DNA of 64,000 bases from a virus (lineage: Duplodnaviria > Caudoviricetes): positions 32,001 through 96,000 of the IMG/VR virus record IMGVR_UViG_2608642293_000001; one strand, written 5' to 3'. The notes under the pieces were generated by a model. That model saw nothing but the letters and a program-made list of their open reading frames with translations. It ran no database searches and was not told where the DNA came from. Numbering within the stretch: position 1 is the stretch's first letter; each line of letters starts with the position of its first letter. A program made the position numbers and the translations under genes. Positions 1 through 64,000 of this stretch are shown here, one piece after another.

Positions 1-2
1 AA

Positions 3-104
3 AAGATTCAAGAGCAAAAAAGGCTTAATGAGTTAGAGATAAATAAACAAAGGATGAAAGAATTCGCAAACTTTCATAATAAAAGATTCAGAAGGGAGGG
101 ATAA
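3..104 (+). CDS. 3' end of a probable tail assembly chaperone (partial)
   Basis: Open frame KIQEQKRLNELEINKQRMKEFANFHNKRFRREG* ending just before the tape measure gene. Confidence 0.5.
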   Translation, partial: KIQEQKRLNELEINKQRMKEFANFHNKRFRREG

Positions 105-107
105 TGT

Positions 108-3100
108 TTGGATATAGAAGAATTAAGAGTAAAGCTTGTTGCTTCAGCAGAAGGCTTTGAAACGGTTATTTCTAAAATTAAGCAACAGTTAACAGGATTA
201 AATAAGGAAGTAGATAGAATTAATGAAAAGATTGCAGGAAAAAGAAGTAACAATAAAGATAATAATATCACACCTAAAATTGATTCAAATGATCTAGAAA
301 AACAGTTGGATAATTTAACTAGTAAAGTTAGTTCTAAAACTGATGAAATGGTTAGAAAAATAGAAAGTAAAACACAAGGATTAATGGGAAAATTGGCAGC
401 ACAGGCTGATAAGTTAGCAGATGCTATAGGTAGAGGTGTAGGGAGCATAAGAATTCCAGTAACACGATCTAGTGGAGAAGCTGCACCTAAAACATCTGAT
501 GCAAGAAGAACATCATCACCAAGAGCACCGCCTAAAACAGCAACTATAAATACAGAAGAATTAAAAGCCAATATATCTAATGTTGAAGTTACTCTTGACA
601 ATGTAAATGCGAGAATAGAATTACAGAAAGCTAAGCTTGCAGAACTAAGAGAAGCTTACAGCATGGCCTTTAATCCAAATACTAAGAATAAAATCCAAGA
701 CCAAATGCTAAAGACGGAAGCACTTATAAACAATTTAATAAGTAGATCCAATAAGCTAGGTTTTACACTTGCTGATTTAGATGTAAAACTTGCATCTGTA
801 GGAGGAGGCACTTCAGAAACTGCAAGTAAAATAAACAATTCTTCAAACGCAACAAGTAGATTAGAGAGTGTATCAAAGAAACTTAAAAGTGTATTTGATT
901 CTATTAATAATTCTACTGCAAAGCTTAGTGGAAAATTAAATACTTTTTCTGGTGTTGCAAAAAAAGTTGGAAGTAATATTTCTAATGTGGCTAGTAAAAC
1001 GAAAGGATTATTCAGTGGTTTAAAAAATCTCGGATCAAGTGCTGAAAATTGTAATAAGAAATTTGAGAATATGAATCATGGTTTAAATAATGTTATGAGG
1101 CAGTTCTTTACATGGATGGTTATACTACCAATGCTAATGAAAGGGCTCAGTGAAATGGCATCCTTTTTAGGAAGTGCTCTTATGACTAATAATCAGTTTA
1201 CAACCAGTCTTAACCAAATTAAGAGTAATTTATATGCAGCATTTATGCCAATATATAACGCAATTTTGCCTGCATTAAACTCTCTTATGAGTGCTTTAGG
1301 AACAGCAACAGCATATATAGCAAGTTTCTTTAGTCAATTAGCTGGCACTACCTATGATGCAAGCTTTAAAGCTGCACAGAATCTTCAATCATCTATAGGT
1401 GCATATAACCAACAAGAAAAAGCTGCTAAAAAAGCTGCTAATGCACTAGGTACAGCAGGTAATGCAGCTAAAAAAGCTGGAAGTATGGCTAAGAATGGAT
1501 TGGCAAGCTTTGATGAAATAAATAAGTTAAGTGAAAAGACTCCTACATCCGCCGGAAGTGGAGTTGTTACACCAATAACACCAATGGCCAATATGGCACC
1601 TATTGAGGCTGTAACCGCTGAATGGGTTAAAAAGTTTAAAGACATAATGTCTAAAATATTTGATCCTATGAAAGAAGCTTGGGCCAATGAAGGTAAAGCA
1701 ACTATGGATGCACTCAAATACGCTTTGGGTAGTATTTGGGACTTAGCAAAGGATATAGGAAAGACTTTTTTAGACATTTGGGGCAACGGAACAGGTGTTA
1801 AAGTATGTACTGATATCTTAAAGCTCTTACAGACTATATTTAATATTATTGGAGATATAGCAAAAGCATTTAAAACAGCTTGGGATAACGGAGATTTAGG
1901 AAAGCAAGTCATACAAGCTTTATTTGATGCATTTGATAGTATATTAAGACTTTTAACTACTATAGGTCAAGTATTTAGGGATGTTTGGAACAGCGGTATA
2001 GGTGTAGAAATATGTACTAATATATTAAAAATCTTAAAAAATATCTTCACTATAATAGGTCAAGTTGCAGATTCATTCAATAAAGCGTTCCAATCAGATG
2101 TAGGTAAGAAGTTAGTTGAAGATATACTAGATCTGTTAAATGGCTGCTTAAGATCTATAAAAGATATAACAGAAAGTTTTTCGAAAGCTTGGGAAAGCAA
2201 TGGAGATACTATTTGTAGTGCAATTTTACTAATACTTGATAACATAGTTGGAATTATTTCTGATATAGCTAATAAGTGGGCGAATGCCTGGGAAAGTAAC
2301 GATGCAGGAAATACACTAATGGATAGCTTACTTAGTACTCTCGGAAAGATACTAACCACTATAGGTGATATAGGGCAAGGAATACGAGAAAGTTTAGGTA
2401 AAGTATCAGATGAAATTTTTCCAACAGTAATACAATTCGCTACTGATGTTTCTAATGGATTAGGCAATTTAGCTGATGGGTTTAAATTTATCTGGGATAA
2501 TGGTGGAAAACATTTATTTGATGGAATCTCACAATTAATTGCTAAAGTTGCTGAATTGATCTTAAAGATTAGTGGAAATGCTTTTTCTGACTTTAGCAAT
2601 ATATTTAAGGATCTAGCACCGATAATAGGTAAGGTTGCAGATGTTTTAGGATATCTATTAGATGGACTAGGATATTTAATTGATAAGGTTAGCCAAAACA
2701 AAGCATTGGTTGAAGGTTTAGCAATAGCTTTTGGAGCATGGGTAACTGTAATGACAGGAATGAAACTTAGTAGCCTTATAACAGATAGTGTTACGGCATT
2801 AAACACAAAGTTAGGAAATTTAAAAGATAAATTTTTTAGTTTTGGTAAATCTGAAAAAGACGCCGCTAAATCTGGACAATCAGCTATGGATAAAAATACA
2901 AAGGCGGTTAAAGAAAAAGGAACAGCATTAGAAAAAGCGGCTGCAAAAATTAAAGCATTTGATGCCGAAGCTGCAACAATGGAGAGAGGGGCATTAGCAA
3001 CCGAAAAGAATACTAAATCAGTATTACAGAAAGGGCTTGCGTTAGAAAAATCAGCAGCCAAAATTAAAGGGTTTGAAACTGAAGCTTTAACAATGGAAAA

Positions 3101-4601
3101 GGGTGCACTTGCAACTGAAAAAAGTACAAAGTCAATATTAGAAAAAGGAATGGTATTAGAAGGAACAACAACAAAAGTAACTACCTTAGGAGAAAAAATA
3201 AAATCATTAGGAGAAAAAATAAAATCATTCCCTAATATATTTAAAAACTTTGCGTCAAAAATAGCAAGCTTGCCTATAATTTCAACTATCGCTGAAACAG
3301 CAATGAGCGCATTTGGTATAGCGCTAGGAGCACTAACAAGTCCAGTAGGAATTGCTGTGATTGCAATCGGCGGATTAATAGCAGCGGGAGTAGCATTATA
3401 TGAGAATTGGGATACTGTAAAAGAATATTTAACACCAATTTGGAAGGGGATATGTGATACCGCTAAGGATGCGTGGAATGGACTTGAAAATTTCTTTTCA
3501 CAATGGGGACTAGATGTATTGGCACTTTTTACAGCTGGGCCGCTTGGAGTTATGGCTGTTGAAATTGCAAAACATTGGGATGAAATATACGCCAAAACGA
3601 CTGAAACATGGAATAGAGTTAGTGCATGGCTAGGAATCAATTGGGGAGAAATTAGTCAAAGCGCATCAACTAAATTTGGAGAAGTAAAGACTTATATAGG
3701 CCAAAAGTGGGATGAAGCTAAAACTGATGCAGAGACTAAGTGGGAAAATATTAAAACTACTCTATCAAGCAAGTGGCAATTGATTACAACTGCATCAAAT
3801 AAAACTTGGGATGATATTAAAGACTATGTATCTAAAAAATGGGATGCAGTTAACAAAGATGCGTCTGATGATTGGGAAAGCATTAAGACAACTCTTTCTA
3901 AAAAGTGGGACACCATAACAAAAACATCAAGTGATACATGGGATAATATAAAAAAATATATAAATGACAAATGGACCGAAATAAATACTGATGCACCTGG
4001 ATTATGGGATCAAATCAAAACTACGTTAGCTGGAAAGTGGAATGAAATAGCTACAACGTCTCAAGGAGTTTGGAACGGTATAGTTACTTTCTTAAATACA
4101 ACATTTTCAGGGAGTTGGAGAGATGCATGGAATGGATTGAAAGACATTGTAGGTGAAGCATTTAGTGGCTTAGAAGGTATGGTTAAAAAGCCAATTAATG
4201 CAATAATAGGTTTTGTAAACAAACTAATAGATGCTTTAAATTCAATAAAAATTGATATTCCAGATTGGATGCCAGGTAAGTATGCAGGGAAAAGTTTTAG
4301 CATGGGACTTCAACATGTACCAGCACTTGCAACTGGGGGTATAATAGATAGTCCAACTTTAGCAATGGTAGGTGAAGCAGGTAAAGAAGCTGTAATGCCA
4401 TTAGAGCGAAACACAGGTTGGATTGATGATTTAGCAGGAAAGATTGCAGGTAAAATAGGTGGAAATAATTCTTCAGGGTCAACTCAAAACAGTAGTGGAG
4501 ATGTAATCTTTATGTTGGACAGTGATGTTATTGGAAAGATCGCAATAGATCAGTTAAGGAAAGCACAAAGACAAGGTAAGATTACAGTAATACCAATTTA
4601 A
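108..4601 (+). CDS. Phage tail tape measure protein
   Basis: 1497 aa, Ala/Gly-rich, LASFDEINKL motif, Trp-periodic repeats, C-terminal LATGGII..TLAMVGEAGKEAVMPL motif. Confidence 0.92.
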   Translation: MDIEELRVKLVASAEGFETVISKIKQQLTGLNKEVDRINEKIAGKRSNNKDNNITPKIDSNDLEKQLDNLTSKVSSKTDEMVRKIESKTQGLMGKLAAQADKLADAIGRGVGSIRIPVTRSSGEAAPKTSDARRTSSPRAPPKTATINTEELKANISNVEVTLDNVNARIELQKAKLAELREAYSMAFNPNTKNKIQDQMLKTEALINNLISRSNKLGFTLADLDVKLASVGGGTSETASKINNSSNATSRLESVSKKLKSVFDSINNSTAKLSGKLNTFSGVAKKVGSNISNVASKTKGLFSGLKNLGSSAENCNKKFENMNHGLNNVMRQFFTWMVILPMLMKGLSEMASFLGSALMTNNQFTTSLNQIKSNLYAAFMPIYNAILPALNSLMSALGTATAYIASFFSQLAGTTYDASFKAAQNLQSSIGAYNQQEKAAKKAANALGTAGNAAKKAGSMAKNGLASFDEINKLSEKTPTSAGSGVVTPITPMANMAPIEAVTAEWVKKFKDIMSKIFDPMKEAWANEGKATMDALKYALGSIWDLAKDIGKTFLDIWGNGTGVKVCTDILKLLQTIFNIIGDIAKAFKTAWDNGDLGKQVIQALFDAFDSILRLLTTIGQVFRDVWNSGIGVEICTNILKILKNIFTIIGQVADSFNKAFQSDVGKKLVEDILDLLNGCLRSIKDITESFSKAWESNGDTICSAILLILDNIVGIISDIANKWANAWESNDAGNTLMDSLLSTLGKILTTIGDIGQGIRESLGKVSDEIFPTVIQFATDVSNGLGNLADGFKFIWDNGGKHLFDGISQLIAKVAELILKISGNAFSDFSNIFKDLAPIIGKVADVLGYLLDGLGYLIDKVSQNKALVEGLAIAFGAWVTVMTGMKLSSLITDSVTALNTKLGNLKDKFFSFGKSEKDAAKSGQSAMDKNTKAVKEKGTALEKAAAKIKAFDAEAATMERGALATEKNTKSVLQKGLALEKSAAKIKGFETEALTMEKGALATEKSTKSILEKGMVLEGTTTKVTTLGEKIKSLGEKIKSFPNIFKNFASKIASLPIISTIAETAMSAFGIALGALTSPVGIAVIAIGGLIAAGVALYENWDTVKEYLTPIWKGICDTAKDAWNGLENFFSQWGLDVLALFTAGPLGVMAVEIAKHWDEIYAKTTETWNRVSAWLGINWGEISQSASTKFGEVKTYIGQKWDEAKTDAETKWENIKTTLSSKWQLITTASNKTWDDIKDYVSKKWDAVNKDASDDWESIKTTLSKKWDTITKTSSDTWDNIKKYINDKWTEINTDAPGLWDQIKTTLAGKWNEIATTSQGVWNGIVTFLNTTFSGSWRDAWNGLKDIVGEAFSGLEGMVKKPINAIIGFVNKLIDALNSIKIDIPDWMPGKYAGKSFSMGLQHVPALATGGIIDSPTLAMVGEAGKEAVMPLERNTGWIDDLAGKIAGKIGGNNSSGSTQNSSGDVIFMLDSDVIGKIAIDQLRKAQRQGKITVIPI

Positions 4602-4615
4602 AGGAGTGGTAATTA

Positions 4616-4966
4616 ATGCTTAAAGTTAATGGAGTAGAGATTACTGCTCCTAAGAGTTATCAGCCATCTTTAAATGATATTGATGGTGAAACAAATAGAA
4701 ATGCAAATGGAGAACTAATAAGAGATAGAATCGCAACTAAAAGGAAGTTAGAGATGGAATGGGGGCCATTAAGTCAAGATGAAACATCAACGTTATTAAA
4801 TGCTGTAGATGCTGAATTTTTTGAATGCACATTTCCAGACCCTAAAGATGGTATTATAACAAAAACTATGTATGTAGGAGATAGAACAGCACCTGCATAT
4901 TTATTTGATGAAGACAGCCAAGAAATGAGATGGAAAGGTCTTAAAATGAATTTTATAGAGAAATAG
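4616..4966 (+). CDS. Phage distal tail protein (DUF6711-like)
   Basis: Follows tape measure; RNANGELIRDRIA and TMYVGDRTAP motifs. Confidence 0.75.
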   Translation: MLKVNGVEITAPKSYQPSLNDIDGETNRNANGELIRDRIATKRKLEMEWGPLSQDETSTLLNAVDAEFFECTFPDPKDGIITKTMYVGDRTAPAYLFDEDSQEMRWKGLKMNFIEK

Positions 4967-4979
4967 GAGTGATTAATTT

Positions 4980-5234
4980 ATGCTAAAAACAAATAAGAAT
5001 ATAACAATTACAGGAACATCAATGGTGGGAGAGACACAAGCCTTGTTTATGAGTGCAAGTATTTCTACGGATGGAAGTAATACAGGAAATATTTCTACCT
5101 CAATTACTAATTCTAGCGTTTATACAGCTAATAAAACAGAATGCAGAAAAGATATATCTGATTTTCAAACTATGGTTTATGCGGCACAGGATGAATTAAC
5201 AGCAACTACCGCAGATAATGCAGCAACAGCTTAG
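4980..5234 (+). CDS. Hypothetical phage tail-region protein
   Basis: RBS AGGAG, 84 aa ORF followed by a terminator. Confidence 0.65.
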   Translation: MLKTNKNITITGTSMVGETQALFMSASISTDGSNTGNISTSITNSSVYTANKTECRKDISDFQTMVYAAQDELTATTADNAATA

Positions 5235-5239
5235 TTTAT

Positions 5240-5264
5240 AGCACTCTTTAAAGGGTGCTTTTCT
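5240..5264 (+). terminator. Rho-independent terminator
   Basis: agcactctt-a-aagggtgct followed by T tract. Confidence 0.6.
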
Positions 5265-5293
5265 TATATTAAGATTTGGAAGGATTGATATAA

Positions 5294-5677
5294 ATGAAAA
5301 TTACAAATAGAGAATTACAAAGTAAAGTACAAGTATTAGGTATGTTATCTAATAAACAGCTACCAGTCAAAGTGAGCTACGCTATAGCTAAGAACATTAA
5401 TTCTATTAATAAGGAACTTAAGATCTTTGAAACTGAAAAAATGAAAATTATAAAAGAATATGCTATAAAGGATGAACATGGAGAACCAAAGATTAAGGAT
5501 AACAAATTTGTATTCATAGAGGGGAAGGAAGAAGAATGCGATAAAAAATATAATGAATTGCTTGATATAGAAGTAGATCTTGATGTGAGAGGAATTAATA
5601 TAGACGAATTACTTAATTCTAATGTAAATTTCACACCAGGAGAGCTAATGGAATTAGATTTTATGATATTAGAATAG
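5294..5677 (+). CDS. Hypothetical phage protein (DUF1617-like)
   Basis: LPVKVSYAIAKNI motif common in Firmicutes phage tail regions. Confidence 0.6.
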   Translation: MKITNRELQSKVQVLGMLSNKQLPVKVSYAIAKNINSINKELKIFETEKMKIIKEYAIKDEHGEPKIKDNKFVFIEGKEEECDKKYNELLDIEVDLDVRGINIDELLNSNVNFTPGELMELDFMILE

Positions 5678-5711
5678 CATGAATTAAATCTTAGGGGAAA
5701 GGAGGTTTAAT

Positions 5712-8700
5712 GTGTATAACGTATCTGATAGTTATAAAACGTTTATTAAAAAACCTTCGAGAAGTTTTGAATGTAGAATAACATTAGGAAATAGAGTATT
5801 TAATAATAGCGATATTATACAAATAGTGCCTACAGTTGTACAGGCTAGTGATCGCTTTTCTATAGGGAATACAGTTTCTCAAAGCATTGATATAACATTA
5901 AAAAATGATGGTGCAGCCTACGCAAGTGTAGGTGAAATAAAAGTTGAAATTGGACTTAAGATAAATAATTCTATAGAGTATATTCCATTTGGTACCTTTA
6001 ATATTGATGATGTTAGTAAAACAGATTATACAGTAAAACTTACTTGCTATGATAATATGGTTAAATTTGAAACTGGTTATTTCAGCAAATTAGGGAACAA
6101 TCCAACGCTACAGGAAGTTGTAAATGAATTAGCAACTATTACAGGAGTAGAATTCACTGGAACAGTACAAAACTATACAGTAACTAAATTAGAAGGTTAT
6201 ACATGCAGAGAGGTTTTAGCTTATGTAGCAAGTGTGTGTGGTGGTAATGCATATATAACAAGAGATAATAAATTTACAATAATATATCCACATGAAGTTG
6301 ATTGCACTATTACAGCAGATAATTATTTTTCTACTGGTTATAAGTTAGAAGACCAGGCTTATAAAATTGGAATGATTACATGTCAAAACAAAAGCAATAG
6401 TAATAGCGATAGTTCTGAAAGTGATGATTATGATAGTGTAAATGATAAAAATACAATATCAGTTGGTGCTTTATCTAGTGATACTATGGAACTTACGTTT
6501 GAGAATCCATGGGTAACAGAATCTATTCTTAATGATATCTACAACAAGTTAAAGAACTTTAGCTATCTTGGCTACACTTTAAAGTGGCAAGGGGATTTGT
6601 CTTTAGATGCCTTGGATATTATTACATTAGTAGATAAAAATAATGTAACAAGGAAAGCTCTTGTATTTGCTAATAAGTTAACTTATAATGGTGGACTTAG
6701 TGCAGAAACAAGTGCAAAAGGAGAAACTAAAAATTCAAATTCCTTTAGTGCTAGTGGTTCTACTAATAAGAATATAGAAAGATTATCTGTTAAGCTTTTA
6801 ATAGCAGAAAAGGCAATTATAAATAAAGCTAGTATAGCTGATTTACAAGCTAATTCGGCTAGGATAGATAAACTAGATACCAATGTAGCAACAATAAATA
6901 CAGCTCTTGTTGATTATGCTAATATTTCTAATGCAACAATAGCTGACTTGGTTGCAACTAAGGCAACAGTGTCGGACTTGACTGCGAGCGTAGCAAATAT
7001 AGATAGCGCATTAATAAATAAAGCTAATATTGCAGATTTAACTGCAGCTAATGCAACAATATCAAATTTAAGTGCGGATTTAGCAAACGTTAAGACATTA
7101 ATTAACGGAAATCTTACAAGTGCTAATATTCAATCCCTCGTGTTAACATCTAGTAAAGTGACTGTTGATAATGGATTTATTAAGAATGCCATGATAGAGA
7201 GCTTGGATGCTACTAAAATAAACACTGGTAGTTTAAACACTAGCAAAATAAGTGTAACAAGTTCTGATGGCAGTTTACTTATTGCAGGAGCTACACAACA
7301 GTTTAAAGATAAAAAAGGTAAAGTTAGAATTCAAATGGGGCAGGATGCACAGGGAAATTTTAATTTTATTCTGGTTGCAGGTGATGGAACTACAACTCTT
7401 ATAGATGGAACTGGTGTAAAAGCAAATGCTATAGCAGATAAGCTTATTAAGACTAATATGGTTGCAGATAGTGCTATAGGTGAACAGCAAATAAATTATA
7501 GTAGTTTTGTAACTGGATTTAATAAAACTACAAATACAAGCTATATAAATGCAAGTAAGGTAGCAATTAATCTTACAGGACAGACTTTAGATGTTGCATT
7601 TAATAATATTAATACTAAAGTAGATGGAGTAAAAACAACAACAGATACAAATACAACTTCCATAACAGCCATACAAGGACAGATAAGCACTTTAATATCT
7701 AATACTACAATTACAGCAACAGATGGAACTACAACACAGTTAAAAGATGCTTATAATGGAACAGTTAATACTATAAATTCTATGAAAACAAGTATTGGAG
7801 AACTTACAACAGATATTGATGCTAATACCAAAGATATTACGTCAGTAACTTCAAGAACATCAACACTTGAAACAAATTTAAGTTCTATAAGTGCTACTTT
7901 GAGCAGTACAAAATCTACAGTAGATACTCATACGACTCAAATTTCAACCGCTAATACCAATATTACTACAGCATTAAATAATGCAAGTAGTGCGGTAAGC
8001 ACCGCTAATACTGCAAACACAACAGCTAACAGTGCTAAGACTACAGCAACAACAGCAAGTACAAACGCTAGTAATGCTGTAACAACTGCAAATACAGCCA
8101 GTACTAATGCAAGCAATGCAGTAAGTACAGCCAATAAGGCAAGTACAGATGTTGCAACTTTAACTACTACAGTTACTAATACAGTAAGTAGAGTTTCTAG
8201 TTTGGAATTAACTGCTAGTGGATTAACTACTAGGGTAGGAAATACAGAGACAGCAATATCGACTATGCAAATTGGTGGAAGGAATTTATGGTTAAGAACT
8301 AAAGAATATGATGTAGTGAATGATACTAGATGGGTAGATAATAATGGCGGTTCGAGAATTAGTAGTTATACAGTATCTACATCAATAAATGGTTTTGGAG
8401 TTATTAGAATTGCTACTTGGTGGACAGATTTAAGCCAAAGAGTTACTTTAGAAGCGAATACAAATTATGTGTTGTCAGCATGGATAAAATCAGAATCAGA
8501 TACAGCATTGGCTAGCATTAACGCTTACGTAAATAGTGGTTCAACTGTTATATCGCAGAACTTCACACAAAATCAAGCAATTTCTACAACATGGACTAGA
8601 TATTGTTTTGTATTTAATTCAGGGACCTTAACAACATCAACTTGCAGATTCGAAAGCAGTAATAACAATGCATATTTAATTTATGGACTAAAATTAGAAA

Positions 8701-10856
8701 AAGGTAATAAACCTACCGATTGGACTCCAGCGCCGGAAGATGTGGACAACTCTATTGCATCAGTAAAAGATTATGCAACTCAAACTATTAATAGTAATGT
8801 ATCTACTATTAATCAAACAACAGATTCTATTAAGGCAAGTGTTCAAAGTTTGCAGAGTAGTGTAAGTACAATTAATACTACGCTAGGTAATAAGGCAGAT
8901 AGCAGCACAGTTACAAGCGTTACTAATAGAGTTTCTACGTTAGAAACAGGCGTAAATGGAATTAATGCAAGTATAACAACTTTAAATAGCAATGTATCTA
9001 GTGTTACTACAACGGCTAATGCAGCTAAGAGTGCTATAGATAATTTAAGTATAGGTGGTAGAAATTTAATAAGAAATTCTATAGTTGATACAGATACGTC
9101 CTATTGGTCTATGAGTTTTGGTGTCAGAGATACAAACATTAAATTCAACAATCATAATTCTGTTAAAATAAGGACAACAGGAAGTGGATATGACGGTATA
9201 AAAAGCAATGGGTACACAATACCGTTCAAAGCAAATACAACATATACATTTACTATTTGGGCATATAGAGACAGTAGTTCAAGTGATGGGAATCTAACTA
9301 AAATTCTGAGAGTATATATGCCTGAGTACAAAAGTAGTACTTTAGTAGATTATAGAAATTATATAAATATTACATCTAGTAATTTACCAGATAAGACTTG
9401 GACCAAGTTCACTGGATCATTTACCACTAAAAATGATAGTACCAGTTTTAGTGCACTGCAGATAGATTATAATAACGTTGCTGGTACTTCATGTGTTTGG
9501 ATAAGCGATATTAAGGTAGAAGAAGGAACGGAATCAACTTCATGGACGCCTGCTCCAGAAGATATAGACAGTCAAATTACAACTGTAAATAGTTCTGTTA
9601 GTAGCTTACAAAGTTCTGTTTCTGTACTACAAAATCAAATAGCTTTAAAGGTAGAGCAAAGTAATATAGATAGTGCAGTAAGTACGCTTAATGGTAAAAT
9701 AACAGCACAAAATACTACTATAAGTAGTTTGCAGTCGCAGATTAATGTACAAGCAGGGCAGATAAGTTCTAAAGTAAGTCAAACTGATATTAGTAATGCA
9801 AATTTGTGCGTTAAATCGCAATTCAATACAACATTTTTGAATACCAATATGACTAACGGAGTATCAGGTTATGGATTTAAATTTCCATCAGGAACTAACA
9901 TACCAACAGGATGGATATACAACTTAAATTTAAAACTAAATACAAATTATACAATTTCGTTTGTTGGCTGGTGCACAAGCGGAACAGTAACAATTTATAA
10001 TGATTTATGGCCGGATTCTTTGCCAGAAAAAGGATTTAATTTAACAACAACACCTACAAAATTTACATGGACATTAAATAGCTCCGACTCAAATATGAAA
10101 GCATGTTCAATGAGATTTTTTTATTACAGTTATTCTGGCGGAAATCAAAATATAAGTACAGATGCATATATTACAGATATAAAACTTGAAGAGGGTTCTA
10201 TTTCAACGTCTTGGAATAATTCTATAGGCACAATAATAACCCAATCAACTACAGAAGTTATGACAGCATTTAATAATATATCAAGTTATTTTAAGGTTAA
10301 TAAAGATGGAGCTACTTTTGGAGATACAAGCACAGGGGATTATACTGTATTAGGCGCAAACGGAATGAAACATCATGTAGGAGGTACGGATTATGATTAT
10401 ATGTATATTACTTATGTAATGGATGCTACTATAAACATTATTGAAGAAACTTATACATTTAGTGGACAATATGCCACAAAATATGATAATAGCGACGCCC
10501 ACAAGCACGATTATTTTATCCCGTACGATTCCACTCTTAAAACATTGCTCAATGGCAGAACACCTAAACTAATTATGACAATAAGTTCTAAATCACTAAG
10601 TGATCCAACAAGACCATCTGGTTGGACTGGTACTGGCATAAGTTACACATACGGTTCATTATTTTCTTTTGATACGACATTTAGTTTTGGAACAGATACT
10701 AAACAAATTTGTGATGCCAACGGGATAACAATGAGAGGGATAAATGGAATATATCAAGAAATAGATACTTACGATGCTTACGATTTTATTAAGAATAAAA
10801 CATTTAATATAAAAACTGGAGGAACAGTGGGGGTAAGATTTTTAATATTCGCTTAA
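5712..10856 (+). CDS. Tail fibre / host-specificity protein with carbohydrate-binding-like modules
   Basis: 1714 aa; baseplate-like N-terminus, Thr/Ala/Asn coiled repeats, IGGRNL...KLE.G...WTPAPED modules. Confidence 0.85.
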   Translation: MYNVSDSYKTFIKKPSRSFECRITLGNRVFNNSDIIQIVPTVVQASDRFSIGNTVSQSIDITLKNDGAAYASVGEIKVEIGLKINNSIEYIPFGTFNIDDVSKTDYTVKLTCYDNMVKFETGYFSKLGNNPTLQEVVNELATITGVEFTGTVQNYTVTKLEGYTCREVLAYVASVCGGNAYITRDNKFTIIYPHEVDCTITADNYFSTGYKLEDQAYKIGMITCQNKSNSNSDSSESDDYDSVNDKNTISVGALSSDTMELTFENPWVTESILNDIYNKLKNFSYLGYTLKWQGDLSLDALDIITLVDKNNVTRKALVFANKLTYNGGLSAETSAKGETKNSNSFSASGSTNKNIERLSVKLLIAEKAIINKASIADLQANSARIDKLDTNVATINTALVDYANISNATIADLVATKATVSDLTASVANIDSALINKANIADLTAANATISNLSADLANVKTLINGNLTSANIQSLVLTSSKVTVDNGFIKNAMIESLDATKINTGSLNTSKISVTSSDGSLLIAGATQQFKDKKGKVRIQMGQDAQGNFNFILVAGDGTTTLIDGTGVKANAIADKLIKTNMVADSAIGEQQINYSSFVTGFNKTTNTSYINASKVAINLTGQTLDVAFNNINTKVDGVKTTTDTNTTSITAIQGQISTLISNTTITATDGTTTQLKDAYNGTVNTINSMKTSIGELTTDIDANTKDITSVTSRTSTLETNLSSISATLSSTKSTVDTHTTQISTANTNITTALNNASSAVSTANTANTTANSAKTTATTASTNASNAVTTANTASTNASNAVSTANKASTDVATLTTTVTNTVSRVSSLELTASGLTTRVGNTETAISTMQIGGRNLWLRTKEYDVVNDTRWVDNNGGSRISSYTVSTSINGFGVIRIATWWTDLSQRVTLEANTNYVLSAWIKSESDTALASINAYVNSGSTVISQNFTQNQAISTTWTRYCFVFNSGTLTTSTCRFESSNNNAYLIYGLKLEKGNKPTDWTPAPEDVDNSIASVKDYATQTINSNVSTINQTTDSIKASVQSLQSSVSTINTTLGNKADSSTVTSVTNRVSTLETGVNGINASITTLNSNVSSVTTTANAAKSAIDNLSIGGRNLIRNSIVDTDTSYWSMSFGVRDTNIKFNNHNSVKIRTTGSGYDGIKSNGYTIPFKANTTYTFTIWAYRDSSSSDGNLTKILRVYMPEYKSSTLVDYRNYINITSSNLPDKTWTKFTGSFTTKNDSTSFSALQIDYNNVAGTSCVWISDIKVEEGTESTSWTPAPEDIDSQITTVNSSVSSLQSSVSVLQNQIALKVEQSNIDSAVSTLNGKITAQNTTISSLQSQINVQAGQISSKVSQTDISNANLCVKSQFNTTFLNTNMTNGVSGYGFKFPSGTNIPTGWIYNLNLKLNTNYTISFVGWCTSGTVTIYNDLWPDSLPEKGFNLTTTPTKFTWTLNSSDSNMKACSMRFFYYSYSGGNQNISTDAYITDIKLEEGSISTSWNNSIGTIITQSTTEVMTAFNNISSYFKVNKDGATFGDTSTGDYTVLGANGMKHHVGGTDYDYMYITYVMDATINIIEETYTFSGQYATKYDNSDAHKHDYFIPYDSTLKTLLNGRTPKLIMTISSKSLSDPTRPSGWTGTGISYTYGSLFSFDTTFSFGTDTKQICDANGITMRGINGIYQEIDTYDAYDFIKNKTFNIKTGGTVGVRFLIFA

Positions 10857-10873
10857 ATAAAATATATGTGATT

Positions 10874-10900
10874 AAGAACTTTCATGGAGTTCTTTTTATT
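10874..10900 (+). terminator. Rho-independent terminator
   Basis: aagaacttt-cat-ggagttctt followed by T tract. Confidence 0.6.
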
Positions 10901-11041
10901 TTGTAACTTGAAAAGGTTATTTTTAGAAGTACTATATTTATATTTGTAAAAAATTACTTGATTTTGAATATATAAAAGAATTTGTATCACGATTTTCCTT
11001 GGATTAAATTGGTATAGAAGTTACTATAAATATAGAGAAAA

Positions 11042-11053
11042 GAACGCGCGTTC
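11042..11053. promoter_or_regulatory. Putative LexA (SOS) box
   Basis: GAACGCGCGTTC is a perfect GAAC-N4-GTTC palindrome 40 bp upstream of the 11093 start. Confidence 0.55.
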
Positions 11054-11092
11054 ATTTATTGTTCAAATTATTTAATAAGGGAGAAATGATAA

Positions 11093-12565
11093 ATGAAAAA
11101 TTACTTTAAAAGATATTTGTGTTTATTAATATTTAGTATAAGTCTGATTATCGGGATTTTAGGAAGCAACAGTGCTAAAGCGGAAGATATCTCAAATAAA
11201 TATATTAATGCAGTACCTGTAATGACAAGTAATACAAGCCCATCAGGAGTAGCAAGTGGTGATAATTATTATAATGCAACGGCACCATACAAAGCTTTTG
11301 ATGGAGTGGTTCGTTATGGTTCACCTGGAGATTATCATGCTTGGGGAACAAACAATACTACAGGCAAATTGTGTTATGAATTTCCGCAAAAAAAAGTTAT
11401 ATCTGCATATGCTTTAGATTATAATACAAATAGTTTAACTGAAAGAGCCAAACAATGGACATTTGAAGGATGGGATGGAGCTAAGTGGATTGTTTTAGAT
11501 AGTAGAACAGTAACAGATTGGAAGACCACTGATAGAAGGATTTTCGAGATAAATAATAATATACCGTATATTAAATATCAACTAAACATTACTAGTAACA
11601 ATGGGTGTGTATCAGGCACAGTTAATTTATCTGTTGATGAACTAGAATTATTGGAAAAATTGAATAATTCAAGTATCTCATTAAATGTGTCATCAATGAA
11701 TTTGGCAATAGGACAATCACAACAATTGACAGCAATAACAGATCCAAATGGTATAGGAGTAGCGTGGACGTCATCAGATGAAAGTATTGCGAAATATGAT
11801 ATAGTAACTGGGAAAGTTATAGCAGTAGGCGAAGGTGTTTGCACAATAACAGCGACTACTACTGATGGAAGTAATTTAAGTGCATCATGTACAGTTAATG
11901 TTACAAATCCAATAGTGCCAACGATAACTTTAAATAAAACATCTGACTCTTTAGTTATAGAACAAACAGATAATTTAGTTGCTACAACGACTCCAGCAGG
12001 AGTTCAAGTTACATGGAAATCAAGTGATGAATCAGTAGCCACAGTAGATTCAACAGGGAAAGTTACAGCTCTAAAAGAAGGGCAAGCAGTAATAACAGCT
12101 ACAACAGCTGATGGTTTAACTGCAACATGTGCTGTAACTGTAACTCCAAAAACTGCTGAACCAACAAATCCGGATCCAGATCCAACAGATTCAGAGGATA
12201 TAGTGAATATTGCTCATGCAAAAGGTGATAACACTAATAATGCTGGCGGAGATGTTACAATTATATTTCATGGAGCAGCTGATACTACATTGAGTGTAGT
12301 AAAAACAGCAGATGTAAAGGAAGTATGGGTAGGAGATAATTTTACATATACTATAGTAGTAACTAATACTGGTACAAAGACAGCTAAAGCAGTAATAGTA
12401 AATGATCCGGCTCCTACTCATATTGATTTTGTAGTAAATGGAATAACAACAACTCAAGGAAAGATTGATCCAAGTTCAACATCTAAAAATATTATAGTTA
12501 ATGTTGGGGATATTGCTCCAGGTGCAACAGTTACAATTAAAGTACCAGCAACTGTAATTCTTTAA
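11093..12565 (+). CDS. Secreted protein: discoidin/F5-8-like domain, two Big_2 Ig-like domains and DUF11
   Basis: Signal peptide; YKAFDG motif; W.SSDES.A Big_2 motifs; C-terminal GDNFTYTIVVTNTG. Confidence 0.8.
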   Translation: MKNYFKRYLCLLIFSISLIIGILGSNSAKAEDISNKYINAVPVMTSNTSPSGVASGDNYYNATAPYKAFDGVVRYGSPGDYHAWGTNNTTGKLCYEFPQKKVISAYALDYNTNSLTERAKQWTFEGWDGAKWIVLDSRTVTDWKTTDRRIFEINNNIPYIKYQLNITSNNGCVSGTVNLSVDELELLEKLNNSSISLNVSSMNLAIGQSQQLTAITDPNGIGVAWTSSDESIAKYDIVTGKVIAVGEGVCTITATTTDGSNLSASCTVNVTNPIVPTITLNKTSDSLVIEQTDNLVATTTPAGVQVTWKSSDESVATVDSTGKVTALKEGQAVITATTADGLTATCAVTVTPKTAEPTNPDPDPTDSEDIVNIAHAKGDNTNNAGGDVTIIFHGAADTTLSVVKTADVKEVWVGDNFTYTIVVTNTGTKTAKAVIVNDPAPTHIDFVVNGITTTQGKIDPSSTSKNIIVNVGDIAPGATVTIKVPATVIL

Positions 12566-12611
12566 ATATATGATTGACTTGAAGCAAGATAAAATGAGGG
12601 AGAAATGATAA

Positions 12612-13601
12612 ATGAAAAATTATTTTAAGAAATTTGGTATCATGTTTGTAATGTTATTAGCTATTATAGGCGTTGGAACGATTCAAAATGGAAATATAGC
12701 TAATGCAGCTACTGTTGGACAGCAACTATCATCCCCTGAGAGCGGGTGGAGAAGATTTACATACCAATCTCCAGAAATTAATTACATCGGAAGCGGATGG
12801 ACAGATTCTAATAATAAAGGGTATCAAATTTATACTCAAAATGCAGGTGATAAAATAGAAATATTCTTCTATGGAACTAAGTTTAGATATATTGGTACTT
12901 ATCACAATTCACATAATACAGACGTTAGAGTGAGCATTGATAATCAAGAATCATCGATAAATCAATATATAAATAGTTCAACAGGAACAACATATGTGTT
13001 GCAGTTAGAAAAATTAAATTTAGAAAAAAAAGTACATAAAGTTGATATCTATACCAATACTTCACCTGGTCCAAGATTTGTAGGAATAGATATAGACTCA
13101 GATGGCGAACTATTACCATGTAATGAATCAATCTCATTAGATCAATCATCAATGGATTTAAAAGTAGATGATTCACAGTCATTAAAAGCAACAACAACTC
13201 CAGCAGCAGTAGGAGTTGTATGGAAATCTTCAGATGAATCTGTTGCAAAGTACGATAAATCTACAGGGAAAGTAATAGCAACAGGAGAAGGAAAGTGTAC
13301 TATTACTGCGACTATAGACGATGGATATAACGTAAGTGCATCATGTACAGTAAATGTAATTCCAAAAACTAATGAACCAACTGAACCTCAAGATCCTGTA
13401 GGAGATGGAACTTTATTTATAGAATTAGTAGATGGAAATATAAAGAGCTATGATGTTTCAAGTCAAGAAATAACTAATTTTATAAATTGGTATAAAAACA
13501 GAGATTTAGATGATTCACAATCACCAGTATATAAATTTAAAAAGGGTGATTATACAGACTATGTAGTACATGATAAAATAGATTGGTTTGAAGTAAGATA
13601 A
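12612..13601 (+). CDS. Secreted Ig-like (Big_2) domain protein
   Basis: Signal peptide, PESGWRR motif, WKSSDESVA Big_2 domain. Confidence 0.8.
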   Translation: MKNYFKKFGIMFVMLLAIIGVGTIQNGNIANAATVGQQLSSPESGWRRFTYQSPEINYIGSGWTDSNNKGYQIYTQNAGDKIEIFFYGTKFRYIGTYHNSHNTDVRVSIDNQESSINQYINSSTGTTYVLQLEKLNLEKKVHKVDIYTNTSPGPRFVGIDIDSDGELLPCNESISLDQSSMDLKVDDSQSLKATTTPAAVGVVWKSSDESVAKYDKSTGKVIATGEGKCTITATIDDGYNVSASCTVNVIPKTNEPTEPQDPVGDGTLFIELVDGNIKSYDVSSQEITNFINWYKNRDLDDSQSPVYKFKKGDYTDYVVHDKIDWFEVR

Positions 13602-13678
13602 AATTAAAAATTTTAGAAATCCTAAATAATAACTATAAAAAATTAATACTAGAATCATTTATAATAGTAAGTGAACTA

Positions 13679-13707
13679 AGGACATCTACCAAGTGTAGGT
13701 GTCTTTT
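13679..13707 (+). terminator. Rho-independent terminator
   Basis: aggacatctac-caagt-gtaggtgtctt followed by T residues. Confidence 0.6.
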
Positions 13708-13742
13708 GCTATATGAAAATAACTAGTAGAAAGAGGTGTAAT

Positions 13743-13979
13743 ATGAATGAAGAATTAGTAAAAGACAAAATTGAAACTCACGAAAGAAGGCTTAATAATC
13801 ATGGAGATAGACTAGATAAGCTTGAGCAGGATGGAAGAGAGTTAAAAACAGAACTTAAGAACCTATGTGAAAATCTTAAAAACTTAACAAGTATGATGAA
13901 GTGGTTTATAACTGCAATTGGAGGAGCTTTAATAAGCTTCTTTTTTTATGCAGTTCAGACAGGAATATTTAATAAATAA
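13743..13979 (+). CDS. Hemolysin XhlA-family lysis protein
   Basis: Coiled coil plus C-terminal TM helix; start set at the ATG after RBS GAGGTG. Confidence 0.8.
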   Translation: MNEELVKDKIETHERRLNNHGDRLDKLEQDGRELKTELKNLCENLKNLTSMMKWFITAIGGALISFFFYAVQTGIFNK

Positions 13980-13994
13980 TTGGAGGTATGTAAA

Positions 13995-14435
13995 ATGATA
14001 AGAACAGCATTAAAGTTGATAATTAAGGTATTAGAAAGTAAGTTAATTAAAAGTGGACTAGAGGAAACTATACTAAAGAATAAAAATTATATTACTGTAG
14101 GTAAAGCTATTTGGAACATAGTAGACGAGAATTTTAGAATAAGCAAAACTGTAGAGGAAAAGGTATTATCTAAAGCAGATCAGTTTGATAAATTGCTATT
14201 AGCTAAGTTTCCAGAACTAAGCCAAGATGATGTGGCAGAAATAAGGCAAGCAATAGCAGGAGAAATAAATCAAGGGAAAGCAGCAGTAGTAGATAATTCT
14301 ACTTTACTTAAAGAGCTACAAAATGATAATGATAATTTAAAAGCTGAATTGGCAGCATTAACAGAACAATTTAATAAAGTCCAAGCATTAATGGTAAAGC
14401 CCGCTGATGCAAACATACAACAAGTTACAGCATAG
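13995..14435 (+). CDS. Putative holin
   Basis: Lies between XhlA and endolysin; RBS GGAGG. Confidence 0.55.
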   Translation: MIRTALKLIIKVLESKLIKSGLEETILKNKNYITVGKAIWNIVDENFRISKTVEEKVLSKADQFDKLLLAKFPELSQDDVAEIRQAIAGEINQGKAAVVDNSTLLKELQNDNDNLKAELAALTEQFNKVQALMVKPADANIQQVTA

Positions 14436-14494
14436 TTTTTAGAGTGACCTTTATAGGTTGCTCTTATTTTTTTATTATAGAAAGGATGACATAA

Positions 14495-15280
14495 ATGAAA
14501 GGTATAGATGTAAGTAATCATAATGGGAATATAAATTTTGTACAGGTGAAAGATTCAGGAATAGAAGCTGTTTACATTAAAGCTACAGAAGGGACAACTT
14601 TTAAAGATAGTTATCTAGATACTAATTATTCAAATGCACATTATGTAGGATTGAAGACAGGATTCTATCATTTTCTAGTTGGGACTAGTGCTCCGGAAAC
14701 TCAGGCCAATAGTTTTTATAATGCTATAAAGGATAAAGCAAATGATCTAATTCCAATGTTAGATGTAGAAAGTAATTTTGATGGACTAATGGATTATATT
14801 TTAAGATTCATTGCTAAATTTAAAGAGCTATCTAATATGCAAATTGGTATTTATACTTACACTAGCTTTATGGATAACTTAGATGACAGAATTGCAGATT
14901 ATCCATTATGGGAAGCAAATTATAACAATACTCCATGGAAATTAAATTCTAATTTCTTTACTAATAGAGTGGGGCATCAATATAGTGAAACAGGAACAGT
15001 AAGTGGAATAAATACTGATTGCGATATGAATGAGTTTAATGATGGAATATTAAATAAAACTACTGGATATGTAAGAACTACTTATCTTCCAAACGGGTAT
15101 AGAGGTGATGGTAGTTTTGTAGGAGTGGACATGGAATATGTACAGGAATATTTTAAGGATATTCGTATTTATGCAAATTCAAATGATAAAGGAATTTGGG
15201 TTGAAACTCAGAACTTACCTATGAGCAAATGCTTAGAATTAAAAGATATATTAGGAAGTTGGTTTTATGACATAAAGTAA
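14495..15280 (+). CDS. Endolysin, glycoside hydrolase family 25
   Basis: GIDVS.HNG, YIKATEG, GFYHF, LDVE and HQYS motifs. Confidence 0.93.
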   Translation: MKGIDVSNHNGNINFVQVKDSGIEAVYIKATEGTTFKDSYLDTNYSNAHYVGLKTGFYHFLVGTSAPETQANSFYNAIKDKANDLIPMLDVESNFDGLMDYILRFIAKFKELSNMQIGIYTYTSFMDNLDDRIADYPLWEANYNNTPWKLNSNFFTNRVGHQYSETGTVSGINTDCDMNEFNDGILNKTTGYVRTTYLPNGYRGDGSFVGVDMEYVQEYFKDIRIYANSNDKGIWVETQNLPMSKCLELKDILGSWFYDIK

Positions 15281-15323
15281 TATGATATAATATCTATTGC
15301 TAAATTGCATATACTCTGTTGTA

Positions 15324-15367
15324 AAGGTAGATTAGGTAGAAATACTTAGTCTACCTTTTATTTTTTT
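15324..15367 (+). terminator. Rho-independent terminator
   Basis: aaaggtagattagg...cttagtctaccttt followed by T tract. Confidence 0.65.
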
Positions 15368-15511
15368 GAATGAAAATACTACAAAATATATGAATTGTTT
15401 ACATAATATGTTGACTTCCGCTTTATGAAATTATATACTTTTTTGGTAAAATAATAATGTTTGTCTATAAAACATAGAGCTATTTTATAATAATTTTATC
15501 AAGGGGGATTT

Positions 15512-17047
15512 ATGAATAATTATTTTAAGAAGATTATTTTATTTTTCTGTATTTTTTGTGCTTTTGTTATGCCTTTGCGATCTAACATTGCTAAGGCTAA
15601 TCCTATTGCCATAGGAGCTGTGGAGTTTGCGGAGGGGTCTTTAGGTGGTGTCGTTACTGGTGGAGCGGGTTATGCCGGATATGATATTATTGATCGTTAT
15701 AAAAAAGAAGCTTCGGATTTTATTATTAAAAAGTCTCTTTCAACTCTCACTAATACTTTTTTAAAATTTTATTCAGATAGTAGTGGTCAAAAGTATGTAG
15801 GTATTGATGGTACTGGATTAGATGAATTGCAATCTATGTTGAATGATTTTAGGCATTCTAGTATTCCAGTTTCTACTAATTATACTACTTCTAATACGTC
15901 TAGTGGTGCTGTTAATGGTGTTTCTGAGCCTTATATGCTTAATGGTTTTTATATGGTTCCTTTTTATATTCAATCTACTAAAATTGCTTTTCCTTCTTTT
16001 AAAGTTCAAGCATATGATACTGTTAATATTCAAGTTCAGAATTATCAATCTAGTGTTTATACTTGTACTATTACTCCTGCAGTTGATACTTACTATCGTT
16101 TAAATATGTATAATGCTCCTTATGCTAATATTCAATTTAGTAAAGATGATGGATTAACTTGGTCTGATTATTTGTATCATTTTGCCGCTGGTAATGCTGC
16201 TGGTCGATATATTGGTATAGGTTACACTACTACTTCTAATACTGTTTATGTTCCAGCAACTGATGTAATCACTGGTACTGGCATTGACGGAAAGGCTAGT
16301 GATTCAGTTGGTGATGGTGTTGTTGCAGTTCCTATAAGTTGTCAATATCAAGATGATGGTACAGTTGTTTATACTCCAATTGAAGGTGCGAGTGTTGGAG
16401 TTGTTAGCGGATTAACTAAAGATACTAGCAATTCAACGGATATTGATGATAACTATGAAATAAAAATAAATAGAGATAGCATAGATAGAATATTTAATAG
16501 CAAGCAAGGTCATTTAACCAGTAATACAGCAGAAAATAGAAAGATATTAGAGCTTATTGCTAATAACGCACATAACTATATTGGTATGGACGACTATGAG
16601 AATGAGTGGTATACTAGCATTAATTCGGATGGAACACAAACGTGGGTAGAAGTTACTAATAATGAGATAGTAAACGGTGGAATCAACGAAATTCCTATAA
16701 AATTTGAATTAACTAATTCAGCAGATGATGTTACTCAACCAAATACTACTACAGGAGCGGCTATTACAATAAGTGAAAAGAATAAAGACCATATTTTTCG
16801 AGAAGCATCAGGACATCTAACAGAAGATACACCAGAAAATAGAAAAATTTTAGAGGATGTAGCAAATAACGAAGAGAATTATTTAGGAAGCGATAAATAT
16901 GGTAATGAGTGGTATGCCAAAGTTAACGAGGATGGAACTCAAACTTGGGTGCAAGTACGAGGTACTGAAATTAGAAATGGAGGAGTTAATGAATTACCTA
17001 TAGGCTTTGATATTAATACAGGGTTATCTAGTCCTGTAAAGCCGTAA
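15512..17047 (+). CDS. Secreted polymorphic-toxin-like protein with a duplicated C-terminal toxin domain
   Basis: Signal peptide; two copies of (H/R)IF....GHL...T.ENRKILE..ANN..NY.G.D.Y.NEWY...N.DGTQTWV.V...EI.NGG.NE.P, a domain recognised from Rhs/CdiA-type C-termini. Confidence 0.65.
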   Translation: MNNYFKKIILFFCIFCAFVMPLRSNIAKANPIAIGAVEFAEGSLGGVVTGGAGYAGYDIIDRYKKEASDFIIKKSLSTLTNTFLKFYSDSSGQKYVGIDGTGLDELQSMLNDFRHSSIPVSTNYTTSNTSSGAVNGVSEPYMLNGFYMVPFYIQSTKIAFPSFKVQAYDTVNIQVQNYQSSVYTCTITPAVDTYYRLNMYNAPYANIQFSKDDGLTWSDYLYHFAAGNAAGRYIGIGYTTTSNTVYVPATDVITGTGIDGKASDSVGDGVVAVPISCQYQDDGTVVYTPIEGASVGVVSGLTKDTSNSTDIDDNYEIKINRDSIDRIFNSKQGHLTSNTAENRKILELIANNAHNYIGMDDYENEWYTSINSDGTQTWVEVTNNEIVNGGINEIPIKFELTNSADDVTQPNTTTGAAITISEKNKDHIFREASGHLTEDTPENRKILEDVANNEENYLGSDKYGNEWYAKVNEDGTQTWVQVRGTEIRNGGVNELPIGFDINTGLSSPVKP

Positions 17048-17071
17048 TAAAACAATAGGAAGGTTGATAAT

Positions 17072-17263
17072 ATGAACTTAACAATTGAAGAATCGTATAA
17101 AGCAATGATACATTTTTTAGAGAAATATTATGAAAGAACAAAGTCTGATGATGTAGGTGGATTGCTAGGTGATATGATACTTTTAGGAAATGGTATGACT
17201 GCAGATCCAGCTTCATGGAATGATTGGTTAGAATCAGTTGAAGAAATAAAGAATGAAAAATAG
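17072..17263 (+). CDS. Putative cognate immunity protein
   Basis: 63 aa acidic ORF right after the toxin; FLEKYYERTKSDDVGGLLGDM...ADPASWNDW. Confidence 0.6.
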   Translation: MNLTIEESYKAMIHFLEKYYERTKSDDVGGLLGDMILLGNGMTADPASWNDWLESVEEIKNEK

Positions 17264-17300
17264 TTTCAGTAAAAATTTAAACTAATGAAATAACTATAAA

Positions 17301-17343
17301 AGAACTTAGTAAAAGTGTACAAGCTTTGCTGGGTTCTTTTTTA
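17301..17343 (+). terminator. Rho-independent terminator
   Basis: aagaacttagtaaaag...ctttgctgggttctt followed by T tract. Confidence 0.55.
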
Positions 17344-17490
17344 ATATAACAAATATGATAATTCCTATAAAGCTAACAGCGATAATAGATAGCGTTAGAC
17401 TGCCAAGATACAAGATAATTACAAGATTCTTTTATGCATTAAGTCTTATAGGGTAGTAAAGAGAAATCTTTATTACCCTTATTTTTTTGC

Positions 17491-17553
17491 ATAAAAACAG
17501 AGATAGCGAAAGAATCAGGTGAATGACAGTAAAGCTATCTCTGTTGGATTAAT
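17491..17553 (-). ncRNA. Putative small hairpin RNA
   Basis: Minus-strand TATAAT (17564-17559), 12-bp stem, U tract, no ORF. Confidence 0.3.
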
Positions 17554-17841
17554 GTAACATTATATTTTAATTATTAATACTATTTGAATAAATTGTACGT
17601 AAGACTATAATAAAAAGGCAGTAGCCTAAGCTACCACCAGTCCATTTTGCATAATTAGTATAACTTAAATTGATTATCCAGGTCAAGAAATATAAGGAAT
17701 AAGTAAATGAGGTATACTATCTTTGTTAACCTTCATAAAATTCCATAATTTATTGGATACTATTAACATGCATTTTAAAGGAATTAAGTAGAAAATGTAG
17801 AAATTAAAGTATGGAAAGATGAAATTTAAGGGGGATAAATA

Positions 17842-18672
17842 ATGACAATTTTACTATTTATGGTCTGCTTAGTTTGTCTTATAGCAGGACTTATTAAGCC
17901 AAGTAAATTAATTTTTTGGAAGGAACAAGAGCAGAGAACTAGAAAAAATGTACTAAAATATTTTGGATTAGCAACAATTATATCATTTGCTTTAGTGGGA
18001 ATATTTAATCCCAGTAACCATAGCAATACTAATGTTGCAAGTGCTAAAAAGGAAACAATAAAAAATACTGAGACACAAGAAAAACAAGAGACTAAAGAAG
18101 TCAAAGAAACGAAAAAGTCTGGATGGATACAGGAAAATGGAAGCTGGTATTTATATGGTGATGATGGAAGTCCAAAGACAGGATGGATTAAAGATAATAA
18201 TAAGTCGTATTATTTTAACTCAGCAGGAGTTTTACAAACTGGTTGGATAAAAGATCATGGTAAGGATTATTATCTAGATAAATCTGGAGTTATGCAGACC
18301 GGATGGAAAGAAAGTGATGGTAAATGGTATTACTTAAATTCTGATGGTTCAATGGCATCAAATGCAACTGTTGATGGATACTATTTATCTTCGAGTGGAG
18401 CAATGGAAGATAAGAGCTCAAGTATTTCAGATGGAAATAGTAGCTCAGTTTCAGCTAATAACTCAAATTCAAATAGTAGTACAGTTAAAAGTAGTAGTTC
18501 AGGTGGAAATCAATATGTAGATGCAAATGGGAATGGACTTATAAAGGGAAGTAAGAATCATATATATCATGTGCCTGGTAGTACATATTATAGCAGGACT
18601 AAGAATGTTGAACAATGGTTTAAGACAGTAGAAGAAGCAGAAGCTGCTGGTTACAGAGCTCCTGAAAAGTAG
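17842..18672 (+). CDS. Membrane-anchored cell-wall-binding (choline-binding repeat) protein
   Basis: Two N-terminal TM helices, TGW....GKWYYL repeats, C-terminal [13 protein letters not shown]...[10 protein letters not shown] domain. Confidence 0.8.
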
Positions 18673-18827
18673 AGTAATAATAAGAGAAAATAGCAACCAA
18701 TATAGAGATAGCAGGGAGAATGGGGATGTGCTATCTCTATTTTTGTGCATTAAATATTTTATATTTGACAAAGATACCAAATAATATACAATTATGGTAT
18801 AAAGATGTATGAGAGGGGATTTTAATA

Positions 18828-19481
18828 ATGAAGAAGAGACTTTTAGCTAGTTTACTAACAGGATTATTAATTGTAGGAGTTTTACCAGTAGGTGCAAGTG
18901 CAGAATGGAAACGTGATAATACTGGATGGTGGTATTCTGATTGGGATTCATGGTACATAGGTTGGAAAGAAATAGACGGAAAATGGTATTATTTTGATTA
19001 TAATGGATACATGGCACATGATACAACAATAGACGGATATCAACTAGGATCAGATGGTGCAAGAATAGAAAGGATATATCAAGCAGGAGAGAAATGGATA
19101 GTTGATGGTCAATGGGAATTCACTATTAATTCAGTTGAATCTACAAAATACAGAAATGAATTTTGGGATAAAAACCCTGAACAAGTTGTAATTATTAATT
19201 ACTCTTACAAAAATTTAGGATACTCTAACAGTTATATGGATTTATATTTTAGTAGCTTTACTGTTATGGATGAAAAGGGAGTTGTTGCAGAGCTTTATCC
19301 AGCAAATACTAAATATTCTCCAAAAGAAACTCCTATTGGAGCAACATGTGACAAGGCACAAGCTGGATATGGATTATCTAATAAGAGTTCCTCAATAACA
19401 ATACAAGTGGAAGAATACTCTCATGACTCAAGCGGTAATAGTCAAAAACAAAAGGCAACATTTAAAGTACCAGTAAAATAA
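18828..19481 (+). CDS. Secreted cell-wall-binding repeat protein with a DUF4352-like C-terminus
   Basis: Signal peptide ending ASA, GWKEIDGKWYYF repeat. Confidence 0.75.
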   Translation: MKKRLLASLLTGLLIVGVLPVGASAEWKRDNTGWWYSDWDSWYIGWKEIDGKWYYFDYNGYMAHDTTIDGYQLGSDGARIERIYQAGEKWIVDGQWEFTINSVESTKYRNEFWDKNPEQVVIINYSYKNLGYSNSYMDLYFSSFTVMDEKGVVAELYPANTKYSPKETPIGATCDKAQAGYGLSNKSSSITIQVEEYSHDSSGNSQKQKATFKVPVK

Positions 19482-19500
19482 ATTATGTAAGGGGGATTTA

Positions 19501-20136
19501 ATGATGAAGAAAAAACTTATAGCTAGTGTATTAGCGTTGTTTACAATAATTAGTTTAGTTGGGTGTGGCAGTACTCAAACGACTGCGAGTGCAGATACAA
19601 AAGAAACTGTTAAGCAAGAAGATACTAACCCAAATGAGAAGACAGTAGATGGCATTAAATTTACATTAGAAGGTGTAACTAGAGAACCTGTAAAAGGGGA
19701 TAGAACAAAAGATGATTTTGCACAAAATAATGGAGAGTATTTTGCTATTGGACCTAAAGTTGTAAAAGCATCAGATTATGAAAATATAGTTATCAACCTA
19801 AAAATTGAAAATACTACAGATAAAGCAATTGAAATTTCAGAATATGGTTGGACCGCAAAGATGAAAGATGGATATAAATTAAATGATAGTTTAAACGATA
19901 AAGATATTGATAAACAAATAGCTTCGCATAATGATATTGAGGGAGCAATTAAAATATTAGTAGAAAAAAAATTAGACGTAAAAGAATTTAACTTAAATTA
20001 TAATTTAATTGACTACACTAATTTTGATAAAATGTTAGGTGAGGCTGTTTCTGGGAAAAGTGAAGCTGAATGTAAAGCTAAATACCCAGAACTTTTCAAA
20101 GAAAATTATGTTACATTTAATATTCAGGTTAACTGA
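19501..20136 (+). CDS. Lipoprotein (DUF4352-like)
   Basis: Lipobox LVGC. Confidence 0.7.
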   Translation: MMKKKLIASVLALFTIISLVGCGSTQTTASADTKETVKQEDTNPNEKTVDGIKFTLEGVTREPVKGDRTKDDFAQNNGEYFAIGPKVVKASDYENIVINLKIENTTDKAIEISEYGWTAKMKDGYKLNDSLNDKDIDKQIASHNDIEGAIKILVEKKLDVKEFNLNYNLIDYTNFDKMLGEAVSGKSEAECKAKYPELFKENYVTFNIQVN

Positions 20137-20152
20137 TAGATTAAAGCTAGAA

Positions 20153-20305
20153 TTAAATTTCTAGCTTTTTTGTTGAGTAAATTATTATTCTATCTATCAA
20201 TATACCATATAAAACCAAAGGATCTACATGTCCAGTAAAAGTTAAAATTGCAACTACAATAATTAGCGTTATATAGAAATGAGATTTGCTTGAAATAAAG
20301 TCCAT
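20153..20305 (-). CDS. Small hydrophobic membrane protein (50 aa)
   Basis: RBS GAGGTG; MDFISSKSHFYITLIIVVAILTFTGHVDPLVLYGILIDRIIIYSTKKLEI; below the ORF-track cutoff. Confidence 0.55.
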   Translation of the reverse strand: MDFISSKSHFYITLIIVVAILTFTGHVDPLVLYGILIDRIIIYSTKKLEI

Positions 20306-20375
20306 AATACACCTCACAATATAATAATATTTTAATTATTTCCAATACATGGTAAAATATACGTGAGGTGATTTT

Positions 20376-20549
20376 GTGACTAAAAAAGTAGGCAAGTATG
20401 AGTATGAAAAAGCAGAAACAACATTTAACATTAACGATGAACTTGATATGGAAATATATAAATTTTTGCTAGAGAATAGTAAAGTTATAGGTAAAAGCAA
20501 TTATATAAAACAACTTTTGTATGAAAAAATGCTTAAGAGTAAGGAATAA
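20376..20549 (+). CDS. Small ribbon-helix-helix-like DNA-binding protein (57 aa)
   Basis: RBS GAGGTG plus GTG; ...TFNINDELDMEIYKFL...KSNYIKQLLYEKM. Confidence 0.55.
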   Translation: MTKKVGKYEYEKAETTFNINDELDMEIYKFLLENSKVIGKSNYIKQLLYEKMLKSKE

Positions 20550-20580
20550 ACCTTACTCTTATTTTTTTTTATAATTTTTT

Positions 20581-20620
20581 AATAAATTTCAGAAACTTTA
20601 GGAAACTTTATTAAATTTAT
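20581..20620. repeat. Four 10-bp-phased AAA(C/T)TT repeats, parC-like
   Basis: aataaatttc agaaacttta ggaaacttta ttaaatttat directly upstream of parM. Confidence 0.45.
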
Positions 20621-20664
20621 TGCATAGAATAAACCATAAGATAAATGAAAAGGAGCTAGAATTT

Positions 20665-21555
20665 ATGAAAGATTATGAAATTTTAGGTATAGACATAGGA
20701 AATTGCACAACTAAGACTAGCACTGGAATAATATTCGATTCTAAAATTACAGATATTGAACCACTCGGAAAATCAGACATGCTATTCATGGATAAAAAAA
20801 CTTACTGGTTAGGAGAGGGCAATTATGATACCACCTATAAGAAAGTGGATAAACAGAGTTATTTAAAATTACTTTATGGAGCAATAGGGTTGAGCGAACA
20901 ATCTAGTAATAAAATCATCAACAATTGTATAGTTTTGGGACTGCCTTTAAGCCAGTTTAAGGAAGATAAAATGTCTTTAGTTAATATGGTTTTAGCTAAT
21001 AGAGAAAAAATTATAAGAATTAACAATACAGAAAAACAAATCATTATACAGGATGTTGAAGTGTTTCCAGAAGGCGTTGTAACGCTGCCAGATGATTATG
21101 AGGGAATAGTAATAGATATAGGCGGTAGGACAACAGATTGTGCTTTAGTGGTTAACGAGAGAGGTAGAAGAAGGGTTTTAAATCCTATAAGTCTGCCTAC
21201 CGGAACTATAAACTTATACAAAGATTTCATTAATAAGGTCAACAATAAATTTAGTTTAGATTTAGGGATGAATGATGCTGAACGGTTAATGTTGAATGGT
21301 TTATATTTGGATGGAAAGAGGACAAATATTAATTTTGCGGTTGAAGTTTATAAACAGTTTGTAGATAGTCTAATAAGCCGCTTACAGGTTGAGTATTCTT
21401 TGAGAACTAATCGCATTAGTCTTACAGGTGGGGGAGCATTATTGGTTTACGAGCAAATTAGAGATAGATTGGGTGATGGAGTAACCCTTCAGGATAGACC
21501 TACACTAGCAAATGCGAGGGCATATTATGAATTGGGGTGCAGCATATGGCAATAG
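20665..21555 (+). CDS. parM: ParM/StbA-family actin-like ATPase
   Basis: GIDIGNCTTK, VFPEG, IDIGGRTTD, LTGGGA and ANARAY actin-fold motifs. Confidence 0.88.
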   Translation: MKDYEILGIDIGNCTTKTSTGIIFDSKITDIEPLGKSDMLFMDKKTYWLGEGNYDTTYKKVDKQSYLKLLYGAIGLSEQSSNKIINNCIVLGLPLSQFKEDKMSLVNMVLANREKIIRINNTEKQIIIQDVEVFPEGVVTLPDDYEGIVIDIGGRTTDCALVVNERGRRRVLNPISLPTGTINLYKDFINKVNNKFSLDLGMNDAERLMLNGLYLDGKRTNINFAVEVYKQFVDSLISRLQVEYSLRTNRISLTGGGALLVYEQIRDRLGDGVTLQDRPTLANARAYYELGCSIWQ

Positions 21556-21737
21556 TAAAAGCAGTCAGCTTTAAGAATAAAGAGCAGGATTTATTGGATC
21601 ATGTAGGAAAAAGAGATTTCAGTTACTATGTTAAAGATCTTATAAGAAAAGATATGAACGAAAAACTATCAAGCAAGGTACCTGGCAGAAACGAAAATAT
21701 TACAATTAAAAAAAGAAATATTAATTTTGAATTTTAG
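21546..21737 (+). CDS. ParR-like ribbon-helix-helix adaptor
   Basis: Overlaps the parM end; VSFKNKEQDLLDHV...FSYYVKDLIRKDM. Confidence 0.65.
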   Translation: MAIVKAVSFKNKEQDLLDHVGKRDFSYYVKDLIRKDMNEKLSSKVPGRNENITIKKRNINFEF

Positions 21738-21747
21738 GAGGTTTATT

Positions 21748-21918
21748 ATGAAAAAATCAAATAAAAAAGAATCAAGTGAAAAGCCTGAAGTAAATATAAC
21801 TGATATTATAAAAGATTGGACTCAGAACTCTGAAATATTTAAGACTATGGTACCTAATATGAGTTTTAATGATTTGTTATTGTACTGCATAGAAAAGTTC
21901 ACCATTTTACCTAAATAA
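21748..21918 (+). CDS. Hypothetical protein
   Basis: RBS AGGAGG. Confidence 0.55.
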   Translation: MKKSNKKESSEKPEVNITDIIKDWTQNSEIFKTMVPNMSFNDLLLYCIEKFTILPK

Positions 21919-22085
21919 GCCACTTAAAAAGCCTAAATCTAAAATGATAGACTTAGGCTAAGGAGCTATCAGCTCTGCTTGCTGCGCTTCGCTTACGCTA
22001 ATAGCATATGCTACAAGTTTAAAAAAGTTTCCTGTTTATATATATCGGAGATCAATTTTAAGAATAAATTAAGATTTAGTTTAGT

Positions 22086-22154
22086 TTACAGAAAAGTTAT
22101 AACACCTACTGCAACAGTGTAAAATGCAATTGCTCCTAAAGTAAATGTGAACAT
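22086..22154 (-). CDS. 22-aa hydrophobic peptide
   Basis: RBS GAGGTG; MFTFTLGAIAFYTVAVGVITFL. Confidence 0.45.
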   Translation of the reverse strand: MFTFTLGAIAFYTVAVGVITFL

Positions 22155-22228
22155 TTTCTCACCTCACTTTTTATTAATATCTTTATTATTTACAATACTC
22201 AAATAATTATTCAATGGAGGTTTATGAA

Positions 22229-22651
22229 ATGAAAGAAATTACTATGAGTATTCATGATTTCATGGAAATTCAGAGAGGAAACCTTACATTAGAGGAATTA
22301 GAATTAGATTTAGATACTTTAGACAAAATAGCAGGAGAAATTCTCCAGAATCCTGAACTAAAAACGGCAGTTATTACATCAATAGCCTATATGAATATGC
22401 ATATGCGTGTTTATGCTGATGAAATGGACCAATTAAGAAGTGCTAAAGGTGAAATTGTAATAGTATTGCAAGTATGCATTGTTATTATATGTATTGTCAT
22501 GTGCTTGTTAGAAATCGCAAAATCCTTGATTGGAAATAGAAGTTCAGATGTAGGAAGTATTGTGATGAAATATCTTGCTGCTACAGTTGGAACTTGTTTA
22601 GTACCGAGAGTATTTACATGGATAGCACATTTATGCGGAATTAATGTATAA
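22229..22651 (+). CDS. Membrane protein with a pilin-like (VirB2/TrbC-like) two-helix C-terminus
   Basis: VYA|D processing-like site followed by two hydrophobic helices. Confidence 0.5.
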   Translation: MKEITMSIHDFMEIQRGNLTLEELELDLDTLDKIAGEILQNPELKTAVITSIAYMNMHMRVYADEMDQLRSAKGEIVIVLQVCIVIICIVMCLLEIAKSLIGNRSSDVGSIVMKYLAATVGTCLVPRVFTWIAHLCGINV

Positions 22652-22662
22652 GGAGTTTAATT

Positions 22663-22929
22663 ATGAATGAAAGTATATCTAATGCAATTCAAAACGGATT
22701 TGATAAAGTTTCTGATAGTATAAAGGATAAAATTTCTGGCTTTATGATCTATATTTTAAAATCTATAGGAAATTTTGCTTTAGAGAGTTCGGATATAGTT
22801 TGTCCGATAATTTGTTTAATAGCATTAGCTTTTTATATAGGCGGTAATAGAAAGGCTGGTAAATATGTTTCAGGATCATTTGTATTATATTTTATACTTC
22901 AAGCACTTAGAGGTTTTATAAAAGCATGA
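22663..22929 (+). CDS. Small two-TM membrane protein
   Basis: Hydrophobic helices flanking GNRKAGK; ATGA-coupled to the ATPase. Confidence 0.6.
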   Translation: MNESISNAIQNGFDKVSDSIKDKISGFMIYILKSIGNFALESSDIVCPIICLIALAFYIGGNRKAGKYVSGSFVLYFILQALRGFIKA

Positions 22930-25271
22930 AAAGCCTAAAATTATCTAACTATTTTGAATTAGTGAAACCAACCTACCGTTATATTAAAATTACAAGCCAT
23001 AAATCGATTCGCAATTACAATTCTGATAACTTAAGCAAATTTATTGCCCTTACCTACAAAAGCCTTGACAGAAGAATAAGAAAAGAACAAAAGAAGATAT
23101 TCTTCGAAACAACCTTTAAAATTTCCTACATTATAGATATTCAAAATAATGATTGTAGTTTTTATTTCTTGGTTCCTGAAGTGTATTTAAATATGTTATT
23201 TGAGAAAATAACAGAGATATGGAATAAAGCTACTGTTGAAGTTCTAGAGGATCCAATTAAACCTATCTCGGACAATGCTGAAATGTACCAATTATCATAC
23301 AAAAAAGAAGACGCTCTAAGTTTAAAGGTAGATAAAAAATCAAACGAACCTTTAAATTCTATTTTATCAGTTATGGATATTTTAAAGGATGATGATAGAG
23401 TAACAATAATTTATAATTTCTTACCTATAAGCCAGTTTTCATGGTTAGAAAGATATTTAGGGACTATAGAAAAATTAAAAGAAAATAAAATGGTTGATAA
23501 AAAGCAGACATCAATAGAATATTTGATTAAAACTACTGTACTATTTGTTTCAAAAATGATAACAGATTTTCTAAATGTTGTTGATGATTTCACAGGAGGA
23601 AACCCAGAACAGGAGAAAAAAAGCCTTTATGATGTTGTTATAGGGTATATGCAGAACAGAAAAGAATTGTCTCCAGCTACTAAGAAAAAGAAGGAAAGTA
23701 CTGTCCTAGATACTCAAATTGTTGTATTTTCAGAAAGCAAAGATAATATACGAAAAACTAATAATGCTTTGAGTACATGCCAAGCCTATAGGGTTTTGGA
23801 TGAAGACAACGAACTTATGTATAAAAAAGTAAAAAAGAAGATAAGAAAAAAATTCAAGGATATAGAACAAACAGATTATAGAGTAGATTACAATACTATG
23901 AGTGTAGAAGAAGTAGGGAGCACTTGTTTACAAATTCCAGCAAGAAGCCTTTTATATCAATTTAAATTGAAATTTGTTAATGTAGAAGAAGTTCAAATAC
24001 CCGAGAAACTAAGGCAAGGTTACATTACATTAGGAACCAATAAATTCAAAGGGAAAACCTACGAAACTTACTTTGAAGATCATAAAGATATAGGTTCATT
24101 AGGTTTAGTGTTGTTGGCAAGGCAAGGCGGCGGGAAAACAACTTACTTATGCCATTATTCTAAAGATTGCTTATCTAGAAAAGAAAGTATAGTACACATA
24201 GATTTTATTAGAAACAACGAAGCTAGTAAAACAATTGAAAAAGTAGTGCCTAAAGAAGATCTAATAATATTAGATTTAAGCACAGAGGAAGGATTACAAG
24301 CTCTAGCATATAATGAGATTGAATTTACAGAAAATATATCTTTATTTGAAAGGCAGGCTCTAGCTAATAAAAAGGCTGAAATGACAATACAATTAGTAGA
24401 TAGCATAAATGATAATGGAGAACCTTTAAGCCCTAAAATGAGTCGTTATTTAAGTGCTGCAGCTAATGTTATATATATTAAGGAAAATACTACCTTGAAA
24501 GATGTTATAAGATGCCTACAGGATTATAAGTTTAGAGAAGAATCAATTAATACTTGTATTCCAGATGTATTAAAAGAGGAATTTGAAGAAGAAATACAAG
24601 CTTTAGAGGAATTAGATGAATACACAAAAGCTACAAAAGATAACCCAAGCCAAAAATGTGGAACTAAGGATAGTAAAATAGAAGGGATTTTGGACCGTAT
24701 AAGTTTACTAATGAGAGATTTTTATTTAAAGAAGATGTTTAAGAAGAATCCGAAGAATAATATAAATTTCGCTAAAGCCACAGAAGAAGGGAAAGTTATA
24801 TTAATTCGTATGCAACAAAGTAAGTTTAAGGACTATGCAAAGAATGTTATTACTACTTTCTTCATTACTAAAACATGGCTGGCATGTGAGCTTAGAGGGG
24901 ACTTATCCGAGACACAACGAAGAACTCATATAATTATAGATGAAATAAGTCAAACTAAAACAGCGGAAAGATTTTTAGAAAGTAAATTAACTCAAGGTAG
25001 AAAGTTTGGATTTAAACCAGTTCTAGCGCTCCAATATTTAGATCAGCTAGATAAGAAGACAATATATTCACTTAAAGGTGCTGGATGCAGTTTTATGCTG
25101 CTTAAAGGTGCTATAAAAGAAGACTTTGAGTATTTTAAAGATGAAATAGATAACTTTGAATATGAAGATTTAAAGGAAATGAGCAAGACATATAAATATC
25201 CATCGTTTAATATTATCCAGTATTCAGATGGAGTTACAAGTTTTATAACAGAATTGCCTAAACCAGTTTAA
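22926..25271 (+). CDS. VirB4/TraG/HerA-FtsK superfamily P-loop ATPase
   Basis: Walker A ARQGGGKTT, Walker B IIIDEISQ, GRKFG...LALQYLDQL. Confidence 0.75.
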   Translation: MKSLKLSNYFELVKPTYRYIKITSHKSIRNYNSDNLSKFIALTYKSLDRRIRKEQKKIFFETTFKISYIIDIQNNDCSFYFLVPEVYLNMLFEKITEIWNKATVEVLEDPIKPISDNAEMYQLSYKKEDALSLKVDKKSNEPLNSILSVMDILKDDDRVTIIYNFLPISQFSWLERYLGTIEKLKENKMVDKKQTSIEYLIKTTVLFVSKMITDFLNVVDDFTGGNPEQEKKSLYDVVIGYMQNRKELSPATKKKKESTVLDTQIVVFSESKDNIRKTNNALSTCQAYRVLDEDNELMYKKVKKKIRKKFKDIEQTDYRVDYNTMSVEEVGSTCLQIPARSLLYQFKLKFVNVEEVQIPEKLRQGYITLGTNKFKGKTYETYFEDHKDIGSLGLVLLARQGGGKTTYLCHYSKDCLSRKESIVHIDFIRNNEASKTIEKVVPKEDLIILDLSTEEGLQALAYNEIEFTENISLFERQALANKKAEMTIQLVDSINDNGEPLSPKMSRYLSAAANVIYIKENTTLKDVIRCLQDYKFREESINTCIPDVLKEEFEEEIQALEELDEYTKATKDNPSQKCGTKDSKIEGILDRISLLMRDFYLKKMFKKNPKNNINFAKATEEGKVILIRMQQSKFKDYAKNVITTFFITKTWLACELRGDLSETQRRTHIIIDEISQTKTAERFLESKLTQGRKFGFKPVLALQYLDQLDKKTIYSLKGAGCSFMLLKGAIKEDFEYFKDEIDNFEYEDLKEMSKTYKYPSFNIIQYSDGVTSFITELPKPV

Positions 25272-25283
25272 AGACCAAGATAT

Positions 25284-25523
25284 TTAATTATCCTGGTCTT
25301 CCTCATTATCGAAATTATAATGTTGTTTGAAGTAGTGTAGGATTCTGTAAGAGCTTATTCCAAGTTCTTTAGATAACCTGAAAATCACGTTTACAGTTGG
25401 GTTACAAGCGCTAGGGTGCTTTTCCATTTTAGATAGATAAGATTTACTAACCCCAATTTTAAGAGCCAATTCAGTTAAAGAAAGTTCTTTTTCAGTTCGC
25501 TTTTCCTCGAGCAGGCAAACCAC
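25284..25523 (-). CDS. XRE-family HTH regulator
   Basis: LSLTELALKIGVSKSYLSKME. Confidence 0.75.
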   Translation of the reverse strand: MVCLLEEKRTEKELSLTELALKIGVSKSYLSKMEKHPSACNPTVNVIFRLSKELGISSYRILHYFKQHYNFDNEEDQDN

Positions 25524-26018
25524 CTCGGCTAAACAGATTTTTCATTTGTAATTGTAGTATATTTATTATTCTACAATTATTATAATATTCCTCTATTTTC
25601 TACAAAATTTTCAATAATTATTTTAAATATATTAGTTAGGTTTAAAATTATTGTAAATTTAAGACAAAAATAATCAATTATAATTATTGCTTTAAATACA
25701 TTTAAATTCGGACTATGTATTTTAAATGTATATCACAATAAAATGTAAAATATTTACATATTAGACCTAATATTCCATAAAAAATCAAGAAAATGCAATA
25801 TTGAAAGAAGGGACAAAACTCGAATTGAGTCTAACGGTTACTGTCAGTGAACGATTTTAGTTGTATAATTAGATTATAGGAATTGATCAATGTCTTATAG
25901 AAAAAAAGAGAGGGGTTATGAGAAAAAGTTAAAAAATTAACGAATAAAATTAATTGGATAGAAAAGCTTTGAATTGTAATTTTGGAAAACACTTAATATA
26001 TATGTATATCAGAAAAGC

Positions 26019-26246
26019 TTATTTAGGGTAAGGTTTTCTGATGCTAGTCCTACCAAGCAGAAAATCTGTACTAACTTCATAAAAATCAGCAAATAATTCA
26101 ATCATTTGAATAGATGGCTCATATGTACCATTTTCATAATGAGCGTATGCTGATCTAGATATATTAAGTTTTTTAGAGAGCTCGACCTGAGTGAGTTCGG
26201 CTTCGTTTCTAAGATATGTTAATCTTTTAGATAGCAATTTTATCAC
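26019..26246 (-). CDS. XRE-family HTH regulator
   Basis: LTQVELSKKLNISRSAYAHYENG...VSTDFLLGRT. Confidence 0.85.
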   Translation of the reverse strand: MIKLLSKRLTYLRNEAELTQVELSKKLNISRSAYAHYENGTYEPSIQMIELFADFYEVSTDFLLGRTSIRKPYPK

Positions 26247-26428
26247 CTCAACATAATTTTAGCAACAGGACTAGTAAATTGTGCCAAAATGTTAGCAAAA
26301 CGAACAAAATTACAGAAAAAGTAAAGAAGCAAGCAAACGTGTGTTTGCATATATCGGTATTTATGATATAATAAATTTAATGATTGAAATACAAAAAGCT
26401 ATAATATTAGAGACAGGAGTGTTATGTT

Positions 26429-26635
26429 ATGGAAAGAAAAACTTATGAAAATGATGAAGATTATATTTTGGAAGTTCTAGAAGAAGAGGAAGACAACTTA
26501 ACAGAGTTTATGAGGAATAATCTTCCGGATAATTTGAAATTTCAGTTTTCTAAATTTATAGCAGTACGTAATGCGATAGAAAAAATTAAAGAAAAAAACA
26601 TATTTAATAAAGAACTGTACAATAAAACTGTTTGA
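26429..26635 (+). CDS. Hypothetical protein
   Basis: RBS AGGAG; upstream TTGCAT-N16-TATAAT overlapped by the palindrome GCAAACGTGTGTTTGC (26333-26348). Confidence 0.6.
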   Translation: MERKTYENDEDYILEVLEEEEDNLTEFMRNNLPDNLKFQFSKFIAVRNAIEKIKEKNIFNKELYNKTV

Positions 26636-26657
26636 TTTTTGCTAGTATAGTGATAAT

Positions 26658-26694
26658 AAATAAAGGGCCAACTTGAGTAGTTGACCCTTTATTT
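26658..26694. terminator. Bidirectional terminator
   Basis: aaataaagggccaact...agttgaccctttattt between convergent genes. Confidence 0.65.
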
Positions 26695-27119
26695 CATAGA
26701 ATATTATATTCTTTTAATAACTTATATTTATCTCTGCTTACATTATTAGAACCATTTTCCCAACTGCACCAAGCTGTAATGCTTATATTAGTGAGATTAC
26801 ATACTTCCTTTATAGATAAGTTATTTTGTTTTCGATAGTTTAATAACTTTTCACTAGAGTTATTTGTTTCCTCCAAATATGTATCGTAAAAATATTTCGT
26901 ATCAAGATTGAAGTGAAGAGCTAATTTTTGTGAGATTTCTCGTCCAGGTAATTTTCTACCTAATTCAATATCTTTTATACATGATCCTTTACTAAAACCA
27001 ACTATTTCAGCCAATTTATCTTGAGTTAGGTCATTTTTTAATCGATGAAATTTTAACTTATCACCTATAGTTTTGCCAAAATCAAACATATTAATTTTAT
27101 ATGTAGTTAGAATGTTCAT
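26694..27119 (-). CDS. Tandem XRE-HTH protein starting at the prophage junction (candidate directionality factor or regulator)
   Basis: Two HTH units (LTQDKLAEIVG; LSIKEVCNLTNIS...WENG); its ATG lies in cotJC-derived sequence. Confidence 0.75.
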   Translation of the reverse strand: MNILTTYKINMFDFGKTIGDKLKFHRLKNDLTQDKLAEIVGFSKGSCIKDIELGRKLPGREISQKLALHFNLDTKYFYDTYLEETNNSSEKLLNYRKQNNLSIKEVCNLTNISITAWCSWENGSNNVSRDKYKLLKEYNIL

Positions 27120-27274
27120 GGATTTCCTGTTGCATCTGTATAAAATACTGCTTTTCTATGATCAGCATAATGCCCAGCAAGTCCTGCTTTTTTTATCTCT
27201 TCTATAGTTGCATTTTCCATAAGTTGATATACCATTGTAGCAATTATTTCTACATGGGCCATTTCTTCTGTTCC
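27116..27274 (-). pseudogene. cotJC: Internal fragment of spore coat protein CotJC (Mn-catalase family), isolated between two prophages
   Basis: Translates GTEEMAHVEIIATMVYQLMENATIEEIKKAGLAGHYADHRKAVFYTDATGNP*, matching the GTEE.AH.E...GNPW core of CotJC; similarity stops abruptly at both ends. Confidence 0.85.
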
Positions 27275-28929
27275 GTTGACTTAAATGCAGAATTTCCGAA
27301 ATCTTTTCTTTCAAGACTAGAACCGATTGGGACTACTGTTAAAGAATTATTATCACTATCCCAAACTACGAATTTAACAACACTAGATATAAGTCTTTTT
27401 TTATCTTCAAAAGTTTGGGTGAAATCATAGAATTTTTTAAAATTATCATATATATCAAGTATTTCAGAAATATCTTTCTTTATATCAAGGATAGTATCAT
27501 TTTCTGTTTTTAATTTAATAATATTATCTTCCAATTCTTTGTTTTCTTTACGCAGTTGTCTTATTTCATTCTCATAAGTATCAATCATTTCTTCTTCGTT
27601 CGATTTGGCGACCCGCCTTGATAAATTACTAATCATTTCTTTATTTTCAGATATTTTTTTAGTTAACTTAATTATTAAATCATTGTTATTAGTTTTTACA
27701 GCAGCTCTTTGCTTAAAATCTAGATAGGTGTTCATAATCTCGTCTTCAGTCATACTCTTAATTCTATTAACAACATAATCTTCAGCATCATATGCATTTA
27801 GTGAAGTGTTATCACATCTATTTCCGGCTTTATTCTTCAAATTGCAGGTGTAGTACCTGTATATACTTTCAGTACCATTAATAAGTTTATTAAATTGCTT
27901 TCTAGGAGCCATACTAGAACCACAATGCCCACAAATGACCAATCCACTTAAAAGTGCATTTATACTAGTATATTGCCTATTAGATGCTTTTAATTTAATT
28001 TCTTCACAAATATCTTGACATTTAATCCAATCCTGGCTGCATATTATTCCAGGATGGTCACCTATAGATATTAACCAATCTTCTGTAGGCGCAAAGCTGC
28101 CATTTTCTTTTCTTCGATTATAGGGCATTATGCCATTGACACCATTGGCATATTCTCTTCTATAAATTTCACAACCTTCATCTTTAAAGAAATCAAGAAT
28201 TAAATTATCAGCTATAACATAAACTGGATTATTTATCATTTGCTTAACGAGCTCTCTTGAAAAAACGCGTCCTTTACGGCTGTAAATACCTTGATTTTCT
28301 AATGTCAAACTAACTTTTTGAAAACTTTTATATTTTTTAAATAACTCAAATACTAATTTCACAGTTTTAATGTCGTTTTCTTCAATTTGGAGTATATGCT
28401 TTTTTCTACTTTTTCCTCTTAAATCATTATTTTCAACTTGAATAGATATATAGCCTAAAGGAGCAGGTCCACCTAGCCATCTACCAGTTTTACTTAATTC
28501 TCTAAGATTGTCTTGTATACGTTCCGCTATGGTTTCTCTTTCAAGTTGTGCAAAGGTAGCAGATATATTCATCATAGCTCTTCCCATTGCAGTAGAAGTA
28601 TCAAATTGCTCTTTAATACTTACGAAGGAGACATCAAATTTATCTAAAACATTAAGAGTATTAGTGAAGTCTGCAACATTTCTGGAAATTCTATCAAGTC
28701 GATAACAGATAAGATGGGTAAAATATTTATTTTTAATATCTCTCATAAGTTTTTGAAATTGAGGCCTGTTTGTATTGCCTCCAGAAAAGCCTTCATCCTC
28801 ATATACTTCATATTCTGCGATATTTAGAACATTTTGGGCATATTTAATACACATATTAATCTGATTTTCTATAGATTCTCCCTCTTCTGTAAATTTACTT
28901 TTACGAGAATAAATTGCAATTTTAGACAT
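27250..28929 (-). CDS. Large serine recombinase (integrase)
   Basis: IAIYSRKS catalytic motif, YRLDRISR, GGPAPLGY, zinc ribbon LLSGLVICGHCG...YYTC, coiled coil. Confidence 0.95.
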   Translation of the reverse strand: MSKIAIYSRKSKFTEEGESIENQINMCIKYAQNVLNIAEYEVYEDEGFSGGNTNRPQFQKLMRDIKNKYFTHLICYRLDRISRNVADFTNTLNVLDKFDVSFVSIKEQFDTSTAMGRAMMNISATFAQLERETIAERIQDNLRELSKTGRWLGGPAPLGYISIQVENNDLRGKSRKKHILQIEENDIKTVKLVFELFKKYKSFQKVSLTLENQGIYSRKGRVFSRELVKQMINNPVYVIADNLILDFFKDEGCEIYRREYANGVNGIMPYNRRKENGSFAPTEDWLISIGDHPGIICSQDWIKCQDICEEIKLKASNRQYTSINALLSGLVICGHCGSSMAPRKQFNKLINGTESIYRYYTCNLKNKAGNRCDNTSLNAYDAEDYVVNRIKSMTEDEIMNTYLDFKQRAAVKTNNNDLIIKLTKKISENKEMISNLSRRVAKSNEEEMIDTYENEIRQLRKENKELEDNIIKLKTENDTILDIKKDISEILDIYDNFKKFYDFTQTFEDKKRLISSVVKFVVWDSDNNSLTVVPIGSSLERKDFGNSAFKSTEQKKWPM

Positions 28930-28957
28930 CTAATCAACTCCTATTTCAAAAAAAGAA

Positions 28958-29422
28958 TTAAAATATATCATTTCTTAAAACTCCAAATCCTGGTTCAAAA
29001 TAAAGAATTATATTTTCACACTCTTTATACATACCATGTTTGCGTCTATGATACTCAATAGCTTCATCAAAAAACTTATCCGTTAATGTTAAATATTCAG
29101 CAACCTCATATCTGTCATTAGCACCATTTTTAATAGCTCTTACTATTTGTTTTAGACTGCAAACTCTTTCAATACTTTCAGCTCTTGCTGCATTTTCTAA
29201 TTTCTTATTTATTATACTATCTAGGTTTAATATATTTCCTGATGTGGTTTTAAAATGTCCTATTTCCTCTGACAATATCCAGTATTTTTGCTTTTCGCAT
29301 AAATTCTTATTTATAAATAATACTTCATTAAGACAATAACCTGACTCACCCTCTAAATCCATTTCAACTACAACAGCGCCAATATTTTCAGCTTCAACAA
29401 TAAGCTTTTCATATGCAGTCAT
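28958..29422 (-). CDS. ImmA/IrrE-family metallopeptidase (anti-repressor)
   Basis: LSEEIGH motif; lies between integrase and repressor. Confidence 0.8.
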   Translation of the reverse strand: MTAYEKLIVEAENIGAVVVEMDLEGESGYCLNEVLFINKNLCEKQKYWILSEEIGHFKTTSGNILNLDSIINKKLENAARAESIERVCSLKQIVRAIKNGANDRYEVAEYLTLTDKFFDEAIEYHRRKHGMYKECENIILYFEPGFGVLRNDIF

Positions 29423-29448
29423 TAATCCCCCCACCTATCTATTTAAAG

Positions 29449-29991
29449 CTATTTATTATGCATTTCTTTATATTTTGCTTTAATTTTTTCTATATTTCTA
29501 GCATTTGCATCATCACGGATATTATCATTATGGGCAGCTAAGATTTCTATTTCAGGTTCTCTATTATTTTTATAAGATTTTCTGCATTTACTTGTTATTT
29601 CCGATATTTTAAATTTTATAAATGAATCGGCACTTTTTTGTAAATCAATTATGTCATTCTCAGATATTTCATATTCAGCATCTGTTGTATTTAGAATCAA
29701 ATAACCTTCAGGATCATATATGATTTCATAACCTAGATTTTGCAGGTATTGTTCTATGAAATAGTTTCTTTTTGTTTCAATTTTAATATCACTTTTATTT
29801 TCATCAACAAGTTGAGATAAAGTTAAGCCTAATCCTTTTGAAAGATTAGAAAGAGTTTCAACACTAGGATTGTATCTATTCCTTTCAATATCGGCTAGAT
29901 AAGATCGTGATATTGAAGCTTTTTTTGCTAAGTCAACTTGAGTCAATTTTTGCATCTTTCTTAGTTCTTTTATTTTGGTTCCTACATCCAT
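29449..29991 (-). CDS. CI-like XRE repressor
   Basis: N-terminal HTH LTQVDLAKKASISRSYLADIERN, C-terminal ILAAHND; RBS GGAGG. Confidence 0.85.
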   Translation of the reverse strand: MDVGTKIKELRKMQKLTQVDLAKKASISRSYLADIERNRYNPSVETLSNLSKGLGLTLSQLVDENKSDIKIETKRNYFIEQYLQNLGYEIIYDPEGYLILNTTDAEYEISENDIIDLQKSADSFIKFKISEITSKCRKSYKNNREPEIEILAAHNDNIRDDANARNIEKIKAKYKEMHNK

Positions 29992-30006
29992 TTCAAATAC
30001 CTCCAT

Positions 30007-30452
30007 GTCGTAATTTCCGACTATTAATATTTACAGTATATAACAATGGTGACGTAAAGGCAATACTAATAAAGTCGTAAATACAAGTAAAAAGGAGCGA
30101 TATTTAGCAAATGAGAGAAAAAACATGTATTTTACTCCATAAAGGTCGTAAATACTGTTATTTAATTCTTTACTTATTGTCGTTAATACAATACAATAAG
30201 GACATGGTAAATAGAGAGGAGGAATTAATGATGAATGAGAGTTCTAAAAAAAAGATAGGCAATATAATAAAAGAAGCTCGGATCAATAAAAATAAAACAC
30301 AACAGAATTTGGCTGATGAATGCTATTTGTCTAGAACTTATATTTCTGACATAGAAAGTGGGAGATATTCTCCGAGTGTAGGAACTTTGATTAATATTTT
30401 TAACAAATTAAATATCAATTTTAATTTAATTAAAAATGTCGTAAATACAGAC
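30007..30452. promoter_or_regulatory. Repressor operator repeats GTCGTAAATAC
   Basis: Exact copies at 30074, 30145 and 30438, variants at 30007 and 30179, around the divergent cI/cro promoters. Confidence 0.65.
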
Positions 30453-30467
30453 ATAAATAATGAATGA
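30228..30467 (+). CDS. Cro-like XRE regulator
   Basis: KTQQNLADECYLSRTYISDIESG; RBS GAGGAGG before 30228. Confidence 0.8.
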   Translation: MMNESSKKKIGNIIKEARINKNKTQQNLADECYLSRTYISDIESGRYSPSVGTLINIFNKLNINFNLIKNVVNTDINNE

Positions 30468-30532
30468 GTTCATTAGCAAAATTTAGAGCTATTGAATATT
30501 ATGAATTGTATAATTTCATAAAAGGTGAAGCT

Positions 30533-30715
30533 ATGAATAAAAGAATTGGTAAGAGGAATAAAGAACCCATTAATGTAATCATGTGCCCAATAGAAGATAG
30601 AGAGGCCTATATTAAAAGCCTAGGAGCGGTAATGCTGGATATATCTGAAAAACAATTAGGAGAAGATGGATTAGCATTAGTCATGGAAGAATTAAAAATA
30701 AAATTAGGTAAATAA
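30533..30715 (+). CDS. Hypothetical phage protein
   Basis: RBS AGGTG. Confidence 0.55.
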   Translation: MNKRIGKRNKEPINVIMCPIEDREAYIKSLGAVMLDISEKQLGEDGLALVMEELKIKLGK

Positions 30716-30854
30716 CAAATGAATAGTAGGCTAGATAGCCTTATGTAATATGTCATTACATAAATATTTAATAGTTGAGTCTTAACAAACCACACTAGTT
30801 AAAGGCTAATGGTGAGGGATTGGAACAGAAAAATAAATTTAAGGAGGTTTAAAT

Positions 30855-31022
30855 ATGGATAATTATACAGTATACCTATTAGATCAAATTCAATTGTATA
30901 GAAGTGATACAGAAGCAAATCCAGAGGAAAAAGACATTAATGAAGCTGTAGCAGCTGAATTAATGAGAGCTTTGGTACAATATCAAAATCATGTATTAGT
31001 TGGAGGTAAAAAATGTGAATAA
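30855..31022 (+). CDS. Hypothetical protein (55 aa)
   Basis: RBS AAGGAGG; MDNYTVYLLDQIQLYRSD... Confidence 0.55.
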   Translation: MDNYTVYLLDQIQLYRSDTEANPEEKDINEAVAAELMRALVQYQNHVLVGGKKCE

Positions 31023-31800
31023 ATTAATGCCATTAGAATTTGAAAATCAAAGGATTATTATGACTAAGATTTTGGCTGAAGAATTTGGAACCGAAGATAA
31101 AATAATCAGCAACAACTTCAATAGAAATATAGACAGATTTATTGAGGGAAAACATTATTACAAGCTAGAGGGTGCAGTGCTAAAGGATTTTAAAACGAAT
31201 CATCTTAATGATGAACCGTCAATGTTAAGAATAAATTGCCTATATCTTTGGACAGATAGAGGGGCAGCAAGACATGCAAAAATTCTTGACACAGATGAAG
31301 CGTGGGAAGTTTATGAAGCTTTAGAAGAAAATTATTTTAATCCTAAACAGACGTTAAATACTTCCGAATTATCACCAGAACTTCAAATGTTTAATAAAAT
31401 GTTTCAAGCATTAGCCAATAGTGAGTTAGAACAAAAGAAAATGAAAGAAGATATTGAAGAAACAAAGGAAAAGTTAAAAGGAATTAAAGAAGTAGTGGCT
31501 CTTAATTCTACAGATTGGAAAAATGACTCTAAAAACTTAATAGTGAAAATAGCACATAGACTTGGTGGTAATCAATTTATACAGGATGTTTACAAGGAGA
31601 TTTACACTAACTTAGAAAGAAGAGCCGGTTGCCAATTAGAAATAAGACTCACTAACAAGCGTAGAAGAATGGCAGAGGAAGGTATTTGTAAATCAAAGAG
31701 AGACAAGCTAAATAAGTTAGATATTATAGGCGAAGAGAAAAAGATTTTAGAATGTTTCTTGGCTATAGTAAAAGAACTTGCAATTAAATACGGAGTGTAG
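31015..31800 (+). CDS. ORF6N-domain antirepressor-like protein
   Basis: NNFNRN..RFIEGKHYYKLEG and LYLWT.RGAARHAKILDTDEAW. Confidence 0.85.
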   Translation: MNKLMPLEFENQRIIMTKILAEEFGTEDKIISNNFNRNIDRFIEGKHYYKLEGAVLKDFKTNHLNDEPSMLRINCLYLWTDRGAARHAKILDTDEAWEVYEALEENYFNPKQTLNTSELSPELQMFNKMFQALANSELEQKKMKEDIEETKEKLKGIKEVVALNSTDWKNDSKNLIVKIAHRLGGNQFIQDVYKEIYTNLERRAGCQLEIRLTNKRRRMAEEGICKSKRDKLNKLDIIGEEKKILECFLAIVKELAIKYGV

Positions 31801-31812
31801 GAGGACTAAGCT

Positions 31813-32040
31813 ATGGTTTATAAATTTTTAAAATGGCTTAAAGAAAATGTTACAGAAGAACAGTTCGAGGATATATTAGCAGCAACAGATCAAGATATTA
31901 AATTCAATAGAATTGGATTTGGTAAGACTACAGGACCTAAGAAATTCATTGAGATATGTACAAGCTGTGCAAACCTAATTTTAAAAATAGACAAAGAAAA
32001 AAGCCAAAGGACACCGACCAAAGTAGTCCAAATGGCATAA
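31813..32040 (+). CDS. Hypothetical phage protein
   Basis: RBS GGAGG. Confidence 0.6.
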   Translation: MVYKFLKWLKENVTEEQFEDILAATDQDIKFNRIGFGKTTGPKKFIEICTSCANLILKIDKEKSQRTPTKVVQMA

Positions 32041-32074
32041 CAAAATAATCAAGTTTATTATATCACAAAATGAG

Positions 32075-32338
32075 GTGATTACAATTAAAAATATAGCATT
32101 AATCAAATTTCAAAGAGGAAGCTTTGACCAGGAATACGCGTACTTTACTGATATGGACGATTTAGTTGAAGGTAACATATTAGTTGTTCCGACTAGCAAT
32201 TCCTACAGTATAGGGGTATTTAGCAGATATTCAAAAAGTAAAATTCATATTGAGAAAGCTGAGAAATGGATTGTTAAAAATATTAGTCCGGATATCGAAG
32301 CTTTTGAAGAAAAAATCTTCTTAGGAGGTTTGGATTAA
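32075..32338 (+). CDS. Hypothetical phage protein
   Basis: ORF in the early operon. Confidence 0.55.
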   Translation: MITIKNIALIKFQRGSFDQEYAYFTDMDDLVEGNILVVPTSNSYSIGVFSRYSKSKIHIEKAEKWIVKNISPDIEAFEEKIFLGGLD

Positions 32339-32634
32339 TGGGGTATGGCACAAAGATAAAAATGGAAATGAATAATTGCTCGTTCCTGTATGGCGGTACG
32401 GATGGTATTTGTCCTTACCATACAAGAAGCTGCAATAAGCCTTGTGAAAAGTATTCACCAGTTGGTGATGCATCAAAGGGAATTTTTCATGACTGGAACA
32501 ATGGGATAGAAAAATTAAAATTTGAATTAAGGCTTAAATATTTTGGTACTACTGAAAAGTTAGATTCTAAATTAAAAGAGAAGCAAGAACCTAAAGAAGA
32601 AAAATTTGATGTAGATGATTTCTTAGGAGAATGA
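32338..32634 (+). CDS. Hypothetical Cys-containing protein
   Basis: RBS AGGAGG; ends DDFLGE. Confidence 0.55.
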   Translation: MGYGTKIKMEMNNCSFLYGGTDGICPYHTRSCNKPCEKYSPVGDASKGIFHDWNNGIEKLKFELRLKYFGTTEKLDSKLKEKQEPKEEKFDVDDFLGE

Positions 32635-32677
32635 TATAAGAATTAAAAAAATTAATTAAATTTGGAGGAATTATATT

Positions 32678-33154
32678 ATGAAGATGAATGTGGAATTTGA
32701 ATCAAGAGAAGAATTGTTAAGTTTTGTGGGAATGTTCGGAGCTGCTAAAGAGCTTGTACCTATTCAAGAACAAGCAACACCAGATGAAGAACCTAAGGAA
32801 GATGTTAAGCCAGTAACTGAAAAGCCTAAAAAGAATAAAGCTGAAACTAAAAAAGAGGAACCACCTAAGGAAGAAATTAAAAAGGATGAGGCACCTAAAG
32901 TTGAGGCAAAGGTTACTGGAGTTGACGCAGAATCTAAAGAAGCAACCAAAGATGCAGAAGTAACAGAAGATAATAAAGAACTAGAAGCTAAGATTACTAA
33001 GGAAATGGTAAGGGCGTTATGTCAAAAGGCTATAAAAGCAGGTAAGTCAGCAGAAGTTAAAAACATAGTTAGCAATTATGGTGCTGCTAAAATTCCTGAT
33101 TTAAAAGAAGAATGTTATGCAGATGTATATAAGGATGTGGAGGAGTTGCTATAA
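32678..33154 (+). CDS. Hypothetical phage protein commonly preceding DUF2800
   Basis: Acidic/Pro linker, C-terminal YGAAKIPDLKEECY. Confidence 0.65.
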   Translation: MKMNVEFESREELLSFVGMFGAAKELVPIQEQATPDEEPKEDVKPVTEKPKKNKAETKKEEPPKEEIKKDEAPKVEAKVTGVDAESKEATKDAEVTEDNKELEAKITKEMVRALCQKAIKAGKSAEVKNIVSNYGAAKIPDLKEECYADVYKDVEELL

Positions 33155-34305
33155 TGGCTAAACATGCAATATTAAGTGCAAGTTCTTCACACAGGTGGCT
33201 TAAATGTCCGCCTAGTGTTGAACTGGAAAAAGGATTTGGAAATAAGACAAGCATATTCGCAGAAGAAGGAACATTAGCACATGAACTTGGTGAATTAAGT
33301 CTAAGGTATCAACTTGGAGAAATAACTAAAAGAAGTTATGACAGCAAGGTGAAAAAGCTTATATCCAATAGTGAGTTATACACAAATGATATGCCAGATT
33401 ATGTTGAGATTTATACAGATACTTGCATGGAGAAAGTTGCTGCAGCAAAAACAACAACTCCTGATGCAATAGCTATAGTAGAGCAAAAGCTAGATTTTAG
33501 TCAATGGGTTCCAGACGGATTTGGAACAGGCGATTTTGTAATAATTGCAGATGGAACTATGGAAATATGTGATTTAAAGTATGGCAAGGGTGTTCAGGTA
33601 TCAGCTATAGATAATTCACAAATGAGACTATACGCATTAGGAGCAATAACAGAATTTGGTTTTCTATATGACATTCAAAATGTAAGAATGACAATTATTC
33701 AACCAAGACTTGATTCGATAAGTACTGATGAAATGACAGTTGAAGATTTAATCAAATGGGCGGATGAATATGTGAAGCCAAGAGCAGAACTCGCAATAAA
33801 AGGCGAAGGAGAATTTTGTGCAGGAGATCACTGTAAATTTTGTAAAGCTAAAGCAGTATGTAAAGCTAGAGCTGATAAGAATTTAGAAATAGCTAAATAT
33901 GAATTTACTAATGTTAATTTTTTAAGTGATTCAGAGATATCAGATATTTTGACTATTGCAGATAAAGTTATTGAATGGGTAACAGATGTAAAAAACTTTG
34001 CTTTAGAACAAGCATTAAAAGGTGATAACTTTGAAGGATTTAAAGTTGTTGAAGGTAGGAGTAATAGAAAGTGGATAGATGAAAAGAAGGTTGGAGAAAT
34101 ATTACTGGAACAAGGATTTTTAGAAAATATTATATACACTAAAAAGCTTACAGGTATTGCAAATATGGAGACAGCAATAGGTAAGAAAGAAGTTAATAGA
34201 TTACTTGGTGAATATATTGAGAAACCACCAGGCAAACCAACTTTAGCACCTATAACAGATAAAAGAGAGCCATACAACCCTGCTAAAGCAGATTTTATGG
34301 GGTAA
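33154..34305 (+). CDS. DUF2800 Cas4-like PD-(D/E)XK exonuclease
   Basis: HAILSASSSHRWLKCPPS, GTGD, DLKYGKG, QMRLYALG, HCKFC..C. Confidence 0.88.
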   Translation: MAKHAILSASSSHRWLKCPPSVELEKGFGNKTSIFAEEGTLAHELGELSLRYQLGEITKRSYDSKVKKLISNSELYTNDMPDYVEIYTDTCMEKVAAAKTTTPDAIAIVEQKLDFSQWVPDGFGTGDFVIIADGTMEICDLKYGKGVQVSAIDNSQMRLYALGAITEFGFLYDIQNVRMTIIQPRLDSISTDEMTVEDLIKWADEYVKPRAELAIKGEGEFCAGDHCKFCKAKAVCKARADKNLEIAKYEFTNVNFLSDSEISDILTIADKVIEWVTDVKNFALEQALKGDNFEGFKVVEGRSNRKWIDEKKVGEILLEQGFLENIIYTKKLTGIANMETAIGKKEVNRLLGEYIEKPPGKPTLAPITDKREPYNPAKADFMG

Positions 34306-34506
34306 GTGTTGATAATGTATGGTATCTATAATACTTATGCTAAAGCGTTTCAATTTGGAATCTGCGAAGAAACAAAGAACAAAGCACGAAAGAAGCTATT
34401 TAAGAAAATAGGCAAAGATGCTTACAAGTGGAGATTTGAAGTAAGAAAAATAAACAATACACATGAAAGTAATAAAAATATATTAAAGAAAAAGGAGAAT
34501 GAAATT

Positions 34507-35064
34507 ATGAACGTTAAAGCAACAAGAACAGGAACAAAGGTAACTACAGGAAAGGTTAGATTAAGTTATGCTCATCTTTTTGAGCCACATGCGATAGAAG
34601 GAAATGAACCTAAATACAGTGTATCTGTAATAATTCCAAAGACTGATACTGAAACACTGAAAGCAATTAAGGAAGCTACAGAACAAGCCAAGAAAGATGG
34701 AGCTAGTAAGTGGGGAGGAAAAGTGCCAGCAACATTAAAAACACCCTTAAGAGATGGGGATACAGAAAGACCAGATGATGAAGCATATGCAGGATGCTAT
34801 TTCTTAAATGCAAATTCTAAGAACAAGCCTGGCGTAGTAGATGCAAATGTACAACCTATATTAGATGCAACAGAAGTTTATTCAGGCTGCTATGGTAGAT
34901 TAACTCTTAATTTTTACGCTTACAATGCAAATGGTAATAAAGGTGTAGCTGCAGGTCTTGGTAATGTTCAAAAATTAGAAGATGGTGAACCGCTTGGAGG
35001 ATTTACAAGAGCAGAAGATGATTTTACTGCAGTAGGTTCTGCAGAAGATGATTTCTTAGGTTAA
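34507..35064 (+). CDS. DUF2815 single-stranded DNA-binding protein
   Basis: VRLSYAHLFEP, PLRDGD, VYSGCYGR, GLGNVQK and acidic tail; RBS AAGGAG before 34507. Confidence 0.88.
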   Translation: MNVKATRTGTKVTTGKVRLSYAHLFEPHAIEGNEPKYSVSVIIPKTDTETLKAIKEATEQAKKDGASKWGGKVPATLKTPLRDGDTERPDDEAYAGCYFLNANSKNKPGVVDANVQPILDATEVYSGCYGRLTLNFYAYNANGNKGVAAGLGNVQKLEDGEPLGGFTRAEDDFTAVGSAEDDFLG

Positions 35065-35068
35065 GATT

Positions 35069-37033
35069 ATGGATATTCTAAGCATAGATGTTGAAACATA
35101 TTGTGACTTAGATATTAAGGATGTGGGTGCTTATAAATATTGTGAGCACCCATCATTTGAAATATTGTTATTTGCATATGCTTTCAATGATGAACCAGTA
35201 GAAATTATAGATTTTAAGAATGGTGAAGAATGGCCACAAAAAGTCAAGACAGCGTTATTAAATCCAAGAATAATTAAATCAGCATTTAATGCCAATTTTG
35301 AAATTAATACTTTGAAAAGATATTTAATAAATGGAATAACAGCTGAGGATTGGCAATGCACTATGATTAAAGCTTTAACAATGGGATTACCAGGAAGTCT
35401 TGATATGGTTGGTAAGGCACTTCATTTTCCGGAAGATAAGCAGAAAATGAAGGAAGGTAAAGACTTAATTAAGTACTTTTGCAAGCCTTGTAAACCAACT
35501 AAAACTAATGGACAAAGAACTAGAAATTTACCAGAACATGCACCAGATAAATGGGAAACTTTTAAATTATATTGTAAGCAAGACGTTGAAGTTGAAAGAG
35601 ATATAAGAAACAAATTGAGTAAATATAAAACTTTAGATAAAGAACAACGATTATGGGAACTGGACCAACACATTAATGATAGAGGTGTTGGTGTAGATAT
35701 AGAACTTATTAAAAAAGCTATTAAGTGTGATGAACAATACCAGGAAAGATTAGTAAGTGAAGCTAGGAAATTGACCGGATTATCTAATCCAAATAGTCCT
35801 GCTCAATTAAAAGAATGGATAGGTAAAAGGATAGGATACGCAGTTGGCAGTATAAATAAGGACATTATGCCAACATTGATAAAAGATGCAGAGACTCAAG
35901 GAAAAGATGAAGTAAAAAGAATACTAGAACTAAGGCAGCTTATGGGTAAGACTTCAATTAAGAAATATCAGACAATGCAGATAGCTAGATGTGAAGATGG
36001 TAGAGTAAGAGGATTATTACAGTTTTATGGAGCTAATAGAACAGGAAGATGGGCTGGAAGATTAGTGCAAGTTCAGAACCTCCCACAAAACCATTTACCT
36101 GACTTAGATGATGCTAGAAAGTTATTAAGAAACGGTGACTTTGAACAAATTGAATTTTTATATGATAGTGTTTCAGATACACTAAGTCAGCTCATAAGAA
36201 CAGCATTTATTCCAAGACAAGGAAATAGATTTATAGTTGCAGACTTTAGTGCTATTGAAGCAAGAGTTATTGCGTGGATTGCAGGAGAAGAATGGAGATT
36301 AGAAGTTTTTAAGACTCATGGAAAGATATATGAAGCTTCAGCAAGTCAAATGTTTCATGTGCCAATAGAAAGTATTAAGAAAGGTTCTGACTTAAGACAA
36401 AAGGGAAAAATAGCAGAGCTTGCACTTGGTTATGGAGGAAGTGTTGGAGCTCTTGCATCAATGGATAAAGCTAAAAGTATTCCAGAAGAAGAACTTCCAG
36501 AGCTAGTACAACATTGGAGAAATGCAAACCCTAATATAACTAAGTTTTGGTGGGATTGTGATAAAGCAGCTAAAAAGGCCATTAGAGAAAAAACAACAGT
36601 AACACTGCATCATGGGATTAAATTTATATATGATCCAGGAGTCTTATTTATACAATTACCATCAGGAAGAAAGCTAAGCTATATAAGGCCAAAGATCGAA
36701 CCACATGAAACTTTTAGTGGTGACAAGATAACGTATGAAGGGATGGAGCAAACAAGTAAGCAATGGAAAAGGCTAGATACTTATGGACCAAAACTTGTAG
36801 AAAATATTGTTCAAGCTGTAGCAAGAGATTGTTTGGCCGAAGCAATGTTTAAAGTTACTGCATCAGGATATTATATCGTAATGCATGTACATGATGAAAT
36901 TATTATTGATGTACCTAAAGACAAAGGTAGTGTTGAGGAGATATGCAATATATTCGGAGAACCCATTGAGTGGGCAAAAGGATTACCACTTAGGGCAGAT
37001 GGCTACGAGTGTAGCTACTATATGAAGGATTAA
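35069..37033 (+). CDS. Phage DNA polymerase, family A
   Basis: LSIDVETY exonuclease, TGRWAG, ADFSAIEARV, GKIAELALGYG and VHDE motifs. Confidence 0.93.
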   Translation: MDILSIDVETYCDLDIKDVGAYKYCEHPSFEILLFAYAFNDEPVEIIDFKNGEEWPQKVKTALLNPRIIKSAFNANFEINTLKRYLINGITAEDWQCTMIKALTMGLPGSLDMVGKALHFPEDKQKMKEGKDLIKYFCKPCKPTKTNGQRTRNLPEHAPDKWETFKLYCKQDVEVERDIRNKLSKYKTLDKEQRLWELDQHINDRGVGVDIELIKKAIKCDEQYQERLVSEARKLTGLSNPNSPAQLKEWIGKRIGYAVGSINKDIMPTLIKDAETQGKDEVKRILELRQLMGKTSIKKYQTMQIARCEDGRVRGLLQFYGANRTGRWAGRLVQVQNLPQNHLPDLDDARKLLRNGDFEQIEFLYDSVSDTLSQLIRTAFIPRQGNRFIVADFSAIEARVIAWIAGEEWRLEVFKTHGKIYEASASQMFHVPIESIKKGSDLRQKGKIAELALGYGGSVGALASMDKAKSIPEEELPELVQHWRNANPNITKFWWDCDKAAKKAIREKTTVTLHHGIKFIYDPGVLFIQLPSGRKLSYIRPKIEPHETFSGDKITYEGMEQTSKQWKRLDTYGPKLVENIVQAVARDCLAEAMFKVTASGYYIVMHVHDEIIIDVPKDKGSVEEICNIFGEPIEWAKGLPLRADGYECSYYMKD

Positions 37034-37045
37034 AAGGGATTAACT

Positions 37046-37297
37046 ATGACTAAAAAAGAATTAACCTTTCAATATTTCAGAGATAATCCGGATGTAGTAT
37101 GGCAGAAAGAAAGCATTCAACATTATAAGAAATTAGGTATAAGAAAGTCCACATATATAACTTATAAAAGAGAATATATAGCTATTCTTCAAGTAAAAGA
37201 ATCAAACATGTTAAAAGTTAGAAATCCAGAATTATATTTTAAAGGCAGACCAAGACAAAAATTTATATTCAATGACAGTAGGCTATTTAGAAAGTGA
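37046..37297 (+). CDS. Hypothetical protein
   Basis: ORF track, operon context. Confidence 0.55.
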   Translation: MTKKELTFQYFRDNPDVVWQKESIQHYKKLGIRKSTYITYKREYIAILQVKESNMLKVRNPELYFKGRPRQKFIFNDSRLFRK

Positions 37298-37307
37298 GGG
37301 ATAAATA

Positions 37308-37613
37308 ATGGATGATCTAGAGTTTTTAGGATTAAATGAGGAACCTGTTGGGATACCAATTAATGATAAATATAGGATAGAAACTGCAGATGTTTTAAAT
37401 GTTGTAGTTAAAGAGAAATATACTCCAAAGCCTAAAGAAGATGGTGAAATAGTAGAACCTCAATGGAAAACAATAAGTTATCATCCTAACTTAGAATTAG
37501 CATTTAAAAGCATTGTAGACAGAGAAATTAATTTGATTGTAAGTGATGGACTTATGGCAGTAATTAAAAAGATAGAAGAGCTGAAAAATTTCAAGAAAGT
37601 TATTACCACCTAA
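37308..37613 (+). CDS. Hypothetical phage protein
   Basis: ORF track; WKTISYHPNLE. Confidence 0.6.
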   Translation: MDDLEFLGLNEEPVGIPINDKYRIETADVLNVVVKEKYTPKPKEDGEIVEPQWKTISYHPNLELAFKSIVDREINLIVSDGLMAVIKKIEELKNFKKVITT

Positions 37614-37657
37614 AATGCAGAACAATACTAAGTAATTAAACAATTGGAGGAATATAG

Positions 37658-37804
37658 ATGAATTATAAAAATAAACGATTAGTTTGCAAGTTATTAATTA
37701 TAGGTATACATGCAAGAAGCCATAGGATCTATAAAAAGCAAATTAAAAGACTTAATCCATTATTAATAGCAGATGGAAAAGAAGAATTAAAAATTAATTT
37801 ATAA
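37658..37804 (+). CDS. Small basic hypothetical protein (48 aa)
   Basis: RBS GGAGG. Confidence 0.45.
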   Translation: MNYKNKRLVCKLLIIGIHARSHRIYKKQIKRLNPLLIADGKEELKINL

Positions 37805-37863
37805 GTGTTCAAATAATTTAATTCATACTACCAATAACAGATGCAAGAAAGGAGGATTATACT

Positions 37864-40290
37864 TTGGAGTCTATATTGAATGATAATCCAATAGTAAAAA
37901 TAAAATATGATGGCCAAATAACATTAGCTACTGGAAGAAATAAAACATCAAAGCAATGGAAAAATAAAAATATGCTTTACTCAGTCTTAGTTGATAAATT
38001 AAGCCATACAACAAGAACACCAGAAACTTATGCAGAGTATAAGAAGATGCCAAAGACTGATAGAGACAGAATTAAAGATGTAGGAGGTTTTGTTGGAGGA
38101 TCATTAAAAAATGGTCGTAGAAAAGCTGAGAACGTTGCTAATAGAACTTTATTAACACTTGACTTAGATTATGTTAATGGTGATGTATGGTCAAGCATAG
38201 AGCTACTATGGGATTTTTCAGCGGTCATGTATTCAACTCATACTCATGCATCTGATAACCAAAGATTAAGACTTGTGATTCCTTTAAGTAGGCCAGTTCT
38301 ACCGGATGAATATCAAGCTATAGCTAGAATGATAGCTGATGATTTAGGAATAGATCAGTTTGATGATACAACATATGAACCATGTAGATTAATGTATTGG
38401 CCATCAACTTCAAGTGATGGTGAATATGTATTTAAGGTTCAAGATTTTCCTTGGCTTAATCCAGATGATGTATTAGAAAGATATACATTTGGTTGGCAAG
38501 ATGTAAGTTATTGGCCAGAGAGTTCAAGATCTAGAGCAAAATTAAATTCAGCTATTAAGAAACAAGAGGATCCATTAGAAAAGAAAGGTGTTATAGGTGC
38601 GTTTTGTAGGACCTATAGTATTAGTGAGGTAATAGAAGAATTTTTAAGTGATGTTTATGCTGCAGGTGCAGATGATACAAGGTACACATATTTAGATGGT
38701 TCAACAACTGGTGGAGTTGTAGTTTATGATGATAAATTTAGCTTTTCACATCATGGAACGGATCCAACCTCAGGTATCTTGTGTAATGCATTTGATCTAA
38801 TAAGGATTCATAAATTTGGTGAATTAGATGATAACGCAAAAGAAGATACACCAGCAAATAGATTACCTTCATTTACTAAAATGACAGAGTTTGCTGCTAA
38901 TGATAAAAAGGTTAAGGAAACCATAGGCAGAGAGCGTATGGAAAAGGCACAAGAGGATTTTGACGTTATTGTGTCTGATGAAGATATGAGTACAGAATGG
39001 CTTGATAATCTTACTTATACTTTAAATGGTAAACTTGCAAGCACAATAAGTAATTTCTCTTTAATAATTGAGAATGAACCGTTACTTAAAGGAAAGATTG
39101 CTTACAATGAATTTTCAAATAGAGCTGTAGTTGTAGGTAAACTCCCATGGAGAAATAAAAATAATAATGAAGATTGGAATGACACAGATGATTCTGGACT
39201 TAGGGAGTTTGTAGAAAAATATTATCATATTTCAAGTACTGCAAAATGTGCTGATGCATTAGCTTTAAGTTTTGAGAAACATTCATTCCATCCTATCAAA
39301 GATTATTTAAATGGTCTTATATGGGATGGTGAAAAGAGAGTTGATACATTATTTATAGATTATTTAGGTGCTGAAGATAACAATTATGTAAGGATAGTAA
39401 CGAGAAAGGTATTAACAGCAGCAGTTGCAAGAGTATTTAAACCAGGTATTAAGTTTGATAATATGCTTATTTTAAGTGGTAAACAGGGAGTAGGTAAAAG
39501 TACTATTATTAAAAAGTTAGGTCAAGATTGGTATAGTGATAGTTTAACAACTGTAAATGGTAAAGAAGCTTATGAACAATTACAAGGTGTATGGATTCTA
39601 GAAATGGCTGAAATGATGGCCACTAAAAAGGCTGATATTGAAGCGACAAAGCATTTCTTAAGTAAGACTGAGGATATATACAGAGTTGCTTATGGAAGAC
39701 GTACAAGCAGATTTCCAAGACAATGCATTTTTATTGGGACAAGTAATGAGCGTGAGTTTTTAAGGGATAAAACAGGTAATAGAAGATTTTGGCCAGTTGA
39801 TATAGCAATAAATAAACCTAATAAAAATGTATTTGAAGATTTAACAGAGTATGAGATTGGTCAGATATGGGCTGAAGCCTTAGAGCTATTTAATAATGGG
39901 GAAACTTTGTACCTTAATTATGAAGAAGAAAAAGAAGCTAAAAAGCAACAGGAAGCTCATTCAGAAGAAAGTGCAAAAGCAGGTCTTGTTGAAGAATATT
40001 TAAATAAGCCTATTACAGATAACTGGTACAACTTAGGTATAGCAGAGAAAAGAAATTATATACATGGTGGAGACTTTGGAGAAAGCCAAGAAGGTACAAT
40101 TACAAGATCTAAAACTTGTGTAATGGAAATATGGTGCGAATTATTCAATGGGGATCCTAAGATGCTCACACCAATCACATCAAGAGAAATAAATGATATA
40201 TTAAAAGGCATTGATGGGTGGAAAAGTTATGATGGTAGATTAAGATTTGGAAAGACCTATGGAACTCAAAGAGCCTTTGTGAGGGAATAA
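37864..40290 (+). CDS. Primase-helicase, virulence-associated protein E (VapE) family
   Basis: LTLDLD and YSTHTH primase-like motifs; Walker A GKQGVGKST; RDKTGNRRFWPV. Confidence 0.9.
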   Translation: MESILNDNPIVKIKYDGQITLATGRNKTSKQWKNKNMLYSVLVDKLSHTTRTPETYAEYKKMPKTDRDRIKDVGGFVGGSLKNGRRKAENVANRTLLTLDLDYVNGDVWSSIELLWDFSAVMYSTHTHASDNQRLRLVIPLSRPVLPDEYQAIARMIADDLGIDQFDDTTYEPCRLMYWPSTSSDGEYVFKVQDFPWLNPDDVLERYTFGWQDVSYWPESSRSRAKLNSAIKKQEDPLEKKGVIGAFCRTYSISEVIEEFLSDVYAAGADDTRYTYLDGSTTGGVVVYDDKFSFSHHGTDPTSGILCNAFDLIRIHKFGELDDNAKEDTPANRLPSFTKMTEFAANDKKVKETIGRERMEKAQEDFDVIVSDEDMSTEWLDNLTYTLNGKLASTISNFSLIIENEPLLKGKIAYNEFSNRAVVVGKLPWRNKNNNEDWNDTDDSGLREFVEKYYHISSTAKCADALALSFEKHSFHPIKDYLNGLIWDGEKRVDTLFIDYLGAEDNNYVRIVTRKVLTAAVARVFKPGIKFDNMLILSGKQGVGKSTIIKKLGQDWYSDSLTTVNGKEAYEQLQGVWILEMAEMMATKKADIEATKHFLSKTEDIYRVAYGRRTSRFPRQCIFIGTSNEREFLRDKTGNRRFWPVDIAINKPNKNVFEDLTEYEIGQIWAEALELFNNGETLYLNYEEEKEAKKQQEAHSEESAKAGLVEEYLNKPITDNWYNLGIAEKRNYIHGGDFGESQEGTITRSKTCVMEIWCELFNGDPKMLTPITSREINDILKGIDGWKSYDGRLRFGKTYGTQRAFVRE

Positions 40291-40292
40291 AG

Positions 40293-40577
40293 ATGGAAGA
40301 AAGTAGAATTGAAAAATACTTAAAAAAGCAAGTAGAGAAAATAGGTGGTAAAGCTTATAAGTGGAATCCAACTGGAGTAATAGGAGTACCAGATAGAATG
40401 GTGCTCTTACCTGGTGGTAAAGTAATATTTATAGAACTTAAGGCGCCTGGTGAAAAAACTAGAAAAATTCAAGAATATAGGGCTAGAGAACTTAGAAAAC
40501 TTGGATTTCAAGTTGAATGTATAGATACAGTTGAAAAAGTAGAGTTGTTTATTAAGGAAGTAATGCTGAATATGTAA
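40293..40577 (+). CDS. VRR-NUC domain nuclease
   Basis: GVPDR...FIELKAPG. Confidence 0.9.
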   Translation: MEESRIEKYLKKQVEKIGGKAYKWNPTGVIGVPDRMVLLPGGKVIFIELKAPGEKTRKIQEYRARELRKLGFQVECIDTVEKVELFIKEVMLNM

Positions 40578-40640
40578 ATAGAAAGAAAAGGCAAAGTGAT
40601 TTTAAGCTTATGTTATACAAAATCACCTTATTATAATTAA

Positions 40641-41132
40641 TTAATATTTTATTGCATTATTTAATAAATTAGTTGAATCTTCTATTGATAATTCTTTTGC
40701 ATAAGAAATTTCTTTGATTACAGAATCTTTCGCATTTTTTAAAACCTGCTTTTCTGTTGCATTTAATTTACTATTTATTTTAACTTGAGTTAGATCATAT
40801 ATAACCTCTAGAGTACTTCTGAGTGATCCCGATTTTATCCTTTTTGAATTGGCAGCCATTCGCTCTTTCCATGTACATTCCTTATATTCGTTCGCCTCTG
40901 ACATAGCATTATTAATACTTTCTAATCCTATATCTATAGCCTCTGAATCACTTATTAATCTGAGGTTTGATACACCAGCGCTACTAACTGGTAAACTTAA
41001 TGTCATAGTATTATTAAAAATTTTTATCTTATAATAATCTTGCGTTTCACCTTTAAATTCTCTTTTTTCAATGTTACTTACTATTCCTATTCCTTGGGTT
41101 GGATAAACCACTTTATTTCCAATATCAAACAA
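40641..41132 (-). CDS. carD: CarD/CdnL-family RNA polymerase-binding regulator (moron)
   Basis: MFDIGNKVVYPTQGIGIV N-terminus and WKERM motif. Confidence 0.85.
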   Translation of the reverse strand: MFDIGNKVVYPTQGIGIVSNIEKREFKGETQDYYKIKIFNNTMTLSLPVSSAGVSNLRLISDSEAIDIGLESINNAMSEANEYKECTWKERMAANSKRIKSGSLRSTLEVIYDLTQVKINSKLNATEKQVLKNAKDSVIKEISYAKELSIEDSTNLLNNAIKY

Positions 41133-41322
41133 AAAATCTCCTCCTAAATTGAATAATATATTTAGTATATCACATTTAGATTTTTTTTGCTAATTTTTAA
41201 TTTTATCACGATAATTTATCATAGTCAATATTTTTTAGAGGTATATATTTATTATTAAATTTAAAGTAAATAAATATTGTATATATTTAAACTCATGAAA
41301 TTCAAAGAAAGAAGGTGATAAT

Positions 41323-42713
41323 ATGGATTTTAAACCTTGGGATTATCAAAAATATGCAATTAATCATGTTATAGATAATAATGCTGCAGGTTTATTTCTT
41401 TGAGAGTAGACATGGGAATGGGTAAGACGGTCAGCTCATTAACTGCAATAGATAATTTATTATTCTTAGGTGATACAAGCAAGGTTCTTGTTATAGCTCC
41501 TAAAAGAGTTGCAGAAGATACCTGGTCAACTGAAGTGGAAAAGTGGGACCATCTAAAAGACTTAAGAATATCAATTGTTTTAGGAACTCCAAAGCAAAGG
41601 GATGAAGCAGTTAAAAAAGATGCGGATATTTATGTTACAAGTAGAGATAATGTAGTTTGGTTAGTTGATAATTATTTTAAAACTTGGAAGTGGGACACTT
41701 GTATAATAGATGAATTAAGTTCTTTTAAATCAAGTAAAGCCAAGAGGTTCAGAGCATTAAAGAAAGTAAGGCCATACTTTAAAAGAATCATAGGACTTAC
41801 TGGAACACCTGCACCAAATTCATTAATAGATTTATGGCCACAATTGTATTTGCTTGATGGTGGACAAAGGTTAGGTAGAACTATTACAGGCTATAGAGAG
41901 CAATACTTTGTTCCTGGTGATAGAAACCAACATATAGTTTATAACTGGAATCTTAAAGAAGGTGCAGAGGATGCAATCCATAATAAAATATCTGATATAT
42001 GCATTTCAATGATGGCTAAAGATTATTTAGATTTACCTGAAAGAATTGATAATAAGATTTATATAGATCTGCCAAAGAGTGCTAAGGATAAATATAAAGA
42101 GCTTGAAAAAGACTTAATAATTCAGCTGGATGGGGAAGATATAACAGCAACTAATGCTGCAGTATTAACAGGTAAATTACTTCAAATAGCAAATGGTGCA
42201 ATTTATTCAGAAGATCATGAAGTAGTAGAGCTTCATGGAGAAAAGCTAAATGCATTACTAGATATTATTGAAGCAGCCAATGGCAAACCAGTGCTAGTAT
42301 TCTATTCATTCAAACATGACTTATCTAGAATTATGAAAACATTGAAGGATAACAAGCTTAAAGGTCAAGTATTGGAAGGTCAAGATGATATTAAGAAATG
42401 GAACAATGAAGATATATCAATTCTTTTATTACATCCTGCTTCAGCTGGGCACGGCCTTAATCTTCAGTATGGCGGGAATATCGTTGTATGGTTTGGACTT
42501 CCTTGGAGCTTAGAGCTTTACCAACAAGCCAACGCCAGATTACACAGACAAGGGCAAAAGGAGACGGTTATTATTCATCATATTATAGCTAGAAATACGG
42601 TAGATGAAGATGTAATAAAAGCATTAAGTAGTAAAGAAATTAATCAAAATGTACTTTTAGAAGCAGTAAAAGCACGATTAAAAATAGCAAGTGTACAATG
42701 TGAACAAAAATAA
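41323..42713 (+). pseudogene. SNF2-family helicase disrupted by an apparent 8-nt insertion
   Basis: MDFKPWDYQKYAI...GLFL then TGAGAGTA then DMGMGKT; downstream DELS, LTGTP and QANARLHRQGQ motifs are intact. Confidence 0.7.
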
Positions 42714-43000
42714 TTAAACTTTTAAAATTAATACAATTAGGCTAAAAAGGTGTGTACAAGATTATTTTTTACAGTTTATACCAACGTGTACAACGTGAAC
42801 TAAATTTTTTGCTTTGTTCACATACTTTGTTCACGCAATAAATGCGATAACCATAATGGTTTGAAAGCTACTGTGTACAATGTGAACATAAATATATTAT
42901 ATATTATTATTTATATAAATAGACATATACATGTACGCGCGCGTACGCCTAATACGCGTATACGTATATATAGAGAAAATGTGTTAACATTGTACACGTC
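42690..43000. repeat. Putative phage replication origin (direct and inverted repeats)
   Basis: Repeated TGTACAA(T/C)GTGAAC / GTTCAC motifs, AT-rich tract, alternating purine-pyrimidine palindromes. Confidence 0.55.
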
Positions 43001-43060
43001 TTAAAAAGTAGATAGGCTTGTAATGAAAAAAAATAAACGTAAAGGTGGGAAAATGTAGGA

Positions 43061-43411
43061 ATGAAATTATTGATGCATGTTTTAAGGAAAAATGATAGAT
43101 TGAAAATAGATAATACAGCATTGCCACTTAATCAAATAGCAGCTAAATTGACTGAGGAGTATAGTGAGGTTATTGAAGCTCTAGAAAGATACCATATGAA
43201 TAAAACATTAGTTAACTTAAAGGAGATCATAAGAGAAACCTTTGACTTAATTCAGATGTGCATTTTGATTTTATGGCGTTGTCATAGAAAAGCTTTGGAT
43301 CTTGCTGAACCTTTATTGATTAAAGATATTAACATTGAACATAAAGACAAACTAATAAGTGAAAGACAGTGGACCATAGAAACAGGAATCGAAATTGATG
43401 TAAAGGAGTAG
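43061..43411 (+). CDS. Hypothetical protein, MazG-like fold possible
   Basis: KLTEEYSEV...ETFDLIQ pattern. Confidence 0.5.
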   Translation: MKLLMHVLRKNDRLKIDNTALPLNQIAAKLTEEYSEVIEALERYHMNKTLVNLKEIIRETFDLIQMCILILWRCHRKALDLAEPLLIKDINIEHKDKLISERQWTIETGIEIDVKE

Positions 43412-43417
43412 GAGTCA

Positions 43418-43858
43418 ATGATAGATACAGCAATAGAGGAAATTAAGCAAAGAATAGATAATAATTTAAAAGCTCTAAAGGAATTAGATGAAAAGTACCT
43501 AAAGGCATATAAACCTAAAGAGTGGTCTGAAGGATCTAGCTATAATGATTATGATTCTATCCATGGTGGTAAGAAAGAGCCAAGGATTGAAGATTATTAT
43601 AAAGAACGACAAAGGTTATTAGCCCTAATAGAGTTAGATGAGCAGTTAATAACATCTTTGGGATTACAGGTTAATGATGATGAATATTTAAATCTTTTAA
43701 AGAATAATAGTCAACGGATTCAGTATTACAGATTTGTTAAAGGTTATACGCAATCTAAGACTGCAGATATTTTAGGTATTACAGAGAGGCAGGTTAGAAG
43801 AATTGAAAAAGAAATAAAAATGTCCGGTTTAATGTCCTGTTCACTTGATTTTCAATAG
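43418..43858 (+). CDS. Late transcription regulator with a sigma70 region-4-like HTH
   Basis: GYTQSKTADILGITERQVRRIE; last gene before terS. Confidence 0.7.
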   Translation: MIDTAIEEIKQRIDNNLKALKELDEKYLKAYKPKEWSEGSSYNDYDSIHGGKKEPRIEDYYKERQRLLALIELDEQLITSLGLQVNDDEYLNLLKNNSQRIQYYRFVKGYTQSKTADILGITERQVRRIEKEIKMSGLMSCSLDFQ

Positions 43859-44041
43859 TGTATAATAGTATTAAGGAAATTTAGGTTTGAGCAAAAGATG
43901 AATTTAAGCCCTCCTAATTACATGATAATAAACCAGTAGAAACAAAAATATATTTTGAAAGGAAGTGGAATCCCTCCATGTCTTGAGAATATATAGTATC
44001 TACTGGTTTATTTATATTACAAAGAAGGTGAGGTGGCATTA

Positions 44042-44590
44042 ATGGCCAAGTTAACAGAAAAGCAAAAACTGTTTTGTGATGAGTATCTAATTGATCTTAA
44101 TGTCACACAAGCAGCTATAAGGTCAGGATACAGTAATTCATATGCAAATAAAAAAGCTTTTTTATTGCTGGAAAAATCTGAAATAAGAGAGTATATAGAT
44201 AAACGAATGAAAGACAGAGAGAAACGTACTGAGATAACTCAGGATGTGGTATTAGAGGAACTAAGAAAGATAGCACTTGCAAAGCCAACGGATTTTTTTG
44301 AAGTTGAAGATATGGGCCAATATAAGAAGGTTAATATCGTGCCAACCAAGGATATTCCAGAAGATAAGATTGGAGCTATAGCAAGTATAAAGCAAGGAGC
44401 TAATGGAATAGAAGTTAAGCTTCATGATAGATTAAAAGCTTTAGAACTTATTGGAAGACATCTAGGAATGTTCAAAGATAAAATTGAAATTAGCAAAGAT
44501 AATACTAAGGTTGACGTTAACATAGATGATATGCTTAATGAAATAAAAGAGGATAATGATATAGAAGATATTTCCCAAATTAAAAAATAA
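44042..44590 (+). CDS. terS: Terminase small subunit
   Basis: LTEKQKLFCDEYLIDLNVTQAAIRSGYS and KALELIGRHLGMF. Confidence 0.92.
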   Translation: MAKLTEKQKLFCDEYLIDLNVTQAAIRSGYSNSYANKKAFLLLEKSEIREYIDKRMKDREKRTEITQDVVLEELRKIALAKPTDFFEVEDMGQYKKVNIVPTKDIPEDKIGAIASIKQGANGIEVKLHDRLKALELIGRHLGMFKDKIEISKDNTKVDVNIDDMLNEIKEDNDIEDISQIKK

Positions 44591-45072
44591 GAAAATATAT
44601 AAATACTTGAAATTATTTCGCAAAGTTGCAGTTTAGCGAAATAATTAAAGAAAGTGAAATATTAAGGAATGGCTTAAATACTTGTTTTAGATAGGGTGCA
44701 GTAATTATGTATAAAGAAATGCATAAAACAAGTGAATAATAAGTGTATAAACTATTAAATATGCATTTATTATCGAATAAATATTAATGATTATTTCCCG
44801 ATATTTATAGCGTGATTATATTGATATTATAGCATAAATCTATGGATGGGGGGTGCCTTCTAAAATGAAAAATCAAAAAATATGGTCGACAAGCTCCATA
44901 AAATTTTTCTATAATTTTTAAACTCGAAAGAAATAATGACAAAATGGAAGCTCTATTAAAAGAAATTAAAGAAACTAAGGCTGAATTAAAAGAAAAATAT
45001 GGTTGTGAATTGTAATTTCTAAAAGGATTTTATCTCTTTTTGTATAATGGTTTATTTTATGGAGGGGATAAA

Positions 45073-45849
45073 ATGAAAATAAACAAAACAAGTTGTAAAT
45101 TTGCGGTGTTGATTATTTTTTCTATTATTATTTTAATAATACCAATTTTATCTATTAATACATTTTTCTTTAGAAATCAAGTATTATGGTATTTTAAAGA
45201 AAAAGAAAATGCATATCAATATTTACAATTTATCGGGACTTTTTTAGGAGTAATAGTAAGTGTTTTAGGCGCATTTATAGCAATAGAACATCAAATCGAA
45301 AAGGAAAAAGAACTTCAAGAAAAAAATATTAAACAACAAAAAGAAATCGACATTCAAATCAAATTAAGAGAGGATTTTATACAGCGAATTCTGGAAACAA
45401 GAAAAAGCATTTATAATCTAAGTTGTTATAATCTCTCTATTGGTATGGTATCTGAAAAGGTTGTTGAATCTGAAAAAACTGGAGATACGAATTTGTTGTT
45501 TGGTATTGAAGAACTAAATACAGATGCAAGGGACTACTTTCATAATGCTTATAATAAATACAATGAAAATATGTCAAATCTAATAACACAATTGGATAAT
45601 TATAAAAACAAGTTAAGACATATGGATTATGATTATTATAATATATTAAAAGAAGAATATGGAACTATACTTAACATGTATTCTGATATTAATATGCGTA
45701 TAAGTTCTTTTCCTAATTATACTGTACAAATGATGGAATATGTAAATTTAAAAATTAAGGTATTTGATTCAGAAATAATGGACTTAGCTGAAAAATTAAA
45801 AACAATAATCGAAGAATTAGATAAATATTATATAACAATTGATGTATAA
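45073..45849 (+). CDS. Membrane-anchored hypothetical protein (moron)
   Basis: Own TATAAT/RBS and terminator, two N-terminal TM helices, AT-rich. Confidence 0.65.
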   Translation: MKINKTSCKFAVLIIFSIIILIIPILSINTFFFRNQVLWYFKEKENAYQYLQFIGTFLGVIVSVLGAFIAIEHQIEKEKELQEKNIKQQKEIDIQIKLREDFIQRILETRKSIYNLSCYNLSIGMVSEKVVESEKTGDTNLLFGIEELNTDARDYFHNAYNKYNENMSNLITQLDNYKNKLRHMDYDYYNILKEEYGTILNMYSDINMRISSFPNYTVQMMEYVNLKIKVFDSEIMDLAEKLKTIIEELDKYYITIDV

Positions 45850-45908
45850 AAATAATTTAGAGCTCTCACAATGAGGGTTCTTTTATTATGCCTAAAAGGA
45901 GGAATAGC

Positions 45909-47702
45909 ATGATATACTTTGACAACTTAAAATTTCATACAGAGCTCAAATATGAGGTATATCTGTTAAATAAATACCTCACTAAATATTATGATTCAGG
46001 TACGGCAGATAAGCTTTTAAAGGCTAATAGCAGGGATTTAGATAGACTTGCAAAGGCACTAAGTGACAAAGACATTGAATTTTTCTGTTTGTATTTCATG
46101 AGTGATACTTTTGTTCCTAAAGGAATGAATGATGATGGAAGTTATCCAGTGGATCATATACCAAATGTAGCTAGACAACTTTCTAAAGGTCATTATGAGT
46201 TGTGGGATATTGCAAATGAAATATTTGTAGAAGATAAAAGAGATAAAGCAGCAATTATAGAACCAAGAGGATACGCAAAAACTACCATTTTTGATATGGC
46301 TGTCAGTGTATATTTACATTGCTACAAAAAATCTCTCTTTACTCTACTTGGAGCTAAAACCGATACAGATGCAACTCAATTCTTGGATTCTATTAAGAAA
46401 GTATTTAATGAGAACCAGAAGATTATTAAAACTTTTGGTAAATTGATTGACATTAAGGCTGTAAAAGTAAATGGAGAAAGATATACAGTTAATGCCAATG
46501 AAGTTGAGTTTACTAATGGAACTTATATTAGGACCGTTGGTTCTGGAACATCTGTTAGAGGTTCGAACTGGGGAGGAATTAGACCAACTGTATTTATAGG
46601 CGATGATTTTCAGGACGAGAAGAATATCCTAACTGATGCAGCTAGGGAGAAACAATACAGTAAATGGACAAAAGAAGTTGAAGAGGTTGGAGATAAAGCA
46701 GTTTATAGGAATGGTAAAAAAATAAAAGCTGCAACTAAAATCATTGCTATTGGAACAGTATTACATATTGATTGCTTAATGTCTAAGCTAAGCAGAAATG
46801 GTGATTATTATACTATTTTAAGACGCGCGATAATTCTCGAAACTGACCAGACTGTTGAAGATATCTTCGAAAATGATTTGTGGTTACAATGTCATGATAT
46901 ATACTTCGATGAAAAACTAAATAAAGAAGAAAGAAAAGAAAAAGCTAAGCAATTCTATGAGGATCACAAGGAAGAGATGCAATTTGAAACCTGGTGGCCC
47001 GAAAAATGGGATTGCTTTAATGATTTAGCTATTAAATACTGGGAAGATAGAGCCGCATTTATGTCTGAGCTTATGAACGATGCTACAGCTATAGGCGAAA
47101 AGTGGTTTAAATCTGTTGCTACTAGGACTAGTGAGGAGATAGAAAACCACAAATTTATCAAGACAGCTTTAGTTATAGATCCAGCAGCAAGCACAAGTAA
47201 GAAAAATGACTATACTGCTATGGGCGTAATGAGTAAAGCTACAAATGACTTTACTTATGTTCGGGATTTGCTAATGAAAAGACTTGGATATAATGACTAT
47301 TGCGAAAAGGCTGTTGATTTTATTAGAAGTCATGAAGATATTACGCATATTGTTATTGAGAAAAATACATTCATGGGTGCTGATGTTCTTAAAATGCAAG
47401 AATTAATTGATAAAGAACCTAAATTAAAGAGTAGGCGCCTTGAATTTATTAATAAAATGCAGAAAACAAACAAGGATGAAAAAATAAGTACTGTTATGGA
47501 TCCAGTAAATAATGGACAGATAGTTATAAATTCTGATTGTGAGGATAGTTCAGCAGCAGTCAAACAAGTATTAGAGTTCCAAGGTCAAAAATATACTCCT
47601 CATGATGATTTTATAGATATGATTTCAGAGGGTGAAAATGCTTTAAAAGAAATAAAAGTAGTTAGTAAAGTTGAAATATTCGATAGAAATTCATTATTTT
47701 AG
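45909..47702 (+). CDS. terL: Terminase large subunit
   Basis: Walker A PRGYAKTT, Walker B IGDD, VIDPA and HDDFID nuclease motifs. Confidence 0.88.
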   Translation: MIYFDNLKFHTELKYEVYLLNKYLTKYYDSGTADKLLKANSRDLDRLAKALSDKDIEFFCLYFMSDTFVPKGMNDDGSYPVDHIPNVARQLSKGHYELWDIANEIFVEDKRDKAAIIEPRGYAKTTIFDMAVSVYLHCYKKSLFTLLGAKTDTDATQFLDSIKKVFNENQKIIKTFGKLIDIKAVKVNGERYTVNANEVEFTNGTYIRTVGSGTSVRGSNWGGIRPTVFIGDDFQDEKNILTDAAREKQYSKWTKEVEEVGDKAVYRNGKKIKAATKIIAIGTVLHIDCLMSKLSRNGDYYTILRRAIILETDQTVEDIFENDLWLQCHDIYFDEKLNKEERKEKAKQFYEDHKEEMQFETWWPEKWDCFNDLAIKYWEDRAAFMSELMNDATAIGEKWFKSVATRTSEEIENHKFIKTALVIDPAASTSKKNDYTAMGVMSKATNDFTYVRDLLMKRLGYNDYCEKAVDFIRSHEDITHIVIEKNTFMGADVLKMQELIDKEPKLKSRRLEFINKMQKTNKDEKISTVMDPVNNGQIVINSDCEDSSAAVKQVLEFQGQKYTPHDDFIDMISEGENALKEIKVVSKVEIFDRNSLF

Positions 47703-47716
47703 GAGGAGGTGCTAAT

Positions 47717-49042
47717 GTGGGATATATACAGGACAACTCAGAATTATTAAGTCATGTCCTGAGTGATTTTCGAAGTAGAAAAATACTATACGATAAGATG
47801 TATGATTATTGCATAGTGGGAGAAACAGATGCATATAAAAAGTATAAGCGAAATCCAAAAAGAAGTAATTTAAAAATTAAAGTTAACTTCATCAAAAAGT
47901 TTATTATGGAAGAAGTCGCTTATTTAGTTAGTAACAAAATCACTTATGGTAGCAAAAGTGATAATAAAGATATAATTGATTATATTGAACATAAGACGGC
48001 TCATTGGGATGAGAATCATGAAGAGAACGTTCTTAGGGATATGTTATCATTTGGCAGTGTCTACGAATTATATTATACAACTGAAAAAAATAATGAACTC
48101 TTTTTCAATGCAAAAGTAATAAGTCCTCGTGATGGCTATATTCTTGAAGATGATTTCGGAAATATATCAATGTTCTTAAGATTTTATAAAAAGAAATTTG
48201 ATACAAAGCAATATATAGATATTTACACACCAGATTATATTTATCATGTTGATGAAAGTTTTAATAAGATTGATGAACCTACTCCTAATAGATTTGGAGA
48301 GGTTCCTGTAAGAGTTGGTGTAGTGAGTAAATATAAAGAGCAGGATACTTTATTTAATGAATTAAAGGATTTACAGGATGCTTTTTGTACGAATTTAAGT
48401 GATATTGTAAATGAAATATCTGACTATAGGTTAGCTTATTTGCTCTTTTCTGGTTGCCAAATAGATGTGAAAAATAAAGACGAAGATGGAAAAACACAAC
48501 TTGATTATCTAAAAGAAAAAGGGGCCATTTCGGTTGATGCAGCTGGAAAAGTATCATTTGTAACTAAAGAAATTAATGATACAGCTGTTCAAAATACTCT
48601 TAATACATTGAAGAAAACAATGTATGAATTGTCTAATCATATTGATACAAATGAAAAAATGCAATCAAATCTCAGTGGTTCTGCTCTTAGAAATAGACTT
48701 ATAGGACTTGAACAAAGAATAAAGAACTCTGAAGGATCAATGAAGAATATAATTAAAGGCAGACTATATTTTATGTTTAAATTGTTTAATAAACTTGAAA
48801 ATTTAAATTATGATTATAGAGATATAGAAACCAAATTTACATTAAATATTCCTCAGGATGATTTAACAATAGCTCAAATTATATCTCAAATTCCAGATGG
48901 TGTTTTATCAAAAGCTACAATGAGAACATTGTTTAGTTTTATATTCAATTCTGAAAGAGAGCAAAAGCTTATTGATGCAGAAAAGCAAAAGGAACTGAAT
49001 CATGAAGTAGATTTGGATAAGGTAATTAACAATAATGGATAA
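47717..49042 (+). CDS. Portal protein (SPP1-like)
   Basis: Follows terL; FGEVPV and SNLSGSAL motifs. Confidence 0.88.
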   Translation: MGYIQDNSELLSHVLSDFRSRKILYDKMYDYCIVGETDAYKKYKRNPKRSNLKIKVNFIKKFIMEEVAYLVSNKITYGSKSDNKDIIDYIEHKTAHWDENHEENVLRDMLSFGSVYELYYTTEKNNELFFNAKVISPRDGYILEDDFGNISMFLRFYKKKFDTKQYIDIYTPDYIYHVDESFNKIDEPTPNRFGEVPVRVGVVSKYKEQDTLFNELKDLQDAFCTNLSDIVNEISDYRLAYLLFSGCQIDVKNKDEDGKTQLDYLKEKGAISVDAAGKVSFVTKEINDTAVQNTLNTLKKTMYELSNHIDTNEKMQSNLSGSALRNRLIGLEQRIKNSEGSMKNIIKGRLYFMFKLFNKLENLNYDYRDIETKFTLNIPQDDLTIAQIISQIPDGVLSKATMRTLFSFIFNSEREQKLIDAEKQKELNHEVDLDKVINNNG

Positions 49043-50315
49043 GAAAGAGCTCACTCCAGAGCAAGAATTTTTTAATGATAAAACATTGGAGTTTGCCAAA
49101 GAGCTATACGATCAAAATGATAACAAAATCAATGAAGCATATAAAGGACAGAAGGAAAATAGAGATGATATTTTAAATAAAATAGCAAAGATACTATTAT
49201 CGTATAATATTTTTGATAATATAATGAATTTAGTTGCAGAAGAAAAGAAGAATTTGTATTCAGAGTTAAGCGATTTAATTATTGCTAAATTTAAATCCGA
49301 ATTAGATTTTGAAACTAATTTAAGTAAAGATATATTGCACGATGTTGGTAGAAATAAATATAATACAAATAATTATCTTTATAGCCTAGGTACAGATTTT
49401 AAACTTACTCAAATTGATGATAAAGCGTTAGAAAATATTATAAATACAAAAGTTGAGGATAAACTTTGGTCAGATAGGTTATATAATAATAAAAATGATA
49501 TGAGTAAGGTATTAAGAAATGAAATCAAAAAATTTCTTAATGGTGAAACTAATGTAAATGAAATAGAAAATAAAATAAAGAAAAAATATAACGAGAATGC
49601 ATATGAAACAAAGAGATTAGTTCAAGATAATATATGTAGAGTTCAAGAGGGTGCTAATGATGTATGGCAACATGATCATGGAATAAAGAAAGTTATGTAT
49701 ATGGCTACTCTTGATGGTAAAGTCTGCTCAAAGTGTGCTCAGTATGATACTAAAGTATTTGATATTGATAAAAAGCCTGTACAAATACCGCAGCATCCAT
49801 TTTGTAGATGTGTTTATATATCATTACTGGATAAAGATTGGCATCCTAAGATGCGAATTGACAATGAAACTAAGCAAAATATTAATTGGCAAAGTTATCA
49901 AGAATGGGCTAATGGTCCAGGTGCTGAACATTTAAAGCTGAAAAGAAGGACTAGCAATATTGGAGAATTTGCAAAACTTGAAGAGCCAATGCAATTAAAA
50001 CATATTAGATCAGTCTGCAAAGAAGCTAAAATTGATTTAGAAGGAATAAAGATAAAAATACAAAGAGATAAGAGTTTAATTGACTTACCTTTTTTTGCTT
50101 CAGCAGACCCCAAAGATGTTGGTAGAATAGATTTATTTCCAGGTGCTTTTAAAAATAGAGATGAATTGTTAAGAACTATAGTGCATGAAAAAGTACATGT
50201 TGAACAGTACAAAAAATATGGTGGTCAATATGTAATGGAAAATAGAAATAAATTTGAGGAAGAGGCTTATAAAATTGAAGAAGAATGGTATAATGAATAT
50301 AAGAAGAAGGGGTGA
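49035..50315 (+). CDS. MuF minor head protein with a C-terminal metallopeptidase-like toxin extension
   Basis: ATLDGKVC..C and P.HPFCRC MuF motifs; C-terminal TIVHEKVH...EEEAY. Confidence 0.8.
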   Translation: MDKKELTPEQEFFNDKTLEFAKELYDQNDNKINEAYKGQKENRDDILNKIAKILLSYNIFDNIMNLVAEEKKNLYSELSDLIIAKFKSELDFETNLSKDILHDVGRNKYNTNNYLYSLGTDFKLTQIDDKALENIINTKVEDKLWSDRLYNNKNDMSKVLRNEIKKFLNGETNVNEIENKIKKKYNENAYETKRLVQDNICRVQEGANDVWQHDHGIKKVMYMATLDGKVCSKCAQYDTKVFDIDKKPVQIPQHPFCRCVYISLLDKDWHPKMRIDNETKQNINWQSYQEWANGPGAEHLKLKRRTSNIGEFAKLEEPMQLKHIRSVCKEAKIDLEGIKIKIQRDKSLIDLPFFASADPKDVGRIDLFPGAFKNRDELLRTIVHEKVHVEQYKKYGGQYVMENRNKFEEEAYKIEEEWYNEYKKKG

Positions 50316-50575
50316 TGTATGTGAAATGGATGGAATGTATAAAATCAATACATGATACAGGAAAATCAGGGAAATGCCCAAAATGTAATAGTAGAAATAC
50401 AGATTATGCATATGTATTAGTAGATGAAGTTAATAATATGGGTTATTTGGATGTTTGGTGCAATGAATGCAAATCTATTGAACATATTAGCAGGGTAAAA
50501 ATAGATGATACATTGAAACAAGTAATAAATGTTGATGATGTTGATTCTGTCATACCAAAATACAAATTAATTTAG
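50312..50575 (+). CDS. Zn-ribbon protein, putative MuF immunity
   Basis: CPKC...WCNEC; overlaps the muF stop. Confidence 0.55.
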   Translation: MMYVKWMECIKSIHDTGKSGKCPKCNSRNTDYAYVLVDEVNNMGYLDVWCNECKSIEHISRVKIDDTLKQVINVDDVDSVIPKYKLI

Positions 50576-50696
50576 AAGCACTTACTTAAGTTGAATAGGT
50601 AGGTGCTATTTTTATGCCTAAAATTAAGGTGGTGATCTAATTATCTCGTTTAAGTCCTACGTTAAAGGCTTATTAATTTTTAGGAGGAATTGAAAG

Positions 50697-50930
50697 ATGA
50701 ATGAATTTATAGAAAAATGTAAAGAAATTGTTACTGACTATATAAAAGATTGTTATGTTGAGAAAGAAGACATATTTGTTGTTTGGAGTTGCAAAACATT
50801 ACAGAACAAAAAAGCATTATTAAGTGCAACTTTTAAGGGAGCACCTTATTTTGAAATAACCTACAATGGAGACAAAGATGAAACTTATGTAGATGTATAT
50901 AAGAAAGAAAAGAATTATGTTGTTAAATAA
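50697..50930 (+). CDS. DUF6275-like protein
   Basis: FVVWSCKTLQNKKALLS...YFEITYNGDK.E.YVDVYKK. Confidence 0.7.
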   Translation: MNEFIEKCKEIVTDYIKDCYVEKEDIFVVWSCKTLQNKKALLSATFKGAPYFEITYNGDKDETYVDVYKKEKNYVVK

Positions 50931-51074
50931 GTCTTAAGAAATTAAGGCTTTTTATTTTGCCCTTAGCATGGCGAAAAAAGGCTGAAAATTTCAAATAATA
51001 AAGTATAGCAAATTCAAAAATATTTATGTTCTAGGGCACGTCTTGCATGGTCTAGGGGATAGGAGGAATATAAC

Positions 51075-51665
51075 ATGAAAAAAGCAGAGTTATTAAAGAA
51101 AGTTGAAGCATCAAAAGATGAAGATGATATTAATGATCTATTAAAGGGGACTGATATCGAATCAACTTTTAAAGTTGAGCCGACTTTAGACGCCTTTAAG
51201 GCCAAGTTAGAAAGCGATAAAGCTTTTAAATCTTTTATTGATTCAGAAAAAGATACACATGCTAATAAAGCACTAGAAACTTGGAAGACTAACAATTTAC
51301 CAACACTTATTAACGATGAGGTTCTTAAGGCCACTGGTAAGAAGAAAACACCAGAGCAACTTAAAATTGAGGAGCTGGAAAGAAAATTTAATGAGAAGGA
51401 AGTTGAAGCACAGAATTTAGCAAATCAATCTAAAATTAAAGATTTGTTAACACAGTCTGGTTTTGACCCTACAAAGACTATCGAGTTCTTTAATACTAGC
51501 AACGTGGAAAATGTTGAAGCTAGCATTGGAAACTTTAAAAGTATAATTGACGAAATGGTTAGTAGTGGTGTAAAAAAGGCAATAACTGATGGTAATTATA
51601 CTCCACCAGGTGAAAATGGTGCTGGTGAATTAACCGCAGATGATTTAGCAAAAATGATGATGTAA
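51075..51665 (+). CDS. Capsid scaffolding protein (DUF4355-like)
   Basis: ALETWKTNNL motif; precedes the capsid gene. Confidence 0.75.
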   Translation: MKKAELLKKVEASKDEDDINDLLKGTDIESTFKVEPTLDAFKAKLESDKAFKSFIDSEKDTHANKALETWKTNNLPTLINDEVLKATGKKKTPEQLKIEELERKFNEKEVEAQNLANQSKIKDLLTQSGFDPTKTIEFFNTSNVENVEASIGNFKSIIDEMVSSGVKKAITDGNYTPPGENGAGELTADDLAKMMM

Positions 51666-51700
51666 AAAATAAAAATTATAAAATTGGAGAGTGATATTTT

Positions 51701-52654
51701 ATGGCAGTTAACACAATTGCATATGCAACTTTATTTCAACAAGCATTAGATAAACAAGCAGTAGCTAAATTAACATCAGGATGGATGGATGCTAATGCAG
51801 GTCAGGTAATTTACAATGGTGGTAAAGAAGTAAAAATTCCTAAGATATCTATGGATGGATTAGGAGATTACGACAGATCAAAAGGTTTTGCAGATGGTGC
51901 AATAGTTTTAGAATATGAAACTAAGACTATGACAATGGATAGAGGTAGAACATTTATGTTAGATAGTATGGATGTTAATGAATCTAACTTTGTTGCTAAT
52001 GCTACTAATGCAATGGGACAATTCCAAGCAACTAAGGTTGTTCCAGAAATTGATTCTTTCAGATACTCTAAGATTGCAAGTTTAGCTATTGAAGCGACAG
52101 TTGCTGAAGGTTCTACAAGTGTATTAGCAACTGGCGGAAATACAATAACTGCATCAAATGTATTTGAATTACTAAAAGCTGATATTGCTGCCATTCAAGA
52201 CATTGTTGGTGGAGATGTCCCTTTAGTTATATCTATGTCGGCTTTAATTTCATCAATTTTAGATCAAAGCGATAAGTTTAACAAATACATTTGTTCTTGC
52301 GATTTCCAAAAGGGAGATATCCAAACTAAAGTTCAATCTATTGATAATATTCCAATAATCAAAGTTCCGAGTGCGAGATTAAAAACAGCATATGAGTTTT
52401 ATGATGGTAAGACATCTGGTCAAACTGCAGGTGGATTTAAAGTTTCTGCTACTGCTAAAAATATTAACTGGATGATAACTCCATTAACAGCACCAATTGC
52501 AGTAAATAAGACCGATAAGGTTAGAATTTTTGATCCTGATACAAATCAAGATGCGGATGCATGGAAATTGGATTATAGAAAGTATCATGATTTATGGATA
52601 ATGGATGAAGCTCTAAAACTTTGCAGAATAAATATTAAGGAAGCATTAAGCTAG
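51701..52654 (+). CDS. Major capsid protein
   Basis: GGKEVKIPKI..DGLGDYDR, DRGRTF.LD.MD, VVPEIDSFR and YRKYHDLWI. Confidence 0.88.
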   Translation: MAVNTIAYATLFQQALDKQAVAKLTSGWMDANAGQVIYNGGKEVKIPKISMDGLGDYDRSKGFADGAIVLEYETKTMTMDRGRTFMLDSMDVNESNFVANATNAMGQFQATKVVPEIDSFRYSKIASLAIEATVAEGSTSVLATGGNTITASNVFELLKADIAAIQDIVGGDVPLVISMSALISSILDQSDKFNKYICSCDFQKGDIQTKVQSIDNIPIIKVPSARLKTAYEFYDGKTSGQTAGGFKVSATAKNINWMITPLTAPIAVNKTDKVRIFDPDTNQDADAWKLDYRKYHDLWIMDEALKLCRINIKEALS

Positions 52655-52696
52655 GAAATTTTATTCCTGGCTTTTTCTTAAGGAAGGATGATTGTT

Positions 52697-52819
52697 TTGT
52701 ATAAATTAAAAAAATTAAATGTGGTTAAAGTTGTTGAAGCCGAAAATGAAAAAGATAAGCTAATTGCTAATGGATTTAAAATATTAGAGGAAAAAACAGA
52801 TGATAAGGGCAAAAAGTAA
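52697..52819 (+). CDS. Small head-region protein
   Basis: YKLKKLNVVKVV...LIANGF; stop overlaps the next start. Confidence 0.5.
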   Translation: MYKLKKLNVVKVVEAENEKDKLIANGFKILEEKTDDKGKK

Positions 52820-53139
52820 TGTTAGAAGATATCAAAACATTAATTGGATTAACTACAGATAAAGAAGATTCTAAGTTGAATATATACATTAGCATGGCTG
52901 TAACTCTTATTAAAAATTATTTAAACAATGATTTGTTAGAGGATCAATATATAAAGGATAACTATAGTACTGCAATAACTTTAATAGTAACAAATGCATA
53001 TGAGTGTAAAAGAAATGGAAATATAAAATCAATTACGCAAGGGGCTAGAAGTTTAACATATGGTGAAGATAAAGCTTTTTGCATAAATGATGATATTAAA
53101 GCCTTGTTACCTATTCCATATGTAAAATTGTATTATTAA
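52819..53139 (+). CDS. Head-tail connector (gp6-like)
   Basis: Position; IKSITQGARSLTY. Confidence 0.75.
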   Translation: MLEDIKTLIGLTTDKEDSKLNIYISMAVTLIKNYLNNDLLEDQYIKDNYSTAITLIVTNAYECKRNGNIKSITQGARSLTYGEDKAFCINDDIKALLPIPYVKLYY

Positions 53140-53151
53140 GCAGGTGAATAT

Positions 53152-53490
53152 ATGTTTTACGATAAAGAAATTTATATTTATAAATATGACTCTTTTGAAG
53201 ATGAACACAGGATAGATAGAGAAGGGTATAAAAAAATAAGTGATAATCCATTTCTAGTTGATATACAACCTTATAATTCTGAAAAAGCAAAACGTGAGTA
53301 TGGATATGACATTGAATGTAGTAGAAAAATGTTCTGCGATGTAATTACAGAAATAAAAGAAGATTCTATAATAGAATATAACAATAAATTCTATGAAATT
53401 AAAGCAATACCTTGGGATGATGAATATTATGAAATTCTTTTAAATGAAACTAAAGATGTTAACATTCTCAAGGAAGATAACAATGAATAG
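53152..53490 (+). CDS. Head closure protein
   Basis: Position; DIQPY motif. Confidence 0.6.
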   Translation: MFYDKEIYIYKYDSFEDEHRIDREGYKKISDNPFLVDIQPYNSEKAKREYGYDIECSRKMFCDVITEIKEDSIIEYNNKFYEIKAIPWDDEYYEILLNETKDVNILKEDNNE

Positions 53491-53878
53491 CTTTGAAGAT
53501 TTAATTGCTGAAGCTCAAAAAGCAGCTGAAAAAATTGATAATATTATTTCTGATGAAATGGAGACTAAAGCTACTGAATGTGTGGCAAGTGTACAAGCAG
53601 TTACTCCAGTTAAAACTGGAATATTAAGAAGATCAATGACTCATGGGAAAATTATAAAAATGCCAAATAGCTGGACCATTAAAATTGGTTCTAGTATTGA
53701 ATATGCTCAAGCCGTTGAAGATGGGCACAAACAGGAAGTTGGAAGATATGTGCCAGCTATAGGGAAAAAACTAGTTAAAGAATTTGTTCCTGGAAAGCAT
53801 ATGATACGAGATAATGTTGATATCTATCAAGATATACTAACATCAAGCATTAATGAAAGAATAGAGAGGGAGGTATAA
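53483..53878 (+). CDS. HK97 gp10-like neck protein
   Basis: TPVKTGILRRS and EYAQAVEDGH. Confidence 0.8.
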   Translation: MNSFEDLIAEAQKAAEKIDNIISDEMETKATECVASVQAVTPVKTGILRRSMTHGKIIKMPNSWTIKIGSSIEYAQAVEDGHKQEVGRYVPAIGKKLVKEFVPGKHMIRDNVDIYQDILTSSINERIEREV

Positions 53879-54346
53879 ATGGATGATAAGATTAAATATG
53901 TAGATTTGCTTTATAGTGTTTATATTTCTCTTAAAAATAATTTTACAGAAGCAAAAATCAATATCAAAGAAAGTAGAACAGAGGTTAAAGGTCCTCTGTT
54001 TTTTGTGCAGGTAAAACCACTAGATAATGACTCATACAGGTATTATACAAAGGACTTTGTAAATATAATTATAACTTTCACAGATATAATTTTAGATCAA
54101 GAAAAAATATTAAATGTAAAAGATGAGCTCAAGGAGTTATTTGATTATGGTTTGAGAATAAATGATACCTTTATTTACTTTGATAAAAAAGTATTTAATG
54201 AAAGTGAAGATTGCATTATTTTAACTTTAACTATTAAATATCATAATTCTAAGGATATTAAGAATATTCCAATTCCAGATAGATATACGGAATTTATGCA
54301 TGAATTAAATTTTATTTTAAATGAAGATAAGGAGGAAATCGACTAA
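53879..54346 (+). CDS. Tail terminator-like protein
   Basis: Position before the sheath gene. Confidence 0.6.
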   Translation: MDDKIKYVDLLYSVYISLKNNFTEAKINIKESRTEVKGPLFFVQVKPLDNDSYRYYTKDFVNIIITFTDIILDQEKILNVKDELKELFDYGLRINDTFIYFDKKVFNESEDCIILTLTIKYHNSKDIKNIPIPDRYTEFMHELNFILNEDKEEID

Positions 54347-55416
54347 TGTCAAACATAAATATTTATTTGAAGTCAGCTGCTGAAACATTAAATTCTAGAA
54401 GTACTAGAGGAATTGTAATGTTAGTACTTAATGACAGTGTTGAAGGTGTTAAATCTTATAATAGGAAAAGAGCAGTAACAGATGAGTACAGTGAAGAAAA
54501 TAAATCAAAAAGAATAGATAAGTGTTTTGATAAATATGGAGTAAGCACATTAAAAGTAGTTTGTTATACCCCACCTGAAACTATAAGTGTAGCATTAAAA
54601 AAAATAGATGGTGTTAAGTTTAATTATTTAGCCTGTCCCACAATTACCGAAGATGAAGATAAAAAGGCTATTGTAGATTTTATAAAGGGTCAGATAACAG
54701 CTAAAAACTATACTGTTAAAGCTAATTTGGCTAACTATAAAGCGGATTATGAAAATATAGTAAGTAATTATATATCTAGTATAACAATAGATGGAGAGAC
54801 TCTTACAGGAGAAGAATTTACTGTTGATCATGCTTGTATGTGTGCAGTATGTTCTATTGGAGAGGGTCTGACCAATAAAGTATTGAGTGGTGTGACAAAA
54901 GTTACTTTAGTAGATGATACAAAAGATGCTGAATCAATAAGCGAATTAGGACAAGTTGGAGTTGTTTATGACAATGATTTTGAATCATATGTTCTTACAG
55001 ACGATGTTAATACAAAGATAACTATAGATGATAGCAAAGAAAAAGATATTTTAAAAGATAGGAGAGTATCGGAAATATTAAGCATGATGCAGGATGATTT
55101 AAAAGTTGCATTCAAAACAAGCTGGCAAGATAAAAAAGGTAACTCTTATTCTAATAGAAAACTATTAAGAGATACTATAAATAAAAGTTATTTTAAACCT
55201 TTAGGGACTAAAGGTGCCCTTAATGGCGATATGAGTAATACTTGTTATCTTAATATTGACGCAATTAGAGAGTATATAGAATCATTAGGTGTAGATACAA
55301 CTGACATGAAGGATGAAGATATATTATCTTATGATACAAAAAGAAAGGTATTTATGAAAGCCAGGGTTTATGTATTACAAACAATGGGAGAGTTGGAGTT
55401 TGAAATAAATTATTAG
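54346..55416 (+). CDS. Tail sheath protein
   Basis: RGIVMLVL, FNYLA and NSYSNRKLL motifs; precedes the tube gene. Confidence 0.8.
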   Translation: MSNINIYLKSAAETLNSRSTRGIVMLVLNDSVEGVKSYNRKRAVTDEYSEENKSKRIDKCFDKYGVSTLKVVCYTPPETISVALKKIDGVKFNYLACPTITEDEDKKAIVDFIKGQITAKNYTVKANLANYKADYENIVSNYISSITIDGETLTGEEFTVDHACMCAVCSIGEGLTNKVLSGVTKVTLVDDTKDAESISELGQVGVVYDNDFESYVLTDDVNTKITIDDSKEKDILKDRRVSEILSMMQDDLKVAFKTSWQDKKGNSYSNRKLLRDTINKSYFKPLGTKGALNGDMSNTCYLNIDAIREYIESLGVDTTDMKDEDILSYDTKRKVFMKARVYVLQTMGELEFEINY

Positions 55417-55430
55417 GAGGTGAGTAAATA

Positions 55431-55856
55431 ATGGACGTATTTAATGAGAATTACGCTATACATGGCAAAAGTTTTCAGCTGTGGATGGATGGAGATCTTA
55501 TGGCAGAAGTATTAACAGCTAAAGCCAAATCAGATTTGACAACGGAAACTGTATATATAGCTGGTCAACTTGGTAATGGGGATATTATAACTGGTGCCAA
55601 TGGTACTGGATCATTAACTTTTAATACTGTAATTGGAGACCTTCCTAAAAAGGTTAATGATTGTATTAAATCAAATAAACCATTTATATTTGACCTTATA
55701 GGTGAATTTGAGAACAAAACTTATGGAAACACTAGGAGAGTTATTATAGAAGAATGTAAAATAACTTCATTTAGTCCATTGGATGTTGATATACAAAAAT
55801 TATTACAAGATGCTTATGATTTTAAATATAATCCACAAAACGTTGATATAGAATAG
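55431..55856 (+). CDS. Tail tube protein (XkdM-like)
   Basis: IHG...LWMDG...GTGSLT. Confidence 0.75.
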   Translation: MDVFNENYAIHGKSFQLWMDGDLMAEVLTAKAKSDLTTETVYIAGQLGNGDIITGANGTGSLTFNTVIGDLPKKVNDCIKSNKPFIFDLIGEFENKTYGNTRRVIIEECKITSFSPLDVDIQKLLQDAYDFKYNPQNVDIE

Positions 55857-55912
55857 CTTATGCTTTAGGTATAGGCTATTATTTTTTATTAAAAGAGAGG
55901 AATGATTTATTA

Positions 55913-56299
55913 ATGGATATAAAAGATATATTAAAAAATAAAGGAATTTTAGATGAGAAAAATTCTGAAAAAACCAAGAAATTAGAAGTTATCAGTTTAA
56001 AAGGTATCGGGGATGGAATGATCACTATAAAAAGTATTGGTGATGATACGTTTGATATGATTGAGAAAATGAGTAAAACAAATTTTGATATAAATAAAAA
56101 TGCTGTGTATCAGGCAGTTATAGAACCTAATTTAAAATCAAAGGAACTCCAAGAAGCCTTAGATTGTAAAGCCAATCCAACAGGTGTTGTAAGAAAACTT
56201 TTTACTAGAGCAGAGATAGAAATGATATCAACTGAAGTTGGTAAGTTAAGTGGAATGCATTTAGAAAAGGGACTTATTAAAGAAATAAAAAACTCATAG
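55913..56299 (+). CDS. Tail assembly chaperone (XkdN-like)
   Basis: VIEPNLKSKELQ motif; ends EIKNS at a slippery site. Confidence 0.8.
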   Translation: MDIKDILKNKGILDEKNSEKTKKLEVISLKGIGDGMITIKSIGDDTFDMIEKMSKTNFDINKNAVYQAVIEPNLKSKELQEALDCKANPTGVVRKLFTRAEIEMISTEVGKLSGMHLEKGLIKEIKNS

Positions 56300-56475
56300 A
56301 CCAAGATGATGAGGTACGTATGCTCGCCTATTATATTAATAAAGGTCATGACTTACAAAAACTAATTGATCTTGGATACTATGAAAAAATGTTTTATATA
56401 GCGTCTATGCATAAATTACATGATGAAGATATAGATGAAAAAATTGCCTTAAATCCATTTTTGACAAGAAAGTAG
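56287..56475 (+). other. Programmed -1 frameshift site A AAA AAC and chaperone extension ORF
   Basis: The -1 frame is open (KLIDQDDEVRMLAYYINKGH...) to TAG at 56475, abutting the tape measure start. Confidence 0.7.
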
Positions 56476-58410
56476 GTGATTGCTATCGGATTATTTGGAA
56501 GTGAATTGACTATAAAAGACGGCTTTTCTAGGGTGTTTAGTGCTTTTATCGGGCAGGCTACAAGTGCTAAAAGTAGTGTAAATGGCTTAACCGGAGAAAT
56601 GAGGAATGCTGAAGCCGCGTCTGCAAACTCGGTTGGTAGTATGAGAAGCCAAGTGGCAAGCTTGGCACAAGAATATAAAAAGGCAGGGTTATCACAGAGT
56701 GAAGCTTTTAGAAAAGCATGGAGCGAGGTTGAAAGGAGCTCTAACAATGCAGGTGCTGGAACCGGAAAAACATGGGCCACCACTTTTAGAAAAATAAAAA
56801 ATGACGGTAGTAATGCCTTTGGATCATTAAGTAATAGCATTAGTAACTTTTCCAATTCTACATTAGGTACATTAAGCAAACTAACAGCAGGTTATTTAAG
56901 TCTTAAAGGTGCAGCTGATCTCACTAAAGAATCATTAAAAGCTGGAATGACATATCAAAACGCAAGTACATTTTTGCAAGCAACTTATGGGGAAACTAAA
57001 GGAAAAGAAAAATTCAAATGGGCCACACAGGAAGCAAATAAAACCCCATTTACTGAATCTGAGGTTGCAAGTGCTTTAGCTAGAGCAAAAGGACTTGGAA
57101 TGAAAGATGATGAAAAAACATTTAAAATGTATGAAGATATGGGATCTTTTGCAAAGATACAAGGAGTTGGAGATCTATCGAGTGCAGTTGATGCGATTTC
57201 AGATGCATTAGGGGGAGAATGGGAAAGGCTACAGACAATTACGGGTATAAAGAGACAAGGTCTTGAGGATTACGCTAAAACAAATGGATTAGGCAAATTC
57301 ACAAATAAAAAAGGTCAAGTTACTGATAAAGATAAGCTTATGGAAGTTTTAGAATCTTACATGGGTGAAAAAGGTATATCTGGAATGACTGATAAATTTT
57401 CTAAGACACTTAGTGGAAGGCTATCAACATTAAAAGGGAATTGGGAAAAAACTTTAGCTGATATGGTCGGAATAGGTGATGATGGAGCTATAAAGGATGG
57501 GAGTTTATTTGATAATGCGTCTAAAGGACTAGAAAAACTTATAACAAGTGTTAACAAATTTAGTAAAAGCGAATCGTTTGATAAAATAGCTGATGGATTG
57601 GGTAAGTTAGGAAATGGATTAATAGGAGGCTTAGATTACATTACAATGCATCCAGAAACTGTAACGACTTTAATAAAAATTGGAGTTGGTTTAATCGGTC
57701 TTAAAGTTGCTAGTGGAGTGCTAAGTCCAATAGTAAAATTGACTGGTGGTTTAGCTACTTTAGGGGGAGTATCTAATAGTTTACCAGGTATATTAAATAA
57801 GGCTACGCTGTCAATTGGAGCTTTCGCAATTGCAACAAATAGTTTTTTTGGTGAAAATGGTGTTTTACATAAAGTTGCAAATGGTATGTTTAATGCATTT
57901 ACTTCGAAGGATAATAAAATAGATGTTCCAGCAGCAAGTAAATCTCTTTTGAAATCTTCCGCTAATGGATGGAATTATATATACGAAAAGATTATGGGAA
58001 ATGATGAGGCAGATAACAATTATAAAAATAATGAGATTAAGAATCTGGCAGAAAGTGAAAGAGCTGATGCAAAACTTAATGGTGTTAGTGATAATACTTA
58101 CACTTGGGATGCTGCAACTAGAAATAAATACAAGAATTTGTATGCATACGAGCAATTCTACAATCACGATGATTCTTACGAAAAATATAAATCCTATTCT
58201 GAGTGGAATACAATTCCAAGTATGCTTAATAATAAAGAAATAAGTAATACAATTAATAATACTAGCACAAATAGCCATGCATCAAATAAAACTGAAATAA
58301 ATCTTAATGTAGATACAATTAAAGAAACAGTAGATATTAACGACATTATGGATCAAATTGCAAATAAATTAAACAAGCTAAATAATACTAGAAATGCTGT
58401 AAATTATTAA
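56476..58410 (+). CDS. Tail tape measure protein
   Basis: ANKTPFT and TLSGRLSTLKGNW motifs; position. Confidence 0.85.
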   Translation: MIAIGLFGSELTIKDGFSRVFSAFIGQATSAKSSVNGLTGEMRNAEAASANSVGSMRSQVASLAQEYKKAGLSQSEAFRKAWSEVERSSNNAGAGTGKTWATTFRKIKNDGSNAFGSLSNSISNFSNSTLGTLSKLTAGYLSLKGAADLTKESLKAGMTYQNASTFLQATYGETKGKEKFKWATQEANKTPFTESEVASALARAKGLGMKDDEKTFKMYEDMGSFAKIQGVGDLSSAVDAISDALGGEWERLQTITGIKRQGLEDYAKTNGLGKFTNKKGQVTDKDKLMEVLESYMGEKGISGMTDKFSKTLSGRLSTLKGNWEKTLADMVGIGDDGAIKDGSLFDNASKGLEKLITSVNKFSKSESFDKIADGLGKLGNGLIGGLDYITMHPETVTTLIKIGVGLIGLKVASGVLSPIVKLTGGLATLGGVSNSLPGILNKATLSIGAFAIATNSFFGENGVLHKVANGMFNAFTSKDNKIDVPAASKSLLKSSANGWNYIYEKIMGNDEADNNYKNNEIKNLAESERADAKLNGVSDNTYTWDAATRNKYKNLYAYEQFYNHDDSYEKYKSYSEWNTIPSMLNNKEISNTINNTSTNSHASNKTEINLNVDTIKETVDINDIMDQIANKLNKLNNTRNAVNY

Positions 58411-58420
58411 AAAGGAGAGG

Positions 58421-59059
58421 ATGAGCACAATGGGAGAGGATAGAAGAAAACTAATATTAACCAAAGTAAAAGATAATTTCAGTATTTTATTTCCTTTAAC
58501 ACCTTTTCCTAAGTTTTCTAGTAGCATGAATATAAGTACTGCTGAATTATTTGGACATGGTGAAACTGATACAGGTGCCATAAGAAATCTTACTAAAATA
58601 ACTATGGATGGGATATTACCACATCCAAAGAACAATTATGATTTTGTGTTTAATAATGATTATACTCCTGGGTACTATACGAATTATTTATATGATTGGA
58701 TGGTAAATCAAAATAATTTACTTATGTCGTATAGAACAGATACTCAAAAAATATCACATTTAAATTGCAGGATAGAGAAGTTTGATTTTGCTGAAGAAGA
58801 TGGATCAAAAAATATAAAATTCAATCTAACTTTAAGAGAATATAGAGAAAATAAACTAACCGATTCTGATGATGTAATTAATTCACAATATGTCATAGAT
58901 AGTTATGGTTCAGATACTTATTATGTTGGGGAAGGTGATACTTTAATTACAATAGCAGCTAAATTATATGGGGATTCTAGTAAATGGAATTACCTTATGA
59001 ATAAAAATAATTTGAAAAACCCTTTAATTTTAGAAGTTGGCCAAGGATTAAAAATATAG
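58421..59059 (+). CDS. LysM-domain tail protein (XkdP-like)
   Basis: YYVGEGDTLITIAAKLYG...GQGLKI. Confidence 0.85.
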   Translation: MSTMGEDRRKLILTKVKDNFSILFPLTPFPKFSSSMNISTAELFGHGETDTGAIRNLTKITMDGILPHPKNNYDFVFNNDYTPGYYTNYLYDWMVNQNNLLMSYRTDTQKISHLNCRIEKFDFAEEDGSKNIKFNLTLREYRENKLTDSDDVINSQYVIDSYGSDTYYVGEGDTLITIAAKLYGDSSKWNYLMNKNNLKNPLILEVGQGLKI

Positions 59060-59067
59060 GTGAGTAT

Positions 59068-61119
59068 ATGGATAATGTAACACTAAAAATTTATAAATGG
59101 AATGATGTGAATAAAACAATTAATATACAGGATATATGTAGTTCAATTAAAATGTATTGTTCACACACTAATATAACAACCGAATTGAATTTTACAATAG
59201 CTTATGAGTATAATGACTATTATTTTTATAAGTTTGATATTGGAGATCAAGTTTGTCTATGGTATAAGGGAGGTTTAATTTTCTATGGAAGAATTACAGA
59301 TAGTGAATTCAACTTAAAAAACAACACTTATACATTTACTTGTTATGATTTGGCATGGTGGATTATAAAATCTAATATAACTAGAAATTTAGATAATATC
59401 AGTGTCAAAGATGCTTTATACACTGTCTTTGGGGACATTGATTTAAAAGCATTTGATATTGATAGTGAATTAGGTGATGATGGTAATATTTTAATAGGAA
59501 CCCATCTTATTAAAAACAAAAGTGCTAAAGATGTATTAATGGCAATAATGCAAGAGGTGAGCAAAAAAACGGATGTATATTATTACATGCATATGAATAC
59601 TAATTGCAAAATTATAATAACTGAATGTGATAAATATTATAGTGGTGTTACAATACAAGAAAGTAGCAAAGATGTTATTGATGGTAATCTAATTGACTAC
59701 ACCATTAATAGATCTATGCAAGATATGGTAAATAAAATTAATATTTTTGATAGTGACTATAAGCAAATTAATTACCTTACGTTGTCTGATTTTGACGAAG
59801 ATAGATATGGAACAATACAGGATAATGTAATCCTTGAAGAAGATGAAGAATATAGCGTAGAAGTAGAAACTAAGATAAAAAAGAAGTTAGATCAAAAAGG
59901 AAACCCAAGTGAAGAGGTACAGGTGAAATGTCTAGGAGATATAAACTATAAAGTTGGATATGGTGTAATGTGTAAATTACCCGATAGTACATTCTATGAT
60001 AGATTTATGTATATACTAGCATCTGAATGGGAATGGGTTGCTAGTGGAGATTTTATAAGTACTTTAAGTTTATCTACAAGTAAGCACAAAGACTTAACGG
60101 ACTTTAGTGATATAGAAGAAAAACAAGATGATGGAGATGGAGAAAATAAGGGATCCCTTGCAGATAGAGTCGTTGAGTATGCTAAGACATTTTTAGGTTA
60201 TCCATATTTATATGGAGGAACTGGAAAAATCTTAACGGAAGAGTTAGTTAAGGCTAATCCTAAAATAGCAACATTAGAAGGTGCTAATGATAATTGGAAA
60301 AATTGGATAGGCAAAGAAGCTTACGATTGTAGTGGCTTTACCCAAGCTGTATATAAACACTTTAGTATAGATATAACCAGAACTACTACCAACAATCAAA
60401 TGGGGCAAGGGAAGGCAATTAGTGCATCCGATAGTAGTAAGTGGAAAGAAGGAGACTTAATGTTTCCGCACGCCAATCATGTTCAAATGTATATTGGTAA
60501 TGGAAAAATTATTCATGCTCCTGAAAGCGGTAGAGTAATACAAATAGCTGATGCCAAAACTAGTTATGCATGTGTGCGGAGGGTGCTAAAAGACGAAGAT
60601 TTTATAGCTACCAAAAGTGCTGGTAGCAATCAGGATGCTTCAATTAATACTGCTGTAAATTGTACAAGTCAAAAAGAATTTGCGGCAGCAGTTGCGCCGT
60701 ATGCTAAAACATTATTTAATAAATATCATATTTTTCCTGGAGTAATTATTTCATGTATGATCCAAGAATCCTGGACTGGTAGTGGGTTCACTAAACTTGC
60801 TACAAAATATTATAATTTTGGTGGTGTAAAATGCTCTGCTAGTAGTGAAAATGCGATACAAGATTATAAACCGCCTTCAAGTGAAGGAAGTATGTTATAT
60901 AGAAAATTCGATTCATTAAAAGATTTTATCATATATTGGTGCGAACTCATTTCTGGAAGCAGTTACAATTATAAATCAGCAATAGCAGATAGGAATACGC
61001 CGAAAGAACAAATTTTTGGTTTTGATAATACTCCATATGCTGGAGATAAAACAAAAGGCTCGCAAATGTGGAACATATATAGTTCGGATGGATTCAGTAA
61101 ATATGATGAAGGATTGTGA
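59068..61119 (+). CDS. Baseplate hub (XkdQ-like) fused to NlpC/P60 and glucosaminidase-like domains
   Basis: YDCSGFT...HVQMYIGNG.IIHA; IQES...YNFGGVK...YRKF...YAGD. Confidence 0.85.
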   Translation: MDNVTLKIYKWNDVNKTINIQDICSSIKMYCSHTNITTELNFTIAYEYNDYYFYKFDIGDQVCLWYKGGLIFYGRITDSEFNLKNNTYTFTCYDLAWWIIKSNITRNLDNISVKDALYTVFGDIDLKAFDIDSELGDDGNILIGTHLIKNKSAKDVLMAIMQEVSKKTDVYYYMHMNTNCKIIITECDKYYSGVTIQESSKDVIDGNLIDYTINRSMQDMVNKINIFDSDYKQINYLTLSDFDEDRYGTIQDNVILEEDEEYSVEVETKIKKKLDQKGNPSEEVQVKCLGDINYKVGYGVMCKLPDSTFYDRFMYILASEWEWVASGDFISTLSLSTSKHKDLTDFSDIEEKQDDGDGENKGSLADRVVEYAKTFLGYPYLYGGTGKILTEELVKANPKIATLEGANDNWKNWIGKEAYDCSGFTQAVYKHFSIDITRTTTNNQMGQGKAISASDSSKWKEGDLMFPHANHVQMYIGNGKIIHAPESGRVIQIADAKTSYACVRRVLKDEDFIATKSAGSNQDASINTAVNCTSQKEFAAAVAPYAKTLFNKYHIFPGVIISCMIQESWTGSGFTKLATKYYNFGGVKCSASSENAIQDYKPPSSEGSMLYRKFDSLKDFIIYWCELISGSSYNYKSAIADRNTPKEQIFGFDNTPYAGDKTKGSQMWNIYSSDGFSKYDEGL

Positions 61120-61124
61120 GGTGA

Positions 61125-61481
61125 ATGAATATGCTGGCAGAAGAAAAATTAAAAGCTGCATTAGATTCAAATTCTAGAAATGCTATAGATATAAAAGAAC
61201 ATGAAATAGGAATTATTGAATCTTTAGAACCCTTTCAAATTAATATTGGGGGATTAATTTTGACAGATAAAAATTTAATCATTAATTATGATTTGTTAGA
61301 ACATATAGAATATTTTAAGAGTTTAAGAGGAACTGTTGGAGATAGATCTGAAACTATTTCTAATGGTTCTATTTTATTTGAAAATAAATTAAATAAAGGT
61401 GATAAAGTTATAGTTAGACCTATAAGTGAAAATAAATATTATGTTTCAAACAAATTAAAAGTGGGTGAATCAAATGTCTAA
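61125..61481 (+). CDS. XkdR/DUF2577-like baseplate protein
   Basis: Position; LNKGDKVIV. Confidence 0.7.
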   Translation: MNMLAEEKLKAALDSNSRNAIDIKEHEIGIIESLEPFQINIGGLILTDKNLIINYDLLEHIEYFKSLRGTVGDRSETISNGSILFENKLNKGDKVIVRPISENKYYVSNKLKVGESNV

Positions 61482-61908
61482 TTTTCCAACTTACGCTATT
61501 AATAGAAAAGAAGATATAGAAGATAAAGGAATTCCATTGTTAAAAGAGTATGCTTGGAATTTTGAAAATGATAATTTTCTATTTGATGAAAATGGAAAGT
61601 TTATAATTTTAGATGGCTTAGAAGCTTTGAAAGTTAGAAATTATTTATCTTTAAAAATATATAAAGATAGATGGTTTATTTACAATGGAAAAGTTGGTGG
61701 TAAAATAAACGAACTTATAGGAAAAGGCTATAGTTTTGCTTGTTTGCATGCGCAAGAGTTTATAGAAGAAGCTATTGTGGATAACATATATGTGAATTCA
61801 ATAGAAGATTTAGAGATAACAATGAAAGATAACAAAGCAATTATAAATTTTAACGTTAATAGCATATATGGATCTTATTCAGAATCTATAAAAGGAGTGG
61901 AGGTGTAA
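61474..61908 (+). CDS. XkdS/DUF2634-like baseplate wedge protein
   Basis: KEYAWNF...GLEALK...VNSIYG. Confidence 0.8.
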   Translation: MSNFPTYAINRKEDIEDKGIPLLKEYAWNFENDNFLFDENGKFIILDGLEALKVRNYLSLKIYKDRWFIYNGKVGGKINELIGKGYSFACLHAQEFIEEAIVDNIYVNSIEDLEITMKDNKAIINFNVNSIYGSYSESIKGVEV

Positions 61909-61911
61909 ACT

Positions 61912-62973
61912 TTGGACACATTTTATAAAAGCGCGGAGCAATATTATTCAGAAATGATTAACACATTAAAAGATACCGATACAAGTGAACATAGTATTAT
62001 AAGAAATGCTTTGTCACCATCAAGTTATGTATTTTCTCAAATTTCTTTAATTCTAGACGAAATTCCTAAAATGATATTTGCAAAATCTGCACTTGAAAAT
62101 GATTATATAGACACTTTAGAACAGAGATGCGCTGAAATGGGAATATACAGAAAACAAGCTACAAAAGCCACTGGAATTATAAAAATTCTTGGTAATAAAA
62201 ATGCGGTGTTTCCAGAACAATCTATAGTTACAACTAAATCTGGAAAAACTTATATGACACAAGAAAAAATTATTATAGACGAAAATGGAGTAGGCTATGC
62301 AAATATAGCGGCTAGTGATTATGGTAGTGCCTATAATTGTTCTGAGGGTGACATATATATTATGCCTGTAAAATATAGTGGAATATTTACAATAGCAAAT
62401 GAAGAAAAAATTGATAATGGTTATGATATTGAAACCGCTGAAGCTCTATATAATAGGTATATATTAAAGGTTCAAACTCCGGCTACTAGCGGTAACAAGT
62501 ATCACTATGAACAGTGGGCATTAGAAGTTACAGGTGTAGGATTTGCAAAGTGTATACCAGGAGCAGGTAATGTAAAATTAATAATAGCAAACAGTAATAA
62601 AAGAGCTGCAAATGATGAACTTATAAAAGAAGTTTATAGCCATATAAATGAAGTAAGACCAATATTAGCAGGTACATTGACAGTAGTTACTGTAAAAGAA
62701 ATAACAATAAATATAACCGCAAATGTAGAAATAGATTCCAGTGTTATATTAGGTGATGTACAAAACATATTTGCAAGTGCAGCAAAAGAATATTTAAGTA
62801 ATAAAGTTTATACAACTAAGAAAGTAAGCTTAGCAAAACTGGGAGGAATTTTAGTTGATATCGATGGAGTAATAGATTATGCAGAGCTTAAAATAAACAA
62901 TGGAACATCTAATATAACTTTAGGAGATGAAGAAATTGCAGTTATTGGTTCTGTTTCGCTAGGGGTGATTTAG
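61912..62973 (+). CDS. Baseplate J/gp47 (XkdT-like) protein
   Basis: GIYRKQAT.ATG and TSGNKYHYEQWALEV.GVG. Confidence 0.9.
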   Translation: MDTFYKSAEQYYSEMINTLKDTDTSEHSIIRNALSPSSYVFSQISLILDEIPKMIFAKSALENDYIDTLEQRCAEMGIYRKQATKATGIIKILGNKNAVFPEQSIVTTKSGKTYMTQEKIIIDENGVGYANIAASDYGSAYNCSEGDIYIMPVKYSGIFTIANEEKIDNGYDIETAEALYNRYILKVQTPATSGNKYHYEQWALEVTGVGFAKCIPGAGNVKLIIANSNKRAANDELIKEVYSHINEVRPILAGTLTVVTVKEITINITANVEIDSSVILGDVQNIFASAAKEYLSNKVYTTKKVSLAKLGGILVDIDGVIDYAELKINNGTSNITLGDEEIAVIGSVSLGVI

Positions 62974-62975
62974 AA

Positions 62976-64000
62976 TTGGATATAACAAAATTTAATGAAA
63001 AACTAAATAGGATTAGCGGAAATGTTTATACCATAGAAGAAGAAGTTATTCCAGTAAATGGGGTATATGAAGCTGCGTTAATACATGATAATGTAACTAC
63101 AAGTACAATAAATGTTTATACAGGTTCTAAGCTTACTGGAGATAAAATAAACACTTATTCTTCAAGTACTCCATCATTAACTCCATGGAAAACAATAATT
63201 AAGATATTCAGTAGTGCGCCTAAATTATATATATCTTATGAAACTACAGGTGACCAGATTGAAGCAGAAGATGTTAATAAACTTCAGGATGCAGTTGTTG
63301 AAACCCAAGAAAATCTTAATAATGAAATTAATAGAGCTACTAATGCTGAAAAGGTGCTAAATGATAATTTAAATACAGAAATATCAAGAGCAAAGAGTTC
63401 AGAAAATACTATAATAAATAACTTGAATTCCGAGGTTACTAGAGCAAAAAGCGCTGAAACTACATTAACTAGTAATTTAACTAATGAAGTTAATAGAGCG
63501 ACAGCAGCGGAAAACACTTTGAATAATAACTTTAATTCAGAAGTAAATAGAGCTAAATCGGCTGAAAGTACGTTGACAGCTAATCTTAACGCTGAAGTAA
63601 CAAGAGCTACTAATGCAGAGAGCACCTTAACCAACAATCTTAATTCTGAAATTACTCGTGCTAAAGCCGCAGAAAATACACTTACAAATACAATTAATAC
63701 TAATAAGCCTAATTGGGATGATAAATATACAAAGAATGAAGTTGATAATAAAATAAACCAGGTTGTTAGTAATATGGATTGGAAAGAATCTGTAGCAACT
63801 TATTCTGATATAGCAACAACCTATCCAACACCTGATGATGGATGGACAGTTAATGTTAAAGATACAGATATTACTTATAGGTATAGTGGAAGTGCATGGA
63901 TTCCTATTAGTGCTAACTCTATTCCTTTAGCTTCATCTAGCGTTGATGGTAAGATGTCAAAGCAAGATAAGCTAGACCATGATGATATGAATAGTAAAAA
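62976..64000 (+). CDS. Tail fibre-like protein with 18-aa repeats (partial, runs off the window)
   Basis: TTG start; open to the window end; seven NL..E..RA..AE..L.. repeats at 63312-63689. Confidence 0.75.
   Translation, partial: MDITKFNEKLNRISGNVYTIEEEVIPVNGVYEAALIHDNVTTSTINVYTGSKLTGDKINTYSSSTPSLTPWKTIIKIFSSAPKLYISYETTGDQIEAEDVNKLQDAVVETQENLNNEINRATNAEKVLNDNLNTEISRAKSSENTIINNLNSEVTRAKSAETTLTSNLTNEVNRATAAENTLNNNFNSEVNRAKSAESTLTANLNAEVTRATNAESTLTNNLNSEITRAKAAENTLTNTINTNKPNWDDKYTKNEVDNKINQVVSNMDWKESVATYSDIATTYPTPDDGWTVNVKDTDITYRYSGSAWIPISANSIPLASSSVDGKMSKQDKLDHDDMNSK

What the first reader, a model, noticed from the sequence alone, without database searches (positions are those of the whole stretch)
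22086..25271. Prophage-borne minimal translocation module: two pilin-like membrane proteins plus a VirB4/HerA-like ATPase, with no relaxase
Seen: a three-gene operon (145 aa with a processing-like site and two TM helices; 88 aa with two TM helices; 781 aa ATPase with Walker A/B and RKFG motif) and a divergent 22-aa hydrophobic peptide. It sits next to parMR, and no relaxase, VirB6 or coupling protein is visible in the window. Inference: too small for conjugation. It could be a DNA or protein pump, for example moving the excised phage circle across the sporulation septum, a filament-extrusion system or a defence system.
Basis: partly seen in the sequence, partly recalled or inferred. Interest (0 to 1): 0.7.

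Follow-up and report, generated by a model that had tools for sequence, protein, structure and literature searches.

The report
Phage-borne mini type-IV-secretion-like module
A Clostridium prophage carries a small, self-contained gene set related to the core of bacterial conjugation machines, the same set seen in many phages of spore-forming bacteria, and nobody yet knows what it does.

Summary
Window 22229-25271 (+) is a tight operon of a 140-aa prepilin-like membrane protein, an 88-aa hairpin membrane protein and a 781-aa ATPase. A conserved divergent 22-aa hydrophobic peptide gene and a ParM-like gene lie upstream.

The cassette is not a decayed conjugation remnant. It is the Clostridium version of SPP1 genes 31/31.1/31.2/32 (phrog_5156), whose authors called them a possible membrane translocon, non-essential and of unknown function.

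New here:
- The window's "ParR" is a homologue of SPP1 gp31 and belongs to the module.
- An actin-like ParM gene lies within 5 kb in 13 of 23 loci.
- Large Bacillus phages add a MobC-type Replic_Relax protein directly downstream, in 4 of 23 loci.
- In three phage-database searches (94, 104 and 146 records) all hosts but one belong to genera that I recall as endospore formers. A portal control hit mostly Streptococcus, Staphylococcus and Enterococcus phages.

Best reading: a T4SS-derived, membrane-docked module that moves DNA, possibly into forespores. The identity is solid. The function is inferred.

The parts
20620..21555 (+). ParM-like actin-like protein (ALP). It is linked to the cassette here and in 12 other loci.
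   Evidence: Pfam ALP_N 2.4e-13 and MreB-like_C 1.2e-6. phrog_691 partition protein 2.2e-42. An ALP lies within 5 kb of the ATPase in 13 of 23 loci.
21537..21737 (+). 66-aa small DNA-binding-type protein that looks ribbon-helix-helix. It is a homologue of SPP1 gp31.
   Evidence: BLASTP against SPP1 gp31: E 1e-7, 44% identity over 39 residues. A shared motif is seen upstream of the cassette in 12 of 12 loci aligned. The ribbon-helix-helix label is inferred from that pattern and from Arc/Mnt/CopG annotations in two phage records. There was no Pfam hit and no PDB hit.
21727..21918 (+). 63-aa ORF of unknown function. It occupies a variable position between the gp31-like gene and the cassette.
   Evidence: ORF list. 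No Pfam, PHROG, NCBIfam or PADLOC hit.
21930..21959 (-). Terminator-like hairpin downstream of the 22-aa peptide gene.
   Evidence: 12-pair stem followed by a T run on the minus strand. That scan found 8 terminator-like sites against 1.7 expected from shuffles.
22086..22154 (-). Divergent 22-aa hydrophobic peptide gene with a GAGGTG ribosome-binding site.
   Evidence: Sequence. Identical in L009 and L014. A 22-aa variant is present in L010 and another in L011, L015 and L016. A 24-aa one is present in phiCp-D.
22229..22651 (+). Prepilin-like membrane protein: 140 aa, or 145 aa if it starts at 22214. It has a leader, a V-Y-A|D-E site, and a roughly 73-aa hairpin with a basic loop. It is the positional equivalent of SPP1 gp31.1.
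   Evidence: It has no Pfam hit itself. TrbC is hit by the equivalents in pCLK (1.8e-6, above the curated cutoff) and TP-84 (5.8e-5).
22663..22929 (+). 88-aa hairpin membrane protein with an invariant basic loop. It is translationally coupled to the ATPase, sits in the VirB3 position, and is the positional equivalent of SPP1 gp31.2.
   Evidence: No family hit.
22926..25271 (+). 781-aa two-domain VirB4-family ATPase (phrog_5156). It is a homologue of SPP1 gp32.
25271..25300 (.). Inverted repeat at the end of the operon. It may be a terminator shared with the convergent HTH gene at 25284-25523 (-).
   Evidence: Seen by eye in the sequence printed. The scan did not report it.

Best explanation
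What it is. This is the Clostridium version of a module found in many phages and plasmid-prophages of endospore-forming Firmicutes. SPP1 genes 31, 31.1, 31.2 and 32 are the described example.

The module has four conserved genes:
- a small gp31-like DNA-binding protein that looks ribbon-helix-helix;
- a prepilin-like protein with a leader, an Ala-x-Ala-type site and a two-helix hairpin;
- a second small hairpin membrane protein, translationally coupled to the ATPase;
- a soluble ATPase with both the N-terminal and the C-terminal domain of VirB4, the signature motor of type IV secretion systems.

It derives from type IV secretion but stands alone. It has no VirB6, no VirB8 and no coupling protein. 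In this window it also has no relaxase and no wall hydrolase.

How it most likely works (inferred):
- The ATPase forms a ring at the inner face of the membrane, held there by the 88-aa protein.
- It uses ATP to act on the pilin-like subunits, which build a small conduit through the membrane.
- The cargo is phage DNA, marked by the gp31-like protein and brought to the membrane or the cell pole by filaments of the neighbouring ParM-like protein.
- Because the family occurs almost only in phages of spore formers, lytic and temperate alike, the membrane crossed may be the sporulation septum, so that phage genomes end up inside spores.

My confidence by step: about 0.9 that it is a member of the SPP1-type VirB4-like module and not a remnant; about 0.45 that DNA is the cargo; about 0.2-0.25 for the forespore step.
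For: SHOWN
- Family: phrog_5156 at 5e-102 over the full length. BLASTP against SPP1 gp32 gives E 2e-27 over 826 columns.
- Synteny: the same arrangement of small membrane-protein gene(s) directly upstream of the ATPase is seen in phiCp-D, TPDSL_ph2, PBC1, TP-84, 000TH010, SPP1, four Clostridium plasmids and a B. thuringiensis plasmid-prophage. pCLK and TP-84 have one small membrane protein, not two.
- Translational coupling: the same 4-nt overlap of the small gene with the ATPase gene is found in the window, SPP1, PBC1, pCLK and the C. tetani plasmid.
- Whole-protein fold: the full-length model has pLDDT 89.5. The best Foldseek matches are full-length R388 TrwK/VirB4 (E 3e-13).
- Catalytic residues are invariant in 49 homologues.
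- Prepilin architecture and the near-invariant Ala. TrbC Pfam hits in positional equivalents.
- gp31 homology.
- ParM-like gene within 5 kb in 13 of 23 loci. These include the strictly lytic SPO1 and JL and Geobacillus phage D6E. D6E has the same order as the window: lysis, DUF4352 protein, partition protein, cassette, integrase.
- Replic_Relax directly downstream in SPO1, JL, PBC2 and 0305phi8-36. That family is the MobC relaxase superfamily (PMC5357655, passages).
- Host range: 94, 104 and 146 phage records. All are from Bacillus, Geobacillus, Lysinibacillus, Alicyclobacillus, Brevibacillus, Clostridium or Terrisporobacter phages or 'Deep-sea thermophilic phage' records, plus one Microcystis record. 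That these genera form endospores is recalled, not from a call.
- Control: a portal protein from the same window hit 540 records led by Streptococcus 155, Staphylococcus 147 and Enterococcus 86.

FROM PAPERS
- SPP1 gp32 is non-essential and was proposed to build a translocon with gp31.1/31.2 (PMC6316719, passages).
- SPO1 genomes are trapped in spores ('virospores'), and the authors point to its ParM gene 27.9 (PMC12991052, passages).

RECALLED, NOT TESTED
- The virB2-virB3-virB4 gene order in Agrobacterium.
- VirB4-dependent extraction of VirB2 from the membrane.
- A ribbon-helix-helix protein (TrwA) that stimulates the TrwB ATPase.
Against: - No experiment bears on function. In SPP1 the genes are dispensable for lytic growth.
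- P0001 and P0002 have no significant match to TrbC, T4SS_pilin, VirB3 or any PDB chain.
- The two small proteins are not detectably related to each other. P0002 is not detectably related to SPP1 gp31.2. The second small gene is therefore equated by position and shape only.
- The leader of P0001 is only weakly hydrophobic, and its N-terminal motif is conserved. That is unusual for a cleaved signal, so it may be an uncleaved three-helix protein.
- In canonical systems VirB4 is not the DNA pump, and VirB6 is the platform for pilus assembly. Both VirB6 and a coupling protein are missing here.
- By sequence the C-terminal domain hits the coupling-protein model TrwB_AAD_bind, not a VirB4 model. The weak genome hits of the family profile are TraG/VirD4-type proteins.
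- The spore link is a correlation over host names, with no phylogenetic correction. No Clostridioides phage appears in the organism tallies, although one search shows such phages are in the collection. One Microcystis record is an exception.
- ParM is absent or unannotated in 10 of 23 loci. Replic_Relax is absent from 19 of 23, including the window.
Confidence: 0.45

Rival explanations
1. Exclusion or competition device. The membrane-docked ATPase and the hairpin proteins alter or block the route by which foreign DNA enters the cell, or expel that DNA. The foreign DNA could be a superinfecting phage or a plasmid. The module would protect the infected or lysogenic cell for the resident phage.
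For: - In temperate phages it lies in the post-lysis 'moron' position next to the lysogeny genes.
- In SPP1 it is early and non-essential.
- It has its own transcription-unit boundaries.
Against: - No PADLOC hit for any of the three proteins or their neighbours.
- It does not explain the VirB4-type N-terminal domain, the recurrent ParM and Replic_Relax partners, or the restriction to phages of spore formers.
Confidence: 0.18
2. Mobilisation module. The ATPase acts as a coupling protein whose membrane anchor is supplied in trans by the small proteins. Together with a MobC-type nickase where one is present, it hands phage or plasmid-prophage DNA to the mating channel of a co-resident conjugative element.
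For: - TrwB_AAD_bind is the only conjugation-related Pfam model hit: 16 of 49 family members.
- The family profile's weak hits in Clostridia genomes are TraG/VirD4-type proteins: 3 of the 4 ORFs examined.
- An ATPase gene directly followed by Replic_Relax in SPO1, JL, PBC2 and 0305phi8-36 mirrors the coupling-protein-plus-MobC pairing described for streptococcal IME class 8 (PMC5357655).
- 8 of 50 plasmid records are typed mobilizable.
Against: - The N-terminal domain is VirB4-type, which coupling proteins lack.
- The module is common in strictly lytic phages (SPP1, SPO1, PBC1, TP-84), where conjugative escape makes little sense.
- There is no nickase in the window or in 19 of 23 loci.
- 42 of 50 plasmid records are typed non-mobilizable.
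Confidence: 0.12
3. Filament or protein export. The VirB4-like motor extracts the processed pilin-like subunit and builds a short surface filament, or it exports a protein. DNA is not the cargo.
For: - Prepilin-like architecture and the conserved Ala at the predicted cleavage site.
- TrbC and T4SS_pilin hits in equivalents.
- A signal peptidase I gene lies 3 kb upstream of the cassette on the C. beijerinckii plasmid.
- An M23 wall hydrolase is present in the PBC2 module.
- Recalled: VirB4 is the ATPase tied to pilus biogenesis.
Against: - There is no VirB6-like platform and no tip protein.
- The conserved DNA-binding partner, ParM and Replic_Relax all point to DNA.
- Cleavage of the leader has not been shown.
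Confidence: 0.13
4. Decayed remnant of a conjugative operon that was captured by the prophage and is now without function.
For: Only the resemblance to type IV secretion parts and the absence of the other parts.
Against: - All three frames are intact and conserved from 94% down to about 22% identity.
- The catalytic residues are invariant.
- The same compact gene order recurs in more than 20 loci from unrelated phages.
- 0 of 50 plasmid records are typed conjugative.
- No conjugation genes were found nearby in any locus read.
Confidence: 0.02

Closest known systems
Bacillus phage SPP1 genes 31, 31.1, 31.2 and 32 (Godinho et al. 2018, PMC6316719; passages read)
   Same: - The same four-gene order.
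- ATPase homologous over its full length (E 2e-27).
- gp31 homologue (E 1e-7).
- The first small protein shares an N-terminal motif and the leader-plus-hairpin design.
- The same ATGA overlap before the ATPase gene.
   Different: - 23% ATPase identity.
- SPP1 is lytic and has no ParM next to the module.
- The window adds a divergent 22-aa peptide gene and a 63-aa ORF.
- The second small proteins are not detectably similar in sequence.
VirB2-VirB3-VirB4 core of type IV secretion systems (R388 TrwL/TrwM/TrwK; PDB 7o42, 8rtd)
   Same: - Both ATPase domains superpose on VirB4.
- The gene order is small pilin-like, then small membrane protein, then ATPase. The Agrobacterium order used for comparison is recalled.
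- The pilin-like protein has a leader, a hairpin and a basic loop.
   Different: - No VirB1 or VirB5-B11, and no coupling protein or relaxase in the window.
- No hit to curated VirB4, VirB3 or TrbC sequence models for the window's own proteins.
- The extra-membrane part of the 88-aa protein is N-terminal. As I recall, it is C-terminal in VirB3.
Extended module of large Bacillus phages (SPO1 gp27.9-gp27.3, JL gp155-gp149, PBC2 gp231-gp239, 0305phi8-36 ORF207-ORF200)
   Same: A ParM-like gene upstream, small membrane-protein genes, then the homologous ATPase.
   Different: - These phages add a Replic_Relax (MobC-type) gene that overlaps the 3' end of the ATPase gene.
- PBC2 also adds an M23 peptidase.
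- The window has neither.
Coupling protein plus MobC relaxase pairs (streptococcal IME class 8, PMC5357655; CloDF13 MobB/MobC, recalled)
   Same: - It hits the Pfam model TrwB_AAD_bind.
- Relatives of the cassette pair it with Replic_Relax.
   Different: - Coupling proteins carry their own N-terminal membrane helices and lack the VirB4-type N-terminal domain.
- There is no relaxase in the window.
SpoIIIE/FtsK DNA translocases, including the phage-borne homologues in Bastille-like phages (PMC4528723)
   Same: A P-loop motor of the same superfamily. A possible link to moving DNA during sporulation.
   Different: - The window's ATPase has no membrane segments.
- It is a different protein family from the phage SpoIIIE homologues in print.

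Membership tests
SPP1 gp31-gp32 type phage module (phrog_5156) | ATPase homologous over its full length | tested here: met
   phrog_5156 5e-102, residues 5-763. BLASTP against SPP1 gp32 E 2e-27.
SPP1 gp31-gp32 type phage module (phrog_5156) | Small membrane-protein gene(s) directly upstream of the ATPase gene, the last one overlapping it | tested here: met
   The same holds in 11 further annotated loci.
SPP1 gp31-gp32 type phage module (phrog_5156) | gp31-like small DNA-binding protein upstream | tested here: met
   E 1e-7 against gp31. The motif is present in 12 of 12 loci.
VirB4 ATPase of type IV secretion | C-terminal RecA-like domain of the VirB4/VirD4 clade with Walker A and Walker B | tested here: met
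   [not shown]
VirB4 ATPase of type IV secretion | VirB4-type N-terminal domain | tested here: met
   [not shown]
VirB4 ATPase of type IV secretion | Match to curated VirB4 sequence models | tested here: not met
   Pfam gave only TrwB_AAD_bind (2.4e-5) and AAA_14. NCBIfam gave nothing. None of the 25 family rows shown (of 26) for the 49 members is a VirB4 model.
VirB4 ATPase of type IV secretion | Encoded with other channel parts (VirB6, VirB8, hydrolase) and a coupling protein | tested here: not met
   None was found in the ORFs scanned from the 109-kb record or in the annotated neighbourhoods read.
VirB4 ATPase of type IV secretion | Hexameric membrane-associated ATPase bound to VirB3 | not testable with these tools
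VirB2/TrbC pilin | Leader with a signal-peptidase-type site, then a roughly 70-aa subunit of two hydrophobic helices joined by a short basic loop | tested here: inconclusive
   The architecture is present and the Ala at the site is conserved. The window's leader is only weakly hydrophobic, and cleavage is unproven.
VirB2/TrbC pilin | Match to the Pfam models TrbC or T4SS_pilin | tested here: not met
   No hit for P0001 even at E 10. Positional equivalents do hit: pCLK 1.8e-6 (28.5 bits against a cutoff of 27.9) and TP-84 5.8e-5. The Atlas neighbours Maff2 and TrbC scored 0.88, which is a lead only.
VirB3 | Small inner-membrane protein encoded next to virB4 that binds its N-terminal domain | tested here: inconclusive
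   Position and size fit. There is no sequence match. Binding could not be tested.
ParMRC (type II) partition system | Actin-like ATPase followed by a small DNA-binding adaptor | tested here: met
   ALP_N and phrog_691 hits. The 66-aa gene overlaps the end of parM.
ParMRC (type II) partition system | Centromere repeats (parC) | not tested
   I made no repeat search around 20300-20620.
FtsK/SpoIIIE translocase | N-terminal membrane domain, FtsK motor domain and gamma domain | tested here: not met
   [not shown]
Known anti-phage defence systems (PADLOC) | Match to a defence protein model | tested here: not met
   0 families hit for 8 proteins of the region.
Type I toxin-antitoxin (for the 22-aa peptide) | Small hydrophobic peptide with an overlapping antisense RNA | tested here: inconclusive
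   The peptide is real and conserved and has its own terminator. No RNA data cover it.

The most novel reading that the evidence does not exclude
Phages of endospore-forming bacteria carry a stripped-down machine derived from type IV secretion. Its purpose would be to put the phage genome into the developing spore. The proposed parts and roles are:
- a ParM-like filament that delivers DNA to the pole;
- a gp31-like adaptor that marks the DNA;
- in large phages, a MobC-type nickase that opens it;
- a VirB4-like motor with pilin-like subunits that carries it across the sporulation septum.
This would be the missing mechanism behind 'virospores' of lytic phages. It would also be the first type-IV-secretion-like system working inside one cell, between mother cell and forespore.
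Probability: 0.2. Interest if true: 0.9.

Novelty: new variant of a known kind. Interest (0 to 1): 0.64.

Why it matters
- Type IV secretion motors are known from conjugation, effector delivery and DNA uptake. A self-contained three- or four-gene derivative that lives in phage genomes is a different use of the same parts.
- The module is spread across unrelated phage lineages, including SPP1-like, SPO1-like, Basilisk-like, Tsamsa/PBC2-like and jumbo phages, and Clostridium prophages and plasmid-prophages. It is kept intact and is confined almost entirely to hosts from genera I recall as endospore formers. That suggests a selected function tied to host biology.
- The model phages SPP1 and SPO1 carry it in a laboratory host with good genetics. 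The question of how phage genomes get into spores could therefore be tested directly through this module.
- For annotation, current labels of these genes are misleading. Examples seen are 'lipid A export ATP-binding/permease MsbA', 'conjugal transfer protein' and 'TraD'.

Tried and rejected
- A single-sequence search of the ATPase against PDB sequences gave only chance-level hits. The profile search gave weak P-loop hits only. Structure prediction was needed.
- The search for related loci would not take alignments A1 or A2 because no stretch was conserved enough. With the single protein it returned only 3 viral and 3 genome loci.
- The genome search does not draw relatives for a virus record. 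Through a handle, 10 of 399 scored Clostridia genomes matched at E 1e-8 or better. No taxon names are given, so the spore-former question could not be tested that way.
Binding of the small proteins to the ATPase is therefore untested.
- Profile comparisons found nothing usable: P0001 family against P0002 family (probability 5.9%); P0002 family against SPP1 gp31.2; P0001 family against SPP1 gp31.1, where only the N-terminal motif matched (probability 48%).
- Profile searches of the pilin-like set and the gp31-like set against PDB sequences found nothing below E 0.3.
- NCBIfam gave no hit for the three cassette proteins. PADLOC gave none.
- Expression: no RNA holder is listed for the stretch. 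Three RNA runs with the same species label had zero or near-zero depth (at most 0.09) over 20242-26581, so that strain lacks the cassette. There is no evidence on expression either way.
- Promoter-like sites were not more frequent than in shuffles (33 found against 36.9 expected). I name no promoter.
- Cluster look-up of 10 distant family members gave a source name for only 1 of them, an Anaerosolibacter sp..
- The 511-aa ORF after the lysin is unrelated to the 506-aa ORF after the second prophage's lysin.
- The FtsK/SpoIIIE homologues reported in Bastille-like and Geobacillus phages are a different family.
- Print search: four full-text searches found no paper other than PMC6316719 that discusses this module. 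Subscription-only papers are not covered.

Full report
**What is in the window**

The window is part of a 108,873-base virus record that is cut at gene boundaries. The record holds two prophages side by side.

- The first prophage starts with a serine recombinase and a LexA-like repressor at the record's start. It runs through tail genes to an XhlA holin and a GH25 lysin at window 13713-15280.
- After the lysin comes an accessory arm on the + strand: a 511-aa ORF, two proteins with cell-wall-binding repeats, a DUF4352-like lipoprotein, a ParM-like gene, and then the reported cassette.
- The second prophage starts at the serine recombinase at 27250-28929 (-). That enzyme is 38% identical to the first recombinase. 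This prophage has its own copy of the holin-lysin pair, 87% identical in DNA.
- A relative with a 98% identical ATPase, on a contig of an uncultured Clostridium, shares window 20559-25299. Right after the ATPase gene it continues into host-like genes. The cassette is therefore the last block at the right end of the first prophage.

**Check of the observation**

- The three ORFs are as reported. They are packed as an operon, with an 11-nt gap and then an ATGA overlap.
- The first gene probably starts 15 nt later, at 22229.
- The ATPase has GGGKT at 401-405, DE at 672-673 and RKFG at 692-695. It has no hydrophobic segment.
- Each small protein has one strongly hydrophobic helix and a second, weaker one, separated by a short basic loop.
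- The divergent 22-aa peptide gene at 22086-22154 (-) has a ribosome-binding site and a terminator-like hairpin 130 nt downstream. An ORF of the same length is kept in six other Clostridium loci, down to 57% ATPase identity. I take it to be a real gene.
- No relaxase, VirB6, VirB8, coupling-protein or CwlT-type family was hit in the 83 ORFs of the record that I scanned. Record positions 17.7-32 kb and most very small ORFs were not scanned.

**What the ATPase is**

Sequence models say little. Pfam gives a weak TrwB_AAD_bind hit (2.4e-5), NCBIfam gives nothing, and PHROGs gives a full-length match to phrog_5156, a family of unknown function.

The family is moderately large. It has 604 proteins at E 0.001 or better among 90% clusters and 798 clusters at 50% identity. 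In 49 diverse members the Walker residues and four others (K255, E329, R537, R591) never vary.

An AlphaFold2 model built on that alignment has mean pLDDT 89.5.
- Foldseek ranks full-length R388 TrwK/VirB4 chains first (E 3e-13).
- The C-terminal domain therefore places the protein in the VirB4/VirD4 clade but cannot choose within it.

The protein therefore has the two-domain build of VirB4. It is so far diverged that no curated VirB4 sequence model sees it.

**What the small proteins are**

Neither P0001 nor P0002 hits any family. Their close homologues number only 20 and 16. I therefore compared the positional equivalents in 12 other cassettes.

- The first small protein always has the same plan: an N-terminal stretch with a shared motif, a hydrophobic run, a small-x-Ala site, and then about 70 residues that form two hydrophobic helices joined by a short basic loop.
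- In SPP1 gp31.1, TP-84 gp47, TPDSL_ph2 and the pCLK protein, the hydrophobic run looks like a clear signal sequence.
- The Ala at the site is nearly invariant in 16 sequences.
- This is the plan of VirB2/TrbC pilins (recalled). The pCLK and TP-84 proteins hit Pfam TrbC at 1.8e-6 (above the curated cutoff) and 5.8e-5, and 0305phi8-36 ORF204 hits T4SS_pilin weakly.
- The window's own protein does not hit these models, and its leader is only weakly hydrophobic. I therefore call it prepilin-like, not a proven pilin.

The 88-aa protein has a 35-55-residue N-terminal part and a hairpin with an invariant basic loop. Its gene overlaps the ATPase start here and in SPP1, PBC1, pCLK and the C. tetani plasmid. 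It sits where virB3 sits, but I could show neither sequence similarity nor binding.

**It is a known but uncharacterised phage module**

tblastn against 50,697 phage records found the ATPase in 94 of them, and in 50 plasmid records.
- The same order of small membrane-protein gene(s) and then the ATPase is found in Clostridium phage phiCp-D, Terrisporobacter phage TPDSL_ph2, Bacillus phages PBC1 and 000TH010, Geobacillus phage TP-84 and SPP1.
- It is also found on plasmids of four Clostridium species and on a B. thuringiensis plasmid-prophage.
- In SPP1 these are genes 31.1, 31.2 and 32.
- The 2018 re-annotation of SPP1 states that gp32 is non-essential and that its C-terminus resembles TrwB, VirB4 and FtsK. 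It suggests that gp32 might build a trans-membrane translocon with gp31.1/31.2, and says the function remains to be established (PMC6316719; passages read).
- P0003 aligns with gp32 over 826 columns (E 2e-27).
- Four full-text searches found no later work on the module.

None of the 50 plasmid records is typed conjugative: 42 are non-mobilizable and 8 mobilizable. No neighbourhood that I read contains a conjugation channel.

In 399 scored Clostridia genomes, 10 matched at E 1e-8 or better. Four of these were full-length matches. The weak partial matches are TraG/VirD4-type proteins: 3 of the 4 ORFs examined.

**New points about the module**

1. The 66-aa gene that overlaps the end of parM, read as ParR, is a homologue of SPP1 gp31 (E 1e-7). 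I aligned 14 candidate small proteins from 12 loci. One per locus shares the same motif. The other two, second candidates from two plasmids, are ordinary HTH proteins. The module therefore has a fourth conserved gene, a small DNA-binding protein that looks ribbon-helix-helix. That label is inferred, with no Pfam or PDB hit.

2. A ParM-like gene lies within 5 kb of the ATPase in 13 of 23 loci.
   - By Pfam: the window, L014, L010, L015, L016, SPO1 and PBC2.
   - By the record's annotation: phiCp-D, the B. thuringiensis plasmid, JL, 0305phi8-36, Basilisk and D6E.
   - In the other 10 loci none is annotated, which is weaker evidence of absence.
   - The link holds in strictly lytic SPO1-like phages. 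Geobacillus phage D6E has the same order as the window: lysis genes, DUF4352 protein, partition protein, cassette, integrase.

3. In SPO1, JL, PBC2 and 0305phi8-36 the gene that overlaps the 3' end of the ATPase gene is a Replic_Relax protein. The E-values are 2.9e-12, 3.3e-18, 7.6e-11 and 6.2e-5, and the last is just under Pfam's cutoff. That family is the MobC relaxase superfamily, which pairs with a VirD4 coupling protein in streptococcal mobilizable elements (PMC5357655; passages). PBC2 also has an M23 peptidase in the module. The window has neither gene.

4. Host range. The three queries were P0003, PBC1 gp39 and SPO1 gp27.4, and they hit 94, 104 and 146 phage records.
   - By the first word of the organism name these are Bacillus, Geobacillus, Lysinibacillus, Alicyclobacillus, Brevibacillus, Clostridium, Terrisporobacter and 'Deep-sea thermophilic phage' records, plus one Microcystis record in the last two searches. 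That these genera are endospore formers is recalled.
   - No phage of Staphylococcus, Listeria, Streptococcus, Lactococcus or Enterococcus was hit, although relatives of SPO1 infect several of these (recalled).
   - As a control for sampling, the portal protein of the second prophage hit 540 records. These were led by Streptococcus 155, Staphylococcus 147, Enterococcus 86, Clostridium 36, Lactococcus 31, Bacillus 26 and Listeria 16.
   - This is a correlation over host names without phylogenetic correction. No Clostridioides phage appears in the organism tallies of the three searches.

**How it most likely works**

Shown:
- A VirB4-family motor with intact catalytic residues.
- Obligate pairing with one or two small hairpin membrane proteins.
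- A conserved small DNA-binding partner.
- Frequent ParM and occasional MobC-type partners.
- Spread across many unrelated phages of spore formers.

Inferred:
- The soluble motor docks on the membrane through the small protein whose gene overlaps it. It acts on the pilin-like subunits to form a minimal conduit.
- The partners point to DNA as cargo: a DNA-binding adaptor, a DNA-pushing filament and, in some phages, a nickase.
- Lytic and temperate phages of spore formers share one need that phages of other Firmicutes do not have, which is to get a genome copy into the forespore.
- A 2026 study shows SPO1 genomes trapped in spores and points to its ParM gene 27.9 (PMC12991052; passages). That gene heads the operon that contains the VirB4-like gene 27.4.

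I therefore rank 'DNA conduit, possibly across the sporulation septum' first. I put about 0.45 on DNA as cargo and 0.2-0.25 on the forespore step.

Against this:
- VirB4 is not the DNA pump in canonical systems (recalled).
- VirB6 and a coupling protein are missing.
- SPP1 does not need the genes for lytic growth.
- There are no expression or localisation data. The RNA runs I could lay come from a strain without the cassette.

**Rivals**

- Exclusion or competition at the membrane (0.18). This fits the moron position and the dispensability. It gets no support from PADLOC and does not explain the partners.
- Mobilisation through a helper conjugative element (0.12). This fits the coupling-protein-like sequence signal and the MobC neighbour. 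It does not fit lytic phages or the VirB4 N-terminal domain.
- A filament or protein exporter (0.13). This fits the prepilin and the M23 peptidase. It leaves the DNA-related partners unexplained.
- A decayed remnant (0.02). This is close to excluded.

**Verdict**

It did not know that the module is already described for SPP1, and it read one module gene as ParR.

The thing is a new variant of a known kind: a phage-borne derivative of the type IV secretion core. Its function is open. It can be tested in laboratory B. subtilis with SPP1 and SPO1.

Noticed in passing
window 13735-15281 and record 101618-103164 (L008:6618-8164): Two tandem prophages share an 87% identical holin-endolysin block of 1.55 kb. 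Their serine recombinases are only 38% identical.
   Followed up: partly
L006:11517-12194 (record positions, upstream of the window): The first prophage encodes a protein that matches Pfam Tad5, the Type I Thoeris inhibitor, at 5.9e-45. A Dcm-type methylase and an NA37 nucleoid-associated protein lie next to it.
   Followed up: no
window 22086-22154 (-): A 22-aa, purely hydrophobic peptide gene is conserved in length and orientation upstream of the Clostridium cassettes. It could be a fifth module part or a type I toxin. No RNA data are available.
   Followed up: partly
window 18340-19607: RNA reads from a related strain, mostly 90-95% identical, pile up at 60-290x on the genes for the cell-wall-binding-repeat proteins. 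The rest of the arm has almost none. A homologue of these conversion-type genes is highly expressed in that strain.
   Followed up: no
L031:5780-6295 and 17593-17781; L032:5852-6040: A signal peptidase I gene lies 3 kb upstream of the cassette on the C. beijerinckii plasmid. Spo0E-family sporulation phosphatase genes lie within 7 kb of the cassette on that plasmid and on the B. thuringiensis plasmid-prophage.
   Followed up: no
L028:5697-6521 (SPO1 gene 27.3): SPO1, a strictly lytic phage, encodes a MobC-type Replic_Relax protein whose gene overlaps the end of the VirB4-like gene. A ParM gene heads the same operon.
   Followed up: partly
phage collection: One Microcystis phage record is the only hit outside phages of the listed Firmicutes genera. 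I did not look at it.
   Followed up: no
window 19501-20136 and L038:1019-1597: A DUF4352-type lipoprotein gene sits between the lysis genes and parM, both in the window (weak Pfam hit 0.0022; phrog_12151 1.7e-47) and in Geobacillus phage D6E.
   Followed up: no
L014:10581-10793: In the 98%-identical relative, a 70-aa ORF consisting only of a LexA DNA-binding domain lies about 0.7 kb past the ATPase gene, with a 178-aa ORF between them. It may be a host gene split by the prophage's insertion.
   Followed up: no
annotations seen: Public records label members of this ATPase family as 'lipid A export ATP-binding/permease MsbA', 'TraD coupling protein' or 'putative conjugal transfer protein'. In phiCp-D the gene is split into two annotated CDS.
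   Followed up: no

What the first reader, a model, noticed from the sequence alone, without database searches (positions are those of the whole stretch)
26694..27130. Integration builds the start of a phage double-HTH gene: cotJC stop and HTH start overlap as ATGA
Seen: on the minus strand the junction reads acAGGAaatccATGAacatt. The AGGA SD-like motif and the ATG come from cotJC codons (T-G-N-P-W). The first phage base creates the TGA that ends truncated CotJC and overlaps that ATG. The 141-aa ORF has no phage-side RBS. Inference: in the lysogen this gene is transcribed and translationally coupled from the host cotJ sporulation operon, a neat way to express a directionality factor or regulator only when the interrupted gene is needed. 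With prophage 2 upstream, it would be reached only after prophage 2 excises or by read-through from its integrase, giving ordered excision or inter-prophage cross-talk.
Basis: partly seen in the sequence, partly recalled or inferred. Interest (0 to 1): 0.88.

Follow-up and report, generated by a model that had tools for sequence, protein, structure and literature searches.

The report
Integrase tail cut off by integration
The 141-residue double-HTH "gene" at the prophage edge is the cut-off C-terminal DNA-binding tail of the phage's own serine integrase, because the attachment site lies inside that gene, so its ATG/ATGA start is a by-product of the shared core sequence and not a conserved device.

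Summary
The junction reads exactly as described: cotJC frame ...GGA AAT CCA TGA, with the ATG of a 141-aa twin-HTH ORF (26694-27119, minus) overlapping the stop.

The functional reading does not hold.
- The ATG lies in an 8-bp core (AATCCATG) present at both ends of prophage 1.
- Joining the two ends puts the integrase frame in phase with the ORF, giving one 688-codon frame.
- Real DNA and proteins show this fused form: two 676/681-aa recombinase+HTH proteins, a viral contig that is the attP form of a sister prophage, and the 655-aa integrase of virion-sequenced phage CP51.
- In the sister lysogen the intact module has no ATG/GTG/TTG at all. Another relative has TTG. The ATGA overlap is in 0 of 2 relatives.
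- A related phage carries the module antisense to an asparagine synthase gene.

So integration splits an int-HTH gene. The module is normally made only from unintegrated DNA. Expression in this lysogen, possibly by read-through from prophage 2's integrase, stays untested.

A self-truncating serine integrase is already reported for Bacillus phage Goe14, so this is a new variant. Other first-reader notes on this same genome reached the fusion idea. Two look-ups returned no matching note from other DNA.

The parts
26694..27119 (-). Severed C-terminal twin-HTH module of the prophage 1 large serine integrase (141 codons plus TGA). It stands alone as an ORF only in the integrated state.
   Evidence: ORF. 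Pfam HTH_19/HTH_3. In phase with int1 across the rejoined ends, giving 688 codons with no stop. Aligns to the C-termini of the fused proteins P0004, P0151 and L099. AF2 pLDDT 90.4.
27084..27119 (-). Codons 1-12 (MNILTTYKINMF). This is the flexible linker of the full-length integrase and, as DNA, the P' arm of attP.
   Evidence: pLDDT below 50 for residues 1-12. Dyad symmetry of the rejoined site, 17 of 25 positions, centred on AA. The P' arm is conserved in L051, L064 and L099.
27117..27124 (.). 8-bp core AATCCATG (minus strand) shared by both junctions of prophage 1. It contains the ATG.
   Evidence: Junction A and junction B printed. Host reads run through it.
27125..27128 (-). AGGA, a weak SD-like motif supplied by cotJC codons (ACA GGA).
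   Evidence: The int-side junction has GCGA at this place.
27117..27274 (-). Middle fragment of cotJC (52 codons, GTEEMAH...TGNP) lying between the two prophages.
   Evidence: Reads of a non-lysogen define both of its ends at 27117 and 27275.
27250..28929 (-). int2, the large serine integrase of prophage 2. It is co-directional and its last codons are read from cotJC DNA.
   Evidence: Pfam Resolvase/Recombinase/Zn_ribbon_recom. 38% identical to int1. No terminator-like site on the minus strand between its stop and the ATG at 27119.
26658..26694 (-). Terminator-like hairpin directly after the module's stop codon. It marks the end of the int-HTH transcription unit.
   Evidence: RNA fold -21.7 kcal/mol, z -6.73, 0 of 200 shuffles as good. 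The simple terminator scan did not call it.

Best explanation
Prophage 1 runs from record base 51 to window 27116. It is about 59 kb. Its integrase int1 lies at the far left end, outside the window.

It belongs to a group of Clostridium phages whose attachment site attP lies inside the integrase gene. The site sits in the roughly 25-codon linker between a complete large-serine-recombinase core and a C-terminal module of two Cro/cI-type HTH domains.

The unintegrated phage therefore encodes a long integrase (Int-L, 688 codons here). Recombination with attB in cotJC cuts the gene in two:
- The prophage keeps a core-complete short integrase (Int-S, 556 aa, with a 16-residue tail read from cotJC out of frame) at one end.
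- It keeps the orphaned twin-HTH frame at the other end. That orphaned frame is the ORF of the finding.

The ATG is the codon of an internal Met (E-S-M) of Int-L. It coincides with the host codons CCA TGG because attP and attB share the core. The TGA overlap and the AGGA are accidents of that join.

Shown:
- the in-phase frames
- the real fused forms
- a true attP/attL/attR triplet in a sister phage
- loss of any start codon in that sister
- purifying selection on the module.

Inferred: the module is normally made only as part of Int-L. That means after infection and after excision. The phage thus has integration-state-dependent integrase isoforms. The DNA-binding tail acts either in attP-side recombination or synapsis, or as an establishment-phase regulator. 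It is switched off by integration.
For: 1. The core AATCCATG is at both junctions. The rejoined ends give one 688-codon frame, and the rejoined host ends give intact CotJC.

2. attB is confirmed by reads of a non-lysogen.

3. P0004 (676 aa) and P0151 (681 aa) carry Resolvase + Recombinase + Zn_ribbon_recom + HTH_19 + HTH_3. Their joints align to ours.

4. L099 holds a 688-codon frame (Pfam). Its first 2998 nt are 99.9% identical to the int-side junction locus L086. From position 2989 on, 665 nt are 99.5% identical to the HTH-side junction locus L051. The 10-nt overlap is the core. This is a real attP of the prophage integrated in genome G001.

5. In all three cotJC lysogens with both ends known (ours, G001, G002), the int and HTH frames are in phase.

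6. L051 and L098 have intact modules with no ATG/GTG/TTG, in 165 and 144 codons respectively.

7. dN/dS is 0.17-0.34 among ours, L051 and L064. Of 20000 composition shuffles, 0 stay open.

8. There is a second lineage. The integrase of virion-sequenced phage CP51 is 655 aa with HTH_3 at 600-654. Its 60%-identical prophage relative L088 stops where the similarity ends, at SHSMSS.

9. Of 14 viral loci with module relatives, 11 have it within 82 nt of the record edge, 1 is the fused form, and 2 abut host genes.

10. Int-S keeps the whole recombinase core. Int1 has all three Pfam domains. The break lies about 5-10 residues past where the unextended relatives int2 and L087 end.

11. Residues 1-12 are disordered and the rest is confidently folded. 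Each half resembles P22 c2, 434 and SinR DNA-binding domains.
Against: - For this very phage no attP-form DNA or Int-L protein was seen. The fused frame is computed from the two prophage ends.
- Fused forms are rare in the databases. There are 2 clusters, 1 of the best 150 representatives, 1 of 14 viral loci, and CP51.
- The deposited circular record of phage HM T shows the integrase stop 97 nt before its HTH frame and in another frame. Either that record's joint is not the true attP or that lineage is not fused.
- Several lysogens do offer a start codon at the joint: ours ATG, L064 TTG, and P0001 and P0002 called with M at that place. A role for the orphan fragment in some lysogens is therefore not excluded.
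- What the HTH tail does is not shown by any result here.
Confidence: 0.8

Rival explanations
1. The twin-HTH ORF is a gene in its own right in the lysogen. Integration gives it a start and couples it to cotJC. It would then be made from the sporulation-specific cotJ operon, or here by read-through from prophage 2's integrase. It would act as a directionality factor or regulator and give timed or ordered excision.
For: - The ATGA overlap and AGGA 5 nt upstream are real.
- No terminator-like site lies on the minus strand between the int2 stop and the ATG. The ORFs int2, cotJC-mid and HTH overlap in a chain.
- A strong hairpin follows the ORF.
- A start at the same place exists in L064 (TTG) and in the called proteins P0001 and P0002.
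- Known RDFs share no motif (passages of PMC12286644), so an HTH protein cannot be ruled out by sequence.
Against: - The overlap is in 0 of 2 genome relatives that carry the module. The G001/L098 lineage has no start codon in the whole frame, yet keeps the module intact.
- The module is fused to the integrase in unintegrated DNA.
- The start of the abstract of PMC5737554, seen in the listing, concerns engineered integrase-RDF fusions. That such fusions favour excision, which a phage needing integration after infection would not want, is recalled and comes from no call.
- A relative carries the module antisense to Asn synthase.
- 6 of 8 cotJC loci interrupted at this site have no such module.
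- Here prophage 2 separates the ORF from the cotJ promoter.
Confidence: 0.12
2. The ORF is an ordinary phage regulator gene with its own promoter. It would use the internal Met at 27089 as its start and be unrelated to the integrase.
For: - XRE-type proteins often begin a few residues before helix 1.
- Codon 11 is ATG.
- Small HTH genes follow on the same strand at 26019-26246 and 25284-25523.
Against: - Met11 is absent in P0002, P0004, P0151, L051 and L064.
- No SD precedes it.
- Promoter-like hits in the region are no more than chance, 29 found against 31.9 expected. The only strong minus-strand one near it (27079-27050) lies downstream of both ATGs.
- Protein-level conservation runs up to the junction.
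Confidence: 0.04
3. The in-phase fusion is a coincidence or an assembly or gene-calling artefact. The integrase would normally end near the att site.
For: - One frame in three would be in phase by chance.
- Prophage 2's type of integrase does end right at its att site. The P' arms of its relatives have stops in all three frames.
Against: - The phase is kept in three prophages that are 56-65% identical.
- Four independent sources hold the fused ORF: P0004, P0151, L099 and CP51. CP51 is a deposited phage genome with an annotated 655-aa CDS.
- L096 also runs on past the joint to its contig end.
Confidence: 0.03

Closest known systems
Integrase of Bacillus phage vB_BsuS-Goe14, an SPbeta-like phage (Kohm et al., bioRxiv 10.1101/2021.11.22.469490; passages read)
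   Same: It is a large serine recombinase with attP in its C-terminal coding region. Integration into a sporulation-related gene (spoVK) truncates it by 131 aa and leaves a new 97-aa ORF at the other end. The authors speculate that the long and short forms serve integration and excision.
   Different: The host is Bacillus and the phage family differs. The authors say the extension resembles no known structure, whereas here it is a recognisable tandem Cro/cI-type HTH module. I did not obtain the Goe14 sequence, so homology of the two tails is untested. Here the architecture is shown in several Clostridium lineages, with a real attP/attL/attR triplet and a start-less orphan.
SSV1-type tyrosine integrases of archaeal viruses (review PMC8371274; passages read)
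   Same: attP lies inside the integrase gene, so integration fragments the gene.
   Different: They are tyrosine recombinases and archaeal. The split destroys the enzyme, hence the term 'suicidal' integrase. Here the whole catalytic and DNA-binding core of a serine recombinase survives and only an accessory tail is removed.
Integration-dependent immunity of mycobacteriophages such as BPs and Brujita (recalled; no paper read here)
   Same: attP lies inside a regulatory gene, so the integrated and free forms encode proteins with different C-termini. Integration itself acts as a switch.
   Different: There the split gene is the repressor and the recombinase is a tyrosine integrase. Here the split gene is the serine integrase itself.
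Sporulation-gene intervening elements: skin in sigK, SPbeta in spsM with SprA/SprB. cotJC is named as a target in the Kohm et al. passage that cites Abe et al. 2013.
   Same: A prophage with a large serine recombinase interrupts a mother-cell sporulation gene. The two cotJC sites are used repeatedly in Clostridium.
   Different: Those systems use a separate RDF gene with a sporulation-dependent promoter. No such factor was identified here, and mother-cell excision is untested.
Engineered integrase-RDF fusion proteins (PMC5737554, start of abstract in the listing; linker design in PMC12286644)
   Same: An extra protein module is attached by a flexible linker to the C-terminus of a large serine integrase.
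   Different: Those fusions are synthetic and the added part is a known RDF. Here the fusion is natural, the module is a DNA-binding tandem HTH, and recombination itself removes it.

Membership tests
Large serine recombinase (phage serine integrase): int1 and the fused long form | N-terminal Resolvase catalytic domain, Recombinase domain and zinc-ribbon domain, in that order | tested here: met
   int1 scores Resolvase 127 bits, Recombinase 48 bits and Zn_ribbon_recom 59 bits, all over their cut-offs. The same three domains plus HTH are found in P0004, L099 and CP51.
Large serine recombinase (phage serine integrase) | Short att sites with imperfect dyad symmetry around a central crossover dinucleotide and little attP/attB identity | tested here: met
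   The shared cores are only 8, 10 and 5 bp in the three phages. The best dyad centre of the rejoined site is AA, with 17 of 25 positions against 13 for the next best. The real attP of L099 has 17-nt inverted arms centred in its core.
Cro/cI (XRE) type HTH DNA-binding domain | Match to HTH_3/HTH_19 over the curated cut-off and a five-helix fold like phage repressors | tested here: met
   HTH_19 scores 59.5 bits (cut-off 30.2) with 2 stretches, and HTH_3 scores 37 bits. The model has pLDDT 90.4 and nine helices. Single domains superpose on P22 c2 with TM 0.79-0.81 and rmsd 0.8-1.1 A. No solved chain matches the tandem as a whole at E<=0.001.
Self-truncating serine integrase (Goe14 type) | attP inside the 3' coding part of int; the prophage holds a shortened int at one end and the in-frame remainder at the other | tested here: met
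   Sequence homology of the tails with Goe14 was not tested because that sequence was not obtained.
Recombination directionality factor for a serine integrase | Binds the integrase (second DNA-binding domain / coiled coil) and switches it to attL x attR | not testable with these tools
Indirect points against: the start-less orphan and the fusion in the attP state.
Translationally coupled gene pair (ATGA overlap) | Stop and start overlap, and the arrangement is kept among relatives | tested here: not met
   The overlap is present here. It is absent in both genome relatives that carry the module: L051 has TAT with no start, and L064 has TTG with the cotJC' stop three codons later.
Sporulation-gene intervening element (skin/SPbeta type) | Inserted in a sporulation gene, with a serine recombinase at the junction | tested here: met
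   cotJC is interrupted at two sites and an LSR lies at each int-side junction. The sites are recurrent: site 1 in 8 of 80 loci and site 2 in 6 of 80.
Sporulation-gene intervening element (skin/SPbeta type) | Excision in the mother cell that restores the gene | not testable with these tools
   The only RNA runs with raw reads came from a strain without the prophages.

The most novel reading that the evidence does not exclude
A natural 'self-rewriting' serine integrase. The recombination reaction removes or restores the enzyme's own tandem-HTH DNA-binding tail. The long form, made only from free DNA, and the short form, made only from the prophage, would differ in site preference, directionality or regulatory activity. 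The state of the att site would thereby set the behaviour of the enzyme, in several Clostridium phage lineages and at different host genes.
Probability: 0.3. Interest if true: 0.8.

Novelty: new variant of a known kind. Interest (0 to 1): 0.6.

Why it matters
- **Annotation.** Small "XRE-family regulators" at prophage edges in Clostridium can be severed integrase tails. Their apparent starts may be borrowed from host DNA. In one lineage the N-terminal extension is simply antisense Asn synthase sequence.
- **Serine-integrase biology and engineering.** Directionality control is the central open issue. A natural enzyme that gains and loses a DNA-binding module with each recombination offers a direct comparison of long and short forms. 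So far this has only been speculated on for one Bacillus phage.
- **Spore formers.** It shows cotJC as a doubly used, recurrent target with at least three kinds of inserts at one site.

Tried and rejected
- **Close relatives in IMG/VR.** Searches with the single protein and with P0004 found nothing. An alignment query was needed.
- **INPHARED search with the module.** It gave only two weak hits. One of them, HM T, turned out ambiguous: the int stop lies 97 nt before the HTH frame and in another frame in the deposited circular record.
- **The look-up of encoding contigs.** It was closed, so the genomic context of P0001, P0002 and P0004 is unknown.
- **Expression.** The one lay of reads used two RNA runs with the same species label. 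They came from a strain with intact cotJC and gave no reads on either prophage. The two metagenome runs held prophage-2-like integrase DNA and cotJC but not the module.
- **A twin tail on prophage 2.** Its far end and the cotJC 5' part are not in the record. P' arms of four relatives show stops in all frames, so there is no severed module there.
- **Shared operators with the phage's own repressor.** No similarity was found (E 0.49). There is only generic HTH likeness to prophage 2's repressor (E 4e-4).
- **Foldseek.** It found no solved tandem like this one. The VIA searches were not run.
- **Prior-art searches.**. No paper in the library holds 'large serine', attP, XRE, fused and integrase together. 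The 13 papers naming CP51 were seen as a listing only (10 of them listed). Abe et al. 2021 on the SprA C-terminus was seen only as a reference title. Supplements, including those of Kohm et al., were closed.
- **G003/G004.** Only integrase ends were found.

Full report
**What is there**

The window is bases 32001-96000 of a 108,873-bp provirus record. On the minus strand the order is as follows.
- int2 (27250-28929), a large serine recombinase by Pfam.
- A 158-nt piece of cotJC (27117-27274).
- The 141-aa ORF of the finding (26694-27119).

The ORF has two XRE-type HTH domains.

The cotJC piece is 96.2% identical in DNA to cotJC of Clostridium beijerinckii HUN142. The rest of the record to the left is a second, ~59-kb prophage. 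Its own serine recombinase, int1 (556 aa from its ATG; three Pfam domains), lies at record bases 4-1671. That is the far end, and int1 points the same way. int1 and int2 are 38% identical.

**The junctions**

The last 50 bases of the minus strand of the record continue CotJC (NPWTATYIQAKGDVIA).

Both junctions of prophage 1 share the core AATCCATG. In a script I joined the host flanks through this core, which restores one CotJC frame. I also joined the phage ends, which gives one open frame of 688 codons. In that frame int1 runs ...QLDSSSES-M-NILTTYK... straight into the 141-aa ORF.

The host side is not only inferred. Raw RNA reads of another strain with the same species label cover only 27117-27275. 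At both ends they run on into intact cotJC. At 27117 the run-on sequence is the one found at the record's first bases.

The best dyad centre of the rejoined phage site is the AA that opens the core (17 of 25 flanking positions, next best 13). By the known mechanism of serine integrases, which make a two-base staggered cut at the centre of the site, the ATG in the prophage junction is then on the phage side. This step is inference.

**Real fused forms**

A profile-free search of 1.84 billion representatives with the ORF found 478 relatives at E<=0.001. Among the best 150, one is a 676-aa protein, P0004, that matches at its residues 541-670. P0004 carries Resolvase, Recombinase, Zn_ribbon_recom, HTH_19 and HTH_3. 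The other long hits I scanned are multi-HTH repeat proteins without a recombinase.

A second search found P0151 (681 aa) with the same domains. Its joint, and that of P0004, align with our computed joint.

An alignment-based scan of IMG/VR gave 14 loci.
- In L099 the module is the end of a 688-codon frame (Pfam).
- L099 is the attP form of a prophage found integrated at the same cotJC site in a Clostridium disporicum genome:
  - 2998 nt are 99.9% identical to the int-side junction locus.
  - 665 nt are 99.5% identical to the HTH-side junction locus.
  - The 10-nt overlap is the core AGGAAATCCT.
- L096, a fragment, also reads past the joint up to its contig end.

In the three cotJC lysogens for which I have both ends (ours, G001, G002), the two frames are in phase.

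A more distant lineage behaves the same way. The annotated integrase of virion-sequenced phage vB_CpeS-CP51 is 655 aa with an HTH_3 domain at 600-654. A 60%-identical prophage integrase in G002 stops exactly where the similarity ends.

**The start codon is not conserved**

Among 80 Clostridium cotJC loci, 8 are interrupted at this site (GNP|W). Only 2 of those 8 (L051, L064) carry the module.
- L064 has TTG where we have ATG, because its host uses CCT for proline. Its truncated cotJC stops three codons later.
- L051 has TAT and no ATG, GTG or TTG in the whole 165-codon open frame. The module is nevertheless intact and 56% identical to ours.
- The same holds for the viral record L098.

The module is under purifying selection. 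dN/dS is 0.17-0.34 by my own Nei-Gojobori script, with dS near saturation. Of 20,000 shuffles, 0 keep the frame open.

The internal Met at 27089 is present only in the closest relative, P0001.

Of the 14 viral loci:
- 11 have the module within 82 nt of the record edge.
- 1 is the fused form.
- 2 abut host genes.

In L103 the module lies antisense to a truncated asparagine synthase gene. Its N-terminal extension (..YKSATFW..), shared by many database relatives, is read from that host DNA. L103 has the same neighbouring 770-781-aa ATPase gene as our window. The phage family therefore uses different host genes, and the orphan frame takes whatever start the host DNA happens to offer.

**Structure**

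With an 18-sequence alignment, AlphaFold2 gives pLDDT 90.4. Residues 1-12 are disordered and nine helices follow. Each half resembles the DNA-binding domains of P22 c2, 434 repressor/Cro and SinR. No solved chain matches the tandem as a whole.

The break in the integrase lies a few residues after the point where the unextended relatives int2 and L087 end. The prophage form thus keeps a complete recombinase. The att site is encoded in a flexible linker.

A strong hairpin follows the module's stop, as expected for the end of the int transcription unit.

**How it most likely works**

Shown: the free phage carries int and the twin-HTH as one gene, and integration splits it.

Inferred: the module is normally translated only as the tail of the long integrase, that is, after infection and after excision. 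The phage then has two integrase isoforms set by the state of its att site. The tail binds DNA. It could help attP-side recombination or act as an establishment-phase regulator. I could not tell which.

A directionality-factor role is unlikely for three reasons. The module is fused to the integrase in the attP state. A sister lineage has no start codon for it. And, as I recall of engineered integrase-RDF fusions, such fusions favour excision. Of that work (PMC5737554) only the start of the abstract was seen, in the listing, and it does not state this.

In this particular double lysogen the orphan frame does have an ATG, a weak host-derived AGGA and a stop-start overlap. No terminator-like site lies between int2 and it. 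Incidental expression from prophage 2's integrase transcript is therefore possible. It is untested.

**Prophage 2**

Its far end is outside the record. In four relatives the phage arm next to the cotJC 5' part has stops in all frames within a few codons. That integrase type merely ends at its att site and has no severed tail.

**Comparison with what is known**

- Kohm et al. (bioRxiv 10.1101/2021.11.22.469490, passages) describe Bacillus phage Goe14. Its serine integrase has attP in its C-terminal coding region and loses 131 aa on integration into spoVK, leaving a 97-aa ORF. They speculate on a regulatory meaning and say the tail resembles nothing known.
- The same text names cotJC as a frequent target, citing Abe et al. 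2013.
- SSV1-type archaeal tyrosine integrases are also split by integration (PMC8371274).
- Integration-dependent immunity of mycobacteriophages is a further analogue (recalled, not read).

My searches found no description of a serine integrase with an XRE-type tail split by attP. The library is incomplete and supplements were closed.

**Verdict**

The functional reading is not supported.

The real feature is a split int-HTH gene. It is a new variant of a known but barely studied kind. It is supported here by a true attP/attL/attR triplet in a sister phage and by two further lineages.

Other first-reader notes on this same genome had proposed the in-frame fusion. I had computed it before looking, and I tested it with outside sequences.

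Noticed in passing
loci L002-L081; window 27117 and 27275: cotJC of Clostridium has two recurrent insertion sites. Site 1 (after GNP) is interrupted in 8 of 80 loci by at least three junction types: GNA* in L009, L011, L018 and L035; GNPC in L012 and L021; and the HTH type in L051 and L064. At site 2 (before GTEE), 6 of 80 loci have the open frame beginning at the match. Four of those have an int2-like recombinase directly upstream.
   Followed up: partly
window 27250-27300; L113-L115: The last codons of int2 are read from cotJC DNA. Judged by the phage arms of relatives, the free form would end about two codons after the crossover. The two states therefore differ by only a few residues.
   Followed up: partly
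L004 and L112 (genome G009): One assembly holds two forms. One contig end shows cotJC intact across site 2. Another contig starts with phage-type sequence 63 nt before the same cotJC stretch. This could mean a mixed population of occupied and empty sites, or an assembly branch.
   Followed up: no
KU517658.1 (L083, L084): In the deposited circular record of Clostridium phage HM T, the integrase stops 97 nt before a related single-HTH frame that lies at the other end of the record and in another frame. A GC-rich hairpin lies in between. The record cites host locus tags, so its joint may not be the true attP.
   Followed up: partly
window 22926-25271 (+); L101-L103: A 781-aa P-loop ATPase gives a weak TrwB_AAD_bind match. 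It lies convergent to the twin-HTH module at the prophage end. The same pairing is kept, at 38-47% identity, in three viral records integrated elsewhere.
   Followed up: no
window 27242-30500; run X3: A dairy metagenome run holds contigs nearly identical to prophage 2's integrase and immunity region (8 differences in 1615 nt). It also holds cotJC but not the twin-HTH module.
   Followed up: no
L095 (G003), integrase C-terminus: A further IMG/VR provirus has an integrase 86% identical to P0151. It ends ...SESMDCHIYSSKRR, which is the same kind of out-of-frame cotJC tail as int1. Its other end is not in the record.
   Followed up: partly
L099:2945-3037: The real attP has 17-nt inverted arms 30-46 nt from the centre. 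That is further out than I would expect for a serine-integrase half-site (recalled size of about 25 nt). They might be sites for the HTH tail, or they might be chance in AT-rich DNA.
   Followed up: no
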